This document shows positions 1-64,000 of a stretch of 64,000 nt of DNA, one piece after another (positions within the stretch are counted from its first letter, which is position 1; each line of letters opens with the position of its first letter). The notes below the pieces were generated by a model, which searched no databases, had not been told where the DNA came from, and was given only the letters and a program-made list of their open reading frames with translations. The stretch comes from Nannocystales bacterium. GTDB taxonomy: Bacteria > Myxococcota_A > Polyangia > Nannocystales > Nannocystaceae. Location of the stretch: contig JBOEGF010000019.1 in the NCBI GenBank assembly GCA_050633305.1, positions 96,001-160,000 on the forward strand, written 5' to 3'. A program made the translations under genes and the position numbers.

Positions 1-2
1 TC

Positions 3-1898
3 GACGGCAAGTTCCGTTTCGAAAAGCAGCTCGGTGAGGGCGGCATGGGGGCGGTGTGGGCGTGCGAGAACATTCTCGTCAAGAAGACGGTCGCCATCAA
101 GCTGATGCACGTCCAGTTTTCCAAGGACGAGGGGGTGCTCGGCCGCTTCCGCAACGAGGCGACTGCGGCGGGTCGCATCGGCAGCAAGCACATCTGCGAC
201 ATCCTCGACCTGGGGCGCTCCCAGCTCGGCCCGTACATCGTCATGGAAATGCTCCATGGCGCGGACTTCGCTGGCTTCATGCAGCAGCGGTCCGCGGTCG
301 ATCCGGGCACGATCGTGATGGTCATGCGGCAGGCGCTCGAAGGTCTGCAGGCCGCGCATGCCGCGGGCATCGTTCACCGAGATCTCAAGCCCGAGAACAT
401 CTTCCTGCATGAGCCCGAGCCAGGGCAGCTGTTGGTCAAGCTCATGGACTTCGGCATCTCGAAGTTCACCGAGGGAGAGATGGCCGGCAAGACAGGCATG
501 GGGGTGCTCATGGGCACGCCCGAGTACATGTCCCCGGAGCAGACCGAGGGTGCTGCGCAGGCTGACCACCGCACCGACATCTGGGCGATGGGCGTCATCC
601 TCTACTGGGCGCTCGCCGGACGAAACCCGTTCATGGGCGCGACGATGGCCTCGACGCTGATCAACGTAACGACGCGGGAACCGACCCCGATCTCGCAGGC
701 GGTGCCCGGAATCGATCCTGGGCTTGCCGCCGTGGTCGACCGCTGCCTCAAGAAGAGTCCTGCCGATCGCTTCGAGAGCTCCGAGGCGATGAGCGCAGCG
801 CTCGAGCCCTTCGAGAACCTGCAGGGCGCCTTCTTCGTCCCGTTCCTCAGTAAGTCGGGAACAACGGGTCGCGGCACATCGGCTCCGAGGACGCCGCCGC
901 CGGGTGCGACGGTCGCCTCGGTGGGGCCGCCGCAGATGCGACCTCCATCGGGGCCACCGCCTGCGGCTCCAGCTGCGGCGGCGGTGCCGACTCCGACGCC
1001 GTCGAGCAAGAGCGAGGACGTCATGGTTCTGGGCGCCGCGGGTGCCGGGGGTGGGCCGACGTTCTCCTCCGAGCTCTCCGGCGCACCTCCGGGTGCGTCT
1101 CCCACGATGGCGACCGGCGGCGACTGGGGCGGCTTGGGGGACGAATCTGACCTGCGCCCCGACAGCAACATGGGGTCCGGCAAGGGCGGTTTCCTCGTCA
1201 TCGCGCTCGTCGCGTTGGCGGTCGTCGCCGGGGGTGGGTACTTCGCGTACGCCGCGATGCAAGAGCCCGACGCCAAGGCCGTCGCGGCCAGCGCGGCTGC
1301 AAAAGCCGAGGAGCAGCAGGCCGAGGCAAAAGCGGCAGAGGAGGCTGCAAAAGCCGCGGAGGAAGCCGAGGCTGCGTTGCTGCCTGACGTTGGAGCCGGG
1401 GATGAAGCTGGCGACGAAGCCGGCGAAGAGGCAGAAGGTGGTGCAGTGGTGGCCGGAGCCGAAGGTGGTGCGGCCGAAGGTGGTGCGGCCGAGGGCGGCG
1501 CGGGTGAGGGCGGCGCAGCCGAAGGTGGCGCAGCTGAGGGTGGCGCGGCCGAAGGTGGCGCGGCCGAAGGCGGTGCAGACGAAGGTGGCGCAGCCGAAGG
1601 TGGCGACGAGGGTGGCGACGCGAAGCCATCGGGTGGCGGTTCGAAGCCATCGGGTGGCGGTTCGAAGCCATCGGGTGGCGGTTCGAAGCCATCGGGTGGC
1701 GGTTCGAAGCCATCGGGCGGAGGTTCGAAGCCATCGGGCGGAGGTTCGAAGCCATCGGATGATGATTCGGGCAAGGGCAAGCTGACCCCGAGCAAGGGCC
1801 CTCGCGACGACACGAGCGCCAAGAAGAAAAAGAAGAAAAAGAAGAAGGGCAAGAAGAAGAAGGGCAAGAAGAACAAGAAGCTGAGCCCCAGCGGCTGA
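3..1898 (+). CDS. Membrane Ser/Thr protein kinase (5' end truncated by window) with low-complexity C-terminus and poly-Lys tail
   Basis: Frame open from the window edge (DGKFRFEKQLGEGGMGAVW); VAIK, HRDLKPEN, DFG and GTPEYMSPE motifs; TM segment FLVIALVALAVVAGGGYFAY. Confidence 0.95.
   Translation, partial: DGKFRFEKQLGEGGMGAVWACENILVKKTVAIKLMHVQFSKDEGVLGRFRNEATAAGRIGSKHICDILDLGRSQLGPYIVMEMLHGADFAGFMQQRSAVDPGTIVMVMRQALEGLQAAHAAGIVHRDLKPENIFLHEPEPGQLLVKLMDFGISKFTEGEMAGKTGMGVLMGTPEYMSPEQTEGAAQADHRTDIWAMGVILYWALAGRNPFMGATMASTLINVTTREPTPISQAVPGIDPGLAAVVDRCLKKSPADRFESSEAMSAALEPFENLQGAFFVPFLSKSGTTGRGTSAPRTPPPGATVASVGPPQMRPPSGPPPAAPAAAAVPTPTPSSKSEDVMVLGAAGAGGGPTFSSELSGAPPGASPTMATGGDWGGLGDESDLRPDSNMGSGKGGFLVIALVALAVVAGGGYFAYAAMQEPDAKAVAASAAAKAEEQQAEAKAAEEAAKAAEEAEAALLPDVGAGDEAGDEAGEEAEGGAVVAGAEGGAAEGGAAEGGAGEGGAAEGGAAEGGAAEGGAAEGGADEGGAAEGGDEGGDAKPSGGGSKPSGGGSKPSGGGSKPSGGGSKPSGGGSKPSGGGSKPSDDDSGKGKLTPSKGPRDDTSAKKKKKKKKKGKKKKGKKNKKLSPSG
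1459..1620 (+). repeat. Imperfect 15-bp coding tandem repeat (EGGAA)n
   Basis: gccgaaggtggcgcg-like units seen directly in the sequence. Confidence 0.85.
1621..1758 (+). repeat. 21-bp coding tandem repeat (SKPSGGG), about 6.5 copies
   Basis: tcgaagccatcgggtggcggt repeated nearly perfectly; the last two full copies carry a variant (gggcggaggt). Confidence 0.95.
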
Positions 1899-1928
1899 AC
1901 GCCTCGTTCCCTTTGCGCCTCTGCTGCA

Positions 1929-2390
1929 ATGTCTCGTCTTCTTCTGTTGGTGCCTCTGCTGGCACACGCATGCGCCAAGGATCCGGGGGCGACTCCTCGT
2001 CGTGGTCCCGGCGCAGCAACCCCGTCCAAGCCGGGCGTGGGTTCGATCCGCGTCGGCAACCAGGTCAAGGGGGTCGAAGCTCAACCCGACTACAACGCTG
2101 AGGCAGAAGAGATCCGGCAGCGTGTCGAGGGCACGTTGCCGAGCCCGCTGCCCAGTCCCAAGGCGGCGTGCAACACGATGTTCGACGCGGTGCTCTCCAT
2201 GTATCGCCGCGTTGATGGGGACGGAGCGAGGTCGGTGACCCTGCTCGAGGCCACACGCGAGGCCGATCAGCTCGCGTGTGAGTCCGAAACCTCTTCGGCC
2301 GCCGCGGCGTGCGTGGCCGTGCTGATCACCCGCGACGGAGGAGAGTTCGCATGGCTTCTCGACCAGTGTTCACGCGCCTTCCCCACCTGA
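1929..2390 (+). CDS. Hypothetical lipoprotein
   Basis: Signal peptide with lipobox-like LLAHAC; paired Cys; GC3-rich codons. Confidence 0.75.
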   Translation: MSRLLLLVPLLAHACAKDPGATPRRGPGAATPSKPGVGSIRVGNQVKGVEAQPDYNAEAEEIRQRVEGTLPSPLPSPKAACNTMFDAVLSMYRRVDGDGARSVTLLEATREADQLACESETSSAAAACVAVLITRDGGEFAWLLDQCSRAFPT

Positions 2391-3604
2391 TTCTCTCGGT
2401 GGTCGCGTCGACGTTGGCGTGTTCGCATCCGCCGCCCGACGGCCCTTCGGTCGAAGCGGCGGCGGCCCCGAGCGAGCCTTCGCAGGCGGCAGGTCAGCCT
2501 GACGCAGAGCCGGCGGCCGTCGCTCAGGCCGCCTCCACACCCGACACCGTGGCCGCGGCCGAGGCCGAGCCTGCCCCGCCAACCAAGCCGCCCAAGGCCG
2601 AGTCTCTGACGATGACGTTCGTCGGCGACATCATTTTTGGGCGCTATCGAGAGACGGGGTTCGACCCGATTCCCGAAGACGGTTTCGCGGTGTTCGAGGC
2701 GATGGAGTCCGCCCTGGACAGTGACGTCTTGATCGGCAACCTCGAGACCCCGCTCGTCTACGACCTGCCCGAAACCTCGCCGATCGGGTCCAAGTTCGCC
2801 TTCGGGGCGTCGAAGGAGCACGCCAAGCTGTTGGTCGACGGGGGCTTCGACGCGGTCAGCCTCGCCAACAACCACTGGTACGACCAACGTCGGACAGGCG
2901 TGGAGGAAACGCCCAAGATTCTCGAAGAACTCGGCATCGTGCCGCTGGGAGGCGCGACGAATGAGCCGGAGGTCTTCCGTGTGCAGCCGGTCGAGGCGAA
3001 GGGCTGGCGGATTGGGGTGCTCGCGTTCACCAACCGCAGCAACGCACCCCAGCGCGACGATGCGCCGACGCTTCCGTTCCTCAGCGCCCGCGAGGTTGCT
3101 GGCACCGTCGCGCCAGTCATGGAGGCGGCGAGGGGCGAGTACGACGTGTTGGTCGGCTTTGTACACTGGGGCGAGGAGTATGAAGACGGTCCCAGTGGCG
3201 CACAGAAGAAGGCCGCCCACGCGTTGATCGATGCGGGTGCCGACCTCGTCATCGCCCACCACCCGCATGTCTTACAGGGCGTCGAGGTCTATGGTGACGG
3301 ACTGATCGCGTACTCAATGGGCAACTTCTTGTTCGAGAACACGAACGACCCCGCGCGATTGACCGGAGTCCTTCGCGTCACCATGCGCGCCGATGGGTGC
3401 CGAGACGAGGTCCGTTTCCACCCGGCGTACGTCAAGCGGATTCCCGTGCAGCACCCAGTACCCGCGGCCGGGTACATGGGCCGAAAGGTTCGCGAGCGGA
3501 TGCGGATGGTCAGCCGACGATTCGGGCTGACGTGGGACGATGTCGAGGTGGACGGTGCGGTCGATCTCCGACTCGAGGATCCGAGCTCCTGCCCGACCCC
3601 GTGA
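2351..3604 (+). CDS. CapA/PGA_cap family metallophosphatase-like lipoprotein
   Basis: Motifs FVGDII, GNLETP, SLANNH, HWGEEY, HHPHV, YSMGNF; lipobox STLAC; start (2351 or 2366) uncertain. Confidence 0.9.
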   Translation: MASRPVFTRLPHLILSVVASTLACSHPPPDGPSVEAAAAPSEPSQAAGQPDAEPAAVAQAASTPDTVAAAEAEPAPPTKPPKAESLTMTFVGDIIFGRYRETGFDPIPEDGFAVFEAMESALDSDVLIGNLETPLVYDLPETSPIGSKFAFGASKEHAKLLVDGGFDAVSLANNHWYDQRRTGVEETPKILEELGIVPLGGATNEPEVFRVQPVEAKGWRIGVLAFTNRSNAPQRDDAPTLPFLSAREVAGTVAPVMEAARGEYDVLVGFVHWGEEYEDGPSGAQKKAAHALIDAGADLVIAHHPHVLQGVEVYGDGLIAYSMGNFLFENTNDPARLTGVLRVTMRADGCRDEVRFHPAYVKRIPVQHPVPAAGYMGRKVRERMRMVSRRFGLTWDDVEVDGAVDLRLEDPSSCPTP

Positions 3605-3766
3605 GATTGGAGGGATGGCAACTGTCGTGGCCGGCAACGTCGGTCGCTCCCGGCTCGGGGGCCTGACGAGCCGTTCCGCCTGCTGTAAGTGGTTGCAACT
3701 AGGCCTGTTCTCGCATGTGTGCCTAACGTCTACATGTTGGCGTCGACGTTGCATTTCCGCGCCTCC

Positions 3767-4708
3767 ATGCGAGCTCGCGCCCTACTCCTGACCCTCGGCT
3801 TCTCCCTCTTCGGTGGATGTGACGGCGGCCCCGTGAGGGGGGACGGCGGCGCGACCCCGACGAACGACGACCGTGGCGGCTTGGGGAAAGCCGACTTGGT
3901 GGGTACCTGCGAGCTGCCCGACGGCACCGACCTTTGCGACGGTCCGGGTTGGGGCAACTGCTGGTGCGACGATCTTTGTGTCGCCTACGGTGACTGTTGC
4001 AGCGACGTCGACTCGGTATGCGGCATCGAGGAGCCGGAGCCCGAGGGAGAGCCTTGCGGTGGGTTCCTTGGCGATACGTGCTCGGACTCCGAGTACTGTG
4101 CCTACGAGGCCGGCCAGTACTGTGGTGCGGCCGATGCATCGTCCACATGCGAGCCGCGCCCCGAGGCCTGCATCGAGCTCTACGCTCCGGTCTGCGGCTG
4201 CGACGGCAACACCTACTCCAACAGCTGCTTCGCAGCGTCCGCGGGCACCGGGGTCAGCTACGAGGGGGAGTGCGAGCCGCCTCCTCCTGGCGGCTTCTGT
4301 GGCGGGATCGCGGGCATCCAATGCCCCGACGGCCAAGTGTGTGTCAACGACCCGAGCGACGGCTGTGACCCTGAACTCGGCGGAGCCGATTGCGGTGGTG
4401 TCTGCGTTCTCGACGAGCCCGACGAGTGCGCCCCCGTGCTGTGCGAGCTGTTCTGTGAGAACGGCTTTGCGTTGGACGAAGACGGCTGCGAGGTCTGCTC
4501 CTGTGCCGAGCCCGAGCCCGAGCCGTGCATCGTCAGTGGCTGCAACGCGGAGATTTGCGCCGCCGAGCCGATGTTCTCGCCCTGCGTTGCGCTGCCCCAG
4601 TTCGCATGCTTCGACGATGCCGAGTGCGGTCACTTCGCGGCGGACGGCGGCTGCGGCTGGAAGCAGACCGAGGCGCTGACCAGCTGCCTCGAGGGGTTCG
4701 ACGCGTAG
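3767..4708 (+). CDS. Cys-rich lipoprotein with somatomedin-B-like, Kazal, antistasin-like and eight-Cys modules
   Basis: Lipobox LFGGC and GKAD motif; CWCDDLCVAYGDCCSD (SMB); CIELYAPVCGCDGNTYSNSC (Kazal); CELFCENGFALDEDGCEVCSC (antistasin); CIVSGCNAEICA...CGW. Confidence 0.85.
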   Translation: MRARALLLTLGFSLFGGCDGGPVRGDGGATPTNDDRGGLGKADLVGTCELPDGTDLCDGPGWGNCWCDDLCVAYGDCCSDVDSVCGIEEPEPEGEPCGGFLGDTCSDSEYCAYEAGQYCGAADASSTCEPRPEACIELYAPVCGCDGNTYSNSCFAASAGTGVSYEGECEPPPPGGFCGGIAGIQCPDGQVCVNDPSDGCDPELGGADCGGVCVLDEPDECAPVLCELFCENGFALDEDGCEVCSCAEPEPEPCIVSGCNAEICAAEPMFSPCVALPQFACFDDAECGHFAADGGCGWKQTEALTSCLEGFDA

Positions 4709-4833
4709 GCGCGTACGCCGACGCTCGAGACGACCATCCGGCGCCCAGGGGTGCCGTCGACCGGACCGAAGTGGCCACCGCAATGGCCGCGACGGTCCGC
4801 GTTTCGTTGAGCCTCCCGAGTCACCTTGAGGTC

Positions 4834-5538
4834 ATGAAAACGACTTGGACCTGGTTCTTCGATGTGACGCTTTGTGCCCTGACCGGCTGTGTTCTGGCCG
4901 GCTGTCCGTCGGAGGATGATGACGGCGGAGAGGTGGGGGCTGCGACGACCTCGTCGACCGGTGAGGCGGCAGGGGAAGCGACCGGCGGTGCAACCCCTTC
5001 GAGCGGAGGGGCAGAGTCGACGAGTACGAGCGACGCCCCGACCAGCGCATCGGGGACCACCACGACGACGGCGGCGGAGACCTCGGACTCCGCTGCTTCG
5101 AGCTCGGAAGGCTCCAGCGAGGGCGGCGACACCGAAGCTGCAACGTATGCGGTGTCTGGAACTGTCACGCGCAGTGCGATGCTGCCCAACGACGGAGACG
5201 GGGTGGGCACTCTCGTGGTGGGCGCATTCGCGGAGTGCACCCTGCAAGCGCCGATTGTCCTCGGTGCGGCGATCATCCCGAATGCGGATCTCTCGGCCGA
5301 CGATGCGTCGGTCGAGTTCATGATCGAGCCGCTGCCAGAGGGGTCCGTCTTCCTGGTCTCGTTCTTGGACGACGATGGCAACCTGGATCCGGACAACCCG
5401 TTGCCCGATGATGGAGACCCGGTTCTGGCCGAGGGCGTGGGCGACGGGATCCTGACCTGTATCGAGGTGGTGATCGACGGTGACGACGTGCCCGACGTCG
5501 TCGTCGACCTCAACGAGATTGCGATGCCACAGGGCTGA
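4834..5538 (+). CDS. Hypothetical lipoprotein with Ser/Thr linker and acidic beta-sandwich-like C-domain
   Basis: GAGG RBS before ATG 4834; lipobox VLAGC; FLDDDGN motif. Confidence 0.8.
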   Translation: MKTTWTWFFDVTLCALTGCVLAGCPSEDDDGGEVGAATTSSTGEAAGEATGGATPSSGGAESTSTSDAPTSASGTTTTTAAETSDSAASSSEGSSEGGDTEAATYAVSGTVTRSAMLPNDGDGVGTLVVGAFAECTLQAPIVLGAAIIPNADLSADDASVEFMIEPLPEGSVFLVSFLDDDGNLDPDNPLPDDGDPVLAEGVGDGILTCIEVVIDGDDVPDVVVDLNEIAMPQG

Positions 5539-6517
5539 AGCTGCGCGGCGAGTTCCCAAGCCACCTTCGATGGGCGCGGCGAAACGCGGAGGCGTCGGAG
5601 TAGCCCAGCTTTGACGAGGCGTTTTCGACGGTGCCGCCTTCGAGCAGTTCGAGGGCAGCACTCCGCAGCGCGTCGTCGAGCACCGACTGAAACGAGCTTT
5701 GCTCGGCGGCGAGTTTGCGCCTCAACGTGCGAGCGCTCAGCCCCAGGGCGGACGCGACGTCGGCGCATGGGAGCCCCGCGGTCGGTCCGAGGACGGCGAT
5801 CGCGGCTTCGACCCGAGCCTGCATCGTGGTCTCGGTGTGGCTGCGCCACCGCGCGTGGTCCTCGAGGAGGTCTCGAAGCTGGGGGTCCGCCGTACACAGG
5901 GGAGCGTCTAGGTCGGCGGCGTCGTATTCGAGCCCGAGCGTAGGCTGTCCGACTTCGGTGGGGCAGCCCAGCCACCTGCAGGCCGCGTGTCCTTGCTCGG
6001 CGGCGACTGCCTGCCCCAGGAATGCTCGACGGGGGCGGACGCCTGCGTGGTGCCATGCAAAGCTGGCCACCACGGCGACCGAAAACAAGTCCACGGAGGC
6101 CGGGCGGGGGTGAAACGAGTTGACGCTGAGGCGGACGCGGCTTCGGCTCGACTCGACTCGGTGCGTGGTCGCGTTTCCGAGCAAGGCGCCGTAGTGGCGG
6201 CACAGGGTTCGGAAGGCATCGCCGACGGTGGGTGCCGCCGCGAGGAGATACGTGAGGTGTCCGTAGCTGGCCGGGCCTACCGTGTCGGCGATGCGCAGCG
6301 GCAACTCCGGGTCCGAGTGACCGACCGCAGCTTCCCAGACCGCGTCTGTCTTTGCGCTGGGTAGCCGAAGGTCGAGCTGCAATGTTGCGCAGGAGAGTCC
6401 GACAGCTCGCAAAGCATCGGGGCCCCGCTCACCCACTGCGTCGCGGATAGGCCGAAGGGCGCGGGCGTCCAGCGTACGTAGGGCGGGCACACCTTGATGG
6501 TGCCCGCCGTCGACCAA
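5510..6517 (-). CDS. AraC-family transcriptional regulator (OruR/Arabinose_bd_2 type)
   Basis: C-terminal HTH: VASALGLSARTLRRKL...LGYSDASAFRRAHRRWLG; start uncertain. Confidence 0.9.
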   Translation of the reverse strand: MVDGGHHQGVPALRTLDARALRPIRDAVGERGPDALRAVGLSCATLQLDLRLPSAKTDAVWEAAVGHSDPELPLRIADTVGPASYGHLTYLLAAAPTVGDAFRTLCRHYGALLGNATTHRVESSRSRVRLSVNSFHPRPASVDLFSVAVVASFAWHHAGVRPRRAFLGQAVAAEQGHAACRWLGCPTEVGQPTLGLEYDAADLDAPLCTADPQLRDLLEDHARWRSHTETTMQARVEAAIAVLGPTAGLPCADVASALGLSARTLRRKLAAEQSSFQSVLDDALRSAALELLEGGTVENASSKLGYSDASAFRRAHRRWLGNSPRSFSPVASQSR

Positions 6518-6552
6518 ACGATCACGCCTTTGTGGCGGGAGGGAGTTGGGCT

Positions 6553-7101
6553 CTACACCCGGAGCGCAGGAAAGTCGTAAACCACAGCGCCCTCGTCGGT
6601 GATGTCGACGTTGGCATGTCCTGCCTTGGCGATCTCGGTGAGCTTGGCGTCCGCTTCGGAGACCGGGATCGCGAGCTCTGCCGCGGTCGACGCCGCTGTG
6701 AGGCGGCCGCTGCGAAGCCGAGCCAGCTTGAGAACTCGGAGCTCGAGGTCGACCGTTGGGTCACGCAGGTCGGCGTTGGGATCCTGAGGCGGCGCGTACG
6801 CTGGGCCTGGAGGCGGGTACCCTGGGTTCGGCGGGTACGCTTGGTGGGGCGGATAGCCGCCTGCGTACGGCGCGCCGCCGGGCGGGAGCATCGCTTGACC
6901 AGCCGGAAGCGCGTACCGGTTGGACTCACGCACCTGCGACTCCATGGTGATGAGATCGTAGATGGTGCCCAGCATGAACAAACCACCGGTCAGGAACCAG
7001 ATGATCCCGGTCACCGGCTTGCCCAGGTAGAAACGATGAACGCCTGACACGCCCAAGAAGCCCAACGCGGCGAGCAGGTAGGAAACAGTCAGGCTGCGCA
7101 T
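6553..7101 (-). CDS. TM2 (NINE) domain membrane protein with C-terminal winged-helix-like segment
   Basis: GVHRFYLGKPVTGIIWFLTGGLF TM2 signature; Pro/Tyr-rich linker. Confidence 0.85.
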   Translation of the reverse strand: MRSLTVSYLLAALGFLGVSGVHRFYLGKPVTGIIWFLTGGLFMLGTIYDLITMESQVRESNRYALPAGQAMLPPGGAPYAGGYPPHQAYPPNPGYPPPGPAYAPPQDPNADLRDPTVDLELRVLKLARLRSGRLTAASTAAELAIPVSEADAKLTEIAKAGHANVDITDEGAVVYDFPALRV

Positions 7102-7136
7102 GAATGGGAGGATAGCAGCGGGGCGTGCATAGGTGG

Positions 7137-8177
7137 TCATGGGGCGGGCGAGAGTGCGAACCCCGAGCCCGACGTCGGTATTCCTTCGGGCGTTAGACCG
7201 CGAAGGAGGGACGGGAGGTCCTGACTGCGCTTGAGGGTCGCGAACAACCCGGCGTAGACCTCGGACGCCGGCGCTGCGAGCCGTAGCCACTGTTTGCACC
7301 GTCCCAGCGCGACCGCCTCCGTGCCCCCACCATCGAGGATGCGCTGCGCATAGTCTCGGAGTCGCTCGCAGAGCCAGATCGGGTCGAGCTCGGGATCCCG
7401 GTGTCCGCGCAGCTGCCTGAACAGGCGGGGCCGACCCATGGCGCCACGCCCGATCATGAACGCGGTGCAGCCGCTGACCTGCTGACAGGCCTCGACAGCC
7501 TCGACCGTGTTGAGGTCGCCATTGGCCACGACGGGCATGCGTACCGCCTCACGGGCGCGCCCGATGCTGCCCCAGTCGACGGGCGGCCGATATCCCTGCA
7601 TGCGAGTCCGGGCATGGATCGTCAGCCATGACGCGCCGCCCTGCTCGATCGAGCGGGCGATGTCCTCCACGTGGTCGGCGTTCTCCCAGCCGAGCCGGAT
7701 CTTTACGGTGACTGGGATGGAGTCGGGGACCGCCTGGCGTACTGCCGTGGTGATCGCTTCCAGACGGTGCGGGAACTGTAGAATTGTCGCGCCTCCATCG
7801 CTCTTGTTGACCGTCTTGGCCGGGCAGCCGAAGTTGATGTCGATCCCTGGAGCTCCCATCTCGACACATCGAGCGGCCGTCGCGGCCATCGGCTCCGGTT
7901 GTCCTCCGAGTAGCTGAACGAAGACCGGTACACTCGAGGCTGTCGTTCCGCCGGTCTGTACTTCGGGGCAGTGCTTGAGGATGACCTTGGGCACCACGGC
8001 CATGCGGGTGACCCGGACGAACTCCGACACACACATGCTGATGCCGCAGGCGCCACCGTGCAGGCCCGTGAGCAAGTCGCGATAGACCCAGTCGGTCACG
8101 CCGTCCATCGGCGCGAGTGCTGCGAACAGACCCGGTGCGCCCGGGGTGCGAGCGACGCGGGGGTCGATGACGGTCAC
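7137..8177 (-). CDS. dus: tRNA-dihydrouridine synthase (DusC-like)
   Basis: LAPMDGVTD, IDINFGCPAK, TVKIRLGW, IHART, ANGD and MIGRGA motifs; GTG start overlaps the upstream TGA. Confidence 0.93.
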   Translation of the reverse strand: MTVIDPRVARTPGAPGLFAALAPMDGVTDWVYRDLLTGLHGGACGISMCVSEFVRVTRMAVVPKVILKHCPEVQTGGTTASSVPVFVQLLGGQPEPMAATAARCVEMGAPGIDINFGCPAKTVNKSDGGATILQFPHRLEAITTAVRQAVPDSIPVTVKIRLGWENADHVEDIARSIEQGGASWLTIHARTRMQGYRPPVDWGSIGRAREAVRMPVVANGDLNTVEAVEACQQVSGCTAFMIGRGAMGRPRLFRQLRGHRDPELDPIWLCERLRDYAQRILDGGGTEAVALGRCKQWLRLAAPASEVYAGLFATLKRSQDLPSLLRGLTPEGIPTSGSGFALSPAP

Positions 8178-8458
8178 AGCGTGAGCTCGAGCTGGCCGTC
8201 GAGCTTGGGGGACCACGGGACCAGGAGGAACTCGTAGGTGCGGGATGGGGTCGCCCCGGCCCGGCTCCGAACCTTGCGGCAGATGAAGCCGGCGGGGGTC
8301 AGTCGCCGAGCTTCGAGCATCGCCCAGATCTCATGCTCGGTGTCCTGGGCCGCATACCCGTTGTGCTCGAGGGTATCCACGACGGAGCCCATCGCCATGC
8401 CTTGGTCGGGGGCGGATTCGACGAGGGCGACGATCGCCTGGCGGAGGGCTGAGCGCAT
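8174..8458 (-). CDS. Small hypothetical protein, translationally coupled to dus
   Basis: GTGA overlap with the dus start; protein-like composition; start uncertain. Confidence 0.7.
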   Translation of the reverse strand: MRSALRQAIVALVESAPDQGMAMGSVVDTLEHNGYAAQDTEHEIWAMLEARRLTPAGFICRKVRSRAGATPSRTYEFLLVPWSPKLDGQLELTL

Positions 8459-8508
8459 GGACGGCGGAGCATCGCGTGGGCGCCCCTCCGGCGCAAACGG
8501 AACTTTGG

Positions 8509-8547
8509 TGAAAATGCTGTTGACTTTCATTTTCATTGTGGCAAAGT
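8509..8547 (+). promoter_or_regulatory. Fur-box-like operator overlapping a sigma70-like promoter
   Basis: TGAAAATG (8509-8516) N11 CATTTTCA (8528-8535) perfect inverted repeat; TTGACT at 8520-8525; TGn-CAAAGT at 8539-8547; AT-rich patch in GC-rich DNA. Confidence 0.6.
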
Positions 8548-8554
8548 GGCTCTC

Positions 8555-8678
8555 GTTGGAGCCCGGTCACGAACGTCTTCGTTCGGCTCCTTGCAGGCAT
8601 CACCGGGCGAAAACGCCAAATGGCCAGTCGGCCCAATCGTAGCGTGGTGCGTCGCTGCGGTTGGGCCGACGTTTTTTT
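8555..8678 (+). ncRNA. Candidate small regulatory RNA
   Basis: Lies between a promoter-like element and a + strand intrinsic terminator while both flanking genes are on the - strand; internal stems ggagcc/ggctcc, gaacg/cgttc, gcccggt/accgggc. Confidence 0.5.
8627..8678 (+). terminator. Rho-independent terminator
   Basis: 18-bp stem gtcggcccaatcgtagcg / cgctgcggttgggccgac (two G-U pairs that work only on +), then T7 at 8672-8678. Confidence 0.85.
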
Positions 8679-8715
8679 GCGGCGCGGGGGATCTCCGAGA
8701 ACCCGGGGAGCGCGC

Positions 8716-9771
8716 CTACGATTTGGCGGGGAGGTTGCCGGGCGCTTGGAGCTCGTCATCTTGCGCCGGGAACCACCGACTCGCGACGCGGATCGCGTTG
8801 GTCGCCGCGCCGAGGCGGAGGTTGTCGCCAGCAACCGTGAGGCACACGGTCCTTCCGCTCTCATCGCGGGGGTCGAGACGCAGTCGGCCGGCCAGCGTTC
8901 GGTCTCGATCGTGCACACACGCAAGCGCGGTGAGTCCCTCGCCCACCGGGCCTTTGTTCACGCTGACGAACGGCGCAGCGCTCGTCTGTTGTAGCGCGGC
9001 TTCGATCTCAGCCAGAGGCGCGGCGCGTTCGAGCTCGAGCCACACGTTCATGAAGTGCCCGATCGCCACGGGGACACGACAGCACTGTGCGCTGACCTTG
9101 AGGTGAGCCGCATCCAAGATCTTGCGGCTCTCCTTCATCAGCTTGCGCTCCTCGGAACTGAAGCCAGTTTCGTCGGTCTTTCCGCTATGCGGGACGGTGT
9201 TGCCAACGTACCCGGCTGGGTCGAGCTGCGACCCGACGCGGTTGGGCTCGGCATACCCCGCGCGAGAATCCTCGAGGAAGCCATCGAGAGCACCGATGCC
9301 GGCGCCACTGATCGCTTGGTACGAGCTGATCGCGACCGAGGTCAGACCGAACGCATGGGCCAAGGGAGCCATGGCCATCGTAAAGGGGATGGTGGTGCAA
9401 TTTGGGTTGGCGACGAGTTGGGTTTTCTCGCTCACGACCCCACAGTTGACGCCCGCCGAGACCAGCGGAACGCTCTCCTCCATCCGGTAGGTGTTGCTCT
9501 TGTCGACGACCTTGTACCCAAGCTCGACCAACCGCGGGACGTAGCGCTTGCTGTGCTCGTCATCGAGCGCGACGAGGGCGAGGTCCCCGCGCGGCGCGTT
9601 GTCTTCCTCGAGTTCAGGCGCAGCGAGCACGTCGAAGGTTTCCCCGGCGTGCTCCAGTTGTTTTCGTCGGCTCGCAAACCCGATGATCTCCGCCGTCGGC
9701 CAGGCGCGGCGGATCAGCGTGATGGACTCGCGGCCGACGAGGCCTGTGGCACCAAGGATACAGATGCGCAT
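8716..9771 (-). CDS. asd: Aspartate-semialdehyde dehydrogenase
   Basis: GATGLVG Rossmann motif; ANPNCTT catalytic Cys; SYQAISGAG; RVPV..GH; DNLRLGAATNA. Confidence 0.93.
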   Translation of the reverse strand: MRICILGATGLVGRESITLIRRAWPTAEIIGFASRRKQLEHAGETFDVLAAPELEEDNAPRGDLALVALDDEHSKRYVPRLVELGYKVVDKSNTYRMEESVPLVSAGVNCGVVSEKTQLVANPNCTTIPFTMAMAPLAHAFGLTSVAISSYQAISGAGIGALDGFLEDSRAGYAEPNRVGSQLDPAGYVGNTVPHSGKTDETGFSSEERKLMKESRKILDAAHLKVSAQCCRVPVAIGHFMNVWLELERAAPLAEIEAALQQTSAAPFVSVNKGPVGEGLTALACVHDRDRTLAGRLRLDPRDESGRTVCLTVAGDNLRLGAATNAIRVASRWFPAQDDELQAPGNLPAKS

Positions 9772-9929
9772 GGGCGTGCTCTAGCACGGAGTGCGGAGGC
9801 GAGCGAATCCGTCGACGCACCGTTTGCGCACCCAAACACAGTGAAATCCACGTCTCAGCCCTCACCAAGAAACGCAGAAGCCCGATGCCGGGTTGTGTCA
9901 TCATCTGGAGGGGAATGCAGGGAGACAGC

Positions 9930-10976
9930 ATGAACGGAACTACGAGTCGGCAACGCTTGTTTGGACGCGCCGCGATGGGGCTGGTGACGGGGGCGCTGAG
10001 CTTGGGTTTGGTGGCTTCGCCTCTCACCGCGCATGCCCAGACCCTGCCGACGACCACATCGGTCAGCCCCGGGGCGGTCCCGCTGGCTCTCATCAAGAAG
10101 AAGAAAAAGAAGAAGAAAAAGAAGAAGAAAAAGAAGCCTGCAGCCGAGCCCGGCCTGTCTCCGGAGTCCGCCGACGCCAAACGGCAGGCGATCCGAGATT
10201 CGGTCGCGAGCGATCTCGACGCGGGCAACCTCGATGGCGCAGCCAACGGCCTCGAGGAGAACGCTGTACTGCTCGGTGACCCCGTCACCATGAAAGAAGC
10301 GGGCGCTCTGCGGCTCGAAGCTGCCCGCAAAGAGCGCAGCATCGAGCAAGCCGAGGCCAGCATCGCCACGACGACGGTCGCCCTCGACATCCTGCACTTC
10401 TACGATGGCGTGTCCTCCGGTTCCGCCGAGTCGCGCTGGCTGGTCATCGACCCCGCGTCCGCGGCTGGCATGATCTCCGAGGCCGAGGCGCAGATCACCG
10501 AAGCCGAAGAGTTGATCGCCGAAATCGAGGAGGAGCAGGCTCCTGACGATGAGGCCGTCGCGAAGAACGACAAGTCGTCGAAGAAGAAAAAGAAGAAGAA
10601 GCGCGGAAAGGCCAAGCCTGGCACCGGCTTCCTGATCGGCGGTAGCGTGGCTACGGCCGTCGGACTGGGCGGCGTGGGGCTTGCTGTTGCAGGTCTGCTG
10701 CAGAGTTCGTCCGCGCAAGACGAGGTCGAAGGCCTCGGTGGCGATCCCGCAAATCAGCCGCGCATCGACGAACTCGACGAGGAGGGCGCTCGCGGGAACA
10801 TGTTCGGTTACGTCGGCATCGGTGTCGCCGTGGCCGGGCTTGCGATCGGCGTCCCGCTCATCATCGTCGGCGCCAAGAAGCGCAAGGAAGCTGGCCCGTC
10901 GGGGAATGCAAGCGTTCGCGTCGCCCCGCTGGTCGCCGGCCGTATTCAGGGCCTCGCGGTCTCCGGCCGCTTCTAG
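9930..10976 (+). CDS. Secreted/outer-membrane hypothetical protein with two poly-Lys tracts
   Basis: GGAG RBS; signal peptide (AHA); hydrophobic Gly-rich hairpin; C-terminal GLAVSGRF resembling a beta-signal. Confidence 0.8.
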   Translation: MNGTTSRQRLFGRAAMGLVTGALSLGLVASPLTAHAQTLPTTTSVSPGAVPLALIKKKKKKKKKKKKKKPAAEPGLSPESADAKRQAIRDSVASDLDAGNLDGAANGLEENAVLLGDPVTMKEAGALRLEAARKERSIEQAEASIATTTVALDILHFYDGVSSGSAESRWLVIDPASAAGMISEAEAQITEAEELIAEIEEEQAPDDEAVAKNDKSSKKKKKKKRGKAKPGTGFLIGGSVATAVGLGGVGLAVAGLLQSSSAQDEVEGLGGDPANQPRIDELDEEGARGNMFGYVGIGVAVAGLAIGVPLIIVGAKKRKEAGPSGNASVRVAPLVAGRIQGLAVSGRF

Positions 10977-10994
10977 TACCGAGTCAACATCGCC

Positions 10995-11690
10995 ATGCGA
11001 CTGCTTCGAATCCTCACCGTCACGGTTGGGCTGGGATGCTTCGGCCTTTCGGCTGGTGGAGCCGGCTGCAATCCGGTCTCAGACTTCCAGTGTTCGACCA
11101 GCGAAGACTGCATCGCTGAGGGCGCGGGTGGGGTCTGCGAAACGAACAGCTTCTGCACGTTCCCCGATGCTGCGTGTCCCACGGGCAAACGCTGGCATGA
11201 CCGGGCTTCGTCGCTCGCGGGGATGTGTTTCGGCGATGAAGGGGGTGCAACGGACACCGACGACTCGGCGGGGAGCTCTGGCGAGTCGGGCGAGGACTCC
11301 ACGACCGACGTGGAGCCGGGCACGAGCACGTCCGGCGAGCCCACGACGGCCCCATCCACGGATCCGACGATGGATACGACGACGGATCCGACGATGGATC
11401 CGACGACCGGAGATCCGACCACAAGTGGGAGCTCCACCGGCACGGGTTCCATGGCGAGCTGCGACGAGATGTACGGAGCCGCCACGGACTACATGCTCTG
11501 CGACGAGGAGGTCGACAGCTGCAGGTTCGGGGTCACGGTGACGATGACGCCGTGCAACTCCATCTGCGAGGCGTTTGGTGGCACCTGCCAGGGCGCGCAG
11601 CTCAACGAGAAGCCTGTGTGTACCTCGACAGGCGACATCACTTGCGATGACATGACCTCCAACACGGTCATCTGCATCTGCAGCCGCTGA
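10995..11690 (+). CDS. Cys-rich lipoprotein with Thr/Asp (TDPTM) linker
   Basis: Signal peptide ending GAGC; two Cys clusters; follows the previous gene by 18 bp. Confidence 0.8.
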   Translation: MRLLRILTVTVGLGCFGLSAGGAGCNPVSDFQCSTSEDCIAEGAGGVCETNSFCTFPDAACPTGKRWHDRASSLAGMCFGDEGGATDTDDSAGSSGESGEDSTTDVEPGTSTSGEPTTAPSTDPTMDTTTDPTMDPTTGDPTTSGSSTGTGSMASCDEMYGAATDYMLCDEEVDSCRFGVTVTMTPCNSICEAFGGTCQGAQLNEKPVCTSTGDITCDDMTSNTVICICSR

Positions 11691-11771
11691 GCGCTCGCTC
11701 CGCACAAACACGTCGGGATCCGCACGCGACGGAGGACGGCGCGCGTCCGCCATCGTGATACGCACCGCGGC

Positions 11772-13778
11772 ATGTCGCAGCGTGCAGCCTTCGCCCCGCG
11801 GGACATCTCCGCGTCCGACCACGCCACGATGGTTTCGACCGTCAAGGGCCTCGCCATGGACGCGGTCCAGAAGGCGAACTCGGGTCACCCCGGAATGCCC
11901 ATGGGAACGGCCTGCATGGCCAGCACCCTGTGGACTCGCTTCCTGGTCCACGACCCCGCGGATCCGAACTGGCCAGACCGCGATCGCTTCGTCCTCAGCG
12001 CAGGCCATGGCTCGATGCTGCTGTACTCGCTGCTGCACCTCTCGGGCTACTCGCTGACGCTCGACGACCTCAAGAACTTCCGCCAGTGGGGGTCCAAGAC
12101 GCCTGGCCACCCCGAGGTGCATGACACCGAAGGCGTGGAGGTCACGACCGGTCCTCTGGGGACAGGGTTTGCAACGGGGGTCGGCATGGCCGTCGCCGAA
12201 CGTTGGCTTGCGACTCGCTACAACCGGCCTGGCCACGAGGTTGTCGACCACTTCACGTACGGAATCGTCAGCGACGGCGATCTGATGGAAGGCGTCGCGT
12301 CGGAGGCGGCCAGCTTCGCGGGACATCAGAAGCTCGGCAAGCTCATCTACCTCTACGACGACAACCAGATCACGATCGACGGCGGAACCGACATCTCCTT
12401 CACGGAAGATGTTGGCAAACGCTTTGAGGCCTATGGCTGGCAGGTACTCAAGGCCGACGGGCACGACGACGCGGCGGTCACGGCTGCACTGACGGCTGCA
12501 CGCGCCGAAACTGAAAAGCCCACACTGATCTGCGCTCGCACGGTGATTGGACACGGGAGCCCGTCGAAGGCTGGCAAGTCCAGCTCGCATGGAGCCCCGC
12601 TCGGTGCCGAAGAAATCGAGGCGACCAAGAAGGGCATGGACTGGCCGCTCGAGCCGTTCCACGTCCCGGACGCCCTGCCGAACAAGATCGCCGAGGTCAT
12701 CGCTCCGGGGGTCGCACAGCATGCGGCTTGGAACGAGCGCATGGTCGCCTATCGGACCGCACATCCGGAGCTGGCGGCAGAGTTCGAAGCCGTGCTCGAG
12801 GGCAAGGCGACGGACGCGGACTTCGCAGGTCTTCCCGAGTTTGAAGTCGGCACCAAGTTGGCGACCCGCAAGGCCAGCGCGAAGGTCCTCAATGCGTTGG
12901 CTGATCGCTTCCCATCGCTCGTCGGCGGCTCGGCGGACCTGGCCGGAAGCAACGGCGTGGGCTTCCCCGAAGGCGGCGTCCTGAGCCCTGAGCAGGGCGA
13001 TGGTCGCAACGTCCACTTCGGCGTGCGAGAGCACGGCATGGGCGGCATCGTCAACGGGATGGCCCTGCACGGTGGCATGCGTCCCTTCGACGCCACCTTC
13101 CTGATCTTCTCGGACTTCATGCGCGGTGCCGTCCGTCTGTCGGCGCTACAGCAGATCCCCGTCGTCCACATCTACTCGCACGACAGCATCTTCCTCGGTG
13201 AAGATGGCCCCACGCACCAGCCCGTCGAGCAGACGATGAGCCTGCGGATGATCCCCAACCTCCACGTCGTTCGCCCCGCGGACGCCAAGGAGACGGTGGG
13301 GGCCTGGAAGATGGCGCTGCAGCGCACCGACGGACCCACGGCGATCTTGCTGACTCGTCAGGGCCTTCCGATCCTCGAAGGCACCGACCGCGACATCACC
13401 CGGGGGGCGTACATCGTCCTCGAGCCCTCGGGCGAGGGCGAGCTGCACGGCATTCTGGTCGCGACGGGATCCGAGGTCTCCCTGGCGGTCGAGGTCGCAG
13501 GCCGGCTCCAGGCGCAAGGCAAGCGCACCCGCGTCGTCTCGATGCCATGCTGGGAAGCCTTCGAAGCGCAGGACGGCGCCTACAAAGAGAGCGTGCTGCC
13601 CAAGGCGGTGACTCGCCGACTCTCGGTCGAGGCCGGCGTCGGGATGGGATGGGAGCGCTACGCCGCTCACCAGCAGAGCATCGACCGCTTCGGGGCTTCA
13701 GCACCGATGGGGGTGTTGGCGGAGAAGTTTGGCTTCACCGCGGATGCCGTCCTCGCCCGCTACCTGGATCTCGATTAG
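11772..13778 (+). CDS. tkt: Transketolase
   Basis: [40 protein letters not shown] and [11 protein letters not shown] motifs. Confidence 0.98.
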
Positions 13779-13810
13779 GGCGCACCTCAAGAGGACGCCG
13801 GCTTGCCGCG

Positions 13811-14179
13811 CTAGTTGAGCCGCTTGTTCGGGTCGCTGACGCGGTAGGGGCTCTGCGTCGGAGTCGGCGGTCGGGTCCAAGGCTTGGGGCCCTCGCCCGC
13901 TTCGTCGCGATGTTCTTCGGTCTCGAGCATGCAGATGACCGCCGAGTTGGCGTGGTGCGGCAGGAAGGCCGAGTTCACGTCCATGAGCGCGTTGCCCATG
14001 GCGGCTCCGCCGACGGAGCCCCGAAACCCGGATGTGCCCTTCCTGCGCCGCCACGCGACGAGGATGAGGGAGGCGACGAACAGCCCAAGCGCCAGTCCTG
14101 GCAGTCCCGAGAATCCCATCACGGGGTCCGGAGTCTGAGAAGCCTGCGCGCCTTCGGGTCCCCACATCGCGAGCATCAC
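13811..14179 (-). CDS. Small hypothetical membrane protein
   Basis: TM segment LALGLFVASLILVAW followed by RRRK; TACAGT 6 nt before GTG 14179. Confidence 0.6.
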   Translation of the reverse strand: MMLAMWGPEGAQASQTPDPVMGFSGLPGLALGLFVASLILVAWRRRKGTSGFRGSVGGAAMGNALMDVNSAFLPHHANSAVICMLETEEHRDEAGEGPKPWTRPPTPTQSPYRVSDPNKRLN

Positions 14180-14651
14180 GCTTCTACTGTACGCGGTTCC
14201 TTGGGGACGGTCGGAGCGCACCTCGAGCGAAACGGTTCGGGCGCGTTGTGGTGGTGCGCTGCGTAGAGGGCGCCAACTCGGGCCGCGGTCGTGTTGGCCC
14301 CGCCGTGCTCACCTCGCGCAGGGCGAGGGCAGAGCATTCACCGAGGTCGAATCCGGTCTCGACGCAGTGCGGTTCCCGATGGTCCGCGGCGCTGTCGCAC
14401 GCGGTCGCGGTTGCCCGAAACCGGCTGTTTGCGACTGCTGGAGCGGTCCTAGCGAGGACGGGGCTGCTAGCTCACGTCCCGGATCGGCGCACCTTGCCCC
14501 CGGGCGTGAGCACCCACGCAAGCCGCGCGGATGCCGTGGGGTGCTCCATGGTGCAGGTTGTGGCATTCTCCGCGCGCCTCGCCCCCGATCCTCGGGTCTT
14601 GCGGGGCTTTTGCAGACACGTTCTTCAGACGCCTAAAGGCAAAAAGCAGCC

Positions 14652-16751
14652 ATGGTCGACCTCGCCAACACCCGCAACATTGGGATTTCCGCCCACATTG
14701 ACTCCGGAAAAACGACGCTCACCGAGCGCATCCTTTTCTACACGGGTCGCATCCACAAAATCGAGGAAGTCCGTGGCAAGTCCGGCGTCGGCGCTGTCAT
14801 GGACAACATGGAGCTGGAGCGTGAGCGCGGCATCACCATTCAGTCCGCTGCCACCTTCGTGACGTGGGGTCAGACCCACATCAACATCATCGACACTCCC
14901 GGACACGTCGACTTCACCGTCGAGGTGGAGCGCGCGTTGTCGGTGCTCGACGGCGCCATTCTCGTTCTCTGTGGGTCCTCCGGTGTGCAGTCACAGTCGA
15001 TCACGGTCGACCGTCAGATGCGTCGCTACAACGTCCCCCGCGTCGCGTTCATCAACAAGATGGACCGCACCGGTGCCGACGCGTACCGCGTGACGAGCCA
15101 GCTTCGCGAGAAGCTCAAGCACAACGCCGCGATGGTGACGATCCCGATCGGTGCCGAAGACGACTTCGACGGCATCATCGACCTTCGTATCCGCAAAGCC
15201 TTCTTCTTCGACGGCGACAACGGCGAGAACCTCCGCGAAGAGGAGGTCCCCGAGGACATGAAGGAGAAGACCGAGGAGATGCGCAACAAGCTCGTCGAGA
15301 CGGTTGCCGACTTCGACGACGCCATCATGGAGAAGTTCCTCGAGGGCGAGGAAGTCTCGGCCGAAGAGCTGAACCCGGTCATTCGCAAGGCCACGCTCTC
15401 CCTCGACCTCACGCCGGTGTTCTGTGGCTCCGCCTACAAGAACAAGGGCGTCCAGGTCTTGCTCGACGGCGTCGTCTCGTACTTGCCCAACCCCACCGAG
15501 GTGGAGAACAAGGCATTCGAGATCGCCGGCGACGGCAAAGAGACCGAAGTGGTCCTCGCTACCGACGACGAGAAGCCCATGTGCTCGCTCGCGTTCAAGC
15601 TCGAGGACGGCCGCTACGGACAGCTCACCTATGTCCGCATCTACCAGGGCAAGGTCACCAAGGGCATGTCCATCTACAACACGCGAACCGGCCAGAAGGT
15701 GAAGCTGGGTCGCATCGTCCGGATGCACTCCGACAAGATGGAGGACATCGAGGAAGCCGGCTCCGGCGACATCATCTCCATGTTCGGTGTCGACTGCGCG
15801 GCGGGTGACACGTTCACCGACGGGCAGGTCAAGTACTCGCTGCGTTCGATGTACGTGCCCGCGCCCGTCATCGAGTACTCGCTCGAGCCCAAGGACAAGA
15901 CGAACCTTTCGAACTTCTCCAAGGCGCTCAACCGCTTCTCGAAAGAGGACCCCACCTTCTCGGTGCGTCGCGACGAAGAGTCCGGCGAGACCCTGATCGC
16001 GGGCATGGGCGAGCTTCACCTCGAGGTCTACATCGAGCGGATGAAGCGCGAGTACAAGGTCGAGACCATCGTCGGTGAGCCGCAGGTTCGGTACCGCGAG
16101 ACCATCCAGAACGAGATCCCGTTCGCGTACACCCACAAGAAGCAGACCGGTGGCTCCGGTCAGTTCGCGAAGATCGGCGGCACCATGCGTCCGCTGACCG
16201 AGCCCGAGTCCGAGGATGAGATCTACCGATTCGTCGACAAGATCGTCGGCGGCATCATCCCTCGCGAGTACATCCCCTCCTGTGACAACGGGTTCCAGCA
16301 GGCGATGGCTCGCGGTGTGGTCATCGGTTTCCCGGTCGTGAACGTGGAGATGGAGCTTTCCGACGGTGGCTTCCACGCGGTGGACTCCAGCGACATGGCG
16401 TTCCAGATCTGCGCCCGAAACGCCTTCAAAGAGGCCATGCGTGCCGCCAAGCCGGTCGTGCTCGAGCCCGTCATGAAGGTTGTCGTCGAGACGCCCGAGG
16501 AGTTCCAGGGCGCGGTTCAGACCATGCTCATCCGTCGCCGTGGACTCATCAACGGGTCCGAGACGGCCTACGGCACCACCGCCGTCGACTCGAACGTCCC
16601 GCTTTCCGAGATGTTCGCCTTCTCGAACGAGCTTCGTTCCGGAACGCAGGGCAAAGCCGAGTTCACGATGGAGTTCGCGAAGTACGACCCCGTCCCGCAG
16701 AGCGTCCAGCAAGAGCTGGCTGAGAAGTACAAGGATCGCCAGAAGGGCTGA
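14652..16751 (+). CDS. fusA: Elongation factor G (spd/mtEFG1-like subtype, outside the str operon)
   Basis: [52 protein letters not shown] and HAVDSS motifs; strongly biased codons. Confidence 0.98.
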
Positions 16752-16878
16752 TCAACGCCGAGTCTCGAGAGACTCTCGAAGGCCGCGCTTGGGTTTCCCG
16801 GCGCGGCTTTCTCGTTGGTTTGGCCTCGAACGCAGGCCTTGCGGGCACCAGCCTAACTCTGGCCCGCACAGACCGGGC

Positions 16879-17382
16879 ATGGCGATACCCAAGACGCGTG
16901 AGGAGCTCGACTCGGCCATGGAGACGGCGTTCGGAAAGCTCAGTCTCGACCTGGACCGACTCTCGGCCAGTCAATCTCGCGAGGTCTGCATCGACGACTG
17001 GACGGTGGTCGACGTGCTGACGGTCCGTACGTGGTGGGGCCATGCGGTCGTGGAGTGGATCGAGGCGGGGCAGCGCGGTGAGATCCCACAGACGCCCGCG
17101 CCCGGATTTGCGTGGAAGGACACGCCTCGGCTCAACGCGGGGATCATCGCCGACGCCCCCAAGCGCCGATCGTGGAAACGCGTTCGGGCCGACTTCGCGG
17201 CCAGCCGCGAGGCGGTTCTCGCCGCGCTCGAGCAGCTCAGTGACACCGAACTCGAAGGGGAGGGCGAGTTCGAGTGGGCCGGTCGCTGGCCCGTCCTTCG
17301 GTGGGTGTCCGTCGCGACGACAACGGGCTACGCCTCGTCGCGAAAGTACGTCCGGGCCCTGCTGCGCCGGCTCGAGGGGTGA
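16879..17382 (+). CDS. ClbS/DfsB family (DUF1706) four-helix bundle protein
   Basis: MAIPKTREEL N-terminus; PAPGFAWK..P.LN; W.GRWPV.RWV...T...Y pattern typical of the family. Confidence 0.75.
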   Translation: MAIPKTREELDSAMETAFGKLSLDLDRLSASQSREVCIDDWTVVDVLTVRTWWGHAVVEWIEAGQRGEIPQTPAPGFAWKDTPRLNAGIIADAPKRRSWKRVRADFAASREAVLAALEQLSDTELEGEGEFEWAGRWPVLRWVSVATTTGYASSRKYVRALLRRLEG

Positions 17383-17418
17383 CCGCGTAGCGAGGGTCCT
17401 GAAACGAGGTGTCGCGGT

Positions 17419-17901
17419 TCACTTGTTGGGGGGCAGGAGTTTGATCTCCTGGTTCAGGGGGGCGATTTTTCCGCCCGTCGATCGGAGTTCGACGCCGAGC
17501 ATCAGCTTGAGCTTGTTGGTCTCACGGTCCGCGTAGAGCTTCTGCAGGTTGGCGCTCTTGTCGTCGTCCATGAAGACCATGCCGCCGCATCCTTCCCAGT
17601 CCCCGCCGACGGAGCCGGGGAAGGGGTTGTCTTCGGCACTCCAGCTGCTTCCGTCGTCGGTCTCGGTCGCCAGGAGGTCGGACTTCTCGGCCCCATCGAC
17701 CGTGTAGACCGCTGTCAACGTCGAGGTGATCGCCGTGATCACCGGGCCCTTCGTTCCCGAGACCGTGATCTGGTATTTCACGCCCGTATCGGTGACGGGG
17801 ATGCTGTCCTCGAGTTTCTTGAACTCGATCTTCGCGTCGCTGACCGGGACGGGGTCACAGGCAGCGGAGAGGACAGTGGCGAAGAGAAGGGCACGGCGCA
17901 T
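17419..17901 (-). CDS. Hypothetical lipoprotein
   Basis: MRRALLFATVLSAAC lipobox; TACCCT 7 nt upstream of ATG. Confidence 0.8.
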   Translation of the reverse strand: MRRALLFATVLSAACDPVPVSDAKIEFKKLEDSIPVTDTGVKYQITVSGTKGPVITAITSTLTAVYTVDGAEKSDLLATETDDGSSWSAEDNPFPGSVGGDWEGCGGMVFMDDDKSANLQKLYADRETNKLKLMLGVELRSTGGKIAPLNQEIKLLPPNK

Positions 17902-17974
17902 GGCCCTGAGGGTATCAAGCTGCCCGCATCGACGGTGTTGGTCGTGGACGCGGATCCTCGGGTAGCCTCGGGAC

Positions 17975-19798
17975 GTGGTTGGCAAACGAGGGTGGTGGGC
18001 GATGGCTGTGGTCCTTGGTGCCTGCGGGGGCGCCAGCCCGGCAGCGCCCAGCAGCGGCACGACGTCCGGGACGAGCGGAAGCGGGAGCGCGGGGACCCGC
18101 TCGAGCGTCGCGAGCACCACCGCGGCGCTGACCTCGACGACGGTCACGACCGGGAGCTCGACGGGAGGCAGCGTCGTGGACTTGGGGAGCGTCGAAGTGT
18201 GCTCGGAGGTCACCATGGATGCGCCCACCGGGGGGAGCTGGTCGGTGCAAGGGCTGCTCGGTTTTGACGAGCCCCGGCCCGCCGATGGGGCGTGGGTGTA
18301 CCGGGCACCGGCGGTCGTGGTGGATACCCCGGTCACGCTGACACACAGCAGCGGGTGGACGGCCGCACTGACGGTGACCGGGGCCGCCGCGCCTCCCGGG
18401 TTGGCGGATGGGATGGTGCCTGGGTGCGGCCCATTCCCATTTGGCGTCGCATCGGGCGACCCTGGGCCACAGAGTGTGTGGCTGTGGACACGGGTCGACT
18501 CGGAGCAGGCGGAGACGGTGGGTTGGGAGGTCTCGACCGATCCGGCCTTCGCCGACGTCGTGGATTCGGGGACGGTTGAGCCCAATGCCGAGCGCGACTT
18601 CACCGTCAACGTTCATGTCGAAGGGCTGCTGCCGGCCACGACCTACTACTACCGATTCTCGAACGGTATGCCCTCTGTGGGCACATCGTCGACGACGGGG
18701 CGTACGCGAACCGCTCCCGCTGGCAGCGCGGACCGACTTCGATTCGCGGTGACAAGCTGCACCAGTATCTTCTCGGGCTACTTCAACGGCTACCGTGCGA
18801 TCGCTCGACGTCTGGATCTCGATGGGCTGATCCACGTCGGCGACTACACGTATGACTTTCCGGACGAGGACGAACTCGTACGGATTCCCGATCCTCTGCC
18901 CGACGATCCCGACACGCTGGACGGTTGGCGAAGACTGCACGCTTATCACCTTGGAGACCCGGACCTGAGGGCGGCGCGGGCGGCCCATCCATGGGTGATG
19001 CTTTGGGACAACCACGACGTGAACAGCGGAGCTCCGGTGGCCGGGGGCGGAGTGCAGGCGTTCCGCGAATGGAACCCCGTCTCTGGGCCGCAGGGAGCAC
19101 GTGGATCCGATGTCGTGTATCGCCGCCTTCCGTTCGGTGACTTGCTCGATGTGGTCGTGCTCGACGTCCTGTTGTTCCGAGACGACGCGGATGACCCCGA
19201 TTCGCCGGACAAGACGATTCTTGGGGACGCCCAGGAAGCGTGGTTCCACGAGACGCTCGCCGACTCCGCTGCGACCTGGAAGCTGGTCGGAAACCAGAAG
19301 CCCGTGGCGGTCATCGACGGGTTGCTCGTCGTGCTCGGCGGGAGCACGTGGAACGGGTTTCCCGATGCTCGCGCTCGAATGTTCGACCGGATCGCCTCCG
19401 ATGAGGTCGACAACGCCCTGTTTCTCAGCGGCGACGCTCACATCACTGCTGTGACCGATCTGGTCACGTCCCCGGGCGACCCCAAAGCCTACGATCCGCG
19501 CACGGGTGAAGGGGCGGTCGCAGTGGAGTTCCAACCGGCGAGTATGAGTCGTGGCAACGTGGATGAGTTCTTCCCTGCGCAGCCTGGTCTGCCCGCAGCG
19601 ATCGAGAAGGACTCGGCGACGAACAACCCGCACTACCGGTTCCTCGATACGACCCGGCATGGCTACGGGGTTCTCGACATCGATGCCGAGAGGATTCAGG
19701 CCGAGGTTTGGTACTTGGACATTCTCGAGCGCACCGATGTGGAGGAGCTTGGCGCGACGCTCGAGGTGCGGGCGGGCGAGAACCACTGGGAACGGTGA
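17975..19798 (+). CDS. phoD: Alkaline phosphatase D family lipoprotein
   Basis: FPFGVASGDP, HVGDYTYD, WDNHD, TILGDAQEAW, W.GFP..R, LSGDAH and HGY motifs. Confidence 0.93.
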   Translation: MVGKRGWWAMAVVLGACGGASPAAPSSGTTSGTSGSGSAGTRSSVASTTAALTSTTVTTGSSTGGSVVDLGSVEVCSEVTMDAPTGGSWSVQGLLGFDEPRPADGAWVYRAPAVVVDTPVTLTHSSGWTAALTVTGAAAPPGLADGMVPGCGPFPFGVASGDPGPQSVWLWTRVDSEQAETVGWEVSTDPAFADVVDSGTVEPNAERDFTVNVHVEGLLPATTYYYRFSNGMPSVGTSSTTGRTRTAPAGSADRLRFAVTSCTSIFSGYFNGYRAIARRLDLDGLIHVGDYTYDFPDEDELVRIPDPLPDDPDTLDGWRRLHAYHLGDPDLRAARAAHPWVMLWDNHDVNSGAPVAGGGVQAFREWNPVSGPQGARGSDVVYRRLPFGDLLDVVVLDVLLFRDDADDPDSPDKTILGDAQEAWFHETLADSAATWKLVGNQKPVAVIDGLLVVLGGSTWNGFPDARARMFDRIASDEVDNALFLSGDAHITAVTDLVTSPGDPKAYDPRTGEGAVAVEFQPASMSRGNVDEFFPAQPGLPAAIEKDSATNNPHYRFLDTTRHGYGVLDIDAERIQAEVWYLDILERTDVEELGATLEVRAGENHWER

Positions 19799-19916
19799 GT
19801 TGAGCCTCACATTTCGAGTTGAGCAAGCGTTGCCCGAGTTGGGCAACACCCGAAACGCCAAGGGCCCGTGACGTCAAGGCGTGGGTGTTGGCACGGTCCT
19901 CGCTAACTCCGGGGTC

Positions 19917-21851
19917 ATGAGCGAAACGCCAGCCCGACCAGACTCTGTGCCCGCCGACGCGTGGTGGGAGCCCAGCGACAACGAGTGGGTGCTCGGCCCG
20001 AAGGATGACGACGGCCAACTCCACGGCGAAGTGGCGTACTGGCGTCCGGACGGCACCCTGTGCTGCCGGTGCAACTACGAGGGTGGTCAGGCGCACGGAC
20101 AGAGCAAGAGGTTCCACGAGAGCGGTGAGGTGTCGCAGACATGCTCCTTCGTTCGCGGGACGCTTCATGGGAGGCGGACCTGGTTCTCGATCGAGGGGCC
20201 GACGACGGAGAACACGCGACCCTCGGGGGTGCCCGAGCACGTGATGCGCTCGGAAATGGACTACGAAATGGGGGACGTAACGGCGGTTCGCCACTTCGAT
20301 GCCGCCGGCCGCCGCCTTTGCGCCGACGGGACTCCGTTTCCCGACCGCCCCAGCTCGCTTCCCGAGAGCGCGTGGTGGGACGAGCGAGAGGACCGATGGA
20401 AGGACGGGCGCGCGAACGGGGACGCCGAGAAGATCGGAGCTTGGAAACACTGGGACCGCGAAGGTCTATTGTTGCTGCGGTGTGTCTACGAAGCGGACGC
20501 GCTCCATGGAGCGGCGTGGGAGCGGGTCGAGCCGGAGACCCTGCGGCTCCCCAACATCGTCGCGGCGCGCGGCGACTATCACGAAGCCGTTCGGGTTGGA
20601 CCCTGGGAGTTCCTCAACGCCGCCGAGCAGGTGGCGGGGGTGTTCGACTACGGTGCGCCTGTCGGAGCAGAGGAAGAGCTGGTCTTCCTCGACAACGCGA
20701 CGCGGCCCGCGGAAGCATGGCTCGACCTCGCGGGCAGGTACGGGGCGCAGCGGAGCCTGGGGCTGTGGCTTGCGACCCTGGGTCGTGCTGCGGGCGTGGC
20801 TCATGACGTGACGCAGCTGCGGGCAGCGCTCGCGGCACGGCCCAGCCCATGGAACTCGGAGACTGCCATGGGGCGAGCCGAGGAGGGCGACTCGGTCGGG
20901 GATGTTCTCGATGCGCTTGCAGCAGGCGCGGACGTTGCGGCGTGTCTACGGGGACTGGCGATTCAGCTCGACCAGCATGAGCGTTCTCAGGCGGCACTCG
21001 AGTTCATCGATGCGGCCATGATGCTGGCCCCCGACCGTGCCGACTACGCGTTCACACGGGCCTTGGTGAACATGAGCCTCGGACACGCGGATGCCGCTCG
21101 TTCCGACGCCGCGCGCATCCCGGACGAAGGACAGCGCGGATTCATGCAGCTGTACGCCAAGGTGTTGTTCCCCGTGTTCGACTTCTGGCCGAATCACGAA
21201 GACCCGCAGACGCACTACGACGGTCTCCCGGATGCGCCCAGTCGACCTCTTCCGGAGGTCCTGGGTCTGCTGGAGAAGTACGCGACCCGGGTTGACCAGA
21301 TCCGTACCGCGATGCTCGAGCACGAGGGGGTGACGGAGGAGACCCCGTGGCTGCTCCCCGATGTCTCGGTGTTGTTGCCCTGCGGCCCGGTCTCGCTTGG
21401 GACCGATAGGTTGGAGACGCCCGACCCCGACGACCCGGACGAGCCATTTGTCATCGAGATCGACGAGACGCTCGAGCTTGGCGATGCGATCCCGGACCTG
21501 CTCCGGTCGGCGCGCGCCGAGTGGCATTCGCTGTGTTGGTTGCTGTGGAGCTCTGGCCTCGACCGAGTGGGGCGTCCGACTCGGATGATGCCCCCGAAGA
21601 AGTTCGGGCAGGCCGCCGGGATGGCACCCGCACGTTTGTGGCGCTGCCGCGACCGGGTGCACATGCGAGGCATGGGCGCTCAAACGCAGGGCGTTCCGGG
21701 TTTCGAGTGGAACGGTGTCGACATCGATAGCCTTCCGGGCTCGCTCACGAATATGGCGATGTTCGAGTACCAAGAGATGCAGGCGCTCATGTACTGGCTC
21801 ACGGACCCCGAGGTTCGCTCGCCGTGGCAGGACAACCTGCGCGGGTCCTAG
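19917..21851 (+). CDS. MORN2/YwqK-like repeat protein with TPR-like region and unknown C-domain
   Basis: LHGEVAYWRPDG, AHGQSKRFHESG, KIGAWKHWDREG and RVGPWEF repeats; A..FIDAAMMLAPD TPR-like helix. Confidence 0.8.
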   Translation: MSETPARPDSVPADAWWEPSDNEWVLGPKDDDGQLHGEVAYWRPDGTLCCRCNYEGGQAHGQSKRFHESGEVSQTCSFVRGTLHGRRTWFSIEGPTTENTRPSGVPEHVMRSEMDYEMGDVTAVRHFDAAGRRLCADGTPFPDRPSSLPESAWWDEREDRWKDGRANGDAEKIGAWKHWDREGLLLLRCVYEADALHGAAWERVEPETLRLPNIVAARGDYHEAVRVGPWEFLNAAEQVAGVFDYGAPVGAEEELVFLDNATRPAEAWLDLAGRYGAQRSLGLWLATLGRAAGVAHDVTQLRAALAARPSPWNSETAMGRAEEGDSVGDVLDALAAGADVAACLRGLAIQLDQHERSQAALEFIDAAMMLAPDRADYAFTRALVNMSLGHADAARSDAARIPDEGQRGFMQLYAKVLFPVFDFWPNHEDPQTHYDGLPDAPSRPLPEVLGLLEKYATRVDQIRTAMLEHEGVTEETPWLLPDVSVLLPCGPVSLGTDRLETPDPDDPDEPFVIEIDETLELGDAIPDLLRSARAEWHSLCWLLWSSGLDRVGRPTRMMPPKKFGQAAGMAPARLWRCRDRVHMRGMGAQTQGVPGFEWNGVDIDSLPGSLTNMAMFEYQEMQALMYWLTDPEVRSPWQDNLRGS

Positions 21852-21943
21852 GACCCACCGGTGGTATCGGCTCCGGTGCGGTCGTTGGACTTCGGTGTTC
21901 GTGGCCGCGCAACCTCGGCTACGCAGCTACGTCTACCTTGTGA

Positions 21944-22369
21944 GTGTCCATTCAGCGTACGACTCTGAACTCTCTATGCATCGCGCTGTCTCTCGCCCTA
22001 GGGGGCGGGTGCGATCAGACCGACTCTGCCGCCGCGGGTGACAAGGCGGCGGCCAAGTCTGACGACAATGCCGAGGCGGTGGCGAAGGTTCTTGGGACCT
22101 GGATCGCCACCGACGATTCGGGGAACGAGCTCGAATTCACCAAGGACCGTCTGACGAGGACCTATCCCAAGTCCGGCGCGAAGCCCCTGGTCAGCGTCTA
22201 CAAGGTTGAGAAGCACGAGGGGAAGACCATCGAGATCTCGGTTCAGCTGGAGCTCAGCGGGGGGAAACTGATGCAAGCCGACAACCAAGTCATCACGTTG
22301 TCCGACGACGGTACGCTGGCGATCAAGAACGCCGCCAACGGGTCAGGCGGCACGTTCAAGAAGAAGTAG
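21944..22369 (+). CDS. Hypothetical lipoprotein (lipocalin-like beta fold possible)
   Basis: Lipobox LGGGC; LGTW motif; GC3-rich codons. Confidence 0.75.
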   Translation: MSIQRTTLNSLCIALSLALGGGCDQTDSAAAGDKAAAKSDDNAEAVAKVLGTWIATDDSGNELEFTKDRLTRTYPKSGAKPLVSVYKVEKHEGKTIEISVQLELSGGKLMQADNQVITLSDDGTLAIKNAANGSGGTFKKK

Positions 22370-22397
22370 GCCGCGGGCTCGCGGAGGGTCGTTGGTG

Positions 22398-24641
22398 CTA
22401 CGCGTCGGTGCCCGTCTCGCGGGGCTTGTACGTGTAGTACCCGCTGCCGCCGCCGTAGTCGTACCGTTCTTGGCGGGCGTCGACCTCGTTGAGCACGACG
22501 CCGAGCATGTTGGCGTCGCTCTGCATCAGGCTGCTCATGGCCCGTTGAAGCTCTCCACGCCGGGTCTGTTCGCAGCGGCTCACCACGATCACCCCGTCGA
22601 CCTGACTTGCGAGGATGAGGGGGTCTGCCACGGGGAGGACGGGCGGGCTGTCGAGGATGACGACGTCGAAGCGCTCCTTGAGCCCGATGAGGAGCTGGTG
22701 CAGCGCATGGGACTCGAGCTTCTCGGCGGGGTCGTCGGGGATCTCTCCGCAGACCATGATCGATAGGCTCTCGGGTGCACCGTCGGGTTGGGTGATCACC
22801 GCGTCGTCGATCTCGGCCTCGCCTGCGAGCAGAGCCGAAAGACCCGTCCGCTTGGGATCGGTCTCGAAGACCTGATGCAGCCGTGGCCGTCGCATGTCCG
22901 CATCGATCACCAGCACCGACTTGCCCGCTTGGCAGAACGACAACGCGAGGTTCATCGCGGTGCTGCTCTTGCCCTCGGAAGAAGACGGAGAGGTGATCAT
23001 GATCGTGGATGCCGGTTCGCCGCCTTGGACGAAGGCCAACGACGTTCGGATACCCCGACAGCGCTCCGCCATGAGGGATTGAGGGAATTTGTGCGCGTAG
23101 AGGTCTCGCTGCTTTCGCTGCGCTCGTGCGTTGCCCGCCCCGAGCCTGGAGTCGGGAGGAAGCAGCGGGAGCTGCCCCAGCACGGGCACGCCGAACGGGG
23201 AGAGGGAGCGCTCCAAGTCGAGCAGGCCGCGTAGACGCGAGTCTCGGAAGTCGATCGACAGGGCCAGGACGCAGCCCAAGCCCATGCCCAGGACGCCGCC
23301 GAGCAAGACGATGAGCTCTTTGGGGGGGAAGACGGCTTCGGCCGAGACGGTGGCGCGGTCGAGAATCTCGATGCCCTCGTTCTCGACTCGGTTCGTCAGC
23401 TCGATCTCGGTGTCACGACGAGCGACCAGGAGGTACTCCTCGGATGCGACCGAGGCCTCCCGCTTGAGTTCGACGTATTCGCGTTCCAGGCTCGACAGCG
23501 CGAGCGCCTTTCTGCGGGCGGTTGCGAGGACGCCGGCTTGAAAGGACTCGTGCCGAGTCGCTGCCTCGACTTGCCGCTCGAGAGACGCAAGCAACGACTT
23601 CGTTTCGCGCGCGATCTTGCCGTTGATGAGGTCGAGGTTCTGTTTGGCCTTGCGGTGCTGTTCGTGCTTGGGGCCGTAGTCGACATCGACCTCATTGAAG
23701 AGGGTCTCTGCAGCGAGTTGCTGCTTGCGCATCTCCTCGAACACGTCTCGCTTGTCCTCGGGCAACAGGTACGCGGCCGCGAGCGGGTCCTTTTTGTAGA
23801 GGTCCTTCGCCTGCTTGAACTGTTGCGAGAGCCTGTCGCGCTCGCTCTGTGCCTCTTTGTGCTGGTCAGTGGCTTTGAGGAGCGCGGTCGAGATGTCGCT
23901 GTCACGCCCGTTGAGCTCGAGCGACGTGACACGGTTCTCGTTCTTGAACGCTTCGAGGAGCCGCTCTGCCTCTTGCATGCTGCCTCGGGCCTTGTCCCGC
24001 TCTTCAGACAGGTCCTCCTCGGCTTCGAGGCCGACTCTCTTACGCCCCTCGGTGGTGTGGTCGATGTAGGCTTCCGCGACCGCGTTGGCCATGTTGCGCG
24101 CGACGAGAGGGTCCGGGTACTCGGCGGTGATCAGCACGATGCGCGAACTGGGTACCTCGGTGATCGTGAGCATCTCGCGAAGGCGCTCCACCGGATCGAC
24201 CTCGGCGGCTTCGGCCTCCCGTTCGGCGGGGTCCTCGATCTTGTGCACGCCGAGGAACTGCGGGTCGGCGGCGAGGCCCAAGGACTCCAGCGCGGCAGCA
24301 GCGACCGTCCGGCTGCTCATGATCTGCCGCTGTGTTTGGTAGTACTCCTTGTAGCCGAGCAGCCGTGCTTGGGCGTCTTCGCCAACACCCTCGACCTTGT
24401 CGAGGACCTGCGGCCCCGACATGTGCAGGACGATGGAGGCGCTGGATTGCCAGCGAGGCTCGAGGAGGCGGAGCACGCCGATCGAGCCGGCAATGCACAC
24501 GACGGTGGTGACCGCGATGACCAACCACCTCCGGCGGAGGATCTGCATCAGCCGCGAGAGCTGGGCGAGAACATCGACCTGCCCGCCATCGTCGGTCGCG
24601 GATCCGGCGCCATTGGGCGCGTGGGGAGGAGCGGATTGCAT
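22398..24641 (-). CDS. wzc: Polysaccharide co-polymerase / tyrosine autokinase (Wzc)
   Basis: N-terminal TM, coiled coil and second TM; Walker A SPSSSEGKS, IDADMRRP, ILDSPP; C-terminal Tyr cluster YDYGGGSGYYTY. Confidence 0.93.
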   Translation of the reverse strand: MQSAPPHAPNGAGSATDDGGQVDVLAQLSRLMQILRRRWLVIAVTTVVCIAGSIGVLRLLEPRWQSSASIVLHMSGPQVLDKVEGVGEDAQARLLGYKEYYQTQRQIMSSRTVAAAALESLGLAADPQFLGVHKIEDPAEREAEAAEVDPVERLREMLTITEVPSSRIVLITAEYPDPLVARNMANAVAEAYIDHTTEGRKRVGLEAEEDLSEERDKARGSMQEAERLLEAFKNENRVTSLELNGRDSDISTALLKATDQHKEAQSERDRLSQQFKQAKDLYKKDPLAAAYLLPEDKRDVFEEMRKQQLAAETLFNEVDVDYGPKHEQHRKAKQNLDLINGKIARETKSLLASLERQVEAATRHESFQAGVLATARRKALALSSLEREYVELKREASVASEEYLLVARRDTEIELTNRVENEGIEILDRATVSAEAVFPPKELIVLLGGVLGMGLGCVLALSIDFRDSRLRGLLDLERSLSPFGVPVLGQLPLLPPDSRLGAGNARAQRKQRDLYAHKFPQSLMAERCRGIRTSLAFVQGGEPASTIMITSPSSSEGKSSTAMNLALSFCQAGKSVLVIDADMRRPRLHQVFETDPKRTGLSALLAGEAEIDDAVITQPDGAPESLSIMVCGEIPDDPAEKLESHALHQLLIGLKERFDVVILDSPPVLPVADPLILASQVDGVIVVSRCEQTRRGELQRAMSSLMQSDANMLGVVLNEVDARQERYDYGGGSGYYTYKPRETGTDA

Positions 24642-24808
24642 CGTCGGACTACGAGGGAAAGACTAGCGCGGACAGGTCGCAGAGACCGTCAGGGTGGGCA
24701 ATACGGGCCGCTGCTGAACGAACGTGCGGCACCTGGGACGGCGTCGACCGCCCGCATAGGTTCGTGCAGGTGCATCCACGAATCCGTGTTGCGCAAACCG
24801 CGGAACGA

Positions 24809-27349
<2,541 letters not shown>

Positions 27350-27353
27350 GTCA

Positions 27354-28628
27354 TCAAGGGTAGCAGGTTCGACGCGAACGCCGAGACCTCCATCCGAGGC
27401 TGAACATCCATCCCCACAGCAGGAGGCCTGAGACATCGCGACCCGATCCCGTGTGGCAGTCGCAGCCTCGTTGCTCTCGTTGCTGCGCACTTGCGTCGTC
27501 AGGATCTGCAGTGGCGAGGAGCGTGATGGTTGCCTCGGACCGGTTGCCCGCGCGGTCGGTCGCGATGGCCCGCAACTGGTGTTCACCATCGGGAAGCTCG
27601 ACGTCGAACACCGCCTGCTCGTCCCACGACGTGCCTGCGTCGAGGGGGATGCCATCGAGGTCGAGGCGGATCGTGTGCACCCCGGACGCTTCGTCGCGGG
27701 CGTGCACCTCGATCGGATGCACGCCTGTCTCGACGACATCCGGTGGGTCGACGAACTCGACCGTTGGAGCCGCGAGGTCCCCTGCAGCATCGAAGCTCGC
27801 GCCACAGGTGTTGGGGGCGACCTCTCGGGGCTGTTCACAGCTCGAGCTCCAAGCCCCGAGTCCGTCATCCGGGGCGGCCGTGAATCCGTCGCAGTCCACC
27901 GTTGGACTCCAAGTCCCGTCCGGCTCGAAGCAAGGGCTGATGTCGAAGCCTGAACGCGCCTCGACCCAGGGCGTTGCGAGGTGCATCAGAGAAACGAACC
28001 CTCCGTCTCCACAGGTCTCGCCGTACGATACGACGCCGAACACTCTCCACTCGCCACCGGGGAGCTGTACGAACGCGGGTCCTCCCGAGTCGCCTTCACA
28101 CGAGTCTCGGCCGTCTCCGCCGAGCTCGACTTCATCGCCCTCCCAGGCTGTGATGCTGGTCGTCACGGAGCGTTTGTCCCCGTATCCAACCTCGGATTGG
28201 CCGAATCCCACCAGGGTTGCGGCCATGCCCGGGGTGAGAGCTTCGGTTTCACACCCCATCAGCGGCGGCACGATGGGGACGTCGTCCTGGGCCGAGGCGA
28301 GGATGCAGAATGCCCAGTCGCGACCTGCGCCCGGCAGAAAGCCGTCGGGCCAGACTTCACATCGTTGCGTCGCGACCGTCCGTGCGTGACGAGGGGCAGC
28401 CGCACTTCCGAACTCGACGCTGGAGAACCTGTCGCCGCAGTGTGCCGCGTAGACGACCACACGCGGGTGGACGAGCGTGCCTGTGCAGAGCCGGCCCAGT
28501 GACACCACGGTTGGCCACGCGCAGGGCTCGGTGGCTTCCCCGCCGACGATCGTGCTCGGATCGGCTGGCGCCGTGACGGAACCCGTGACCGCCACGAGTG
28601 CCGCAAGTACCGCCGTCGCGAGCCCCAC
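27354..28628 (-). CDS. Trypsin-like (S1) serine protease with Ig-like domain and MYXO-CTERM
   Basis: IVGG, YAAHC, RDWA and GDSGGP; A.DRAGN Ig (Big) motif; C-terminal GCDC + TM + Arg-rich tail. Confidence 0.92.
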   Translation of the reverse strand: MGLATAVLAALVAVTGSVTAPADPSTIVGGEATEPCAWPTVVSLGRLCTGTLVHPRVVVYAAHCGDRFSSVEFGSAAAPRHARTVATQRCEVWPDGFLPGAGRDWAFCILASAQDDVPIVPPLMGCETEALTPGMAATLVGFGQSEVGYGDKRSVTTSITAWEGDEVELGGDGRDSCEGDSGGPAFVQLPGGEWRVFGVVSYGETCGDGGFVSLMHLATPWVEARSGFDISPCFEPDGTWSPTVDCDGFTAAPDDGLGAWSSSCEQPREVAPNTCGASFDAAGDLAAPTVEFVDPPDVVETGVHPIEVHARDEASGVHTIRLDLDGIPLDAGTSWDEQAVFDVELPDGEHQLRAIATDRAGNRSEATITLLATADPDDASAQQREQRGCDCHTGSGRDVSGLLLWGWMFSLGWRSRRSRRTCYP

Positions 28629-28699
28629 ATTTCATTGTACCAGTCGCCCCGATGGGTTCGACCTTGGCGCCCGGCTGCTGTAGCTTCAAGGAGGTGTCG

Positions 28700-30367
28700 A
28701 TGCGCGTTTGGACGATTGCGCGGCAGGTGTGGATGGCGGGTCTCGTGCTGCCGGCGTGTGGCCGCACGCCGACGCATGTATTCACGCAGGCGGACGGGTC
28801 GTCGAGTGGGGACTCCGGGAGTTCGACCGGCGAGGAAGAAGTCTGCGACCCGGAGCTCGAGAACTGCACCTCGGTTGTCACGCTTCAGCGGGCCGCCGAC
28901 ATTTTGTTTGTCATCGACAACTCGGGATCGATGGGAGAAGAGCAGGGCGTTCTCGCCGCGAACTTTCCTCAGTTCATCAACGTTCTCGAGGGCGAGCAAG
29001 TCGGCGCGAGCTACCGAATCGGCATTGCGACGTCCGACGAGATCGGGCTCCGTGCGACGAGCTGTCGGCAGCGCCTGGGCGACTTCATCTGGGACGGGGT
29101 CCTCGGCCCCAACGATGAGCCGCTGTATGTCGACGAGCGCGAGGCGGGTTGTCTGAGCGCGTGTGAGTTCGACGAAGTGCCATTGTCGAGCACCGTTGAT
29201 TCAGACGGAAACGTCGTCTTTGGTCCCTGGATCGAGCGCTCCGGAGGCTCCACCAATCTCCCCCCCGGCATGAGCATGGCGGATGCGCTGCGCTGCCTGG
29301 GTCCGCAGGGCATCAACGGGTTTGGATACGAGGCCCCGCTCGAGGCCATGCGGCGGATCGTCGAGGAAAACGTAGACGGCTTCGTCCGCGACGATGCCTT
29401 GCTCGCGGTCATCATCGTGACCGACGAAGTCGACTGTTCGCTGCCCCTGCAAAACGTGGACACGCTGTTCACATCGTTGGGAGAGCCCTTCTGGGCCGAC
29501 CTCGAACCCCGGCCCACGTCGTCTGCATGCTGGAAGGCGGGCGTGCAGTGTCTCGGCGGCCCCGGTACGTATGACGCCTGCGTTCCGGTCGACAAAGGCT
29601 GGGATGGACTCCCCACCGAAGACCCGAATGGGTCCGTGCTCTATCCCCTCGATCGCTATATCGACGCGCTGCAGGGGGTTGCCGACCGCAAGGAGGCGCT
29701 TGGTGGCAACGGGACGATCTCGGTCGCCGTGATCAGCGGTGTGCCCGAGGACTACCCCCAGGGCGGAGAACTCATCTACCGGGACTCAGCCAACCCGATC
29801 TTCAACTCCGAGTACGGCATCGGACCTGGTTGCGACTTTGGGTTGGAGTCGCTGGGAGACCTTCCGGGCATTCCTCCTGTTCGGCTCAAGGCGTTTGCCG
29901 AGGCGTTCGCAGGAGAGCGTCGGAACATGTTCTCGATCTGCTCGGCCGACTACGCCGTGGCACTGGAGCAGATCGCCGACGAGATTGCGCAGCTCGGCTC
30001 ACGTTCCTGTATTCCCGGTTGTGCCTACGACGCCAGCCCCAACGTCTCCGGCTTGCAGCCCCGATGCACGGTCTTCGAGGAGCGAGGTGACGACGGTGGC
30101 GGGGATGCTCCCGTGCAAGCCTGCGCCGTGACGAACGCCGGTTGGGACTTCCCTCCGGGGCTCGACGTTTGCTTCCGGGCGCTCACCGACGGCGACGGCT
30201 CGACGGCGTGGCCGCATGACGACCTCACACCGCAGTGCAGCAACCGCGGGTCCAACCTCGAGTTTGTGATCGAACGAAGAGAAGGCGTACCGGTTCCACC
30301 GGGCGTTGGCGTTCAGGTCGAGTGCGTGCTGATCGGGCAGCCCGACCAGCGCTGCGACGAGCTGTGA
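28700..30367 (+). CDS. vWA (MIDAS) Cys-rich lipoprotein, CglB-like family
   Basis: AAGGAGG RBS; lipobox LPAC; DILFVIDNSGSM; G.E.PLEA; LAVIIVTDEVDCS. Confidence 0.85.
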   Translation: MRVWTIARQVWMAGLVLPACGRTPTHVFTQADGSSSGDSGSSTGEEEVCDPELENCTSVVTLQRAADILFVIDNSGSMGEEQGVLAANFPQFINVLEGEQVGASYRIGIATSDEIGLRATSCRQRLGDFIWDGVLGPNDEPLYVDEREAGCLSACEFDEVPLSSTVDSDGNVVFGPWIERSGGSTNLPPGMSMADALRCLGPQGINGFGYEAPLEAMRRIVEENVDGFVRDDALLAVIIVTDEVDCSLPLQNVDTLFTSLGEPFWADLEPRPTSSACWKAGVQCLGGPGTYDACVPVDKGWDGLPTEDPNGSVLYPLDRYIDALQGVADRKEALGGNGTISVAVISGVPEDYPQGGELIYRDSANPIFNSEYGIGPGCDFGLESLGDLPGIPPVRLKAFAEAFAGERRNMFSICSADYAVALEQIADEIAQLGSRSCIPGCAYDASPNVSGLQPRCTVFEERGDDGGGDAPVQACAVTNAGWDFPPGLDVCFRALTDGDGSTAWPHDDLTPQCSNRGSNLEFVIERREGVPVPPGVGVQVECVLIGQPDQRCDEL

Positions 30368-30398
30368 GGCTCGAGCACGTTTCCCGTGACTCGGCCGG

Positions 30399-31712
30399 TC
30401 AGAGCGCGCCTTGGAACTGGAGGCGGATCACGTGGCTCGGGACGTCGGTCAGCGACTCGGACCACGTCGGGCTGTAGTCGAGCTGGAGCTTCACCGCGTG
30501 CCCGAAGAAGTAGTACCCGAGCACGACACTGGGCTGCCGTTGTCGGGGCAGGGGCGAGTCTGCGGTGGGGCGGGTCTCTGCGAATCGCCCGACGAGTTCG
30601 AACGGCTTGGGACCCCACAGGTAGCCGGCTTGAGCATTCCAGCCGTAGCCGTTGCGCGCTGGGGAGAGTCCCGCTGCGGGGATTGACGGTCCCCCGCGAC
30701 GCCTGCCTTCGCGCACGTACCCCTCGGCGAACACGGTGGCACCGCCGAACTTGAACGACGCGTCCACCGTCCCGTTGTGGACGTCGGTCGTGCCGCCATC
30801 CTCTGGTCTGGCCCCGATGGTGCCGCGTTCGAACTGGGCGCCATCGACGAAGGCGTAGGCAAAGCCCAGCGACATGCGAGGGACTCGCTCTCGCGAGTGG
30901 TCGGACTCCGTGTCGTCCGCCTCGTAGGTGCCAAACGGAAACACTTCGAGGCGAGCGAGGTACACGACCTCGAAGTTGGTCGGCTGATAGGCGTCGCGCC
31001 CTTCGCCGAGAAACATGCCCGCGTAGTAGCCGAGATGATCCAGACCAAACAGGTCGTCGGAGTGGAGGTCGAACCCGACGTCCCGGTTGAGGTTGAACTC
31101 TCCGTCCGCAATTGAGCGGTCGACGAATTGAAGGTCTCCCGAGGACTGCATCCGCGCTCGGGAGTAGGGCAGCTTGTACTGGCCGACGCGGAACTGGAGG
31201 TCCCGGAGTTTGGAGAACTCCAGCGCCCAGTCGAGAACCGGTGTGAAGCGCGGACCGCCGGGCGCCATGCCCATGTCTCGGGGGGATACACCAAGCTCGA
31301 GTTTGTAGGTGTTGTGCTGGCCGAACGTGTGGCCCGAGAACTTGACCCGAGCACGGCGTAGCGACAGCGACTGGCTAGGAGATGCGTCCGGCGCGGCTAC
31401 GACGTCGTATCGGACCTGACCTCGCAGCCCTAGGCGCAACGAGAAGCGACCGTCCGCGCTGAGCCATCGCAGTCCGTCTCCCGGTGCGCCCACCGTGATC
31501 GTCGAGCTGGGCGAAGTGGGAGGAAGCTGCGACTCCAAGGACGCCGTGAGGACTTCCGCGGTCTCGGTGGGGACGTCGGGAGGTGGGTCGGTCGCGGTCT
31601 GCGTCGCCGCAACCGGGGTGGGCGCAGGTACCGGGTAGGGAACCGCGCGGACCTCGGGGGTGCCACGCGTCGCAGGCTGCACGCACAGAAGCGCGATGAC
31701 GAGCCAGAACAT
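30399..31712 (-). CDS. Phosphate-selective porin O/P family protein
   Basis: LRRAR...G, GQYKLPYSR...SS..LQFVDRS, RDVG motifs; terminal beta-strand RLQFQGAL. Confidence 0.85.
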   Translation of the reverse strand: MFWLVIALLCVQPATRGTPEVRAVPYPVPAPTPVAATQTATDPPPDVPTETAEVLTASLESQLPPTSPSSTITVGAPGDGLRWLSADGRFSLRLGLRGQVRYDVVAAPDASPSQSLSLRRARVKFSGHTFGQHNTYKLELGVSPRDMGMAPGGPRFTPVLDWALEFSKLRDLQFRVGQYKLPYSRARMQSSGDLQFVDRSIADGEFNLNRDVGFDLHSDDLFGLDHLGYYAGMFLGEGRDAYQPTNFEVVYLARLEVFPFGTYEADDTESDHSRERVPRMSLGFAYAFVDGAQFERGTIGARPEDGGTTDVHNGTVDASFKFGGATVFAEGYVREGRRRGGPSIPAAGLSPARNGYGWNAQAGYLWGPKPFELVGRFAETRPTADSPLPRQRQPSVVLGYYFFGHAVKLQLDYSPTWSESLTDVPSHVIRLQFQGAL

Positions 31713-31740
31713 CGAGTCGAGGGCAGGACGAGAACTTCGA

Positions 31741-31998
31741 CTAGAACTCGATCTCGATCAGCTCGCCGGTCTGTGCATCGACCGTTGCGTGCTCTTGCCC
31801 AGCATTGACGGTCCACGTCCGGCCGTCGAGGCTGAGCGAGGCGGACTCGACTTCAGCATCCAGAAACTCGGACGCGTGGGCCACAGCCTCATCGCGTTCC
31901 ATGGGCGTCGGACACAGCACGGCAACCAGCGTCGCGCCGAGGAGCCCAAGACAGATCGCGTACAGGCGACCGCTCCGCTTCAAGTTCGTGACGCTCAT
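31741..31998 (-). CDS. Small PepSY-like membrane-anchored protein
   Basis: TM segment then EAVAHA...WTV...VDAQTGELI PepSY pattern; start uncertain (31998 or TTG 31983). Confidence 0.65.
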   Translation of the reverse strand: MSVTNLKRSGRLYAICLGLLGATLVAVLCPTPMERDEAVAHASEFLDAEVESASLSLDGRTWTVNAGQEHATVDAQTGELIEIEF

Positions 31999-32015
31999 GT
32001 CACGCTGGTGTGACA
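31988..32015 (-). promoter_or_regulatory. Pho-box-like triple repeat with 11-bp period
   Basis: On the - strand: GTCAC-N6-GTGAC-N6-GTCAC, upstream of the PepSY and porin genes. Confidence 0.5.
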
Positions 32016-32200
32016 CAGAAAAGCGCCGATCGCACGAAAACCGCGAAGGGGGCTCGGATATGGCTCAAAACGACGATCTCGCGCAGTCTTCGCCGGCCTC
32101 AGTTGGGGTGCCTGTGCGCGTTGTGACAATGCGTACTGCGCGCACTCCGGAAGCGGGCCCATCGCTTTCGAGCACGCGACGGATGTCAGCGGCCCAGGGA

Positions 32201-33115
32201 TCAGACCGGACCTGGGGCGCGGCCGCGTTTGGGGATCCGCAGTTCGATGCCACCGCCGACCCATGCTCCGCCGAGCGACACGCCACCGCCGGGCTCCGCG
32301 ACCCCCTCGGGTTGGCGGGTCCGATAGCCCATGCCCAGCGTGAAGCCCACGATGACCTTGGGCGTGGGAAGGCCGAGGGTCACAACGGCCGCGGAGTCGA
32401 GGTACGGCCCCATGACGGAAGATGTACGGGCACCGGACTCGCGCGCTCTGCCTTGAACGCGCCCCCAACCTCCCGCCAACTCCGGTCCGAGGTCGACGCT
32501 CCACAACTCTCGGTCCACCACGAAGAAGCGGGGGGAGACAACAAGGCCGACAGCCCAAGCCTCGACCGTCCCTTGCTCGAACGAAGCACGTCCACCTCGG
32601 GCATCCGCGAGTACGCTCCAAGCCATCCGCTGCAGAGGACGCAGTGAAATCCCCACAGAGCCCGTGCCTGCCAGGCGCGGGCTCGCTTCGAGCGGGGCCC
32701 CCAACACCTGGACGCGGACCACAAACGAGACCTTCGCGGGGGCTGACTTCACGGGCTCAGGGGGGCGCGGGGGGGGTTCTGCTGGCGTCGGGTCCTCCGC
32801 CTCTTCGGGCGGTTTCGGTGGTGGCGTCGAGGTCGCAAGTTCTCCGAAGACCAGCGCGAGTGTTCGCTCTTGTCCCGTGAGGTCGGACGCGGGAAGTTGA
32901 CGCGACGCGACGGCTTCCCCGGTGGGGTCGAGGAGCGAGAGCTCGACACGATCGGGTTCGCAACGCAGCTGAAACTTCCACAGGTCGGCCGCATCGTGGG
33001 CCTCGACTGCGATGTAGCGACGCAACGTCTCGGCGCTCACGGCATGACACGCCCCAACGTCGACGGTGGGTTCCACCAGGCCGAGCACGCTCGCGGCGAT
33101 CGCAATCCAGCTCAT
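32201..33115 (-). CDS. Putative outer-membrane/surface protein of the ECF triad
   Basis: GAGGG RBS; signal-like N-terminus; Pro linker; Gly/aromatic beta-strand-like C-half. Confidence 0.7.
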   Translation of the reverse strand: MSWIAIAASVLGLVEPTVDVGACHAVSAETLRRYIAVEAHDAADLWKFQLRCEPDRVELSLLDPTGEAVASRQLPASDLTGQERTLALVFGELATSTPPPKPPEEAEDPTPAEPPPRPPEPVKSAPAKVSFVVRVQVLGAPLEASPRLAGTGSVGISLRPLQRMAWSVLADARGGRASFEQGTVEAWAVGLVVSPRFFVVDRELWSVDLGPELAGGWGRVQGRARESGARTSSVMGPYLDSAAVVTLGLPTPKVIVGFTLGMGYRTRQPEGVAEPGGGVSLGGAWVGGGIELRIPKRGRAPGPV

Positions 33116-33133
33116 GACCCTCTCACTCGGAGC

Positions 33134-34126
33134 TCAAGGCGTCTCGGCAATCGATCGCATCGCGGCCGCATGCACTCCGCGAGGGAACTTCCGTAGGTAC
33201 TCGCCGGCCAAGGTCTTCGCGTCCTTGGACTTCTTCGCCGAAGCGAGGCTTCTTGCCTGACTGGCGAGTGCGTCACTCTCGAGCGCACCGCCCTGCAGAT
33301 GCGGCCGACTCTGCGCAAATGCCCGCGCCGCAGCCCGGTGCCGGCCCCTTCGGCGCTCCACCTTGCCGAGCTGGAACCACGCATTGCCCACGTCGGCATG
33401 TCTCGGGTAGGTGCTGACGAACGACTTGAGTGCCGTCGCAGCGGCGCCCAAGTCTCCCCGAACCCGTGCAGCGTCGGCTTCCCCGAGCAGCGTTTGGGCC
33501 GACGGTTTCCTTCCCATTGGGCGCGATTTCTTGCTCGGTCCGATGCGGGTGCTCTCCACCTCGAGCCGAACAGACTCGCCGCCCTCGAGCTCGATGCGCT
33601 GTCCTGCGTATTTGACGACGACGACCGAGGCGGTGGCTGTGACCCTGTACGCATCCGGGAGGGACTCGACTTCGAACGACGTGCCTTCGCCGCTGATCTC
33701 GATGTCGACTCCCGCCCTCACACTGCCCGTCCACGAGTCGTCGGCGTTGTAGACCCGGCGGCCCTCACGGTGGGCGAGCTGGGCGTTCCCCTGGAGGGTT
33801 GCAGAGCCCGGGTCGGCTTGCTGGGTTGTTGGGTCCTCGGGGGCCGGGGAACGTGCTTGGGCGGATGCATCTTCGAGCCGGCGAGGTTGAGTCGCCGACG
33901 CAACGGGGGGAACGGTGTGTGCCGGGGCGGTCGGGCTCGTCAGCCACCACCAAGTCCCGACACATACGGCGAGCGCGATGGCGGCCCCCGCCTGCATGGC
34001 CTGACGCGTACGAACTCGGCGTTGACGACCGACTTCGATGGCGTCCCACGAGGCCCCGATCTGGGCATCGCTCCACGGCACCGGCTCGAGCTTGGCGGCT
34101 CGGCATGCGTCATCCAGGCGGGTCAT
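33134..34126 (-). CDS. FecR-like anti-sigma factor with C-terminal TPR
   Basis: ATGA overlap with the sigma gene; TM; GTSFEV FecR motif; TPR ending YLRKFPRGVHA. Confidence 0.85.
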   Translation of the reverse strand: MTRLDDACRAAKLEPVPWSDAQIGASWDAIEVGRQRRVRTRQAMQAGAAIALAVCVGTWWWLTSPTAPAHTVPPVASATQPRRLEDASAQARSPAPEDPTTQQADPGSATLQGNAQLAHREGRRVYNADDSWTGSVRAGVDIEISGEGTSFEVESLPDAYRVTATASVVVVKYAGQRIELEGGESVRLEVESTRIGPSKKSRPMGRKPSAQTLLGEADAARVRGDLGAAATALKSFVSTYPRHADVGNAWFQLGKVERRRGRHRAAARAFAQSRPHLQGGALESDALASQARSLASAKKSKDAKTLAGEYLRKFPRGVHAAAMRSIAETP

Positions 34127-34650
34127 GGCTGATGCCACCCTTCCAGCTCTTTCTGTGCCGCCGCGATGCGCCGTTTGACCGTGGCCAGAGAACATCCACA
34201 GAGCTCGGCGACTGCGGCCAGCGGTTCGCCTTCGATGCGCGAGAGGACCCACGGCGACCGTAGACGCGACGGCAGCCGGTCGAGCAACGCAAACAGCGAC
34301 GCGGCTTCGCCCGCTCGGGGCGGAGGCTCGCTCGCCGAGATGCGCAGCAAGTCGAGCATCGCTCGTCGACGACGCTCTCGATCGAGGCGCTTGCCCACCG
34401 TACGGCCGGCGATGACTCCGAGCCATGCCCGAATGCGGGCCGGGTCTCGCAGGCGGTGCAAGGACGCAAACCCGGAAATGAACGTCTCCTGAACGACGTC
34501 TTCGACCCACTCGGGACGACGAGCCAGTCGCCAAACCATCGCAGCGACCTGAGCGTGGTGGCGGTCGTAGAGCTTCTTGTGCGCCGCGGAGTCGCCGTCC
34601 AGCGCTTGCTGGACCAGGCGCGCATCGACGCCGGCGGTCTCTGGCTCCAC
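34123..34650 (-). CDS. ECF RNA polymerase sigma factor
   Basis: Region 2 EDVVQETF...AWL..IA; region 4 EG..LA.VAELCGCSLATVKRRI; GGAG RBS before GTG 34650. Confidence 0.92.
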   Translation of the reverse strand: MEPETAGVDARLVQQALDGDSAAHKKLYDRHHAQVAAMVWRLARRPEWVEDVVQETFISGFASLHRLRDPARIRAWLGVIAGRTVGKRLDRERRRRAMLDLLRISASEPPPRAGEAASLFALLDRLPSRLRSPWVLSRIEGEPLAAVAELCGCSLATVKRRIAAAQKELEGWHQP

Positions 34651-34921
34651 TCGTTCTCCACGCACGTAAGGTGCGTCCGCTGTGCTGGATCGGCTCACGT
34701 GTCGTGCCCGAAGGGTGGACTTTGTGAGGAGCGGCGCCGGCTCCCCCCGTCCAGATCACACGGTAGGCGGTCGTCGAGACGTTGTCCAGACGGGCGGCCG
34801 GCGCCTCCCGACGGCTCGACAACCCATCCGGATGCGCAACATCGCCACACTTGGAAATTTGTGTGGGGCGTACCGGGTCAGCAGCAAAGATCTCGTTCGA
34901 AGGAAGAAAGTCGCGTGGACG

Positions 34922-36205
34922 ATGAGCCGATCGACAGGTGGGACGGCACAACGTCGGCAAGGGGGAGAGTTGTCCAGGTTCAGTCTATTCGCCGCACTGT
35001 TCGTCGTTGCGCCCATGGGGTGCGACAACGCAAACTCAACGGAATCCGACACGGGGGCCGACGCCACCGGAACCACGGGAGGGTCCTCTGGGACCGTGGC
35101 GCTCACCTCGGGGGTTCCGGACCCGGGGACCTCGACGGGGACATCGTCGTCCACGGCCCCGGATGATCCGAGCATCGGAGTCGCAACGGACACCAGTAGC
35201 TCGTCCTCCGACGGGACCTCGGAGTCCAGTTCAGGGGGGGAGGGGATGGTCGCCATGCAGGTCCTCTCCATGCACGGCGGACGCTTCTCTCGTTCATGCG
35301 ACGGCGGCGAGACGTGGAGCGAAATGTGGGAGCAGAATGCCGACGCCGACTGTTTCCACGACCCCGATTCGTTGTACCCGCGCCCCGCGTACGGCAATGG
35401 TGCGTTCGTGGTGCCCTCGGGATGGGGCGACCCGGGCGCGATGTACGTATCGGTCGACGGCGCGAGCTGGGAGCGGTCTCCGAGCCTGGACCTGCTCGGC
35501 GGCGGAACATCGGAGGTCACCGGAGCCGGGGTCTTCTTCGATGGGAGCGAGTTCGGCGTGTTTCGCCGTCTTCGCAGCGAGAACGGCTTCGACTGGTTCG
35601 AACAACGCGACGACCAGCGTCCTCCGGGCGTGGGCAACGTGCGCCGTGTCGCATTCAGCGTCGAGGACGACCTGCTTGTGGTCATCGGCAACGACGACTA
35701 CGTCTACGTCTCGCAGGACTGGTCGCAGACATGGTCGGACCCGACCTCTGCGGTGGGTGTTTGCCAGTCGTCGCAGCACCGTGGCGACATCGCGATCCGC
35801 GAAGGGCAAATCGTCATCGCAGGCGACCTCTTCTGCGTCTCGAACGACGCAGGTGCAACGTGGACGAACACCTGGACACCGCCGTCATCTGCGGCCGACG
35901 TGTTCACGACCCCCAGTGGCTACGTCGCCCTGCACAGTGACGAGTCCGTCTCTTCGAGCATCGACGGCGTGGATTGGAACACGATCGGGCAGATCCCAAC
36001 CGAAGCCAACATGACTGCGGGTGCGTGGTCTGGGGCAGGCGAGGGCTTGGTGGTCTACGTCGCCAACAACAACGGAGACCCCGCGCAGGTCTACACCTCG
36101 GCCGACGGCGGAAAGGACTGGTCCGCGACGGCGACGCTACCCGGGAGCGGTTGTCCTCGAATCAACTTGGAGACGTTCGTCGTCCCACAGGAGCTGTGTC
36201 AATGA
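34922..36205 (+). CDS. BNR/Asp-box (sialidase-like beta-propeller) lipoprotein
   Basis: Repeated S.DGG.TW motifs (SCDGGETW, SVDGASW, SNDAGATW, SADGGKDW); lipobox PMGC; start 34922 or TTG 34970. Confidence 0.82.
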   Translation: MSRSTGGTAQRRQGGELSRFSLFAALFVVAPMGCDNANSTESDTGADATGTTGGSSGTVALTSGVPDPGTSTGTSSSTAPDDPSIGVATDTSSSSSDGTSESSSGGEGMVAMQVLSMHGGRFSRSCDGGETWSEMWEQNADADCFHDPDSLYPRPAYGNGAFVVPSGWGDPGAMYVSVDGASWERSPSLDLLGGGTSEVTGAGVFFDGSEFGVFRRLRSENGFDWFEQRDDQRPPGVGNVRRVAFSVEDDLLVVIGNDDYVYVSQDWSQTWSDPTSAVGVCQSSQHRGDIAIREGQIVIAGDLFCVSNDAGATWTNTWTPPSSAADVFTTPSGYVALHSDESVSSSIDGVDWNTIGQIPTEANMTAGAWSGAGEGLVVYVANNNGDPAQVYTSADGGKDWSATATLPGSGCPRINLETFVVPQELCQ

Positions 36206-37896
36206 AACGCTCGGCAATCATCGCAGCAACGCTGCTGAGTTCCCCCGGTTGCTACGAAGGGCTGACGCGAGATGGCGCCGCGGGCGTCGATACGATGGGC
36301 GCCACCAGTTCTGGTGGAGAACCCGGTGGGGATGATTCGGGTGACTCGGGCGCTGGCACGAGCGCGGACGACCAGCGCCTCTGCGACCAGGTGGGCGTGC
36401 AAGAGCTCCGGATGCTGACCTCGCAGCAGTACGCCAACAGCGTGGAGGCGTTGCTGCCCGCTCCGCTGGCCGCCCAAGCGCTGGAGATCTCCACGTTCCC
36501 TCAGACCCGGATCACGGGCAACTTCTCCACGTTTGCATCCGCGAACCGCGTCAACAGTGACGATGTCGCTCGGATCGAGGCAACCGCCGAGTCGATCGGG
36601 AACCTGGTGCTCGAGGACTTCGAGACCTATGCCCCGCAGCTCGACCCCTGTCTTTCTTCGGGGACCGACGCGGATACCATTGAGGCCTGCATTGACGGCT
36701 TCATCGATACGTTCGGAGCAGCCGCGTTCCGGCGTCCGGTCACGGCTCAAGAGCGCGCGATCGCAACGCACATCTACGAAGACCTGAGAGATAGCGACTC
36801 GTCCGAGGCTGGGTTCGTGGGCGTCGTGCAGTTCGCCCTGCAGGCACCTGGGCTTCTCTATGCTACCGAGCGCGGTACCGAGGCAGTCACGCCGGGACTT
36901 GTCGCGTTGGATGATGACGCGATCGCCACCCGAATGGGGTTGCTGTTCCTCGACGGTCCGCCGGACGAAGAACTCCTTCGTGCCGCCGCGGCGGGGGAGT
37001 TGGGCACGCGCGACGAGGTGTCCCAGCAGGCGCGCCGGCTCGTGGCGGAGCCAGAACTCGTACGGGCGATGACCAGCTTCCACCACGAGTGGCTCCGCGG
37101 TTTCGTTCTCGACGACGAAGAGCGGACGCACCCGTTGTTCACCGACGCGGCCGCGGACGCACTCCGACTGGAGCTGAGGGCGTACGCGCGGTGGTTCGTC
37201 GAGCAGACGGACGGCCGCTTCACGACGCTGATGACCTCGGAGGAGTTCTCGCCAGACACCGCGCTTATAGAGATCTACGCGGCGTCGCCGCCGGGTGCCC
37301 GTGCGGGGTTGCTAACGACCGCTGCCGCAATGGCGTCGCTGTCCGCAGAAGAGGAAACCTCGATCATCCAGCGGGGGCACTTCCTGAGAGAACACGTGCT
37401 GTGTCTGGAGACCGGCAGCCTTCCCGACGATGTCGACACGACCGAACTCGAAGACGCATCGGACCGACCGACCGCACGGGAGAGACTCGAGCCTCTTCTC
37501 AGCAATCCATCGTGCGCGGGTTGCCATGTCACCTTCAACCCTCTTGGCTTTCCGTTCGAGCAGTACGACTGGGTCGGAGCGTTTCGCAGCGAGGAGAACG
37601 GCGCCACGATCGATGCCAGCCTCGATCTCAGCGCCATTCTCGGGCCGGACTACGGACTCGTCAGCGATGCGTCTAGCCTGGTCGGCGAGCTCGCGAACAC
37701 TCCAGTGGCGCAACGCTGTTATGCCCGGCACTGGTTCCGCTACTCGCTGGGTCGGCTCGAGGACGAGTTGGGCGCAGACGAATGCGCCATCGAAGAAATC
37801 TCCAACACATTCATCGACAGCGGCGGTGATGTCCGCGAACTCCTCGTTGCGATCTCCACGTCCACCGCGTTCCGATTCCGAAAGTCCGAGCAATGA
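36202..37896 (+). CDS. DUF1592/DUF1588/DUF1595/DUF1585 family protein with CxxCH motif
   Basis: LRMLT..QY.NSV, F...AFRRPV, GPPD..L..AA..GEL, RG..LRE.VLC, CAGCH..NPLGF.FE.YD.VG.FR; ATGA overlap. Confidence 0.9.
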   Translation: MKRSAIIAATLLSSPGCYEGLTRDGAAGVDTMGATSSGGEPGGDDSGDSGAGTSADDQRLCDQVGVQELRMLTSQQYANSVEALLPAPLAAQALEISTFPQTRITGNFSTFASANRVNSDDVARIEATAESIGNLVLEDFETYAPQLDPCLSSGTDADTIEACIDGFIDTFGAAAFRRPVTAQERAIATHIYEDLRDSDSSEAGFVGVVQFALQAPGLLYATERGTEAVTPGLVALDDDAIATRMGLLFLDGPPDEELLRAAAAGELGTRDEVSQQARRLVAEPELVRAMTSFHHEWLRGFVLDDEERTHPLFTDAAADALRLELRAYARWFVEQTDGRFTTLMTSEEFSPDTALIEIYAASPPGARAGLLTTAAAMASLSAEEETSIIQRGHFLREHVLCLETGSLPDDVDTTELEDASDRPTARERLEPLLSNPSCAGCHVTFNPLGFPFEQYDWVGAFRSEENGATIDASLDLSAILGPDYGLVSDASSLVGELANTPVAQRCYARHWFRYSLGRLEDELGADECAIEEISNTFIDSGGDVRELLVAISTSTAFRFRKSEQ

Positions 37897-39323
37897 TCAA
37901 GCGTCGACGTTTTCTCCGTGGCATGGGCAGCATCGCGGTCGGTCTTCCGCTGCTTCGCAAGTTCATCGATCCCAGCGACGCCCGAGCGGGCGGCAAACTC
38001 GCGGCCCCCAAGCGCATCATCATGTGCGCGTACGAGATGGGGACGATCCGGGACTTGTTTACGCCAAGTGCTGTCGGGAGTTCGTTCGACTTCGGCACGG
38101 TCACGCAGTCGATGGAGCCCTTCAAGGCGCGGTCGATGGTGGTGACCAATCTGAACAACGCCGTTGTCGAACTCACCGGTGGCTCCGCCGGACACCCAGG
38201 CAAGAGAGAGTCGGTCTTCTCGGGGACGCTGATGACCGGAGCCTTCAGCGGGGACGGTAGCAGCCGCATCGAGAATATCATCAGCTCGTACAGCCCAGGC
38301 ACCCAAGACCACGCGCCCAACGGCCCAACGGTCGAGACTGTCATCGGAGACCGCCTGCGGCACGGAGGTCACCTACGCAGCGCCATCAACCTCGGCGTTG
38401 CGACGCGTTCGCAGTCGACGAGCGGCAGCAGCGACTTCTTCTACGAAAGCCCCGAGAACCCGATCACGCTCCAGTACCATCCTGGCAATGCGTTCGACAT
38501 GCTCTTCACAGACGTCTCCGAGGGCGAGAGCGGGCCGGACCCTGCCCTCTTGGCGCTACGACGACGGCAGAAGAGTGTGCTCGATGGAGTCCGCGATGCG
38601 TTCGTCGATCTACGCCAGGGACTGGATGCTCGGGACCGGGCCGTGTTGGACGACCACGCGGACAAGATCCGGCAGGTCGAGCTGGACCTTCCCACCGTTC
38701 AAGCCTGCACCATCCCCGAGCGTCCGATGGTCGGTGGGGAGGACTCCATCGGCGATGAACTCTCCATGTCGGAGCTCGCCCCCATTCAGAGCCGCCTGAT
38801 GGCGTACGCGATGAGCTGCGACATGGCTCCGGTCGGCCGCTTCGAGTACGGCAACGAGCAGAACCCGTACTTCGGCATCCCACTCGTCGACAGCGCCGTT
38901 GCATCATCCGGGTGGCACAGCCCCATCGTCCACAAGGCCGACGGTTGGGCCTCGCACGACCCCGTACGTATCGCGGGGTTCTCGTTCTACGTTGAGCAGT
39001 TCGCGAACCTTCTGGGCGAACTCGACAGCATCGTCGAAGACGCGGACGGCCGCACGGTGCTGGACAACAGCCTCGTGGTGCTCGGAAGCGACCTTGGCGA
39101 CGGAGACGGGCATCGCGCCCGTGACCTCTCGTTCCTCATCGCCGGCGGGACTGAGCGGGGCCGGTGGCAGTACCACATCGATGGGGACGGCTACGACACC
39201 AACCAGCTACTCGTCACCTTGATGCATCTTGCCGACGCCCGTGACGAGTCCGGCGGACTTCCCGACGAGTTCGGCCTTCAGGGGTTCTCGTCCGGTCCCA
39301 TCGACGCGCTGCTCAACGCGTGA
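37893..39323 (+). CDS. DUF1552 family Tat-exported protein
   Basis: RRRFLRG.G....LPLL twin-Arg signal; SVLD.V..........D...LD.H...IR.VE; G.TVLDNSLV...SD.G.G..H. Confidence 0.9.
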   Translation: MIKRRRFLRGMGSIAVGLPLLRKFIDPSDARAGGKLAAPKRIIMCAYEMGTIRDLFTPSAVGSSFDFGTVTQSMEPFKARSMVVTNLNNAVVELTGGSAGHPGKRESVFSGTLMTGAFSGDGSSRIENIISSYSPGTQDHAPNGPTVETVIGDRLRHGGHLRSAINLGVATRSQSTSGSSDFFYESPENPITLQYHPGNAFDMLFTDVSEGESGPDPALLALRRRQKSVLDGVRDAFVDLRQGLDARDRAVLDDHADKIRQVELDLPTVQACTIPERPMVGGEDSIGDELSMSELAPIQSRLMAYAMSCDMAPVGRFEYGNEQNPYFGIPLVDSAVASSGWHSPIVHKADGWASHDPVRIAGFSFYVEQFANLLGELDSIVEDADGRTVLDNSLVVLGSDLGDGDGHRARDLSFLIAGGTERGRWQYHIDGDGYDTNQLLVTLMHLADARDESGGLPDEFGLQGFSSGPIDALLNA

Positions 39324-39340
39324 TCGGGCGCTGCGCCCGA

Positions 39341-40216
39341 CTATCGGACCGGACAGACGCTGACATCGTCAACGACAATGTCGGCGGCCACGGGGTTGTC
39401 ATCGAAGCTTCCGGCCGACACGGCGACCTGGGCGTTCGTGGGACCATCGCCCCGAGCTCCGCGGGCACGCTCGACCCAGGTGACACCGTCTTCCGAGGTC
39501 TCGAACACGACGTCCACCGGCTCGAACCGAGTGCGAACCCACGGCGTCTGTGCAGGATCGAACGGCTCGGTTAGCAGTTGGTTGACCATGCCATCGGTGA
39601 CAATTCGAGGGCGGAAGTTCTCGTCGATGAGGATGTCGTAGTGCGGCGCAGCGGGGGCTGCGTCGTCTCTCACCCCCAAGAACAGCTGAATCGGGGGTCC
39701 CGGCGGGCGCTGGAGCACGCGCATCCGTACCGCCATCCCTTCGAGGTCGAAGGACTCGCTGATGAGCCCGCGGTAATCATCGGCCGCCGACGTCGGAACC
39801 TGAAACGTTAGCTGGCCGTCGTACGTCAGCTGGACCAAGGAGCCATCTCCGAAGTCACTCCAGGCTGCCGACGGTCCCGCCCCCTCGAAGCTATCCTCGA
39901 GCGCACAGGATCCCGCAGAGCTTCCGGTGGATGAGGAGGAGGTTGACGCATCGCCCGGCCCCGTCGTGCCCTGCGGTTCGATGCCGCTCGAGGATCCTCC
40001 GGTACCGACCTCCGTTCCAGCCTCTGTGCCTGTCTCTGGTCCCGTGACGATGCTGCCCGTGGACGACGAAGACGCCACTCTCCCGTTGGTGCTGCCATCC
40101 GGCGTCCCCGAGGAGCCTTCGTCCTCGCCCCAGAGCACCGTTTGCGGGGGCACGCACCCCAGCCAACACGGCGTGGTCAACAACAGCAGACGTCTCCTCA
40201 CGGGAGGCGTGAACAT
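39341..40216 (-). CDS. Lipoprotein with Ser/Thr linker and ConA/lectin-like C-domain
   Basis: Lipobox WLGC; D.F.G.....W; FETSEDG.TW; start uncertain. Confidence 0.7.
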   Translation of the reverse strand: MFTPPVRRRLLLLTTPCWLGCVPPQTVLWGEDEGSSGTPDGSTNGRVASSSSTGSIVTGPETGTEAGTEVGTGGSSSGIEPQGTTGPGDASTSSSSTGSSAGSCALEDSFEGAGPSAAWSDFGDGSLVQLTYDGQLTFQVPTSAADDYRGLISESFDLEGMAVRMRVLQRPPGPPIQLFLGVRDDAAPAAPHYDILIDENFRPRIVTDGMVNQLLTEPFDPAQTPWVRTRFEPVDVVFETSEDGVTWVERARGARGDGPTNAQVAVSAGSFDDNPVAADIVVDDVSVCPVR

Positions 40217-40268
40217 AGCAGCACCGATCGCGGACGCCAGGTGTGGACTCCACCCGGCGGGGGTCGAC

Positions 40269-41891
40269 TCAGCCCGCAGGCGGTGGCAACGGTGGCGGCT
40301 CTGCGATCTTGGCGACACCGCTCCCGCCCACGTACCCGTAGCTGACATCGTCAGCATGCCCGGAAACCACGATGCCGAAGGGGAGGTCTCCTTCGATGAC
40401 ATGCGGTCCCGCAGCGACGCTGAGGTGGGCATAGCCGAACGCGACGCCGTCGACCTGTCCCATCGGAGTGAGCGACGCTGGGACCGGGGAGCCGTCGAGG
40501 GTCAGGACGGTGTCCGCTGGCGCGGCAACGGTGACGTAGTTCGACGCGTAGCCCTGTGGCATCAAGAAAACATAGCGGTCTTGAAACTGCTCCACGGCGG
40601 CGAGGAGCATCATCGATGGGTCTCCGGGTCTCCCTCCGAGGCCGCCGAAGTACTGGTTGCTGAGGAGAAACTGGGAGACCGCGAACGGTTCGCCATCCGC
40701 CGAGCGAACGGAGAACGCCACGTCGGTGATGAAGGCGACCGTTTCGTAGGCGTCGATGGTCGCGGGTGCCCCTTCGGGAGCGATGGGGCTGTACTCGAGC
40801 ACGGTGCCATCCGCCGCCCCAGTTACGCGAAACATCGAGGCGTCGTTGCCCGAGCCTTGGGCCGCAGCCGCGGGCGCCGCGACGTACCCGGATCCCCACG
40901 CGGTGAGCGGGAGCATCTGGTGCTCGACGTGGTCGGCACAACACGAGGCGTTGATGCTTGGCTCCGATGTGGCGACGCTTCCGGAGAACACCGCGACGGG
41001 GGCATCGGCCACGACACGGCTTCCCGAGAGGTTGCCGAACGAAGGCGCGCCGCGTTCGGAGGAGATCGCGGTGAGGACCTGCCCGCGGTCAAGCACCACA
41101 TCGGTGACCGAGCCGGGGTGGAGCTCGGCGGTGGGGAACAGCGTGACGGTGGTTCCGTCCTCGGTCGCGACGACAGACACGAACGCTCCCGTGTTGGCGT
41201 CGGAAGCGGAGAACGCGTCGGAGGACGCCAGGGTCGCGTCGGCCGTGATCGCGGTGTAGTCCTGGTCCAGAACGTGGGCGGGAAAGAGGATCGTCGCGTC
41301 GTTGGAGTAGACGGGGTTGGTGTTGTCCAGCGGCTGGAACTGGTACGCGGTGATCGGGACGTCGGTCACGATGCGATACGCGGTGCCGTCTGCTGTTGTC
41401 GCGCCCGGAGTCACGCTCATCGTGGGCAGTTGGAACACCCGCATGGCGTCGGAGGGCACGGTTCCCGAGTCGATGGGGGTCTCGCTCGAGCCCACGAAAA
41501 TCTCGACGTTGGCGGTCTGCTCGGGCAGAGAGTTGGTCACGACGAGGGCGAACTGCTGGTCATGGGGGGTGACGGCCAGCGGAGCGGAAGAGACGTTGGG
41601 CAGGTCGACGGCCCAGAACTCGCAACCCTGGTTGGTGGGCAAGTCTTCGAGGTCGTCACAGCTCGCCTCCGACGGAGGCGTCGTGTTGCCCACGTCTGGC
41701 GCGATTCCAATGTCGAGCTTGTCGCCGTCCTCGCCGGTCTCGTCTTCGCCGCCAGAGGACGTTGACGAGGCGGGCTGCATCGTGTCGGAGGCGCTCGACG
41801 TGTCACCCGCGAATGCGTCGTCACGCGGAGGGTCGCTGCATCCCGCGACGAGCGAGCAGGCGAGGACCCAGCGAGTTCGGCACAGACGCAT
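40269..41891 (-). CDS. IgGFc-binding protein N-terminal domain lipoprotein
   Basis: Lipobox VAGC; NQGCEFWAVDL, YQFQPL...SNDA, ADAPVAVFSG, DHVEHQMLP..AWG, GDPSM, SYGYVGG. Confidence 0.88.
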   Translation of the reverse strand: MRLCRTRWVLACSLVAGCSDPPRDDAFAGDTSSASDTMQPASSTSSGGEDETGEDGDKLDIGIAPDVGNTTPPSEASCDDLEDLPTNQGCEFWAVDLPNVSSAPLAVTPHDQQFALVVTNSLPEQTANVEIFVGSSETPIDSGTVPSDAMRVFQLPTMSVTPGATTADGTAYRIVTDVPITAYQFQPLDNTNPVYSNDATILFPAHVLDQDYTAITADATLASSDAFSASDANTGAFVSVVATEDGTTVTLFPTAELHPGSVTDVVLDRGQVLTAISSERGAPSFGNLSGSRVVADAPVAVFSGSVATSEPSINASCCADHVEHQMLPLTAWGSGYVAAPAAAAQGSGNDASMFRVTGAADGTVLEYSPIAPEGAPATIDAYETVAFITDVAFSVRSADGEPFAVSQFLLSNQYFGGLGGRPGDPSMMLLAAVEQFQDRYVFLMPQGYASNYVTVAAPADTVLTLDGSPVPASLTPMGQVDGVAFGYAHLSVAAGPHVIEGDLPFGIVVSGHADDVSYGYVGGSGVAKIAEPPPLPPPAG

Positions 41892-41962
41892 CTCGAATTG
41901 ATACTCCGCGGCGCCGGCACGCGCTACCACCGACCGTCGACGCGGAGCCCCGTGTGGCCGAG

Positions 41963-43690
<1,728 letters not shown>

Positions 43691-43713
43691 GCCCGGGGTT
43701 GTAGCACGGCTCG

Positions 43714-43844
43714 CTGAGAGGGAGACTTCACGGTCTCCCTCTCAGGGGCAGCTAAGCTGCCCTCGCTTCACCTGGAGAGTTTCGCGAAGCGATTCGCGGA
43801 AGTGCCGAGCGAATCCGAAGCGATTCGCGGAGCACCTCTGGTGG
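43714..43844. repeat. Multi-hairpin intergenic element (REP/MITE-like or structured RNA)
   Basis: Perfect 13-bp stem ctgagagggagac/gtctccctctcag; gggcagc-taa-gctgccc; gaagcgattcgcgga twice. Confidence 0.55.
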
Positions 43845-43907
43845 TCGCCCCGTCGGGCTCGCTCCAGTGCCCGCAAGTGAGCGAAAGCGCCGTCGCTCCC
43901 TCCAAGA

Positions 43908-45692
43908 TCACGACAGCGAGATGGCGCTGACGATAGCGTCTTCGACGTCGTGCTTGCGCAGGAACGCCTCGCGCTCGGACTTCATCTGGGTGACCCAGGT
44001 TTCGTACTCGTCCATCCGTCCCTTGGCTTCGAAGAACCGGCGCGGCTGGAGAAGTTCGACGGGAACCTTGCTCACGAGCTCTTGGTTCTCGGGCGCATCG
44101 ACATCGACGACCTCGTAGCCGAAGTCAGGGTCCTTGGTCCAAACGATCTTGCCGCCGATCAGGGCCTCGAGCATCGCCGAGCTGTGGCGGATCTTGACCT
44201 TGTGGGCCTCGCCAGCCTCGACCTCTTTGGTGCTGCCACCGATGTAGCCGGTGTTCATCAGCCACATCGTCGTCTCGCCGAACGAACGGGCCAGCTCGGA
44301 GAAGCGCTTGGCCTGAAGGCTGTGTGAGAGCGGGAAGAAGGGCTGGGTGAACGGCGAGCGCGTCCGACCGCGGTCCTTGCCCGCCGCGGAAGTCTTGCTG
44401 GTCTCACCGAGCATGAAGTAGGCGGCGGCCTGGTGCGGGTCGGAGAAGCGCACGATCCCCGGCGTTGCGGCGTCGGAGCCTTCGTCCCGGTTGAGGATGC
44501 CCAGCGAGTGCATGTTGGGCACGTTGTGCAGGTCGGCCGCGTTCTCGATGGCGCTCATCGGAATGATGCTGCGGCCGTTCTGGCTCCACACGACGAAGTC
44601 CCAGCCGTCTTGCGGAATGCCGCCTTCGACCACGTCCGCCGAGGTGACTTCACCGCTGATGTACTTGTCGACGTTGGCCTCTGGAGCGCCGGTCCCAATG
44701 AGGACATCGCGCAGCCGTTTGACGTCGTCAGCGGAGAGCACCGCCTTGAAGAAGTCGGGTTGCCCCGCATCGTCGATGTGGACGTTCTCGAGCCAGGCGG
44801 TCTCGTGCACGGTGCCGCGGTAGATGACCGGCTCGTTTGCCTCCTTGAGGCCTTCGGTCTTCGCGAAACAGCCGTTCTCGGTGATCGAGATCTCGCCGTT
44901 GTTCCAGATGGCGATCATGTCGTCCTGGATCGGCTCGACCATCTCCCCTTGCTTGGAGAACGTGGTGGTGGTCTTTCCGGTGCCCGAAAGCCCGAGGATC
45001 GACATGGTGAGCGCGCCGCCGTCCTTGGTGTGAACCGCCTTGGCGCCGGAGTGCATCAGCAAGCCGCCGTTGCGGTAGATGAGCGCGGCGGACATCCGCA
45101 GTGCGCCCTTCTTGGACTCGCCGAAGTAGTCGGGGCCCATGATGTACGTGACGTAGTTGTCCAGGTCGACGATGATCGCCTGGCCGCCCGGCATGTCGGG
45201 ATGGTGGTCCGGGGTGTAGACCAACCGGAATGCGGGCTGGAACTCTTCGGCTTGCTTTTCGGGCGTCTCGACCGCGGAGCGGGGGAAGGAGAGCACCTGC
45301 TGCATGCCTGCGATGTTGGCCGCCTCGAGTGTGTACAGCCACTGCACCGGGAGCGCACGAGGACCAACGCCAACGTACGCGTCGATGCGAATGAGCTTGC
45401 CCTTACTCTTGATGTACTCCGTCTGCTTCTCGATCAGGGCCTCGGCCTTGGCCGGCTCGATCGTGTTGTGGGAGTAAGCGCTCGCATCACCCTTGCGGTC
45501 GATGATGTACGTGAACTTGGCCATCCGCGCCTTGTTCCGAGCCACCTTGTTGATGTTGCCCAGGGCGGTCTTGGTGCAGAACGGCGTGTGCTCGAGGGCG
45601 AGCTCGCGCAGCTGCTTCTGCTCCGGGTTGGCAAGGATTTCGACGTCGAAAGGGATCGCCGGTTGGGTCGGCAGGTCGATGCTCGCAGACAT
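43908..45692 (-). CDS. pckA: Phosphoenolpyruvate carboxykinase (ATP), divergent
   Basis: YFGESKKG, MHSGA, GLSGTGKTT, QDD, ENGCFAKT, ENV, NGR and NTG motifs. Confidence 0.88.
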   Translation of the reverse strand: MSASIDLPTQPAIPFDVEILANPEQKQLRELALEHTPFCTKTALGNINKVARNKARMAKFTYIIDRKGDASAYSHNTIEPAKAEALIEKQTEYIKSKGKLIRIDAYVGVGPRALPVQWLYTLEAANIAGMQQVLSFPRSAVETPEKQAEEFQPAFRLVYTPDHHPDMPGGQAIIVDLDNYVTYIMGPDYFGESKKGALRMSAALIYRNGGLLMHSGAKAVHTKDGGALTMSILGLSGTGKTTTTFSKQGEMVEPIQDDMIAIWNNGEISITENGCFAKTEGLKEANEPVIYRGTVHETAWLENVHIDDAGQPDFFKAVLSADDVKRLRDVLIGTGAPEANVDKYISGEVTSADVVEGGIPQDGWDFVVWSQNGRSIIPMSAIENAADLHNVPNMHSLGILNRDEGSDAATPGIVRFSDPHQAAAYFMLGETSKTSAAGKDRGRTRSPFTQPFFPLSHSLQAKRFSELARSFGETTMWLMNTGYIGGSTKEVEAGEAHKVKIRHSSAMLEALIGGKIVWTKDPDFGYEVVDVDAPENQELVSKVPVELLQPRRFFEAKGRMDEYETWVTQMKSEREAFLRKHDVEDAIVSAISLS

Positions 45693-45864
45693 GTTGTTTG
45701 GTCCGTTCCCGTAGAGAAGAAGGACCTGGTTGGTATCACGGCGACCGGCAGCGTTTCCATAGCGGCCCGGTTGCATCGGCCGAAGCGACCCAGAGTGAGA
45801 CGCTTTCGGCCAACGCGGTGCCTGCGCTGCCCGCGAAAGTGAGCAACGTCAATTTGAACGTGTC

Positions 45865-48800
45865 TCAGCGCGTCCAGAAGACCTTGGCGGCCCGCGTCGT
45901 CCCGGCCGGAACGGACAGAGCGACCGTTCTGCGCCCGTGCGGCGTGACGAGCTGCAGGTTCGCTGCGATCGGGGGAGCAACGCTTTGCACACCATCGACC
46001 CGCCTTCGGGAGACCTCGACGAAGACCGACCCGCGGACCTTGGACAGATCCAGTTCCTCGCGGCCCGGGCTCTCCAGAGTTCGTGCGGATCCGCGGTCAT
46101 GGAGTGTGGAGATCCTCCGACCGCGCCGATCGATGATCGCGACGTCGAGGTCGTCGCGGCCGGTCCAGGTCAAGGCGGCGCGAAGTTGGCCACGCCGGCT
46201 CAGCTTAGGGGCAGCCGCGATGACTGCCTTGTCGAGCTGTGCTGTGAAGGCACCGATGTTGCCGCGCGTGATGATGGTGCTCTTGATGGCCGCAGCCCTG
46301 GTGTCCGCGGCTTCGGTGGCTCGCCCTGCACGCTGAAGGCATGCGATGAGCCCGGCGTGGTGTTGCACGGTGGGCTTGATGCTCACGAGAGCCCGTCGGT
46401 GTGAGCACGAACGCGGCATGTCGCCCTCGTTCTCGAAGGCACGGGCGAGCGACTCGTGTTCTCGCGAGGAGAACGGTCGCACTTCGACGACGCTCTCATA
46501 GGCACGCAGCGCGATGGGGTCTCCCTCGCGTGCCAGTGCATCGGCCAGGGTTTCGAGGGCGCCCGCGTGGTCTGGGTCGACATCGGCCCACGCTCGCGCA
46601 AATGCCAGCGTCTCCGGGTGACCGACTGCGAGCGCGGTTCTGACCAGCTTGCTGTGGGTCGCGCGGTCGGTCGGGTTTGCTGCGACGGCGGTGGCGAGGG
46701 CCTGGACACGACCGGTGTCGCGGCTACGAGCAGTGGGGAACTCTCGGATTGCGAGATGCGGAGGTCGCCGTCGGCCCCAACCACTCCGGGACTTCCTCTT
46801 GCGCGACTTGGGCGGCTGCTCTCGATTCCACGGGTCCAAGTTGTCCGTCGGCTTGTTTTCTCCCTTTTTCCAACCGCCCTGCTCCTGTGATGGTTTCTTC
46901 TTGGGCTTCGCGGTTCGTCGCTCGTCCATGGGTGGCACGGACGCGGGGGCAGCCCGCGAGGGCCGCGCGGTCGAGCCTGACGCCTTTCCGCCGGCACCGT
47001 GACCGGCTCCATCGATCAGGCCGCCAAAGCTCTGGCCAGCGTCGGTGTCCTCATCCTCGGTCACCACGTCGTCGAGGTGGACGCGGCCTGCCCCGGACGC
47101 CGGTTTGGGGTCTGGCTCTGGCTCTGCCTCCGGCTCCGGTTGGTCCTTGTAGAAGTCTCGGTCCGGCGTCTCGAACGCTTCGCTGCCGTCGGTCGCCGCC
47201 GCAGGGGGCAACGTTGGGGTGTCCGTCGGTCCGGCGGAAGGACGGTCTTTGCCGTTTTCCAACCTGTTCCGCTGAGCCGCCACGCCGCTGGGCGCAGTGT
47301 CGTTCTTCAACTTGTCGATGCTGGCCGTGTTGGGTCGCTCTTCCTCCGCTTCGGCGGTCTCGGTGATGCGCCCTTCGACCGTCGGGGCTTCTTTGGTCCC
47401 GCCTCCCAGCTTCCCGTCCCACTTCGCCGTGTTCGTGGCGCTCCGCACCACGTTGAACTCGCGGAACATCGCGTCGTTCTCGAGCACCAGCAACGCGGTA
47501 TGTCGAGACAGGACGGTGTAGTCCTTGGACAGGGCGATGATGTCATCTTTGGCCCGGAAGCCTTCGGTCTTCGTCAGATGCTGAATCTGCATCTTCGCCC
47601 ACGTTCGAGGGAGGTGTGCATCGACCGTGTTGGTGCTCGTCTGCGAGGCGGAGAGTTGGACCGGGAACGTGCTCGACACCGGGCCATTGGGCCCGTCGCC
47701 GCGGAGGACGATGTTGCCCGCGACCCGATGGTGGAGCTTTCCGGTCACCACGACCGTGTCTCCTGGGCGAACCGCAGACACATTGTTCATGCGGGCCATG
47801 ACCATGCCGTCTGGGAGGTCGAGCGATGCGTTGCGCAGGGCCGGGACCTCGGCTCGAAGTCGTAACTCGCGGACCATCGCGCGCAGGTCATCGCGGGCGT
47901 CGGCCTGCACGAGGTCGCCACCGGTCACGTCGACAACGGCTTGCAGCGCGGTCAGGTCGCTACGGGATCCCAGCGCGACGGCGAGCACCCGCGTGTTGGC
48001 CATCGGAGCTCGAAGCAGGTCGGTGATGCCGTCAGGGGCCATCTCCCCCGAGGTCGGGACGCCGTCGCCGAGATACACCACGACGTGTTGTGCCGAGGTG
48101 CCACTTCGAACCAGCACGTCGGCAGCCTGTTGGAGTGAGCCAGCAAGATCGCTGGCCCCCGCGAGGTCCTGGGTGTCGAGGAATTGCTGGGCGCGGCTGA
48201 CCGCCTCATTGCTCGGTGCTTGAAGGCCGTCCTGTTGCTCTTCGCACGCGCTGTCGCATGCCAGGACGGTGAACCGGTCGTCCTCGTCCATCAGCTCGGT
48301 CATCGCGTCGACGACTCCCCGTGCGGTCGTCCACAGCTCGGGTGAGGTGCTGTGGCTCCGGTCGAGCACGAACGCGTAGTGGACGGGGCGCTCATCGATC
48401 CCCATCTCGAACTGGGGCTCCATCGCGACCATGAAGTAGGCCTGCCCGTCCTGGTCGAGGAATGTCCGACTGTGCACGGGTCGCTCCGCCTCGGGCACGG
48501 GGACGTCGAGGCCGAGGTCATAGGTCGGCAGGAAAGCTTCGCGCTCGGTGTGCAACTCGATGACGTCGCCCCGGTCGCGTCGCTCCAACGCCAACATCGG
48601 TGTGGTGATGTCGTCGAGCTGCTCGCTGGGGATCTCCGAACCATCGAGTCGAACGGTGAACGCGAAGTTGTCGATGGGGGTGCCGGTCGCTCCTGACCCT
48701 CCCAGCGGGTACCGATAGCGGAGCTTGCCCCCGACGATGGGAAGAACCTGCGTATAGGAGAGCTTCACGCGACGCTCGCCGCGGCCGGGAATCGGGAAGA

Positions 48801-49848
48801 TGCGAAGCTTGAACACGTTGCCGCGCTCCCACTCGAGCAGGGCGGGGTCGCGCGGGACGGTGGCGTCGACGATCTGCTGGAAGATCCGTCGTGCCCGCTG
48901 CTTTTCGACCACCTCGCCGTCCATCCACGTGTTGCCGACGAGCAGCGAGAGTCCGGAGATCGAGCCATCCTCGGGAATGGGGAACCGGTAGATGCCTTCG
49001 AGGACGCTGGGCTGGTCGTTGAAGAACGCTTGCTCGACCTCGGTGTGGGCGACGCGCCCGGAGATGCTCACGGTGACCCGGTGATCGGTCAGCCGCATCG
49101 CTTGTCGTTCGTTCTGGCTTCCCGCCCGACGGGCGGTGAGGCTGCCGACACCACGAGGCACCGCGTCGGCCATCGAAGCGGCCGCGTCGAATGTCCGAGC
49201 CCAGCCTGTATCGGTCAGCGGAGAAAGGCTGCGGACGGGCTTGGGGGGCTCGGCTTGGGCGAGCTTGGGCAGGGGGGTCTCGATGGTGTCGCCTGCGTTG
49301 AGCGAGACCGTGCGGTCACCGGAGGCCAACGACGCGTGTCCGTGGAGCACGGCAAAGCGGTGGGTGTCGCCTTCCGCTCGGACTTGAACCTCGCCCGTTT
49401 CGAGGGTCAGTGTGTCGTCCCCGGTGCGAACGACGACGTCGCCAGTATCCTTCGTGGTCGTGGCGACGAGCTCTCCCCGGTCGAGGCTAACCGCGCCGGG
49501 GTGATCTCCCCCCGGGAGAGAGAGGCGCGTGTCTTCGTTCATGTAGAGGTGGCCGCCTTGGTCGAGTTCGAGCTCGGCCAACGTGCCCTTGGCCGTCTTC
49601 AGCCCGACGCCGGCCTCAAAGCGGCCCCCAGCCCCAACGAAGGTGCCCGCAGCAAGGTCGGGAGATGTGATGCCGCCGGGACCAGAGATCGACGTGACCT
49701 TGGCGCCCGACCCCCCGCCCTTGGGGTCCTCCGAGGCCGAATTCTCGGTTTGGGGGTTGGTCGGAGCATCACTGCTCTGCTCGCAGGCCGACAGACCGAG
49801 CACTGCTCCTGCGAGCAGGGGGAGAACATTCGAGGCAACAGCACGCAT
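45865..49848 (-). CDS. Large lipoprotein: FecR-like + VIT + vWA + low-complexity + TPR
   Basis: Lipobox LSAC; VIT motifs A.TEVEQAF.N...LEG.Y.FP, DPALLEW, RIFPIP; vWA VLDRSHS, LGDG.PT; LS..TALLVLE. Confidence 0.88.
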   Translation of the reverse strand: MRAVASNVLPLLAGAVLGLSACEQSSDAPTNPQTENSASEDPKGGGSGAKVTSISGPGGITSPDLAAGTFVGAGGRFEAGVGLKTAKGTLAELELDQGGHLYMNEDTRLSLPGGDHPGAVSLDRGELVATTTKDTGDVVVRTGDDTLTLETGEVQVRAEGDTHRFAVLHGHASLASGDRTVSLNAGDTIETPLPKLAQAEPPKPVRSLSPLTDTGWARTFDAAASMADAVPRGVGSLTARRAGSQNERQAMRLTDHRVTVSISGRVAHTEVEQAFFNDQPSVLEGIYRFPIPEDGSISGLSLLVGNTWMDGEVVEKQRARRIFQQIVDATVPRDPALLEWERGNVFKLRIFPIPGRGERRVKLSYTQVLPIVGGKLRYRYPLGGSGATGTPIDNFAFTVRLDGSEIPSEQLDDITTPMLALERRDRGDVIELHTEREAFLPTYDLGLDVPVPEAERPVHSRTFLDQDGQAYFMVAMEPQFEMGIDERPVHYAFVLDRSHSTSPELWTTARGVVDAMTELMDEDDRFTVLACDSACEEQQDGLQAPSNEAVSRAQQFLDTQDLAGASDLAGSLQQAADVLVRSGTSAQHVVVYLGDGVPTSGEMAPDGITDLLRAPMANTRVLAVALGSRSDLTALQAVVDVTGGDLVQADARDDLRAMVRELRLRAEVPALRNASLDLPDGMVMARMNNVSAVRPGDTVVVTGKLHHRVAGNIVLRGDGPNGPVSSTFPVQLSASQTSTNTVDAHLPRTWAKMQIQHLTKTEGFRAKDDIIALSKDYTVLSRHTALLVLENDAMFREFNVVRSATNTAKWDGKLGGGTKEAPTVEGRITETAEAEEERPNTASIDKLKNDTAPSGVAAQRNRLENGKDRPSAGPTDTPTLPPAAATDGSEAFETPDRDFYKDQPEPEAEPEPDPKPASGAGRVHLDDVVTEDEDTDAGQSFGGLIDGAGHGAGGKASGSTARPSRAAPASVPPMDERRTAKPKKKPSQEQGGWKKGENKPTDNLDPWNREQPPKSRKRKSRSGWGRRRPPHLAIREFPTARSRDTGRVQALATAVAANPTDRATHSKLVRTALAVGHPETLAFARAWADVDPDHAGALETLADALAREGDPIALRAYESVVEVRPFSSREHESLARAFENEGDMPRSCSHRRALVSIKPTVQHHAGLIACLQRAGRATEAADTRAAAIKSTIITRGNIGAFTAQLDKAVIAAAPKLSRRGQLRAALTWTGRDDLDVAIIDRRGRRISTLHDRGSARTLESPGREELDLSKVRGSVFVEVSRRRVDGVQSVAPPIAANLQLVTPHGRRTVALSVPAGTTRAAKVFWTR

Positions 49849-50012
49849 CAGGACACCGGGGGGTCCCCAACGCGTGTCCCCGCCCGATGGGTCTATCCGC
49901 GACTCGCGAAAACCGGGGAGGCGCTCTCCACGGTGGGGCGGCCAGTGCAGCGAGGTTCGCGCAGGTGTTCAGCGATGACAAGTCCGCTCAACCGCAATAA
50001 CCTGCTTGGCGC

Positions 50013-50843
50013 ATGTCTGCCGCGCGGGAGACGTTTCTCGCTCACGTACGTACGCCCGACCTCGATGCCGAGGTCCATGGCTTACGGCTGTCTCTCACGA
50101 ACATGAAGCGTGAGGCACTTGAGCAAGTTGCCCGAATGGATGAACAGCGGGCGGCGCTGGTCATGCCAGGGCTCTACGAGCAGCTGGTTCAGACCACGAC
50201 CCAGCTTGCCGGCCACACAGGCCTGGCGATCGGGATTTGTCTCTCGGTGCTCGACGAACACAACTCCGGGGCGTCGCTCTCTCGGTTTGATCGCGAACTT
50301 CGCGAGCAGATGAGTGAGATCAGCCTCGAGATGGGCGAGCGGCACGGCAGCCGGCTCGCCAAGATGGTGGCTGAGGTCGAGGCCCAGCGGCTCATCTGGC
50401 GGCACAGTCACGAGTTCATGTCGTGGCTTGCGTTCCGCCGGGGCGACGATCGCTACCCCGCCAAGGACCGGCTCGAACGTCTTGGCGCGTTTGGTCTGCA
50501 ACAACGGTTGCTCGAGGCTCGGGGCAAGGTCATCGAGCGGGTCGGCATTGGCCTCTCGGCGGCGGTCGAGGGATCGGACCGGTTCCTGCTCGGCAATCGC
50601 TGGCGTCTGTCGGACGGACCCGAGCACGCGCTCGAGCGATACGTCTGGCCGTTGCTCTCCTATCTGCCCCCAAGCGCGGTGAAGATCGAGCGGATGCGAT
50701 GGGAGTACGACGCGATGGCGGAAGGCGACGCCGAGGAGGCCCGACTCGAAGGCGAGCGCGCCAAGCTCTCCGGGTTGCTCGAGGCCCAACTTGCCCAATC
50801 CTTGCGGACGTTGCCCGAGGGCGCGAACGCAGGCGAACTCTGA
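50013..50843 (+). CDS. Hypothetical alpha-helical protein
   Basis: Long ORF with coding-like composition; 12 bp upstream of the kinase-like gene. Confidence 0.75.
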   Translation: MSAARETFLAHVRTPDLDAEVHGLRLSLTNMKREALEQVARMDEQRAALVMPGLYEQLVQTTTQLAGHTGLAIGICLSVLDEHNSGASLSRFDRELREQMSEISLEMGERHGSRLAKMVAEVEAQRLIWRHSHEFMSWLAFRRGDDRYPAKDRLERLGAFGLQQRLLEARGKVIERVGIGLSAAVEGSDRFLLGNRWRLSDGPEHALERYVWPLLSYLPPSAVKIERMRWEYDAMAEGDAEEARLEGERAKLSGLLEAQLAQSLRTLPEGANAGEL

Positions 50844-50855
50844 GGGCCTTGAGCT

Positions 50856-52025
50856 ATGCATCCCGACCCGCTTGGCCTCATCGGCGCCACCATGGGCGCG
50901 CGCTATGACGTGCTCACGTGCCTGGCGGTCCATGGCGCACGGGTCATCTACAAGGCCCAGCATCGCGAGTGGGGCCGACCGGTCCGACTCGAGGCGTTTG
51001 CCGGGGGGGCCGAGCAGCAACGCAAGGCATTCGTCGATGCTGGCGGAGCGATCGCCGAACTCGGTACGCGTTTCTCAGCGATCGCGCAGGTTCGTGACGG
51101 TGGGGTTCATGCAGGCCCCGGCGGGCCGGTGGCGTTTGTCGTCAGCGAGTGGGTCGATGGTCCGCCGTTGGCCGATGCGATCGTCAGCAGCGGGCGCACT
51201 CGGTTCGCGCCTGAGCAAGTGCTCGAGTGGATGGACCCCGTGCTCGATGCTGTTGTGGCCGCGCACCGCGAAGGGGTTGTGCATGGGCACTTCGATCCCG
51301 ACGCGTTTTGGGTGATGGGCACGCTCGGTCCGCGGGCGAGCTTCAAGATCGATGGCCTCGTCGAAGGCGCGTGGCGGCCCAAGCTCCAAGCAGGATCGAT
51401 GCCCAGCCGGGTGCCATCCACGGGCTTCGCCGCACCGGAGCTCGCCTCGGGCGACACGACGCTGCTGGGTCCCTGGACCGACGTCTATGGCCTCGCTGCG
51501 GTAATGTCCGTGCTGCTGTGTGGGTCGAGCAGCGCGGCCATGCGGGATCGGGCGCTTCCCCCCGGGGTCAAGTACGCCTTCGACAAAGCCCTCAACCCGC
51601 GCATCGATGCTCGGTTCAAGACGCTCGCTGCATTCCGGGCGACGATGATGGAGGGGATGGCGCAGACCCTCGAGGGGAAGTCCCGTCCGAACCCGCGTCG
51701 CACGATGGTTGTCGCCGACGTGGAGTCTCAGATGGCCGAAGGGTCCGCCGGAGGCTTCGAGGTCAGCGACGACGACGGCCAGGTCGAGGTGCCAAGGCCG
51801 TCTCGCAGCAAGGCCCGGGTCCGTCTCGCGTACACCCAGCCGGCCATGTCGGTTCCCGACGCGATCGCCAACCTCGACGCTCAGCGACCGCCGCTGCCTC
51901 CCACGGGACCTCAGCCGGTCGCGCCACCCAAGAAGTCGTCGGGCAACTTCGTCGCTCTACTCGCGGTGCTCCTGGTGGTCGCGGTGGGCGGCGGCGTGAT
52001 CGTCGGCTACATGCTGTTCCGCTAG
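50856..52025 (+). CDS. Ser/Thr kinase-like protein (probable pseudokinase) with C-terminal TM
   Basis: Kinase-fold remnants (FAAPE, TDVYGLA) but HGHFDPDA replaces HRDxKPxN; no VAIK Lys, DFG or Gly loop. Confidence 0.8.
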   Translation: MHPDPLGLIGATMGARYDVLTCLAVHGARVIYKAQHREWGRPVRLEAFAGGAEQQRKAFVDAGGAIAELGTRFSAIAQVRDGGVHAGPGGPVAFVVSEWVDGPPLADAIVSSGRTRFAPEQVLEWMDPVLDAVVAAHREGVVHGHFDPDAFWVMGTLGPRASFKIDGLVEGAWRPKLQAGSMPSRVPSTGFAAPELASGDTTLLGPWTDVYGLAAVMSVLLCGSSSAAMRDRALPPGVKYAFDKALNPRIDARFKTLAAFRATMMEGMAQTLEGKSRPNPRRTMVVADVESQMAEGSAGGFEVSDDDGQVEVPRPSRSKARVRLAYTQPAMSVPDAIANLDAQRPPLPPTGPQPVAPPKKSSGNFVALLAVLLVVAVGGGVIVGYMLFR

Positions 52026-52028
52026 ACG

Positions 52029-52673
52029 CTACGCGCCTGTCGTCGTGGTTCCGGTTGTATCGGTATCGGTATCGGTATCGGTGCCACTCGAAGATGAGGA
52101 TGTCGACGTGGTGTCGCCCGTTGTCGTGCTCTCGCCGGTGGTGGGCTCCGGTCCGCCCGTGGGATCGAAGCCCTCGGCGTCGAATGAGCACAGGCTCTGC
52201 ACGCCCGTGAGCGCCACGCAGTTCATACCGTCGGGGCATTGTTGGCCGTCGCTGCAGTCGAGTACGCACGCGGGTTCGCCCCCGGGCAGGACGGGAGCAC
52301 ACTGCGGCTCGGCTGCTGACCCTTCGGGCGCCGCCCAGCAGTCACACCGGTCGGTGCAAGCGAGGATGCAGGTCCCCCATGCGGGGTTGGTCGTCGAGTT
52401 CGCGAGGCACGAGGCTTCTTCGTTCCCGCAGGCTTGCGCGTTGCCGTTGATGCAGTCGCCCCACTGACCCGACAGCGGTTCCCCACATGCCGAGCCGAAG
52501 GTCTCCGGTTCTGGCTCGGGTTCCTCGGTCGTGCTCGATGTCGTGCTCACCTCGGTCGTGCCCATGGGGGACGTCGCAGAATCCGTGGCCGTCGCGGCGC
52601 TGTCCGCCGGGTCGCCGGAAGGGCAGGCGGCCAGAAGCAGCAGGCTGATCAAGGCACCGATGTTCGCTCGCAT
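52029..52673 (-). CDS. Cys-rich lipoprotein with Thr/Asp tail
   Basis: Lipobox LAAC; C.LDCS....CP.GM.C; (gtatcg)4 at 52057-52080 encodes DT repeats. Confidence 0.8.
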   Translation of the reverse strand: MRANIGALISLLLLAACPSGDPADSAATATDSATSPMGTTEVSTTSSTTEEPEPEPETFGSACGEPLSGQWGDCINGNAQACGNEEASCLANSTTNPAWGTCILACTDRCDCWAAPEGSAAEPQCAPVLPGGEPACVLDCSDGQQCPDGMNCVALTGVQSLCSFDAEGFDPTGGPEPTTGESTTTGDTTSTSSSSSGTDTDTDTDTTGTTTTGA

Positions 52674-52926
52674 CCAGAGTCAGGATCGCAGTCGGACCCG
52701 CACAGCGTCAAACCTCGCGCAGTTCCGATCCGGCGCGAAGCCGAGCGATGGCCGCGCTCACGAGTTTCTGTCACGTGCCGAGCGAAAAAGAGCGGAAGGT
52801 ATTCCAAGTGTCTGAAAGTAATGGGTTCTGTCGGCACGAAAAGAAAAACAAGCCCGCGATGACGGGCGGATGCGGCACCGGACACAGCACACGTGAAGGC
52901 CGACGAGGCCTGATGAGGACCTAACC

Positions 52927-53667
52927 ATGAAGCGTATCTCCACCCTTGCTCCCTTTGTGTTCGCCCTGCCACTCGCGGTCTCGTTTGCTGCCTGTGACCT
53001 CGAGAAAGAGGATGGTGCCGACACTGGCGCGGTCGTCGACGACGAGGACCTCGACGATGAAGATGCTCAGGACGATGACGGCGGTGGTGCGAGCTCGGCC
53101 GGCACCAGCGCAGACTCCGGAGAGCCCAAGGATGACGACGACTCCGACGCCGGGGTCGGGACCACCGACGGTGACAGCGATACCGACGGCGACGACGACG
53201 ACTCCGACACCGGAGTTGGAGGTGGTGAAGCCGACGGGTTCGCGATGTTGCACGGCGAGATCCCTGACATCGAAGACGACGGTGGGGCGGATACTGGGGG
53301 TTCCGGGGGCGATGGCGAGTCGGGCATCCCCGAGGACGCGCTCCTTGTCGTCCTCGATGGCGACGGCACCGCAACCTGCGAGCAGCCTTGGGACGGCCCC
53401 AACTGCGGCGGCAACTGGCGGATCAGCTTCACGCTGATGCCCGACATGCAGGCGCCCGGCTCCTATGACCTGTTCGAAGAAGCGCTCGGCTCGTTCGGGT
53501 ATGCCGACGAGCTGTACCCCGAAGGCGATTGCGCATGGGGGGGGGGCTCGTTGGGCGGGACGCTCGTGATCGATGCGATCGACGACACCTCGGTGACGGG
53601 TCACATCGAAGACTCGGACGCGTTCGACTTCGACGCCGACGTGTCGTTCGTAGCACCCCGTTGCTAA
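52927..53667 (+). CDS. Highly acidic lipoprotein
   Basis: GAGG RBS; lipobox FAAC; Asp-rich linker; C-terminal F.A.RC domain. Confidence 0.82.
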   Translation: MKRISTLAPFVFALPLAVSFAACDLEKEDGADTGAVVDDEDLDDEDAQDDDGGGASSAGTSADSGEPKDDDDSDAGVGTTDGDSDTDGDDDDSDTGVGGGEADGFAMLHGEIPDIEDDGGADTGGSGGDGESGIPEDALLVVLDGDGTATCEQPWDGPNCGGNWRISFTLMPDMQAPGSYDLFEEALGSFGYADELYPEGDCAWGGGSLGGTLVIDAIDDTSVTGHIEDSDAFDFDADVSFVAPRC

Positions 53668-53841
53668 CGCTCGTCGACGAACACTTCAGCAGTGGAGCGG
53701 ATGATGGCGAGGGCGAGTCACGGCTGCGGTGCCGGGCGCCCTCGGGGGGTAGTGAAGACCGCGGGCATCGAGCATGGCGTGGAGAGCCGTCCTCGAGCCC
53801 TCGGTCTGCCTACGCCAGGCGAAGGCGATGCAGCTGGCGGA

Positions 53842-54771
53842 TCACTCCGCCAAGACGCGAGCGACGATCTGCTCGGACTCGTCCCATAGCCGCTGGGCGA
53901 GCGCCGAGTCTCGGCCGTGCGTGCTGCACTTGGCCTCGTTGCAGTCGACGAAGTAGCGGCCGCTCACAGCGGCCAACGCGGGGTTGGTTGCCACGTAGCA
54001 GGTCGTCGCCGCACCTTGAGCCACGTTCTTGCAATAGAGCAGACCCGTGACCGCGTAGACCCCGTTCGAGAACGGATCCATGTGCCGTGAAAGGTTGGTC
54101 CGGATCACGCCAGGGTGCACAGCGTTTGCGGTCTTGTCAGTGCCTTCGAACCGGCGCGCCAGCTCGACAGCGAGCAACAGGTTGGCGAGCTTGGACTGGC
54201 CGTACGAACGCCATCGGCTGTAGTTGGATTCGCCAGAGAGGTTGTCGAACTCGATGCCCGCGGCTGGTGCGAGGTTGTGTCCGTAGCTCGAGAGCATCAC
54301 CACGCGTGCTGCGTCCGAGAGGCACTCGAGCAGCCCGGTCACCAGCGTGAAATGCCCGATGTGGTTGGTGAAGAACTGAAGCTCCAGGCCATGTTTCTGC
54401 TGCAGCTTGGGCAACGCCATGATCCCCGCGTTGCAGATCAGCAGGTCCAATTCGACGCCAAGACCCCGGACCTGCTCTGCGCATCGCCGTACCGAATGCA
54501 GGTCCGAGAGCTCACAGACCACGGGCGTGGTCGCCTCGCCGATGGACTCGCAGGCCGCCCGTGCCTTGTCTTCGGTGCGCGCCGCTCCAACGATGTGACA
54601 TCCCCGCATCGCCAGCACCCGGGCGGTCTCGAGTCCCAGTCCTGAGTTCACCCCGGTGATGAGGGCTCGCTTCCCGGTCAGGTCGATCCCCTCGGTCACG
54701 TCGTGAGCAGTGGATGCGTAGCCGAATCCGCTGGCGCCGCAGGTTCCTTTGATGATGCCGAGTAGAGACAT
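53842..54771 (-). CDS. Short-chain dehydrogenase (retinol-DH/WWOX-like)
   Basis: TG.NSGLG, NAGIM, NHIGHF, YGQSK and VHPG motifs. Confidence 0.93.
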   Translation of the reverse strand: MSLLGIIKGTCGASGFGYASTAHDVTEGIDLTGKRALITGVNSGLGLETARVLAMRGCHIVGAARTEDKARAACESIGEATTPVVCELSDLHSVRRCAEQVRGLGVELDLLICNAGIMALPKLQQKHGLELQFFTNHIGHFTLVTGLLECLSDAARVVMLSSYGHNLAPAAGIEFDNLSGESNYSRWRSYGQSKLANLLLAVELARRFEGTDKTANAVHPGVIRTNLSRHMDPFSNGVYAVTGLLYCKNVAQGAATTCYVATNPALAAVSGRYFVDCNEAKCSTHGRDSALAQRLWDESEQIVARVLAE

Positions 54772-54933
54772 GAGAGCGGCTTTCGCTCGTAGGACGGTAC
54801 CTCAGGAGGCACCGGTGGTCTCGACGCTGGCGGCCGCGGCCTCGAGGACGGACTTCTCGCGAAGGCCGTCCTCCTCGGGCACCCTTTGCCTCAGGACCGA
54901 GGTCCAGGGTGGGGACCCACTCCGGAGGCCGTC

Positions 54934-55839
54934 TCAAGCCAGCTGCGCCAGCGCCAGGTGCCCGACACGACGAAGGTGGTCGGCCATGCCTTCGACGGGT
55001 CCCGCTGCCAGTTCTTCGGCCGCCCAGGCGAGGGCTTCCCATACGCAGTAGAAACGGGCCCGCGCCAGCCGTTGGGGGGCGAGTGGAGAGTCACCCAGCG
55101 CCTCTCGAACGAACTCGATACCGAAGTCGTCCATGAGCGTGCCTAAGTCGCAGGCGGGGTCGCCGACCCCGAGGTCGCCAAAGTCGATGACACCGGCCAG
55201 CCTCGCGTCGTCGGCGACGAGTACGTGATGGTCGTAGAGGTCACCGTGCACGAACACCCACGCTTCACGAGGACACGGCTCGACCTCCTGCGCCAGCCTC
55301 CGACAGGATTCGGCGGCACTGCGAGGCATTTGGCTCAACACGAGCCGCTCAATGGCCTCTACGTGGGAGTAGAGGCCATGAAACCTCGTCTCCGGTGGCC
55401 GGACGGGAGCTGTGTCGATGCCGACGGCCTGCAGCTCACGCACGAAGCGACCGATGTCGACAGCCAACGCCCGACGCTGGGTGGGAGTCAACGCATCCCA
55501 CGATTCTGCGAGCAGAGGAGACCCGAGCACGGCCTCGTGCACGAGCATGGATCGGCCGGTGGCGGGGTCGCAGCCGAGTTGGGTTGGCCGCGGAATGCGA
55601 ACCTCGATCGCCTCCGCCAGGCTCGGAAGCAACGCTGCCTCGACAGCCAGGGGGTTGCTCGCGTCGCGTTCCGAGTCGTTCGACGCGAAGCGCACGATGT
55701 GGCCGTCGCCGATCCACCAGGCCTCGTAGCACTCGCCGACCCCCGCCGGTCGCAGAGGAGCGTTGGCCAACTCCGGGACGAACGAGCGTAGCGCGGCCCG
55801 GACCCCCGACTCGGTTCGACCTGTCCGTGCCTCGACCAC
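54934..55839 (-). CDS. Aminoglycoside phosphotransferase (APH) family protein
   Basis: HGDLYDHHVL (Brenner-like), GVIDFGD, GDPACD; TACAGT 6 nt before GTG 55839. Confidence 0.85.
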   Translation of the reverse strand: MVEARTGRTESGVRAALRSFVPELANAPLRPAGVGECYEAWWIGDGHIVRFASNDSERDASNPLAVEAALLPSLAEAIEVRIPRPTQLGCDPATGRSMLVHEAVLGSPLLAESWDALTPTQRRALAVDIGRFVRELQAVGIDTAPVRPPETRFHGLYSHVEAIERLVLSQMPRSAAESCRRLAQEVEPCPREAWVFVHGDLYDHHVLVADDARLAGVIDFGDLGVGDPACDLGTLMDDFGIEFVREALGDSPLAPQRLARARFYCVWEALAWAAEELAAGPVEGMADHLRRVGHLALAQLA

Positions 55840-55840
55840 A

Positions 55841-55922
55841 TCGAAACTGTAGCGCCCACGAGGGGGAAGGTTTCGTCCTCTGCAAATTCGAAACTGTAGC
55901 GCCCACGAGGGGGAAGGTTTCG
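55841..55922. repeat. Exact 35-bp direct duplication (12-bp spacer), each copy with inverted ends
   Basis: tcgaaactgtagcgcccacgagggggaaggtttcg at 55841-55875 and 55888-55922; cgaaac...gtttcg ends. Confidence 0.95.
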
Positions 55923-55939
55923 GCGCACCGCGGGGGGTC

Positions 55940-57629
55940 TTGCGCCCGCTCGGCGTTCGGAGCTGGAGGTCCGACGCTGGAGATTTGAACCTGCGAACCG
56001 ACCACTCGGCCGGCCAGACGGAGGACTTCACCTGCGACGACGCACACCAGTTGCTGACGTGGACCTGGGGCGGCGTGACAGCGGAGGCCAGGTACGATGT
56101 ACTCGGGAACATCACCGAGAAGTCGGGACAAGGTACCTACCAATATGATCCTGCAACGGACCGGTTGAGCACGGTGGGCGCACACGCATACTGCTACGAT
56201 GACAACGGGAACGCGTTGTCCGATGGCGAGCGCACGCTGACGTGGACGGCGCAGAACATGGTCCGCTCGCTGCAGCGCGGTGGGCAGGCTTGGTCGCTGC
56301 TCTACGACGCGGATGGCACGCCAGTGGTCCGCGGAGAAGCTGCGGCCAACACTGCGACGTACTCCGTGGCCCCGACGTACGAGCTGCGGTTCGACGGCTC
56401 CGAGATGAGCGAGGCGCGGATCTCTGTGCTGGGCGGGACGGGGCGTGTGGTCCCGGAGGTGTTTGCAGAGCACACGGCGCTTGAGGAGAACGGGCTGTGG
56501 GAGCACACCAAGAAGTACGTGCATGACGACCATCTAGGGTCGGCGCACCTGGTGACGGATCGCGACGGTGCGGTGGAGTCGCGCGTGATGTTCGGGCCTT
56601 GGGGGGGAGCGCGAAACGGGAACAACTGGACCTCATCGCTGAGCGAGTCTGCGCTGGACGAGCTGCCGGTTGGGTTCACTGGGCACCAGCCGGAGCTGGA
56701 CGCGGGGATCATCAACATGCGCGGGCGGATCTACGACCCAGCGGTGGGTCGGTTCATGAGCGTGGACCCTATGATCGAGAACGCGCTCGAGGTTGGGACG
56801 TGGAATGCGTACAGCGACGTTCAGAACCGGACGCTATCGTTGGTGGACCCGACGGGGCACGGCGCCGGCTGGGATGAGGACATTGAGCGGCATGAGGCCA
56901 CGCTGACCGACAACGGATTCGTAGGTGCAGAGTACCAGAACGTTGACGCCTACCATCAGCAGAAGGGCTTCTGGACCCCGTACAAGGCGCAGACTCATCG
57001 GCCACGGGTGGAGGACGTCGAGGAGGAGGTGAAGAAAGACGGTGATGGGAAGCCGGTGGAGGCCGTCGCAGTGGAACACAAGGCCGCTGCCTGTAAGACG
57101 TCGTCGGACCCATCTTCCAAGCCGTACGAGTTGAAGAAACGTGCGAAGGCCAGCAAGGTGTTCTTGGACCCGAAGATGGCTACCCTCTCAGCTGCGAGGA
57201 TGTTCGGAGGGCTACGACCTATCGGAGTGGGGAACTTGAGTGGGGCACTCAGGTGTTCCGCGTAAACGTTCTGATTGCCACCGGGACCTCGTTCGTGAGT
57301 TTGAGCTTCTACAGCTATGAGACCCCCTATCCGGGGCAGAAACCCACTCCCGCCGAGAAGGCCATGGGCATCACCGGAGTCTGGCGTGGGAAGGAGTACA
57401 ATATGCCGGGCGGGGGAAGGAAGTCGTTGTCAACCTTCATCGTCATCCTAACAACAGCCCGCCGTCGGATGGGGCCGTTAGCGACGTTGCGAAGACTCGG
57501 GCAGATGGCGTGCCAACGATTGTGGTGGGGAAGTCTGAGAATTGTCTGGTGTTTCTCGTTCCGGGGCCAGGTGGAACAGACTACGCGGAGTACGAACGCG
57601 GACCCGTTTCTCTAGGTGGTGGAAGGTAG
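55940..57629 (+). pseudogene. 5'-truncated Rhs-core protein with frameshifted C-terminal toxin domain (JAB/DUF4329-like)
   Basis: YD repeats, DHLGS, GFTGH, R.YDP..GRFMSVDP, DPTG; toxin continues across two frame changes (~57200 and ~57415) to HRHP...S..D and TAG at 57627-57629. Confidence 0.75.
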
Positions 57630-58154
57630 ATGATGCCGATCGACATGTTCATGATATTTGTTCGGGGCGGGACGCTTTCGTTCTTCGCGACTGTCGCGAT
57701 GGCCTGCACTCCGACGGCTCCTGCGCGGGATGACGCTGCGATACTCCGCCTGCGAGATGTCATCGCCAATCCCGAAGATTATGTGGGCAGCACGATCGTG
57801 GTCGAAGGGTTCGTGCATGCCTCATGGGGCGGAGGCACTATCTTCGACTCGAGACAGGCCGAAACCGAATACCGGTCTTCCGAGGGGCTGCGGCTAGTCC
57901 CACTCCAACAGCTGCCGTCATTCACGCAGGCTGACGGGACTTTCGCGGAGATTACCGGGGTCTTTGAGACCCCCGTCCAACCTTGGGGCGACTGGCCGGG
58001 GGTGATTACGGTGCAAAAAGTACTTCCGAAGGAACGTTTTCGCCCCGCAGCAGCGTCTCCGAAGGAGGCGGCGGACATGTCGTTGGAGGAAGTTGACGAA
58101 CTCTTCCATAAGTCGGTGGAGCACGCTGAGAGGCAGATGCTAGAGTCCAACTAG
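57630..58154 (+). CDS. Putative immunity lipoprotein (OB-fold-like)
   Basis: ATG immediately follows the reconstructed toxin stop; lipobox VAMAC; ANPEDYVGSTIVVEG. Confidence 0.6.
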   Translation: MMPIDMFMIFVRGGTLSFFATVAMACTPTAPARDDAAILRLRDVIANPEDYVGSTIVVEGFVHASWGGGTIFDSRQAETEYRSSEGLRLVPLQQLPSFTQADGTFAEITGVFETPVQPWGDWPGVITVQKVLPKERFRPAAASPKEAADMSLEEVDELFHKSVEHAERQMLESN

Positions 58155-58352
58155 GGCGAGAATGTCGACCATTCCCCGCTTTTTGGGGCGGCTGGTCGCT
58201 GCGTTTTGACCGCTCAGACAGACTCCGCTGGCCCCATCTCTTCCGAACCTCGTTCACGTGCGGTGCAACTATTCCTGATTGCCGATCGCTAGCAGTCCAC
58301 CAATCGTTCCGAAGATCGAAGGTCGCCTTTCCAATCACTCTGAGGTACGTAT

Positions 58353-59004
58353 GTGAACGCAGCTGACCACATCTTCCTAGCATGCCTCCTCGTTCTCCTC
58401 ACCGCATGCAGCGACCCGGCCGCGGCCCTCCTCGAACTCCAAACCTGCGATCCGACCGAGTCCCCCACAGAACTCCTGCGCCTCGAAGGAACGCACATCG
58501 CTTCCCCCGTGGACGCCTTTGACCTCGGGGACGCCGTCTCGCTGAGCTACGCGCTCGAGCGCGACGCGGACCCGAGCACCGTGCAGGGTTCCTTTGCGGT
58601 ACAGCGTGGTCGACAACTGCGGCGGCTCGCCGGTGCATCTTCCGGAGACCTTCGGCCTGCGCTCCGGCGCAGCAAACGTGGGCGGCGAGATCGTCCTGTG
58701 CGGAAGCGGCGAGGCGTCCGAGGACAAGGGCGTTTGGGAGCTGATGGCGGACGGGAGCCGAGGGTAAGACTTGGGTCTCGGCGACCGATGCAGCATCGGG
58801 TTTCGCCCCGACAGCAACGAGGGGGACCTTTGGCTCTTCCAGCGGAGCGTCGACGGGGCGTTCGACGTGATCGCGGACGAGCTAGCCAGTGGACAGAACG
58901 CGGGTGGACTCCAGCACGCGTGGACGCCCGAGCTCGGCCGGATTCTCCATTCCGTGCGTGACGGCGATGCCGTGAGCGTTCGACAACACGTGCTCGCGCC
59001 GTAG
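58353..59004 (+). pseudogene. Disrupted lipoprotein gene
   Basis: Lipobox LTAC; protein-like reading moves frame near 58600 (YSVVDNCGG...); in-frame TAA at 58765-58767, then continues to TAG 59004. Confidence 0.6.
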
Positions 59005-59156
59005 CGGGACTACCCACCGTTCTGGGCGGCCCTCTGTCCGCGTTACTGTGACCGCTTGCGCCAATAGTCGGGCTTGCGGCTGGAGTGCTCGGCCGGCAGC
59101 ACCGTCGCATGACCATCGAGTGTTGCGATCACGAGGGCGTTGCGCCGCCCTCGCTG

Positions 59157-60167
59157 CTACCAGGGCACGCCCTGCAGCGCGACCAGGATCCCAAAGCTCG
59201 CCGCCGCCCCCACGAACGCAAACAAGGCCAGCCCGCCAATCCCAGGCCCCGACGACGCCAGCGCCGTGGGCGGCATCGTGTCCAGAGACAACCCCCCCAT
59301 GCCACCCCCGCGGTCGCCCTCCAGCGAGTAGCCACTCGCCGCCGCGTTCCCGCGGTCGCCTTCGAGGGAGTACCCACTCGCAGCCGCGCCGGGTGAGCCG
59401 CCGCCGTCGAGGGTGTAGTTGGAGGGGCTGCTGGCCCCGTCGCCTCCCATGACGAAGGAAGGGCTGCTCTTGGGTGGGGGATCGCTGGGCACGATGGGCT
59501 CGATGACGGGTGCGGGTGCGGGGGCGGGGGCGGGAGTGGGTGCCGGCGGGTTGGGTTCGTGCGCGGCGTGCATCGTGGCAGGTGCCGCGCCTGGTGGTGG
59601 TGCGGGCTGATGCTCCGCGTGAATGGTCGCGGGTGCTGGGAGCGCGGGTGCGGCGGGCTCGGGTTCAGGGACCACGGTTTCCCCGCCGCCCAATGTCTTG
59701 TTGGGGCCGGTGTCCGCCAGGGCGGGGTCGGTCTTCGATGCGCCGAGCGGCACCTCGGTGGGGAGGATGGTGTCGGCGTCGGAGAAGGGGTTGGGCGGCG
59801 CAGGGATCGCGCCTTGGGTGGCCTGGCTGGATGGCTTGACCGAGGTGGCGGGAAGCACGGTGGCTTGGCTGCCGGGGTGGGCGACAAAGCGCAGCCGCGT
59901 GCCCCCGATCACGAGCTCGTCCCCATCGACCAGCCGGTGCCGCTGCACCTTCTCGCCGCGAAGCGTCAGCCCGGCGCTACTCTCCAGGTCGACGATCTCG
60001 TAGCCGCCCTGCACCGGCTCGATGCGGGCGTGGTGCCGAGATGCGGCCTGCTCCAACAGAACGACGTCGTTGTCGTCTGCGCGCCCCAGCCCGATGGAAG
60101 CCTCGCCCAGGGGGAGAACCCGCTCCTGGGCGCCGACCTCGGTCGTCAGTATGCGCACAATGGCCAC
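59157..60167 (-). CDS. FHA domain protein with Pro-rich linker and C-terminal TM
   Basis: LGR...NDVVL....SRHHA...DLESS.G...L.DGD.L.IG; duplicated AAASGYSLEGDRG. Confidence 0.88.
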   Translation of the reverse strand: MAIVRILTTEVGAQERVLPLGEASIGLGRADDNDVVLLEQAASRHHARIEPVQGGYEIVDLESSAGLTLRGEKVQRHRLVDGDELVIGGTRLRFVAHPGSQATVLPATSVKPSSQATQGAIPAPPNPFSDADTILPTEVPLGASKTDPALADTGPNKTLGGGETVVPEPEPAAPALPAPATIHAEHQPAPPPGAAPATMHAAHEPNPPAPTPAPAPAPAPVIEPIVPSDPPPKSSPSFVMGGDGASSPSNYTLDGGGSPGAAASGYSLEGDRGNAAASGYSLEGDRGGGMGGLSLDTMPPTALASSGPGIGGLALFAFVGAAASFGILVALQGVPW

Positions 60168-60230
60168 GGGCGGAGTGTAGCAACCCACCGTGGCAGACGC
60201 AGACGCGCCCGCCTGCTAACGTCCGCGGCC

Positions 60231-61583
60231 GTGCGCGCCACCATCTTGCTGCTGGTCCTGTGCTCCAGCCTTTCACTCCCCGGATGCAAGCGCACCGTCG
60301 CGCCCGGGAACCGCCAGGACGCGGTGGCGATGGGGGACTGGTACTCGTGGCGGGACCTGACACCGCTGGTCGAGGTCGCGGAAGCCCACGCGCCGGAGCC
60401 GGCGGTGCGAGCGATGAAGGATGCGTCGAAGCTCGTCCGCGACGGCAAGGCCGCATCCGCCGACCGCCGTCTCTCGGAAGCCTCGAGCGGAGCGGGGCGG
60501 CAGTGGATCTCGGTCGCCCGTGCCGACCTCGCAGCGCTGCACTTCTCGATGTGCATCCGCGGCGTCGCCTGGCGCTTGGTCGATGGGGAGGAGCCCAGCC
60601 CGACGGAGCGCGAGATGGACTTCTCGGAGGACACGAAGGTCGAGCCCGGGGATGTTTCGGTACTCGCGTTGCTGACCAACCTCGATGAGCCGCTCGGAAG
60701 CGAAGACGAGGCGCTCTCGGTGCAGGCTCGAATCGCACGTGCTCGGGTGGCGGCATTCTCCCAGCGCTGCCCGGCCAACGATGACGTCGCCGAGATGTCC
60801 GCGGGCACGCTCGAGTCCGACCTCGCGACGCTCGCGGCCGAAGGCCACCTCACCCCCGACCTCGCGTATCTATGGGCGGGCGTTCAGATGAACCGCTTCT
60901 CGGGGACGGCGGCTCGCCCGTTCCTGCTGCAGGCGCGGGACGGCGGGTTCGACCATCCCGCAGTCACGTTCATGCTGGCGGTCATCGCCCTCGAGGAAGA
61001 GAAACTCGACGAGGCGGACACGCTCGCCACTCAAGCGATCGAGCGCTACACGACCCTCGAGGACCCACAAAACGTGGGCGAGGCTTGGTTCGTCCGCGGC
61101 GAGGTGGCTCGCGCCCGAAAGGACAACAAGGTCGCCAAGGCACACTACGCCAAGGCGCTGACGTCCAACCCTCTGCACGCGCCGTCGATCCTCGCCACCG
61201 CGACCCTCATCGCGGAGGCGTCCACACCGGACGACGCGGCCGAGTATGTCGCGAGCCGGATGGGGCCCTTCATGCTCGAAGGCCCGCTCGACGGCGAAGG
61301 TGTGCGGCAGGTCGGGATGAACCTGGAGACGATCGTGTTCATGGCGACCGAGCCCCTCGCGGCGCAGATCAGCCGAGACGCGATGCTTGCGGCGATCGAC
61401 AGTGAGCCTGACCCGATGCGTCGCGGTCTTCGGTACTTCTTTGCGGCGACCCTCGACGTGCGCTTGGGGGAGTACGAGGTCGCGCATGGCCACGGTGTCC
61501 TGGCCAAAGAAGAGTTCGCCGAGAGCGGCGCTCCACCTCCGGTCGACATCGAGCAGTTCCTGCAGCGCGTCGCGCCGCGCTGA
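60231..61583 (+). CDS. TPR-containing lipoprotein
   Basis: Lipobox LPGC; TPR helices (AWFVRGEVAR...A.AHY.KAL..NP). Confidence 0.8.
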   Translation: MRATILLLVLCSSLSLPGCKRTVAPGNRQDAVAMGDWYSWRDLTPLVEVAEAHAPEPAVRAMKDASKLVRDGKAASADRRLSEASSGAGRQWISVARADLAALHFSMCIRGVAWRLVDGEEPSPTEREMDFSEDTKVEPGDVSVLALLTNLDEPLGSEDEALSVQARIARARVAAFSQRCPANDDVAEMSAGTLESDLATLAAEGHLTPDLAYLWAGVQMNRFSGTAARPFLLQARDGGFDHPAVTFMLAVIALEEEKLDEADTLATQAIERYTTLEDPQNVGEAWFVRGEVARARKDNKVAKAHYAKALTSNPLHAPSILATATLIAEASTPDDAAEYVASRMGPFMLEGPLDGEGVRQVGMNLETIVFMATEPLAAQISRDAMLAAIDSEPDPMRRGLRYFFAATLDVRLGEYEVAHGHGVLAKEEFAESGAPPPVDIEQFLQRVAPR

Positions 61584-61594
61584 TTCGGTTGACG

Positions 61595-64000
61595 TTAGGG
61601 AGCGCTCGGTGCTGGCTCGCCAAGCGTGGCGAGCAGTTCTTCGATCCGAACGGCGTCCGCGTCGGTGGCGGTCTCCAGGGCCTCACGGAAAGCCTCGGCC
61701 GCCGCGTCTGACTCGACATCGATCAAACTGCGACCCAACGCTTCATACAGCGAAGCGCGCTTCTTCCCGGTCCACCCCACGCGCCCTGCCAGCACCGACG
61801 CGCGCTCGAGGGCCGCGGTGGCCTGCGCATTGGCGCTTCCTTCCAAGTGAGCGAGACCCAGCCCGAGCAGGGCGTCGGCCAGCTGAGCGTCGCTCTTGGT
61901 CCCGTCGAGGGCGGTCACGGCATCGGCGTAGTGAGCCGCCGCGAGGCTGTGTTGATCTTGGGCGGTCTCGAGCTTGCCCATCGCGACATGCAAGGACGCC
62001 AACGTATCCGGGGACAGGCTGCTCTGCTTTGCGATGACGAGCGCGCGGTCGAAGCTCCTCGCGGCTTCGCGATGTTTGTTCGCCCCTGCGTTTGCGACAC
62101 CCAGGCCTTGGAGCGCGGAGACTAGCTCTGGGTGCGCGGGGCCAAAGGTGGACTCGCGGAGGGTGATGACCTCCACGAGGTACTGCGAGGCGGTGCTCCA
62201 CTCTTGGCGAGTGTTGGCCAGCTCGCCGAGCTCGAACAGGATGTCGGCGCGAAGGATCGTCGTGCGGGTGTCGCTGTCCTGCAACAGCGCGAGCGCGCGG
62301 TGATACGAGGCCAGGGCGTCGCGGTCCTGCCCTCGGCTGTGTTGGTGTGCGGCCTGGGCCACGAAGAGCTGCGCGCGCAGACGCTCGAGCTTGATCGCGT
62401 CCACGAGGGTGGTCGCGTGCTCGAGGGCGACCGCGCGTGCGGGCTCGACATCGTAGCGGCTCAGGGCGATCCAGGCTTCGGCCTGGGGAATGCGCAGCGA
62501 TGCCGCCGCGGCAATGGAAGCTGCCTCATGCAAGAGCGCCGCCGCCTCGGGAGCGCCGCTTCGGGCGGCGGCAAGCCCCATCACAAGCTTCGCGCGCACG
62601 AACGCGCTCGGGTCTTCGGAGGCGGAGAGGTTCTCGGTGGCGTGGCTCGCCCGGAGTTGGGCCGCTTGTGCATCTCCGGCCAGCAACAGTAGCCAAGCCT
62701 GGTCGACCTCGAGTTTCGCCGGGGAGTCGGACGGCTCGGCATAGTCGAGCATATCGCCCGAGCGGCAGTCGGCCGGTCGCCACAAGCCTGTGACGACTCG
62801 CTGTGCACCCTCGACCGCGCTGGCGGAAGCACCTTCTTCGACGGTGGTGTTGGCAAACGTGGCGAACGGCTGGAGCACACCGTCGAGGCAAGCGTTGCGC
62901 CGCGCGAGCAAGGCGTCGTCGTCGTCGGCCTGCCGAACTTTGCAGGCGAGCGAGTAGTACTCGAACCACTGGCTGCTCCAGTCGTCCATGCTCGCCTGGA
63001 CCTCGGCCCAGGAATCGGGGGCGTGCGGGCGGCCAGTGGCGAGGAAGGCCTCCTCGAGTGCGACTCGTGTGTCCGGGTCCCAGGCTCCATCGAGCAGGGC
63101 GGTGTCGGCCTCGCAGCGAGACGCCTCTCGCTGCACGAGGTAGGCGACTCCGGAAGCGGCGGCTGCGACACCCACGAGCACGCCGACGCCTGCAAGCCAC
63201 CGCCGGCGGCGACCGTCGGGGTCGTGCTCGAGGTGGCGGAGAACCATCTCCATCGAGGCGTAGCGATCTCGTCGTCGCGGGCTCATTCCCTTGAGGAGAA
63301 CCTCGCGCAACCACAGGGGAACGTCCGAGCCCTCGGGGGCAGGGCGGACGCTGTGCGCGAGCGCGGCGGCGGCGATGCTCTCCGGCGTGTCGCCCTTGAA
63401 CGGAACCTCGCCGTACAGCGCTTCGTACATCGCGGCACAGAACGCGAACTGGTCGGCCTTGGCGTCGGGCTCGATGCCGGCGTGCAGCTCGGGGGCGAGG
63501 TAGCGCGGCGTCCCGACGAGCTCCGCCCGAGGCGGGCGGGAGATGATGCTGTCCTCGCCGTCACTGCTCTTCGTGAGGCTGACGCCGAGACCTTCTTTGA
63601 GACCCTCGACCGTGAGCCGCGGGCTGGAGACCTCGGCAACCGGGGTTGCGAGCCCGAAGTCGACCACGCAGATCCGGCCCGACTTCTCCATGAACACGCG
63701 GCTGGGCGTGAAGTCTCCGTGAATACAACCCGCGGCGTGGGCTGCAGCGAGCCCTGAGCCTGCCTCACGGAAGACGCGCAGAACCTCGGGCCAGGGGAAG
63801 GGCTCGTCTCGCGCTTCCATCCATTGCCGAAGGTCGATACCGTCGATGAACTCCATCGCGACGTAGATGGCCTCGCCGATGGTTCCAGCGTCGAGGACCT
63901 CGACGATGGCGGGATGGTCGAGACCACCGCTGCGCATGATCCCCGTGATCACGGCGTCTCGGATCTGGTCGGCCTCGTCGTCGTCGTGCTCCGGAACCTC
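61595..64000 (-). CDS. Ser/Thr kinase-like protein with TM and TPR repeats (5' end beyond window)
   Basis: HP.IV.V.D, HGDFTPSR, DFGLA, GTPRYLAPE, ADQFAFC; TPR with GPAHPE. Confidence 0.9.
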   Translation of the reverse strand, partial: EVPEHDDDEADQIRDAVITGIMRSGGLDHPAIVEVLDAGTIGEAIYVAMEFIDGIDLRQWMEARDEPFPWPEVLRVFREAGSGLAAAHAAGCIHGDFTPSRVFMEKSGRICVVDFGLATPVAEVSSPRLTVEGLKEGLGVSLTKSSDGEDSIISRPPRAELVGTPRYLAPELHAGIEPDAKADQFAFCAAMYEALYGEVPFKGDTPESIAAAALAHSVRPAPEGSDVPLWLREVLLKGMSPRRRDRYASMEMVLRHLEHDPDGRRRRWLAGVGVLVGVAAAASGVAYLVQREASRCEADTALLDGAWDPDTRVALEEAFLATGRPHAPDSWAEVQASMDDWSSQWFEYYSLACKVRQADDDDALLARRNACLDGVLQPFATFANTTVEEGASASAVEGAQRVVTGLWRPADCRSGDMLDYAEPSDSPAKLEVDQAWLLLLAGDAQAAQLRASHATENLSASEDPSAFVRAKLVMGLAAARSGAPEAAALLHEAASIAAAASLRIPQAEAWIALSRYDVEPARAVALEHATTLVDAIKLERLRAQLFVAQAAHQHSRGQDRDALASYHRALALLQDSDTRTTILRADILFELGELANTRQEWSTASQYLVEVITLRESTFGPAHPELVSALQGLGVANAGANKHREAARSFDRALVIAKQSSLSPDTLASLHVAMGKLETAQDQHSLAAAHYADAVTALDGTKSDAQLADALLGLGLAHLEGSANAQATAALERASVLAGRVGWTGKKRASLYEALGRSLIDVESDAAAEAFREALETATDADAVRIEELLATLGEPAPSAP

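Follow-up and report, generated by a model that had tools for sequence, protein, structure and literature searches.

Our data point to a small RNA of about 125 nt, encoded between the dus operon and asd of an uncultured myxobacterium, that is very probably a real, Fur-repressed transcript. As far as its sequence tells, it is probably an Hfq-independent analogue of RyhB that evolved independently and uses two seeds, and not a member of the RyhB family. The window, i.e. the whole stretch of 64,000 nucleotides under analysis, corresponds to C19:96001-160000 of the genome G000, and G000-G006 are seven genomes of one uncultured myxobacterial genus. For this locus, the initial annotation had proposed a Fur-type box, a promoter of its own, a conserved non-coding structure and a terminator, all of which gave positive results in silico.

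In the mechanism that we propose, iron-loaded Fur would block the promoter of the RNA, and upon loss of iron the RNA would be made from around position 8554. Seed A (core CUCCUUGC) would then cover the Shine-Dalgarno (SD) sequence of the sodB and rubrerythrin mRNAs, and the terminator loop GUGCGUC would kiss an SD-proximal GRCGCAC in a contact of 6-7 pairs, located on or just upstream of the SD (acnA, sdh, rubrerythrin, iscS). Translation would be blocked, resulting in less superoxide dismutase, aconitase, succinate dehydrogenase and rubrerythrin, and perhaps also in less of the Isc machinery. We consider this mode of action on the targets, by seed A and the terminator loop, to be likely, and the regulon appears to be small. 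The elements of the locus are compiled in Table 1.

Table 1. Predicted elements of the small RNA locus and its neighbours, in positions of the window
Feature	Position	Strand	Remarks
Divergent 94-aa gene	8174..8458	-	first gene of the dus operon; homologue in 67/72 family genomes
Promoter-like motif of the divergent gene	8468..8496	-	TTGCGC-17-GATGCT; 10 bp short of the Fur array, outside the RNA unit
Three overlapping Fur-type boxes	8507..8537	.	19-mers at 8507, 8513 and 8519 with 12.7, 13.2 and 18.6 bits; contains the 8-11-8 repeat
-35 element TTGACT	8520..8525	+	buried in the Fur boxes; invariant in 5 full homologues and G001
-10-like element CAAAGT	8542..8547	+	CA...T kept; spacer 16-17 bp
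Predicted small RNA, ~125 nt	8554..8678	+	start placed 6-7 nt past the -10, where the first stem begins
5' domain	8554..8615	+	stems 8554-8557/8612-8615 and 8561-8567/8602-8608 enclose a small hairpin (~8569-8585) and seed A
Seed A GCUCCUUGCAGGCAUC	8586..8601	+	largely unpaired anti-SD stretch with the core given above; predicted partners: sodB and rubrerythrin start regions
Intrinsic terminator	8627..8678	+	18-pair stem 8627-8670, then U7 (T7 8672-8678)
Terminator loop	8645..8653	+	seed B GUGCGUC 8647-8653; predicted partners: acnA, rubrerythrin, sdh and iscS start regions
asd	8716..9771	-	converges on the RNA 3' end; Pfam Semialdhyde_dh and Semialdhyde_dhC

Fur-type operator, promoter and the divergent gene

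The elements described in the initial annotation were recovered in place: the two arms of the inverted repeat, TGAAAATG (8509-8516) and CATTTTCA (8528-8535), are separated by 11 nt, TTGACT, TG (8539-8540) and CAAAGT stand where described, and the flanking Dus, 94-aa and Asd genes are all encoded on the minus strand. A search of the 11-Mb genome that tolerated 2 mismatches found no second copy of the 8-11-8 repeat. Its interpretation as a Fur box holds insofar as the site is of the Fur operator type, but the 8-11-8 repeat itself does not have the geometry of a Fur box; it arises from three 19-bp matrix hits spaced at 6 bp, whose outer half-sites provide its arms. The matrix was derived from the other palindromic sites of the genome with the candidate itself left out (consensus ATTGAAAATCATTTTCAAT), and in the genome scan with this leave-one-out matrix the candidate box scored 18.6 bits, rank 14 of 47 sites with at least 13 bits.

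To characterise these sites we scanned 70 of the 84 called genes around 17 regions. Behind the other sites we found i) HmuY, three imelysins, two di-haem oxidoreductases, DUF1513 and a siderophore-interacting protein and ii) a flavodoxin reductase, PepSY-TM, an ExbB-type protein and a ferritin-like protein, and because of this gene set we assign the motif to Fur and not to Zur or PerR; many unrelated or unknown genes also adjoin the Fur-type sites of the genome. Three Fur-family genes are present, one of which is closest to the iron Fur models, yet below their cut-offs. The candidate Fur protein is encoded at G000:C24:99788-100150. The three-box array is kept in all RNA homologues in silico. 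Judged from the sequence, the box is a Fur-type operator that overlaps the promoter of the predicted RNA.

Other Fur-type sites had neighbourhoods of their own. Four boxes lie amid genes for a flavodoxin reductase, DUF2271, DUF3570, a redoxin, a di-haem oxidoreductase and an RCC1-repeat protein (L054, G000:C10:550001-566000), a cluster which is likely an uncharacterised iron-uptake island. The box of rank 4 is found where a small gene begins, and downstream of this gene come a DUF692/MbnB-type iron enzyme and a DUF2063 gene (L050, G000:C11:91025-93048). Besides, cobalamin riboswitches (RF00174, above the gathering score) are found in G002 (L433:1647-1779, plus strand) and G004 (L416:1239-1370, minus strand), each about 130-150 nt from a Fur-type box and on the side away from the gene at the other side of the box.

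Concerning the promoter, the -10 reads CAGGCT, CAGACT, CAGAGT or CAAGAT in homologues and is decayed to CGCGTT in G001, where the RNA body is lost. The 'extended -10' of the initial annotation is to be split: CA...T is kept in the homologues, but the TG is not kept at that position. At the 9-of-12 threshold of our promoter scan, 8000-9200 contained 0 promoter-like sites. The layout with the -35 inside the box (TTGACTTTCRTTTTCA, 1 mismatch allowed) was present in 29 of 72 family genomes, compared with 2 matches of the reversed control in all of them, and many of the 30 loci read have an apparent coding start directly downstream.

An explanation that does without a functional RNA would have the Fur array regulate the divergent 94-aa gene or the dus operon, with the hairpins terminating or stabilising the asd transcript. 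The layout gives it some credit, since 10 bp separate the array from the divergent -35, the asd stop is followed by the hairpin after 46 nt, and G001 has kept the box but not the RNA body. However, the divergent gene, widespread as it is (67 of 72 family genomes), has a promoter motif of its own in 25 of the 30 family loci, as against 0 of 30 control windows; this motif stops 9 nt ahead of the ATG, which makes the gene near-leaderless, and the box stands before the gene in only 5 of the 30 loci. We therefore do not ascribe the box to this gene, and the concern that it controls only the gene at 8458 found no support, as 25 of 30 loci lack it. In G001, moreover, decay has set in at the -10 and at the outer box, which scores 4.7 bits. 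The U-tract, the G-U pairs and the -10 spacing are functional only on the plus strand, and an asd terminator would not require the conservation and compensation seen in seed A and the 5' stems. Taken together, an array without an RNA is very unlikely.

An extension of the divergent gene in frame through the box (MKMKVN...) was discarded, as by eye the frame is not kept in G006. The 94-aa protein matched no family above cut-off; unnamed look-alikes stand at 0.90 and a DsrD-like lead at 0.89. In G004, where nothing of the RNA is left, the region directly behind the asd stop contains a long inverted repeat that spans both start and promoter of the 94-aa gene (L010:1772-1815).

Structure, conservation and distribution of the predicted RNA

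The z-score of folding is -5.5 for 8554-8678 as a whole and only -2.0 for its portion upstream of the terminator. In a structure alignment of five sequences 98.1% of cells are paired, and 10 of 32 pairs are changed on both sides; this number was reached by 1 of 500 shuffles and slid controls gave 0-3, with the qualification that counts of compensated pairs are inflated by relatedness, G003 and G005 being near-duplicates. Helices 1-3 of the 5' domain are paired in 100%, 100% and 92% of cells with 2, 2 and 1 compensated pairs, and the terminator stem, whose sequence differs among species, in 98.8% with 5 compensated pairs. Seed A is identical in four of the five homologues and carries an extra U in G006, and GUGCGUC is invariant in all five while the terminator stem varies freely. 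Over the whole RNA, identity to G000 amounts to 76-90%, compared with 41-67% at four-fold sites of the neighbouring asd and dus. This pattern argues that the unit is under selection for structure and for two single-stranded stretches, and that its terminator loop is a probable, conserved seed, a role that had escaped the initial annotation.

The 18-pair hairpin with its T7 was confirmed as the sole terminator-like site in 8000-9200. Because shuffles of this region give 0.6 +/- 0.7 such sites, one terminator alone is not beyond chance; the locus is, since its 8-11-8 repeat is unique in the genome and the unit is conserved above the neutral rate. The claimed preference of the hairpin for the plus strand is borne out by two U-G pairs and by energies of -37.5 kcal/mol on the plus and -28.2 kcal/mol on the minus strand.

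A small peptide, or a REP-like or mobile repeat, has next to no probability as an explanation of this unit. Short sense ORFs are present, and GTAG/GTGG, a motif of REP elements, precedes the loop. Nevertheless, no combination of start and frame is common to the five homologues, which also removes the conserved peptide that the initial annotation had named as an alternative, the unit is single-copy in the genome, and the loop motif stays at control level genome-wide. Hairpins with this loop are not enriched elsewhere in G000 either, 9 of them being found versus 5-15 for ten control hexamers. On the same grounds, i.e. the single-copy unit and the control frequency of the loop, a REP origin of the loop was rejected, and so was an IRE-like cis hairpin in mRNAs, the loop hairpin not being enriched elsewhere in the genome.

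In G003 and G005, three further hairpins follow downstream, which have unrelated stems and the same GUGCGUC loop, the last one being followed by a U-tract; four loops in these two genomes thus face one in the other three homologues. Ten of the 11 loops read GUGCGUC and one GUGUGUC, a variant that still pairs by wobble. The extra hairpins (L075 and L080; G003:C30 ~14600-14780 and G005:C191 ~7330-7480) contain purine-purine mismatches in the stem, a few pairs beneath the loop. Hairpins 1 and 2 of G005 are separated by a stretch that includes a degenerate copy of seed A (GCUCC-GCC-UUGCAGGC), a hint that the 3' half of the RNA was duplicated.

Such an array opens up the possibility that the RNA is real and Fur-repressed, and that its loop binds a protein, either as a CsrB-type decoy or as ligand of iron-free aconitase, the complements in mRNAs being incidental or secondary. 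Multiplied loops are typical of protein decoys, and the four hairpins of G003 and G005 present the same apical GUGCGUC on unrelated stems. There is also a precedent for terminator loops acting without pairing, as those of three sRNAs in E. coli are reported to act on fepA, probably in this manner (PMC11979758). Against a protein ligand speak the control level of the same hairpin loop elsewhere in the genome and its exact complement at the acnA and rubrerythrin starts across the genus. Besides, the loop is not CAGUGN, the loop motif of the iron-responsive element. We therefore regard protein binding as the main function of the loop as rather unlikely, and return to base pairing below.

Full syntenic homologues were found in G003, G005, G006 and one metagenome contig (L040). 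G001 keeps the box and has lost the -10 and the RNA body, G002 contains a decayed remnant, and G004 has nothing left; a relocated copy was found in none of G001, G002, G004 and G018. In our tree (13 rows, four protein pieces, FastTree only, one weak node, no clade test) G003/G005 branch deepest, and G001, G002 and G004 fall inside the RNA-bearing clade, which suggests that the RNA was gained in the ancestor of the genus and lost up to three times. Outside the genus, blastn against 60 relatives gave only one weak 30-nt match, and a covariance model run on 72 family genomes, with 49 candidates scored per genome, gave one match of 29.6 bits without box or seeds. The exact promoter-plus-seed pattern hit 3 loci among all GTDB species, and a metagenome pattern hit 8 loci, 1 true and 7 chance matches. 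Within the limited sensitivity of searches outside the genus, no other genus has the RNA, and three of the seven genomes of this genus have lost it, a distribution that had escaped the initial annotation. The hfq gene (PF17209) was not found in any of five genomes (72-94% complete), and the same profile was positive in 5 of 14 control genomes.

Predicted targets

Both seeds were fixed from the conservation of the RNA before the target scans, and classic iron-sparing targets matched at per-gene backgrounds of 0.2-3%. For the region -40..-1 of 8838 genes called by a simple gene finder, the backgrounds are 0.45% for GACGCAC, 3.1% for RCGCAC and 0.16% for GCAAGGAG. On a panel of eight genes from classic RyhB-type operons (acnA, sdhC, sdhA, sdhB, sodB, bfr, iscS, nuoA), strict seeds matched two genes (background 0.6% per gene, P ~0.001) and looser seeds four (background 3.2%, P ~7e-5); the latter figure is partly post hoc, and only the strict one comes near a prior test, because the loose seed was widened after rubrerythrin and sdhA had been seen.

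For sodB, the best NCBIfam match is the Fe-type, below its cut-off. GCAAGGAG covers the SD in G000, G001, G002 and G004, and GCAAAGGAG does so in G006, where the extra A of sodB matches the extra U of seed A. Cognate seed/sodB pairs reach -20.7 and -18.4 kcal/mol, compared with -16.9 and -13.7 kcal/mol for the respective non-cognate pairs. sodB is the only switch among 16 GCAAAGGAG sites in G006. The covariation amounts to one event, an A inserted into an A-run, close to which G004 carries a further inserted A; by a rough estimate, such a match would arise by chance in one of five to ten cases.

For the terminator loop, GGACGCAC lies directly before the acnA start in six of seven genus genomes and in 0 of 23 loci from other genera, many of which read GGAGCA at that place. 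In G002 there are three near-identical acnA copies on different contigs (L192, L304, L305), possibly due to assembly duplication, all with GGAAGCAC instead of the loop-complementary site. At rubrerythrin, G[AG]CGCAC is found just 5' of the SD in all five genus genomes with the gene (it was not found in G003 or G005), and a comparable site in 2 of 26 others. The loop site is followed directly by AUGCAAGGAG in G000, and given this antiparallel order one RNA could grip both sites with its two seeds. sdhA has the same order of sites with a weaker match to seed A. Across all four RNA-bearing genomes and G004, the position of the sdh loop site differs: G000 and G006 have it before sdhA, G003 and G005 have it before sdhC, and the RNA-less G004 has none. 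For iscS, the scan of G000 showed GCGCAC at -7. Chance sites in non-iron genes were less stable (pilO 1/6, bactofilin 3/6).

A rubrerythrin-like gene of G000 stands in one row with genes for a GlpC-like Fe-S protein and DUF3501 (L127:2785-5290; G000:C18 ~740785-743290, minus strand), and it has matches in 56 of 72 family genomes, with 77-99% identity across the full-length matches in most.

The evidence on the targeting expected of a RyhB analogue is mixed: complements in iron-enzyme mRNAs and one compensatory indel between sRNA and target speak for it, and iron genes show no enrichment genome-wide. In whole-genome pairing energies, 228 iron-motif genes were not enriched (p = 0.60), and the single-genome energy ranking was discarded as uninformative. 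From a pre-fixed panel of 26 E. coli iron-related genes, the 17 orthologues gave 1 match, as did 21 non-iron genes. GCAAGGAG is found upstream of 14 genes, 6 of them iron-related, with one site inside coding sequence and three operon-internal, two of which encode Gly-Lys-Glu and did not switch in G006; the enrichment of seed A sites (5/13 versus 1/34 controls, p = 0.004) falls to 2/10 versus 1/34 (p = 0.12) without the three operon-internal sites. The bipartite pattern returned five genes (rubrerythrin, sdhA, a VWA protein, an HlyD protein and one unknown) versus 4-16 for control hexamers; sodB and sdhA were also picked up by one of these controls, whose sequence overlaps that of the real motif. 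Pairing of rubrerythrin with the G006 seed gains nothing from the C-to-A change in that genome.

Several candidates were dropped: korB and cytochrome b, whose sites are Gly-Lys-Glu codons of the upstream gene without a switch in G006; an NfuA-like gene with its site within coding sequence; actA and actF, as the sites in the Act operon are not conserved; and cox subunit I, kept in 4/4 but encoding Asp-Ala-His. The xdh Mo subunit, hemerythrin and DOPA dioxygenase were candidates at the level of G000.

These data also bear on a reading in which a real Fur-repressed RNA pairs with other targets, or only with sodB, and the sites at acnA, rubrerythrin, sdh and iscS owe their retention to something else. 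In its favour, and against our own reading, the RNA-less G001, G002 and G004 retain most sites (sodB 3/3, rubrerythrin 3/3, acnA 2/3), start regions are conserved anyway, with conserved 7-mers in 16 of 28 genes and in 6 of 10 with non-coding upstream DNA, and iron genes show no overall enrichment. It has to explain, however, that two seeds defined beforehand both match classic iron-sparing targets at the low backgrounds given above, and that the sdh site shifted from one gene to another among the RNA-bearing species and is missing from G004. We consider this reading unlikely and prefer the iron-enzyme mRNAs as targets of seed A and the terminator loop.

Relation to known iron-sparing RNAs

With RyhB of enterobacteria and PrrF1/PrrF2 of Pseudomonas, the predicted RNA shares a Fur box over a sigma70-type promoter, a short stand-alone transcript, an intrinsic terminator and predicted targets among Fe enzymes, and sodB is a target of RNAs of this type. 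The same is reported for sdh and acnA (PMC2964681), and RyhB acts on isc (PMC9973013, PMC12533949). RyhB and PrrF need Hfq (PMC9410917). In contrast, no hfq was found here, the terminator loop contains one of two separate seeds, and Rfam searches returned nothing near the gathering score for the locus, with no RyhB or PrrF match up to E = 10, nor up to E = 5 for the loci of three relatives. Owing to the lack of homology and of Hfq, we do not place the RNA in the RyhB/PrrF family.

Common targets without common ancestry are described for RyhB, PrrF, FsrA and IsrR (PMC9410917), and the independent origin likewise connects our candidate with the non-orthologous iron-sparing sRNAs IsrR (Staphylococcus), FsrA (Bacillus subtilis) and MrsI (Mycobacterium), whose targets, such as aconitase (PMC9410917; PMC11317140), are among those predicted here. 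IsrR is Hfq-independent and has several single-stranded seeds, some of them in loops (PMC9410917), and FsrA uses a C-rich anti-SD motif (PMC9410917; PMC11317140). The RNA described here differs from these by phylum and sequence, by GUGCGUC, which is neither C-rich nor anti-SD and sits in the terminator loop, and by its confinement to a single genus with loss in three of seven genomes.

Another parallel is OxyS of E. coli, which is not known to be iron-regulated. On fhlA, its terminator loop pairs with the initiation region, and another part of the RNA binds a different site of this mRNA (PMC11979758); here, the SD is flanked by both sites, and iron enzymes are the predicted targets. In myxobacteria, Pxr and MXnc1 of Myxococcus xanthus are sRNAs of an Hfq-less species that contact SD regions as well, and the targets given in the available text of the preprint are developmental or motility genes, without mention there of a link to iron (bioRxiv 10.1101/2025.09.11.675593). 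The RNA described here gave no Rfam match. In the available part of PMC8538405, Pxr is the only myxobacterial sRNA named, beside an ncRNA survey. The statement of the initial annotation that no such RNA was described for this lineage agrees with our searches: neither Rfam nor the literature, with most subscription journals outside the coverage, yielded an iron-sparing sRNA of Myxococcota or deltaproteobacteria.

The authors of the IsrR study expect that Fur-controlled transcripts keep being recruited for iron sparing (PMC9410917). Iron-sparing sRNAs arose independently in several phyla, and ours, if true, would add a case that is young and independent of Hfq, offers precisely defined pairings and a natural allele swap (sodB of G000 versus G006), and employs a terminator loop as seed; it reaches no further than one uncultured genus, and the function is of a known kind. 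A more far-reaching scenario, which we put forward only tentatively and hold to be less probable than its failure, is that a two-handed RNA was invented within this Hfq-less genus, its anti-SD seed and terminator loop clamping both sides of the ribosome binding site (rubrerythrin, sdhA), that the terminator-loop seed was multiplied to the four-hairpin array in one branch, that seed and sodB changed together in one species by a single inserted base, and that the RNA disappeared from three species. If so, seven genomes would allow the origin, tuning, amplification and loss of a RyhB-like regulator to be traced.

As a minor observation on this myxobacterial genome, flagellar hook genes (flgD, flgE and flgG-like) were noted at L132 and L376 (G000:C15).
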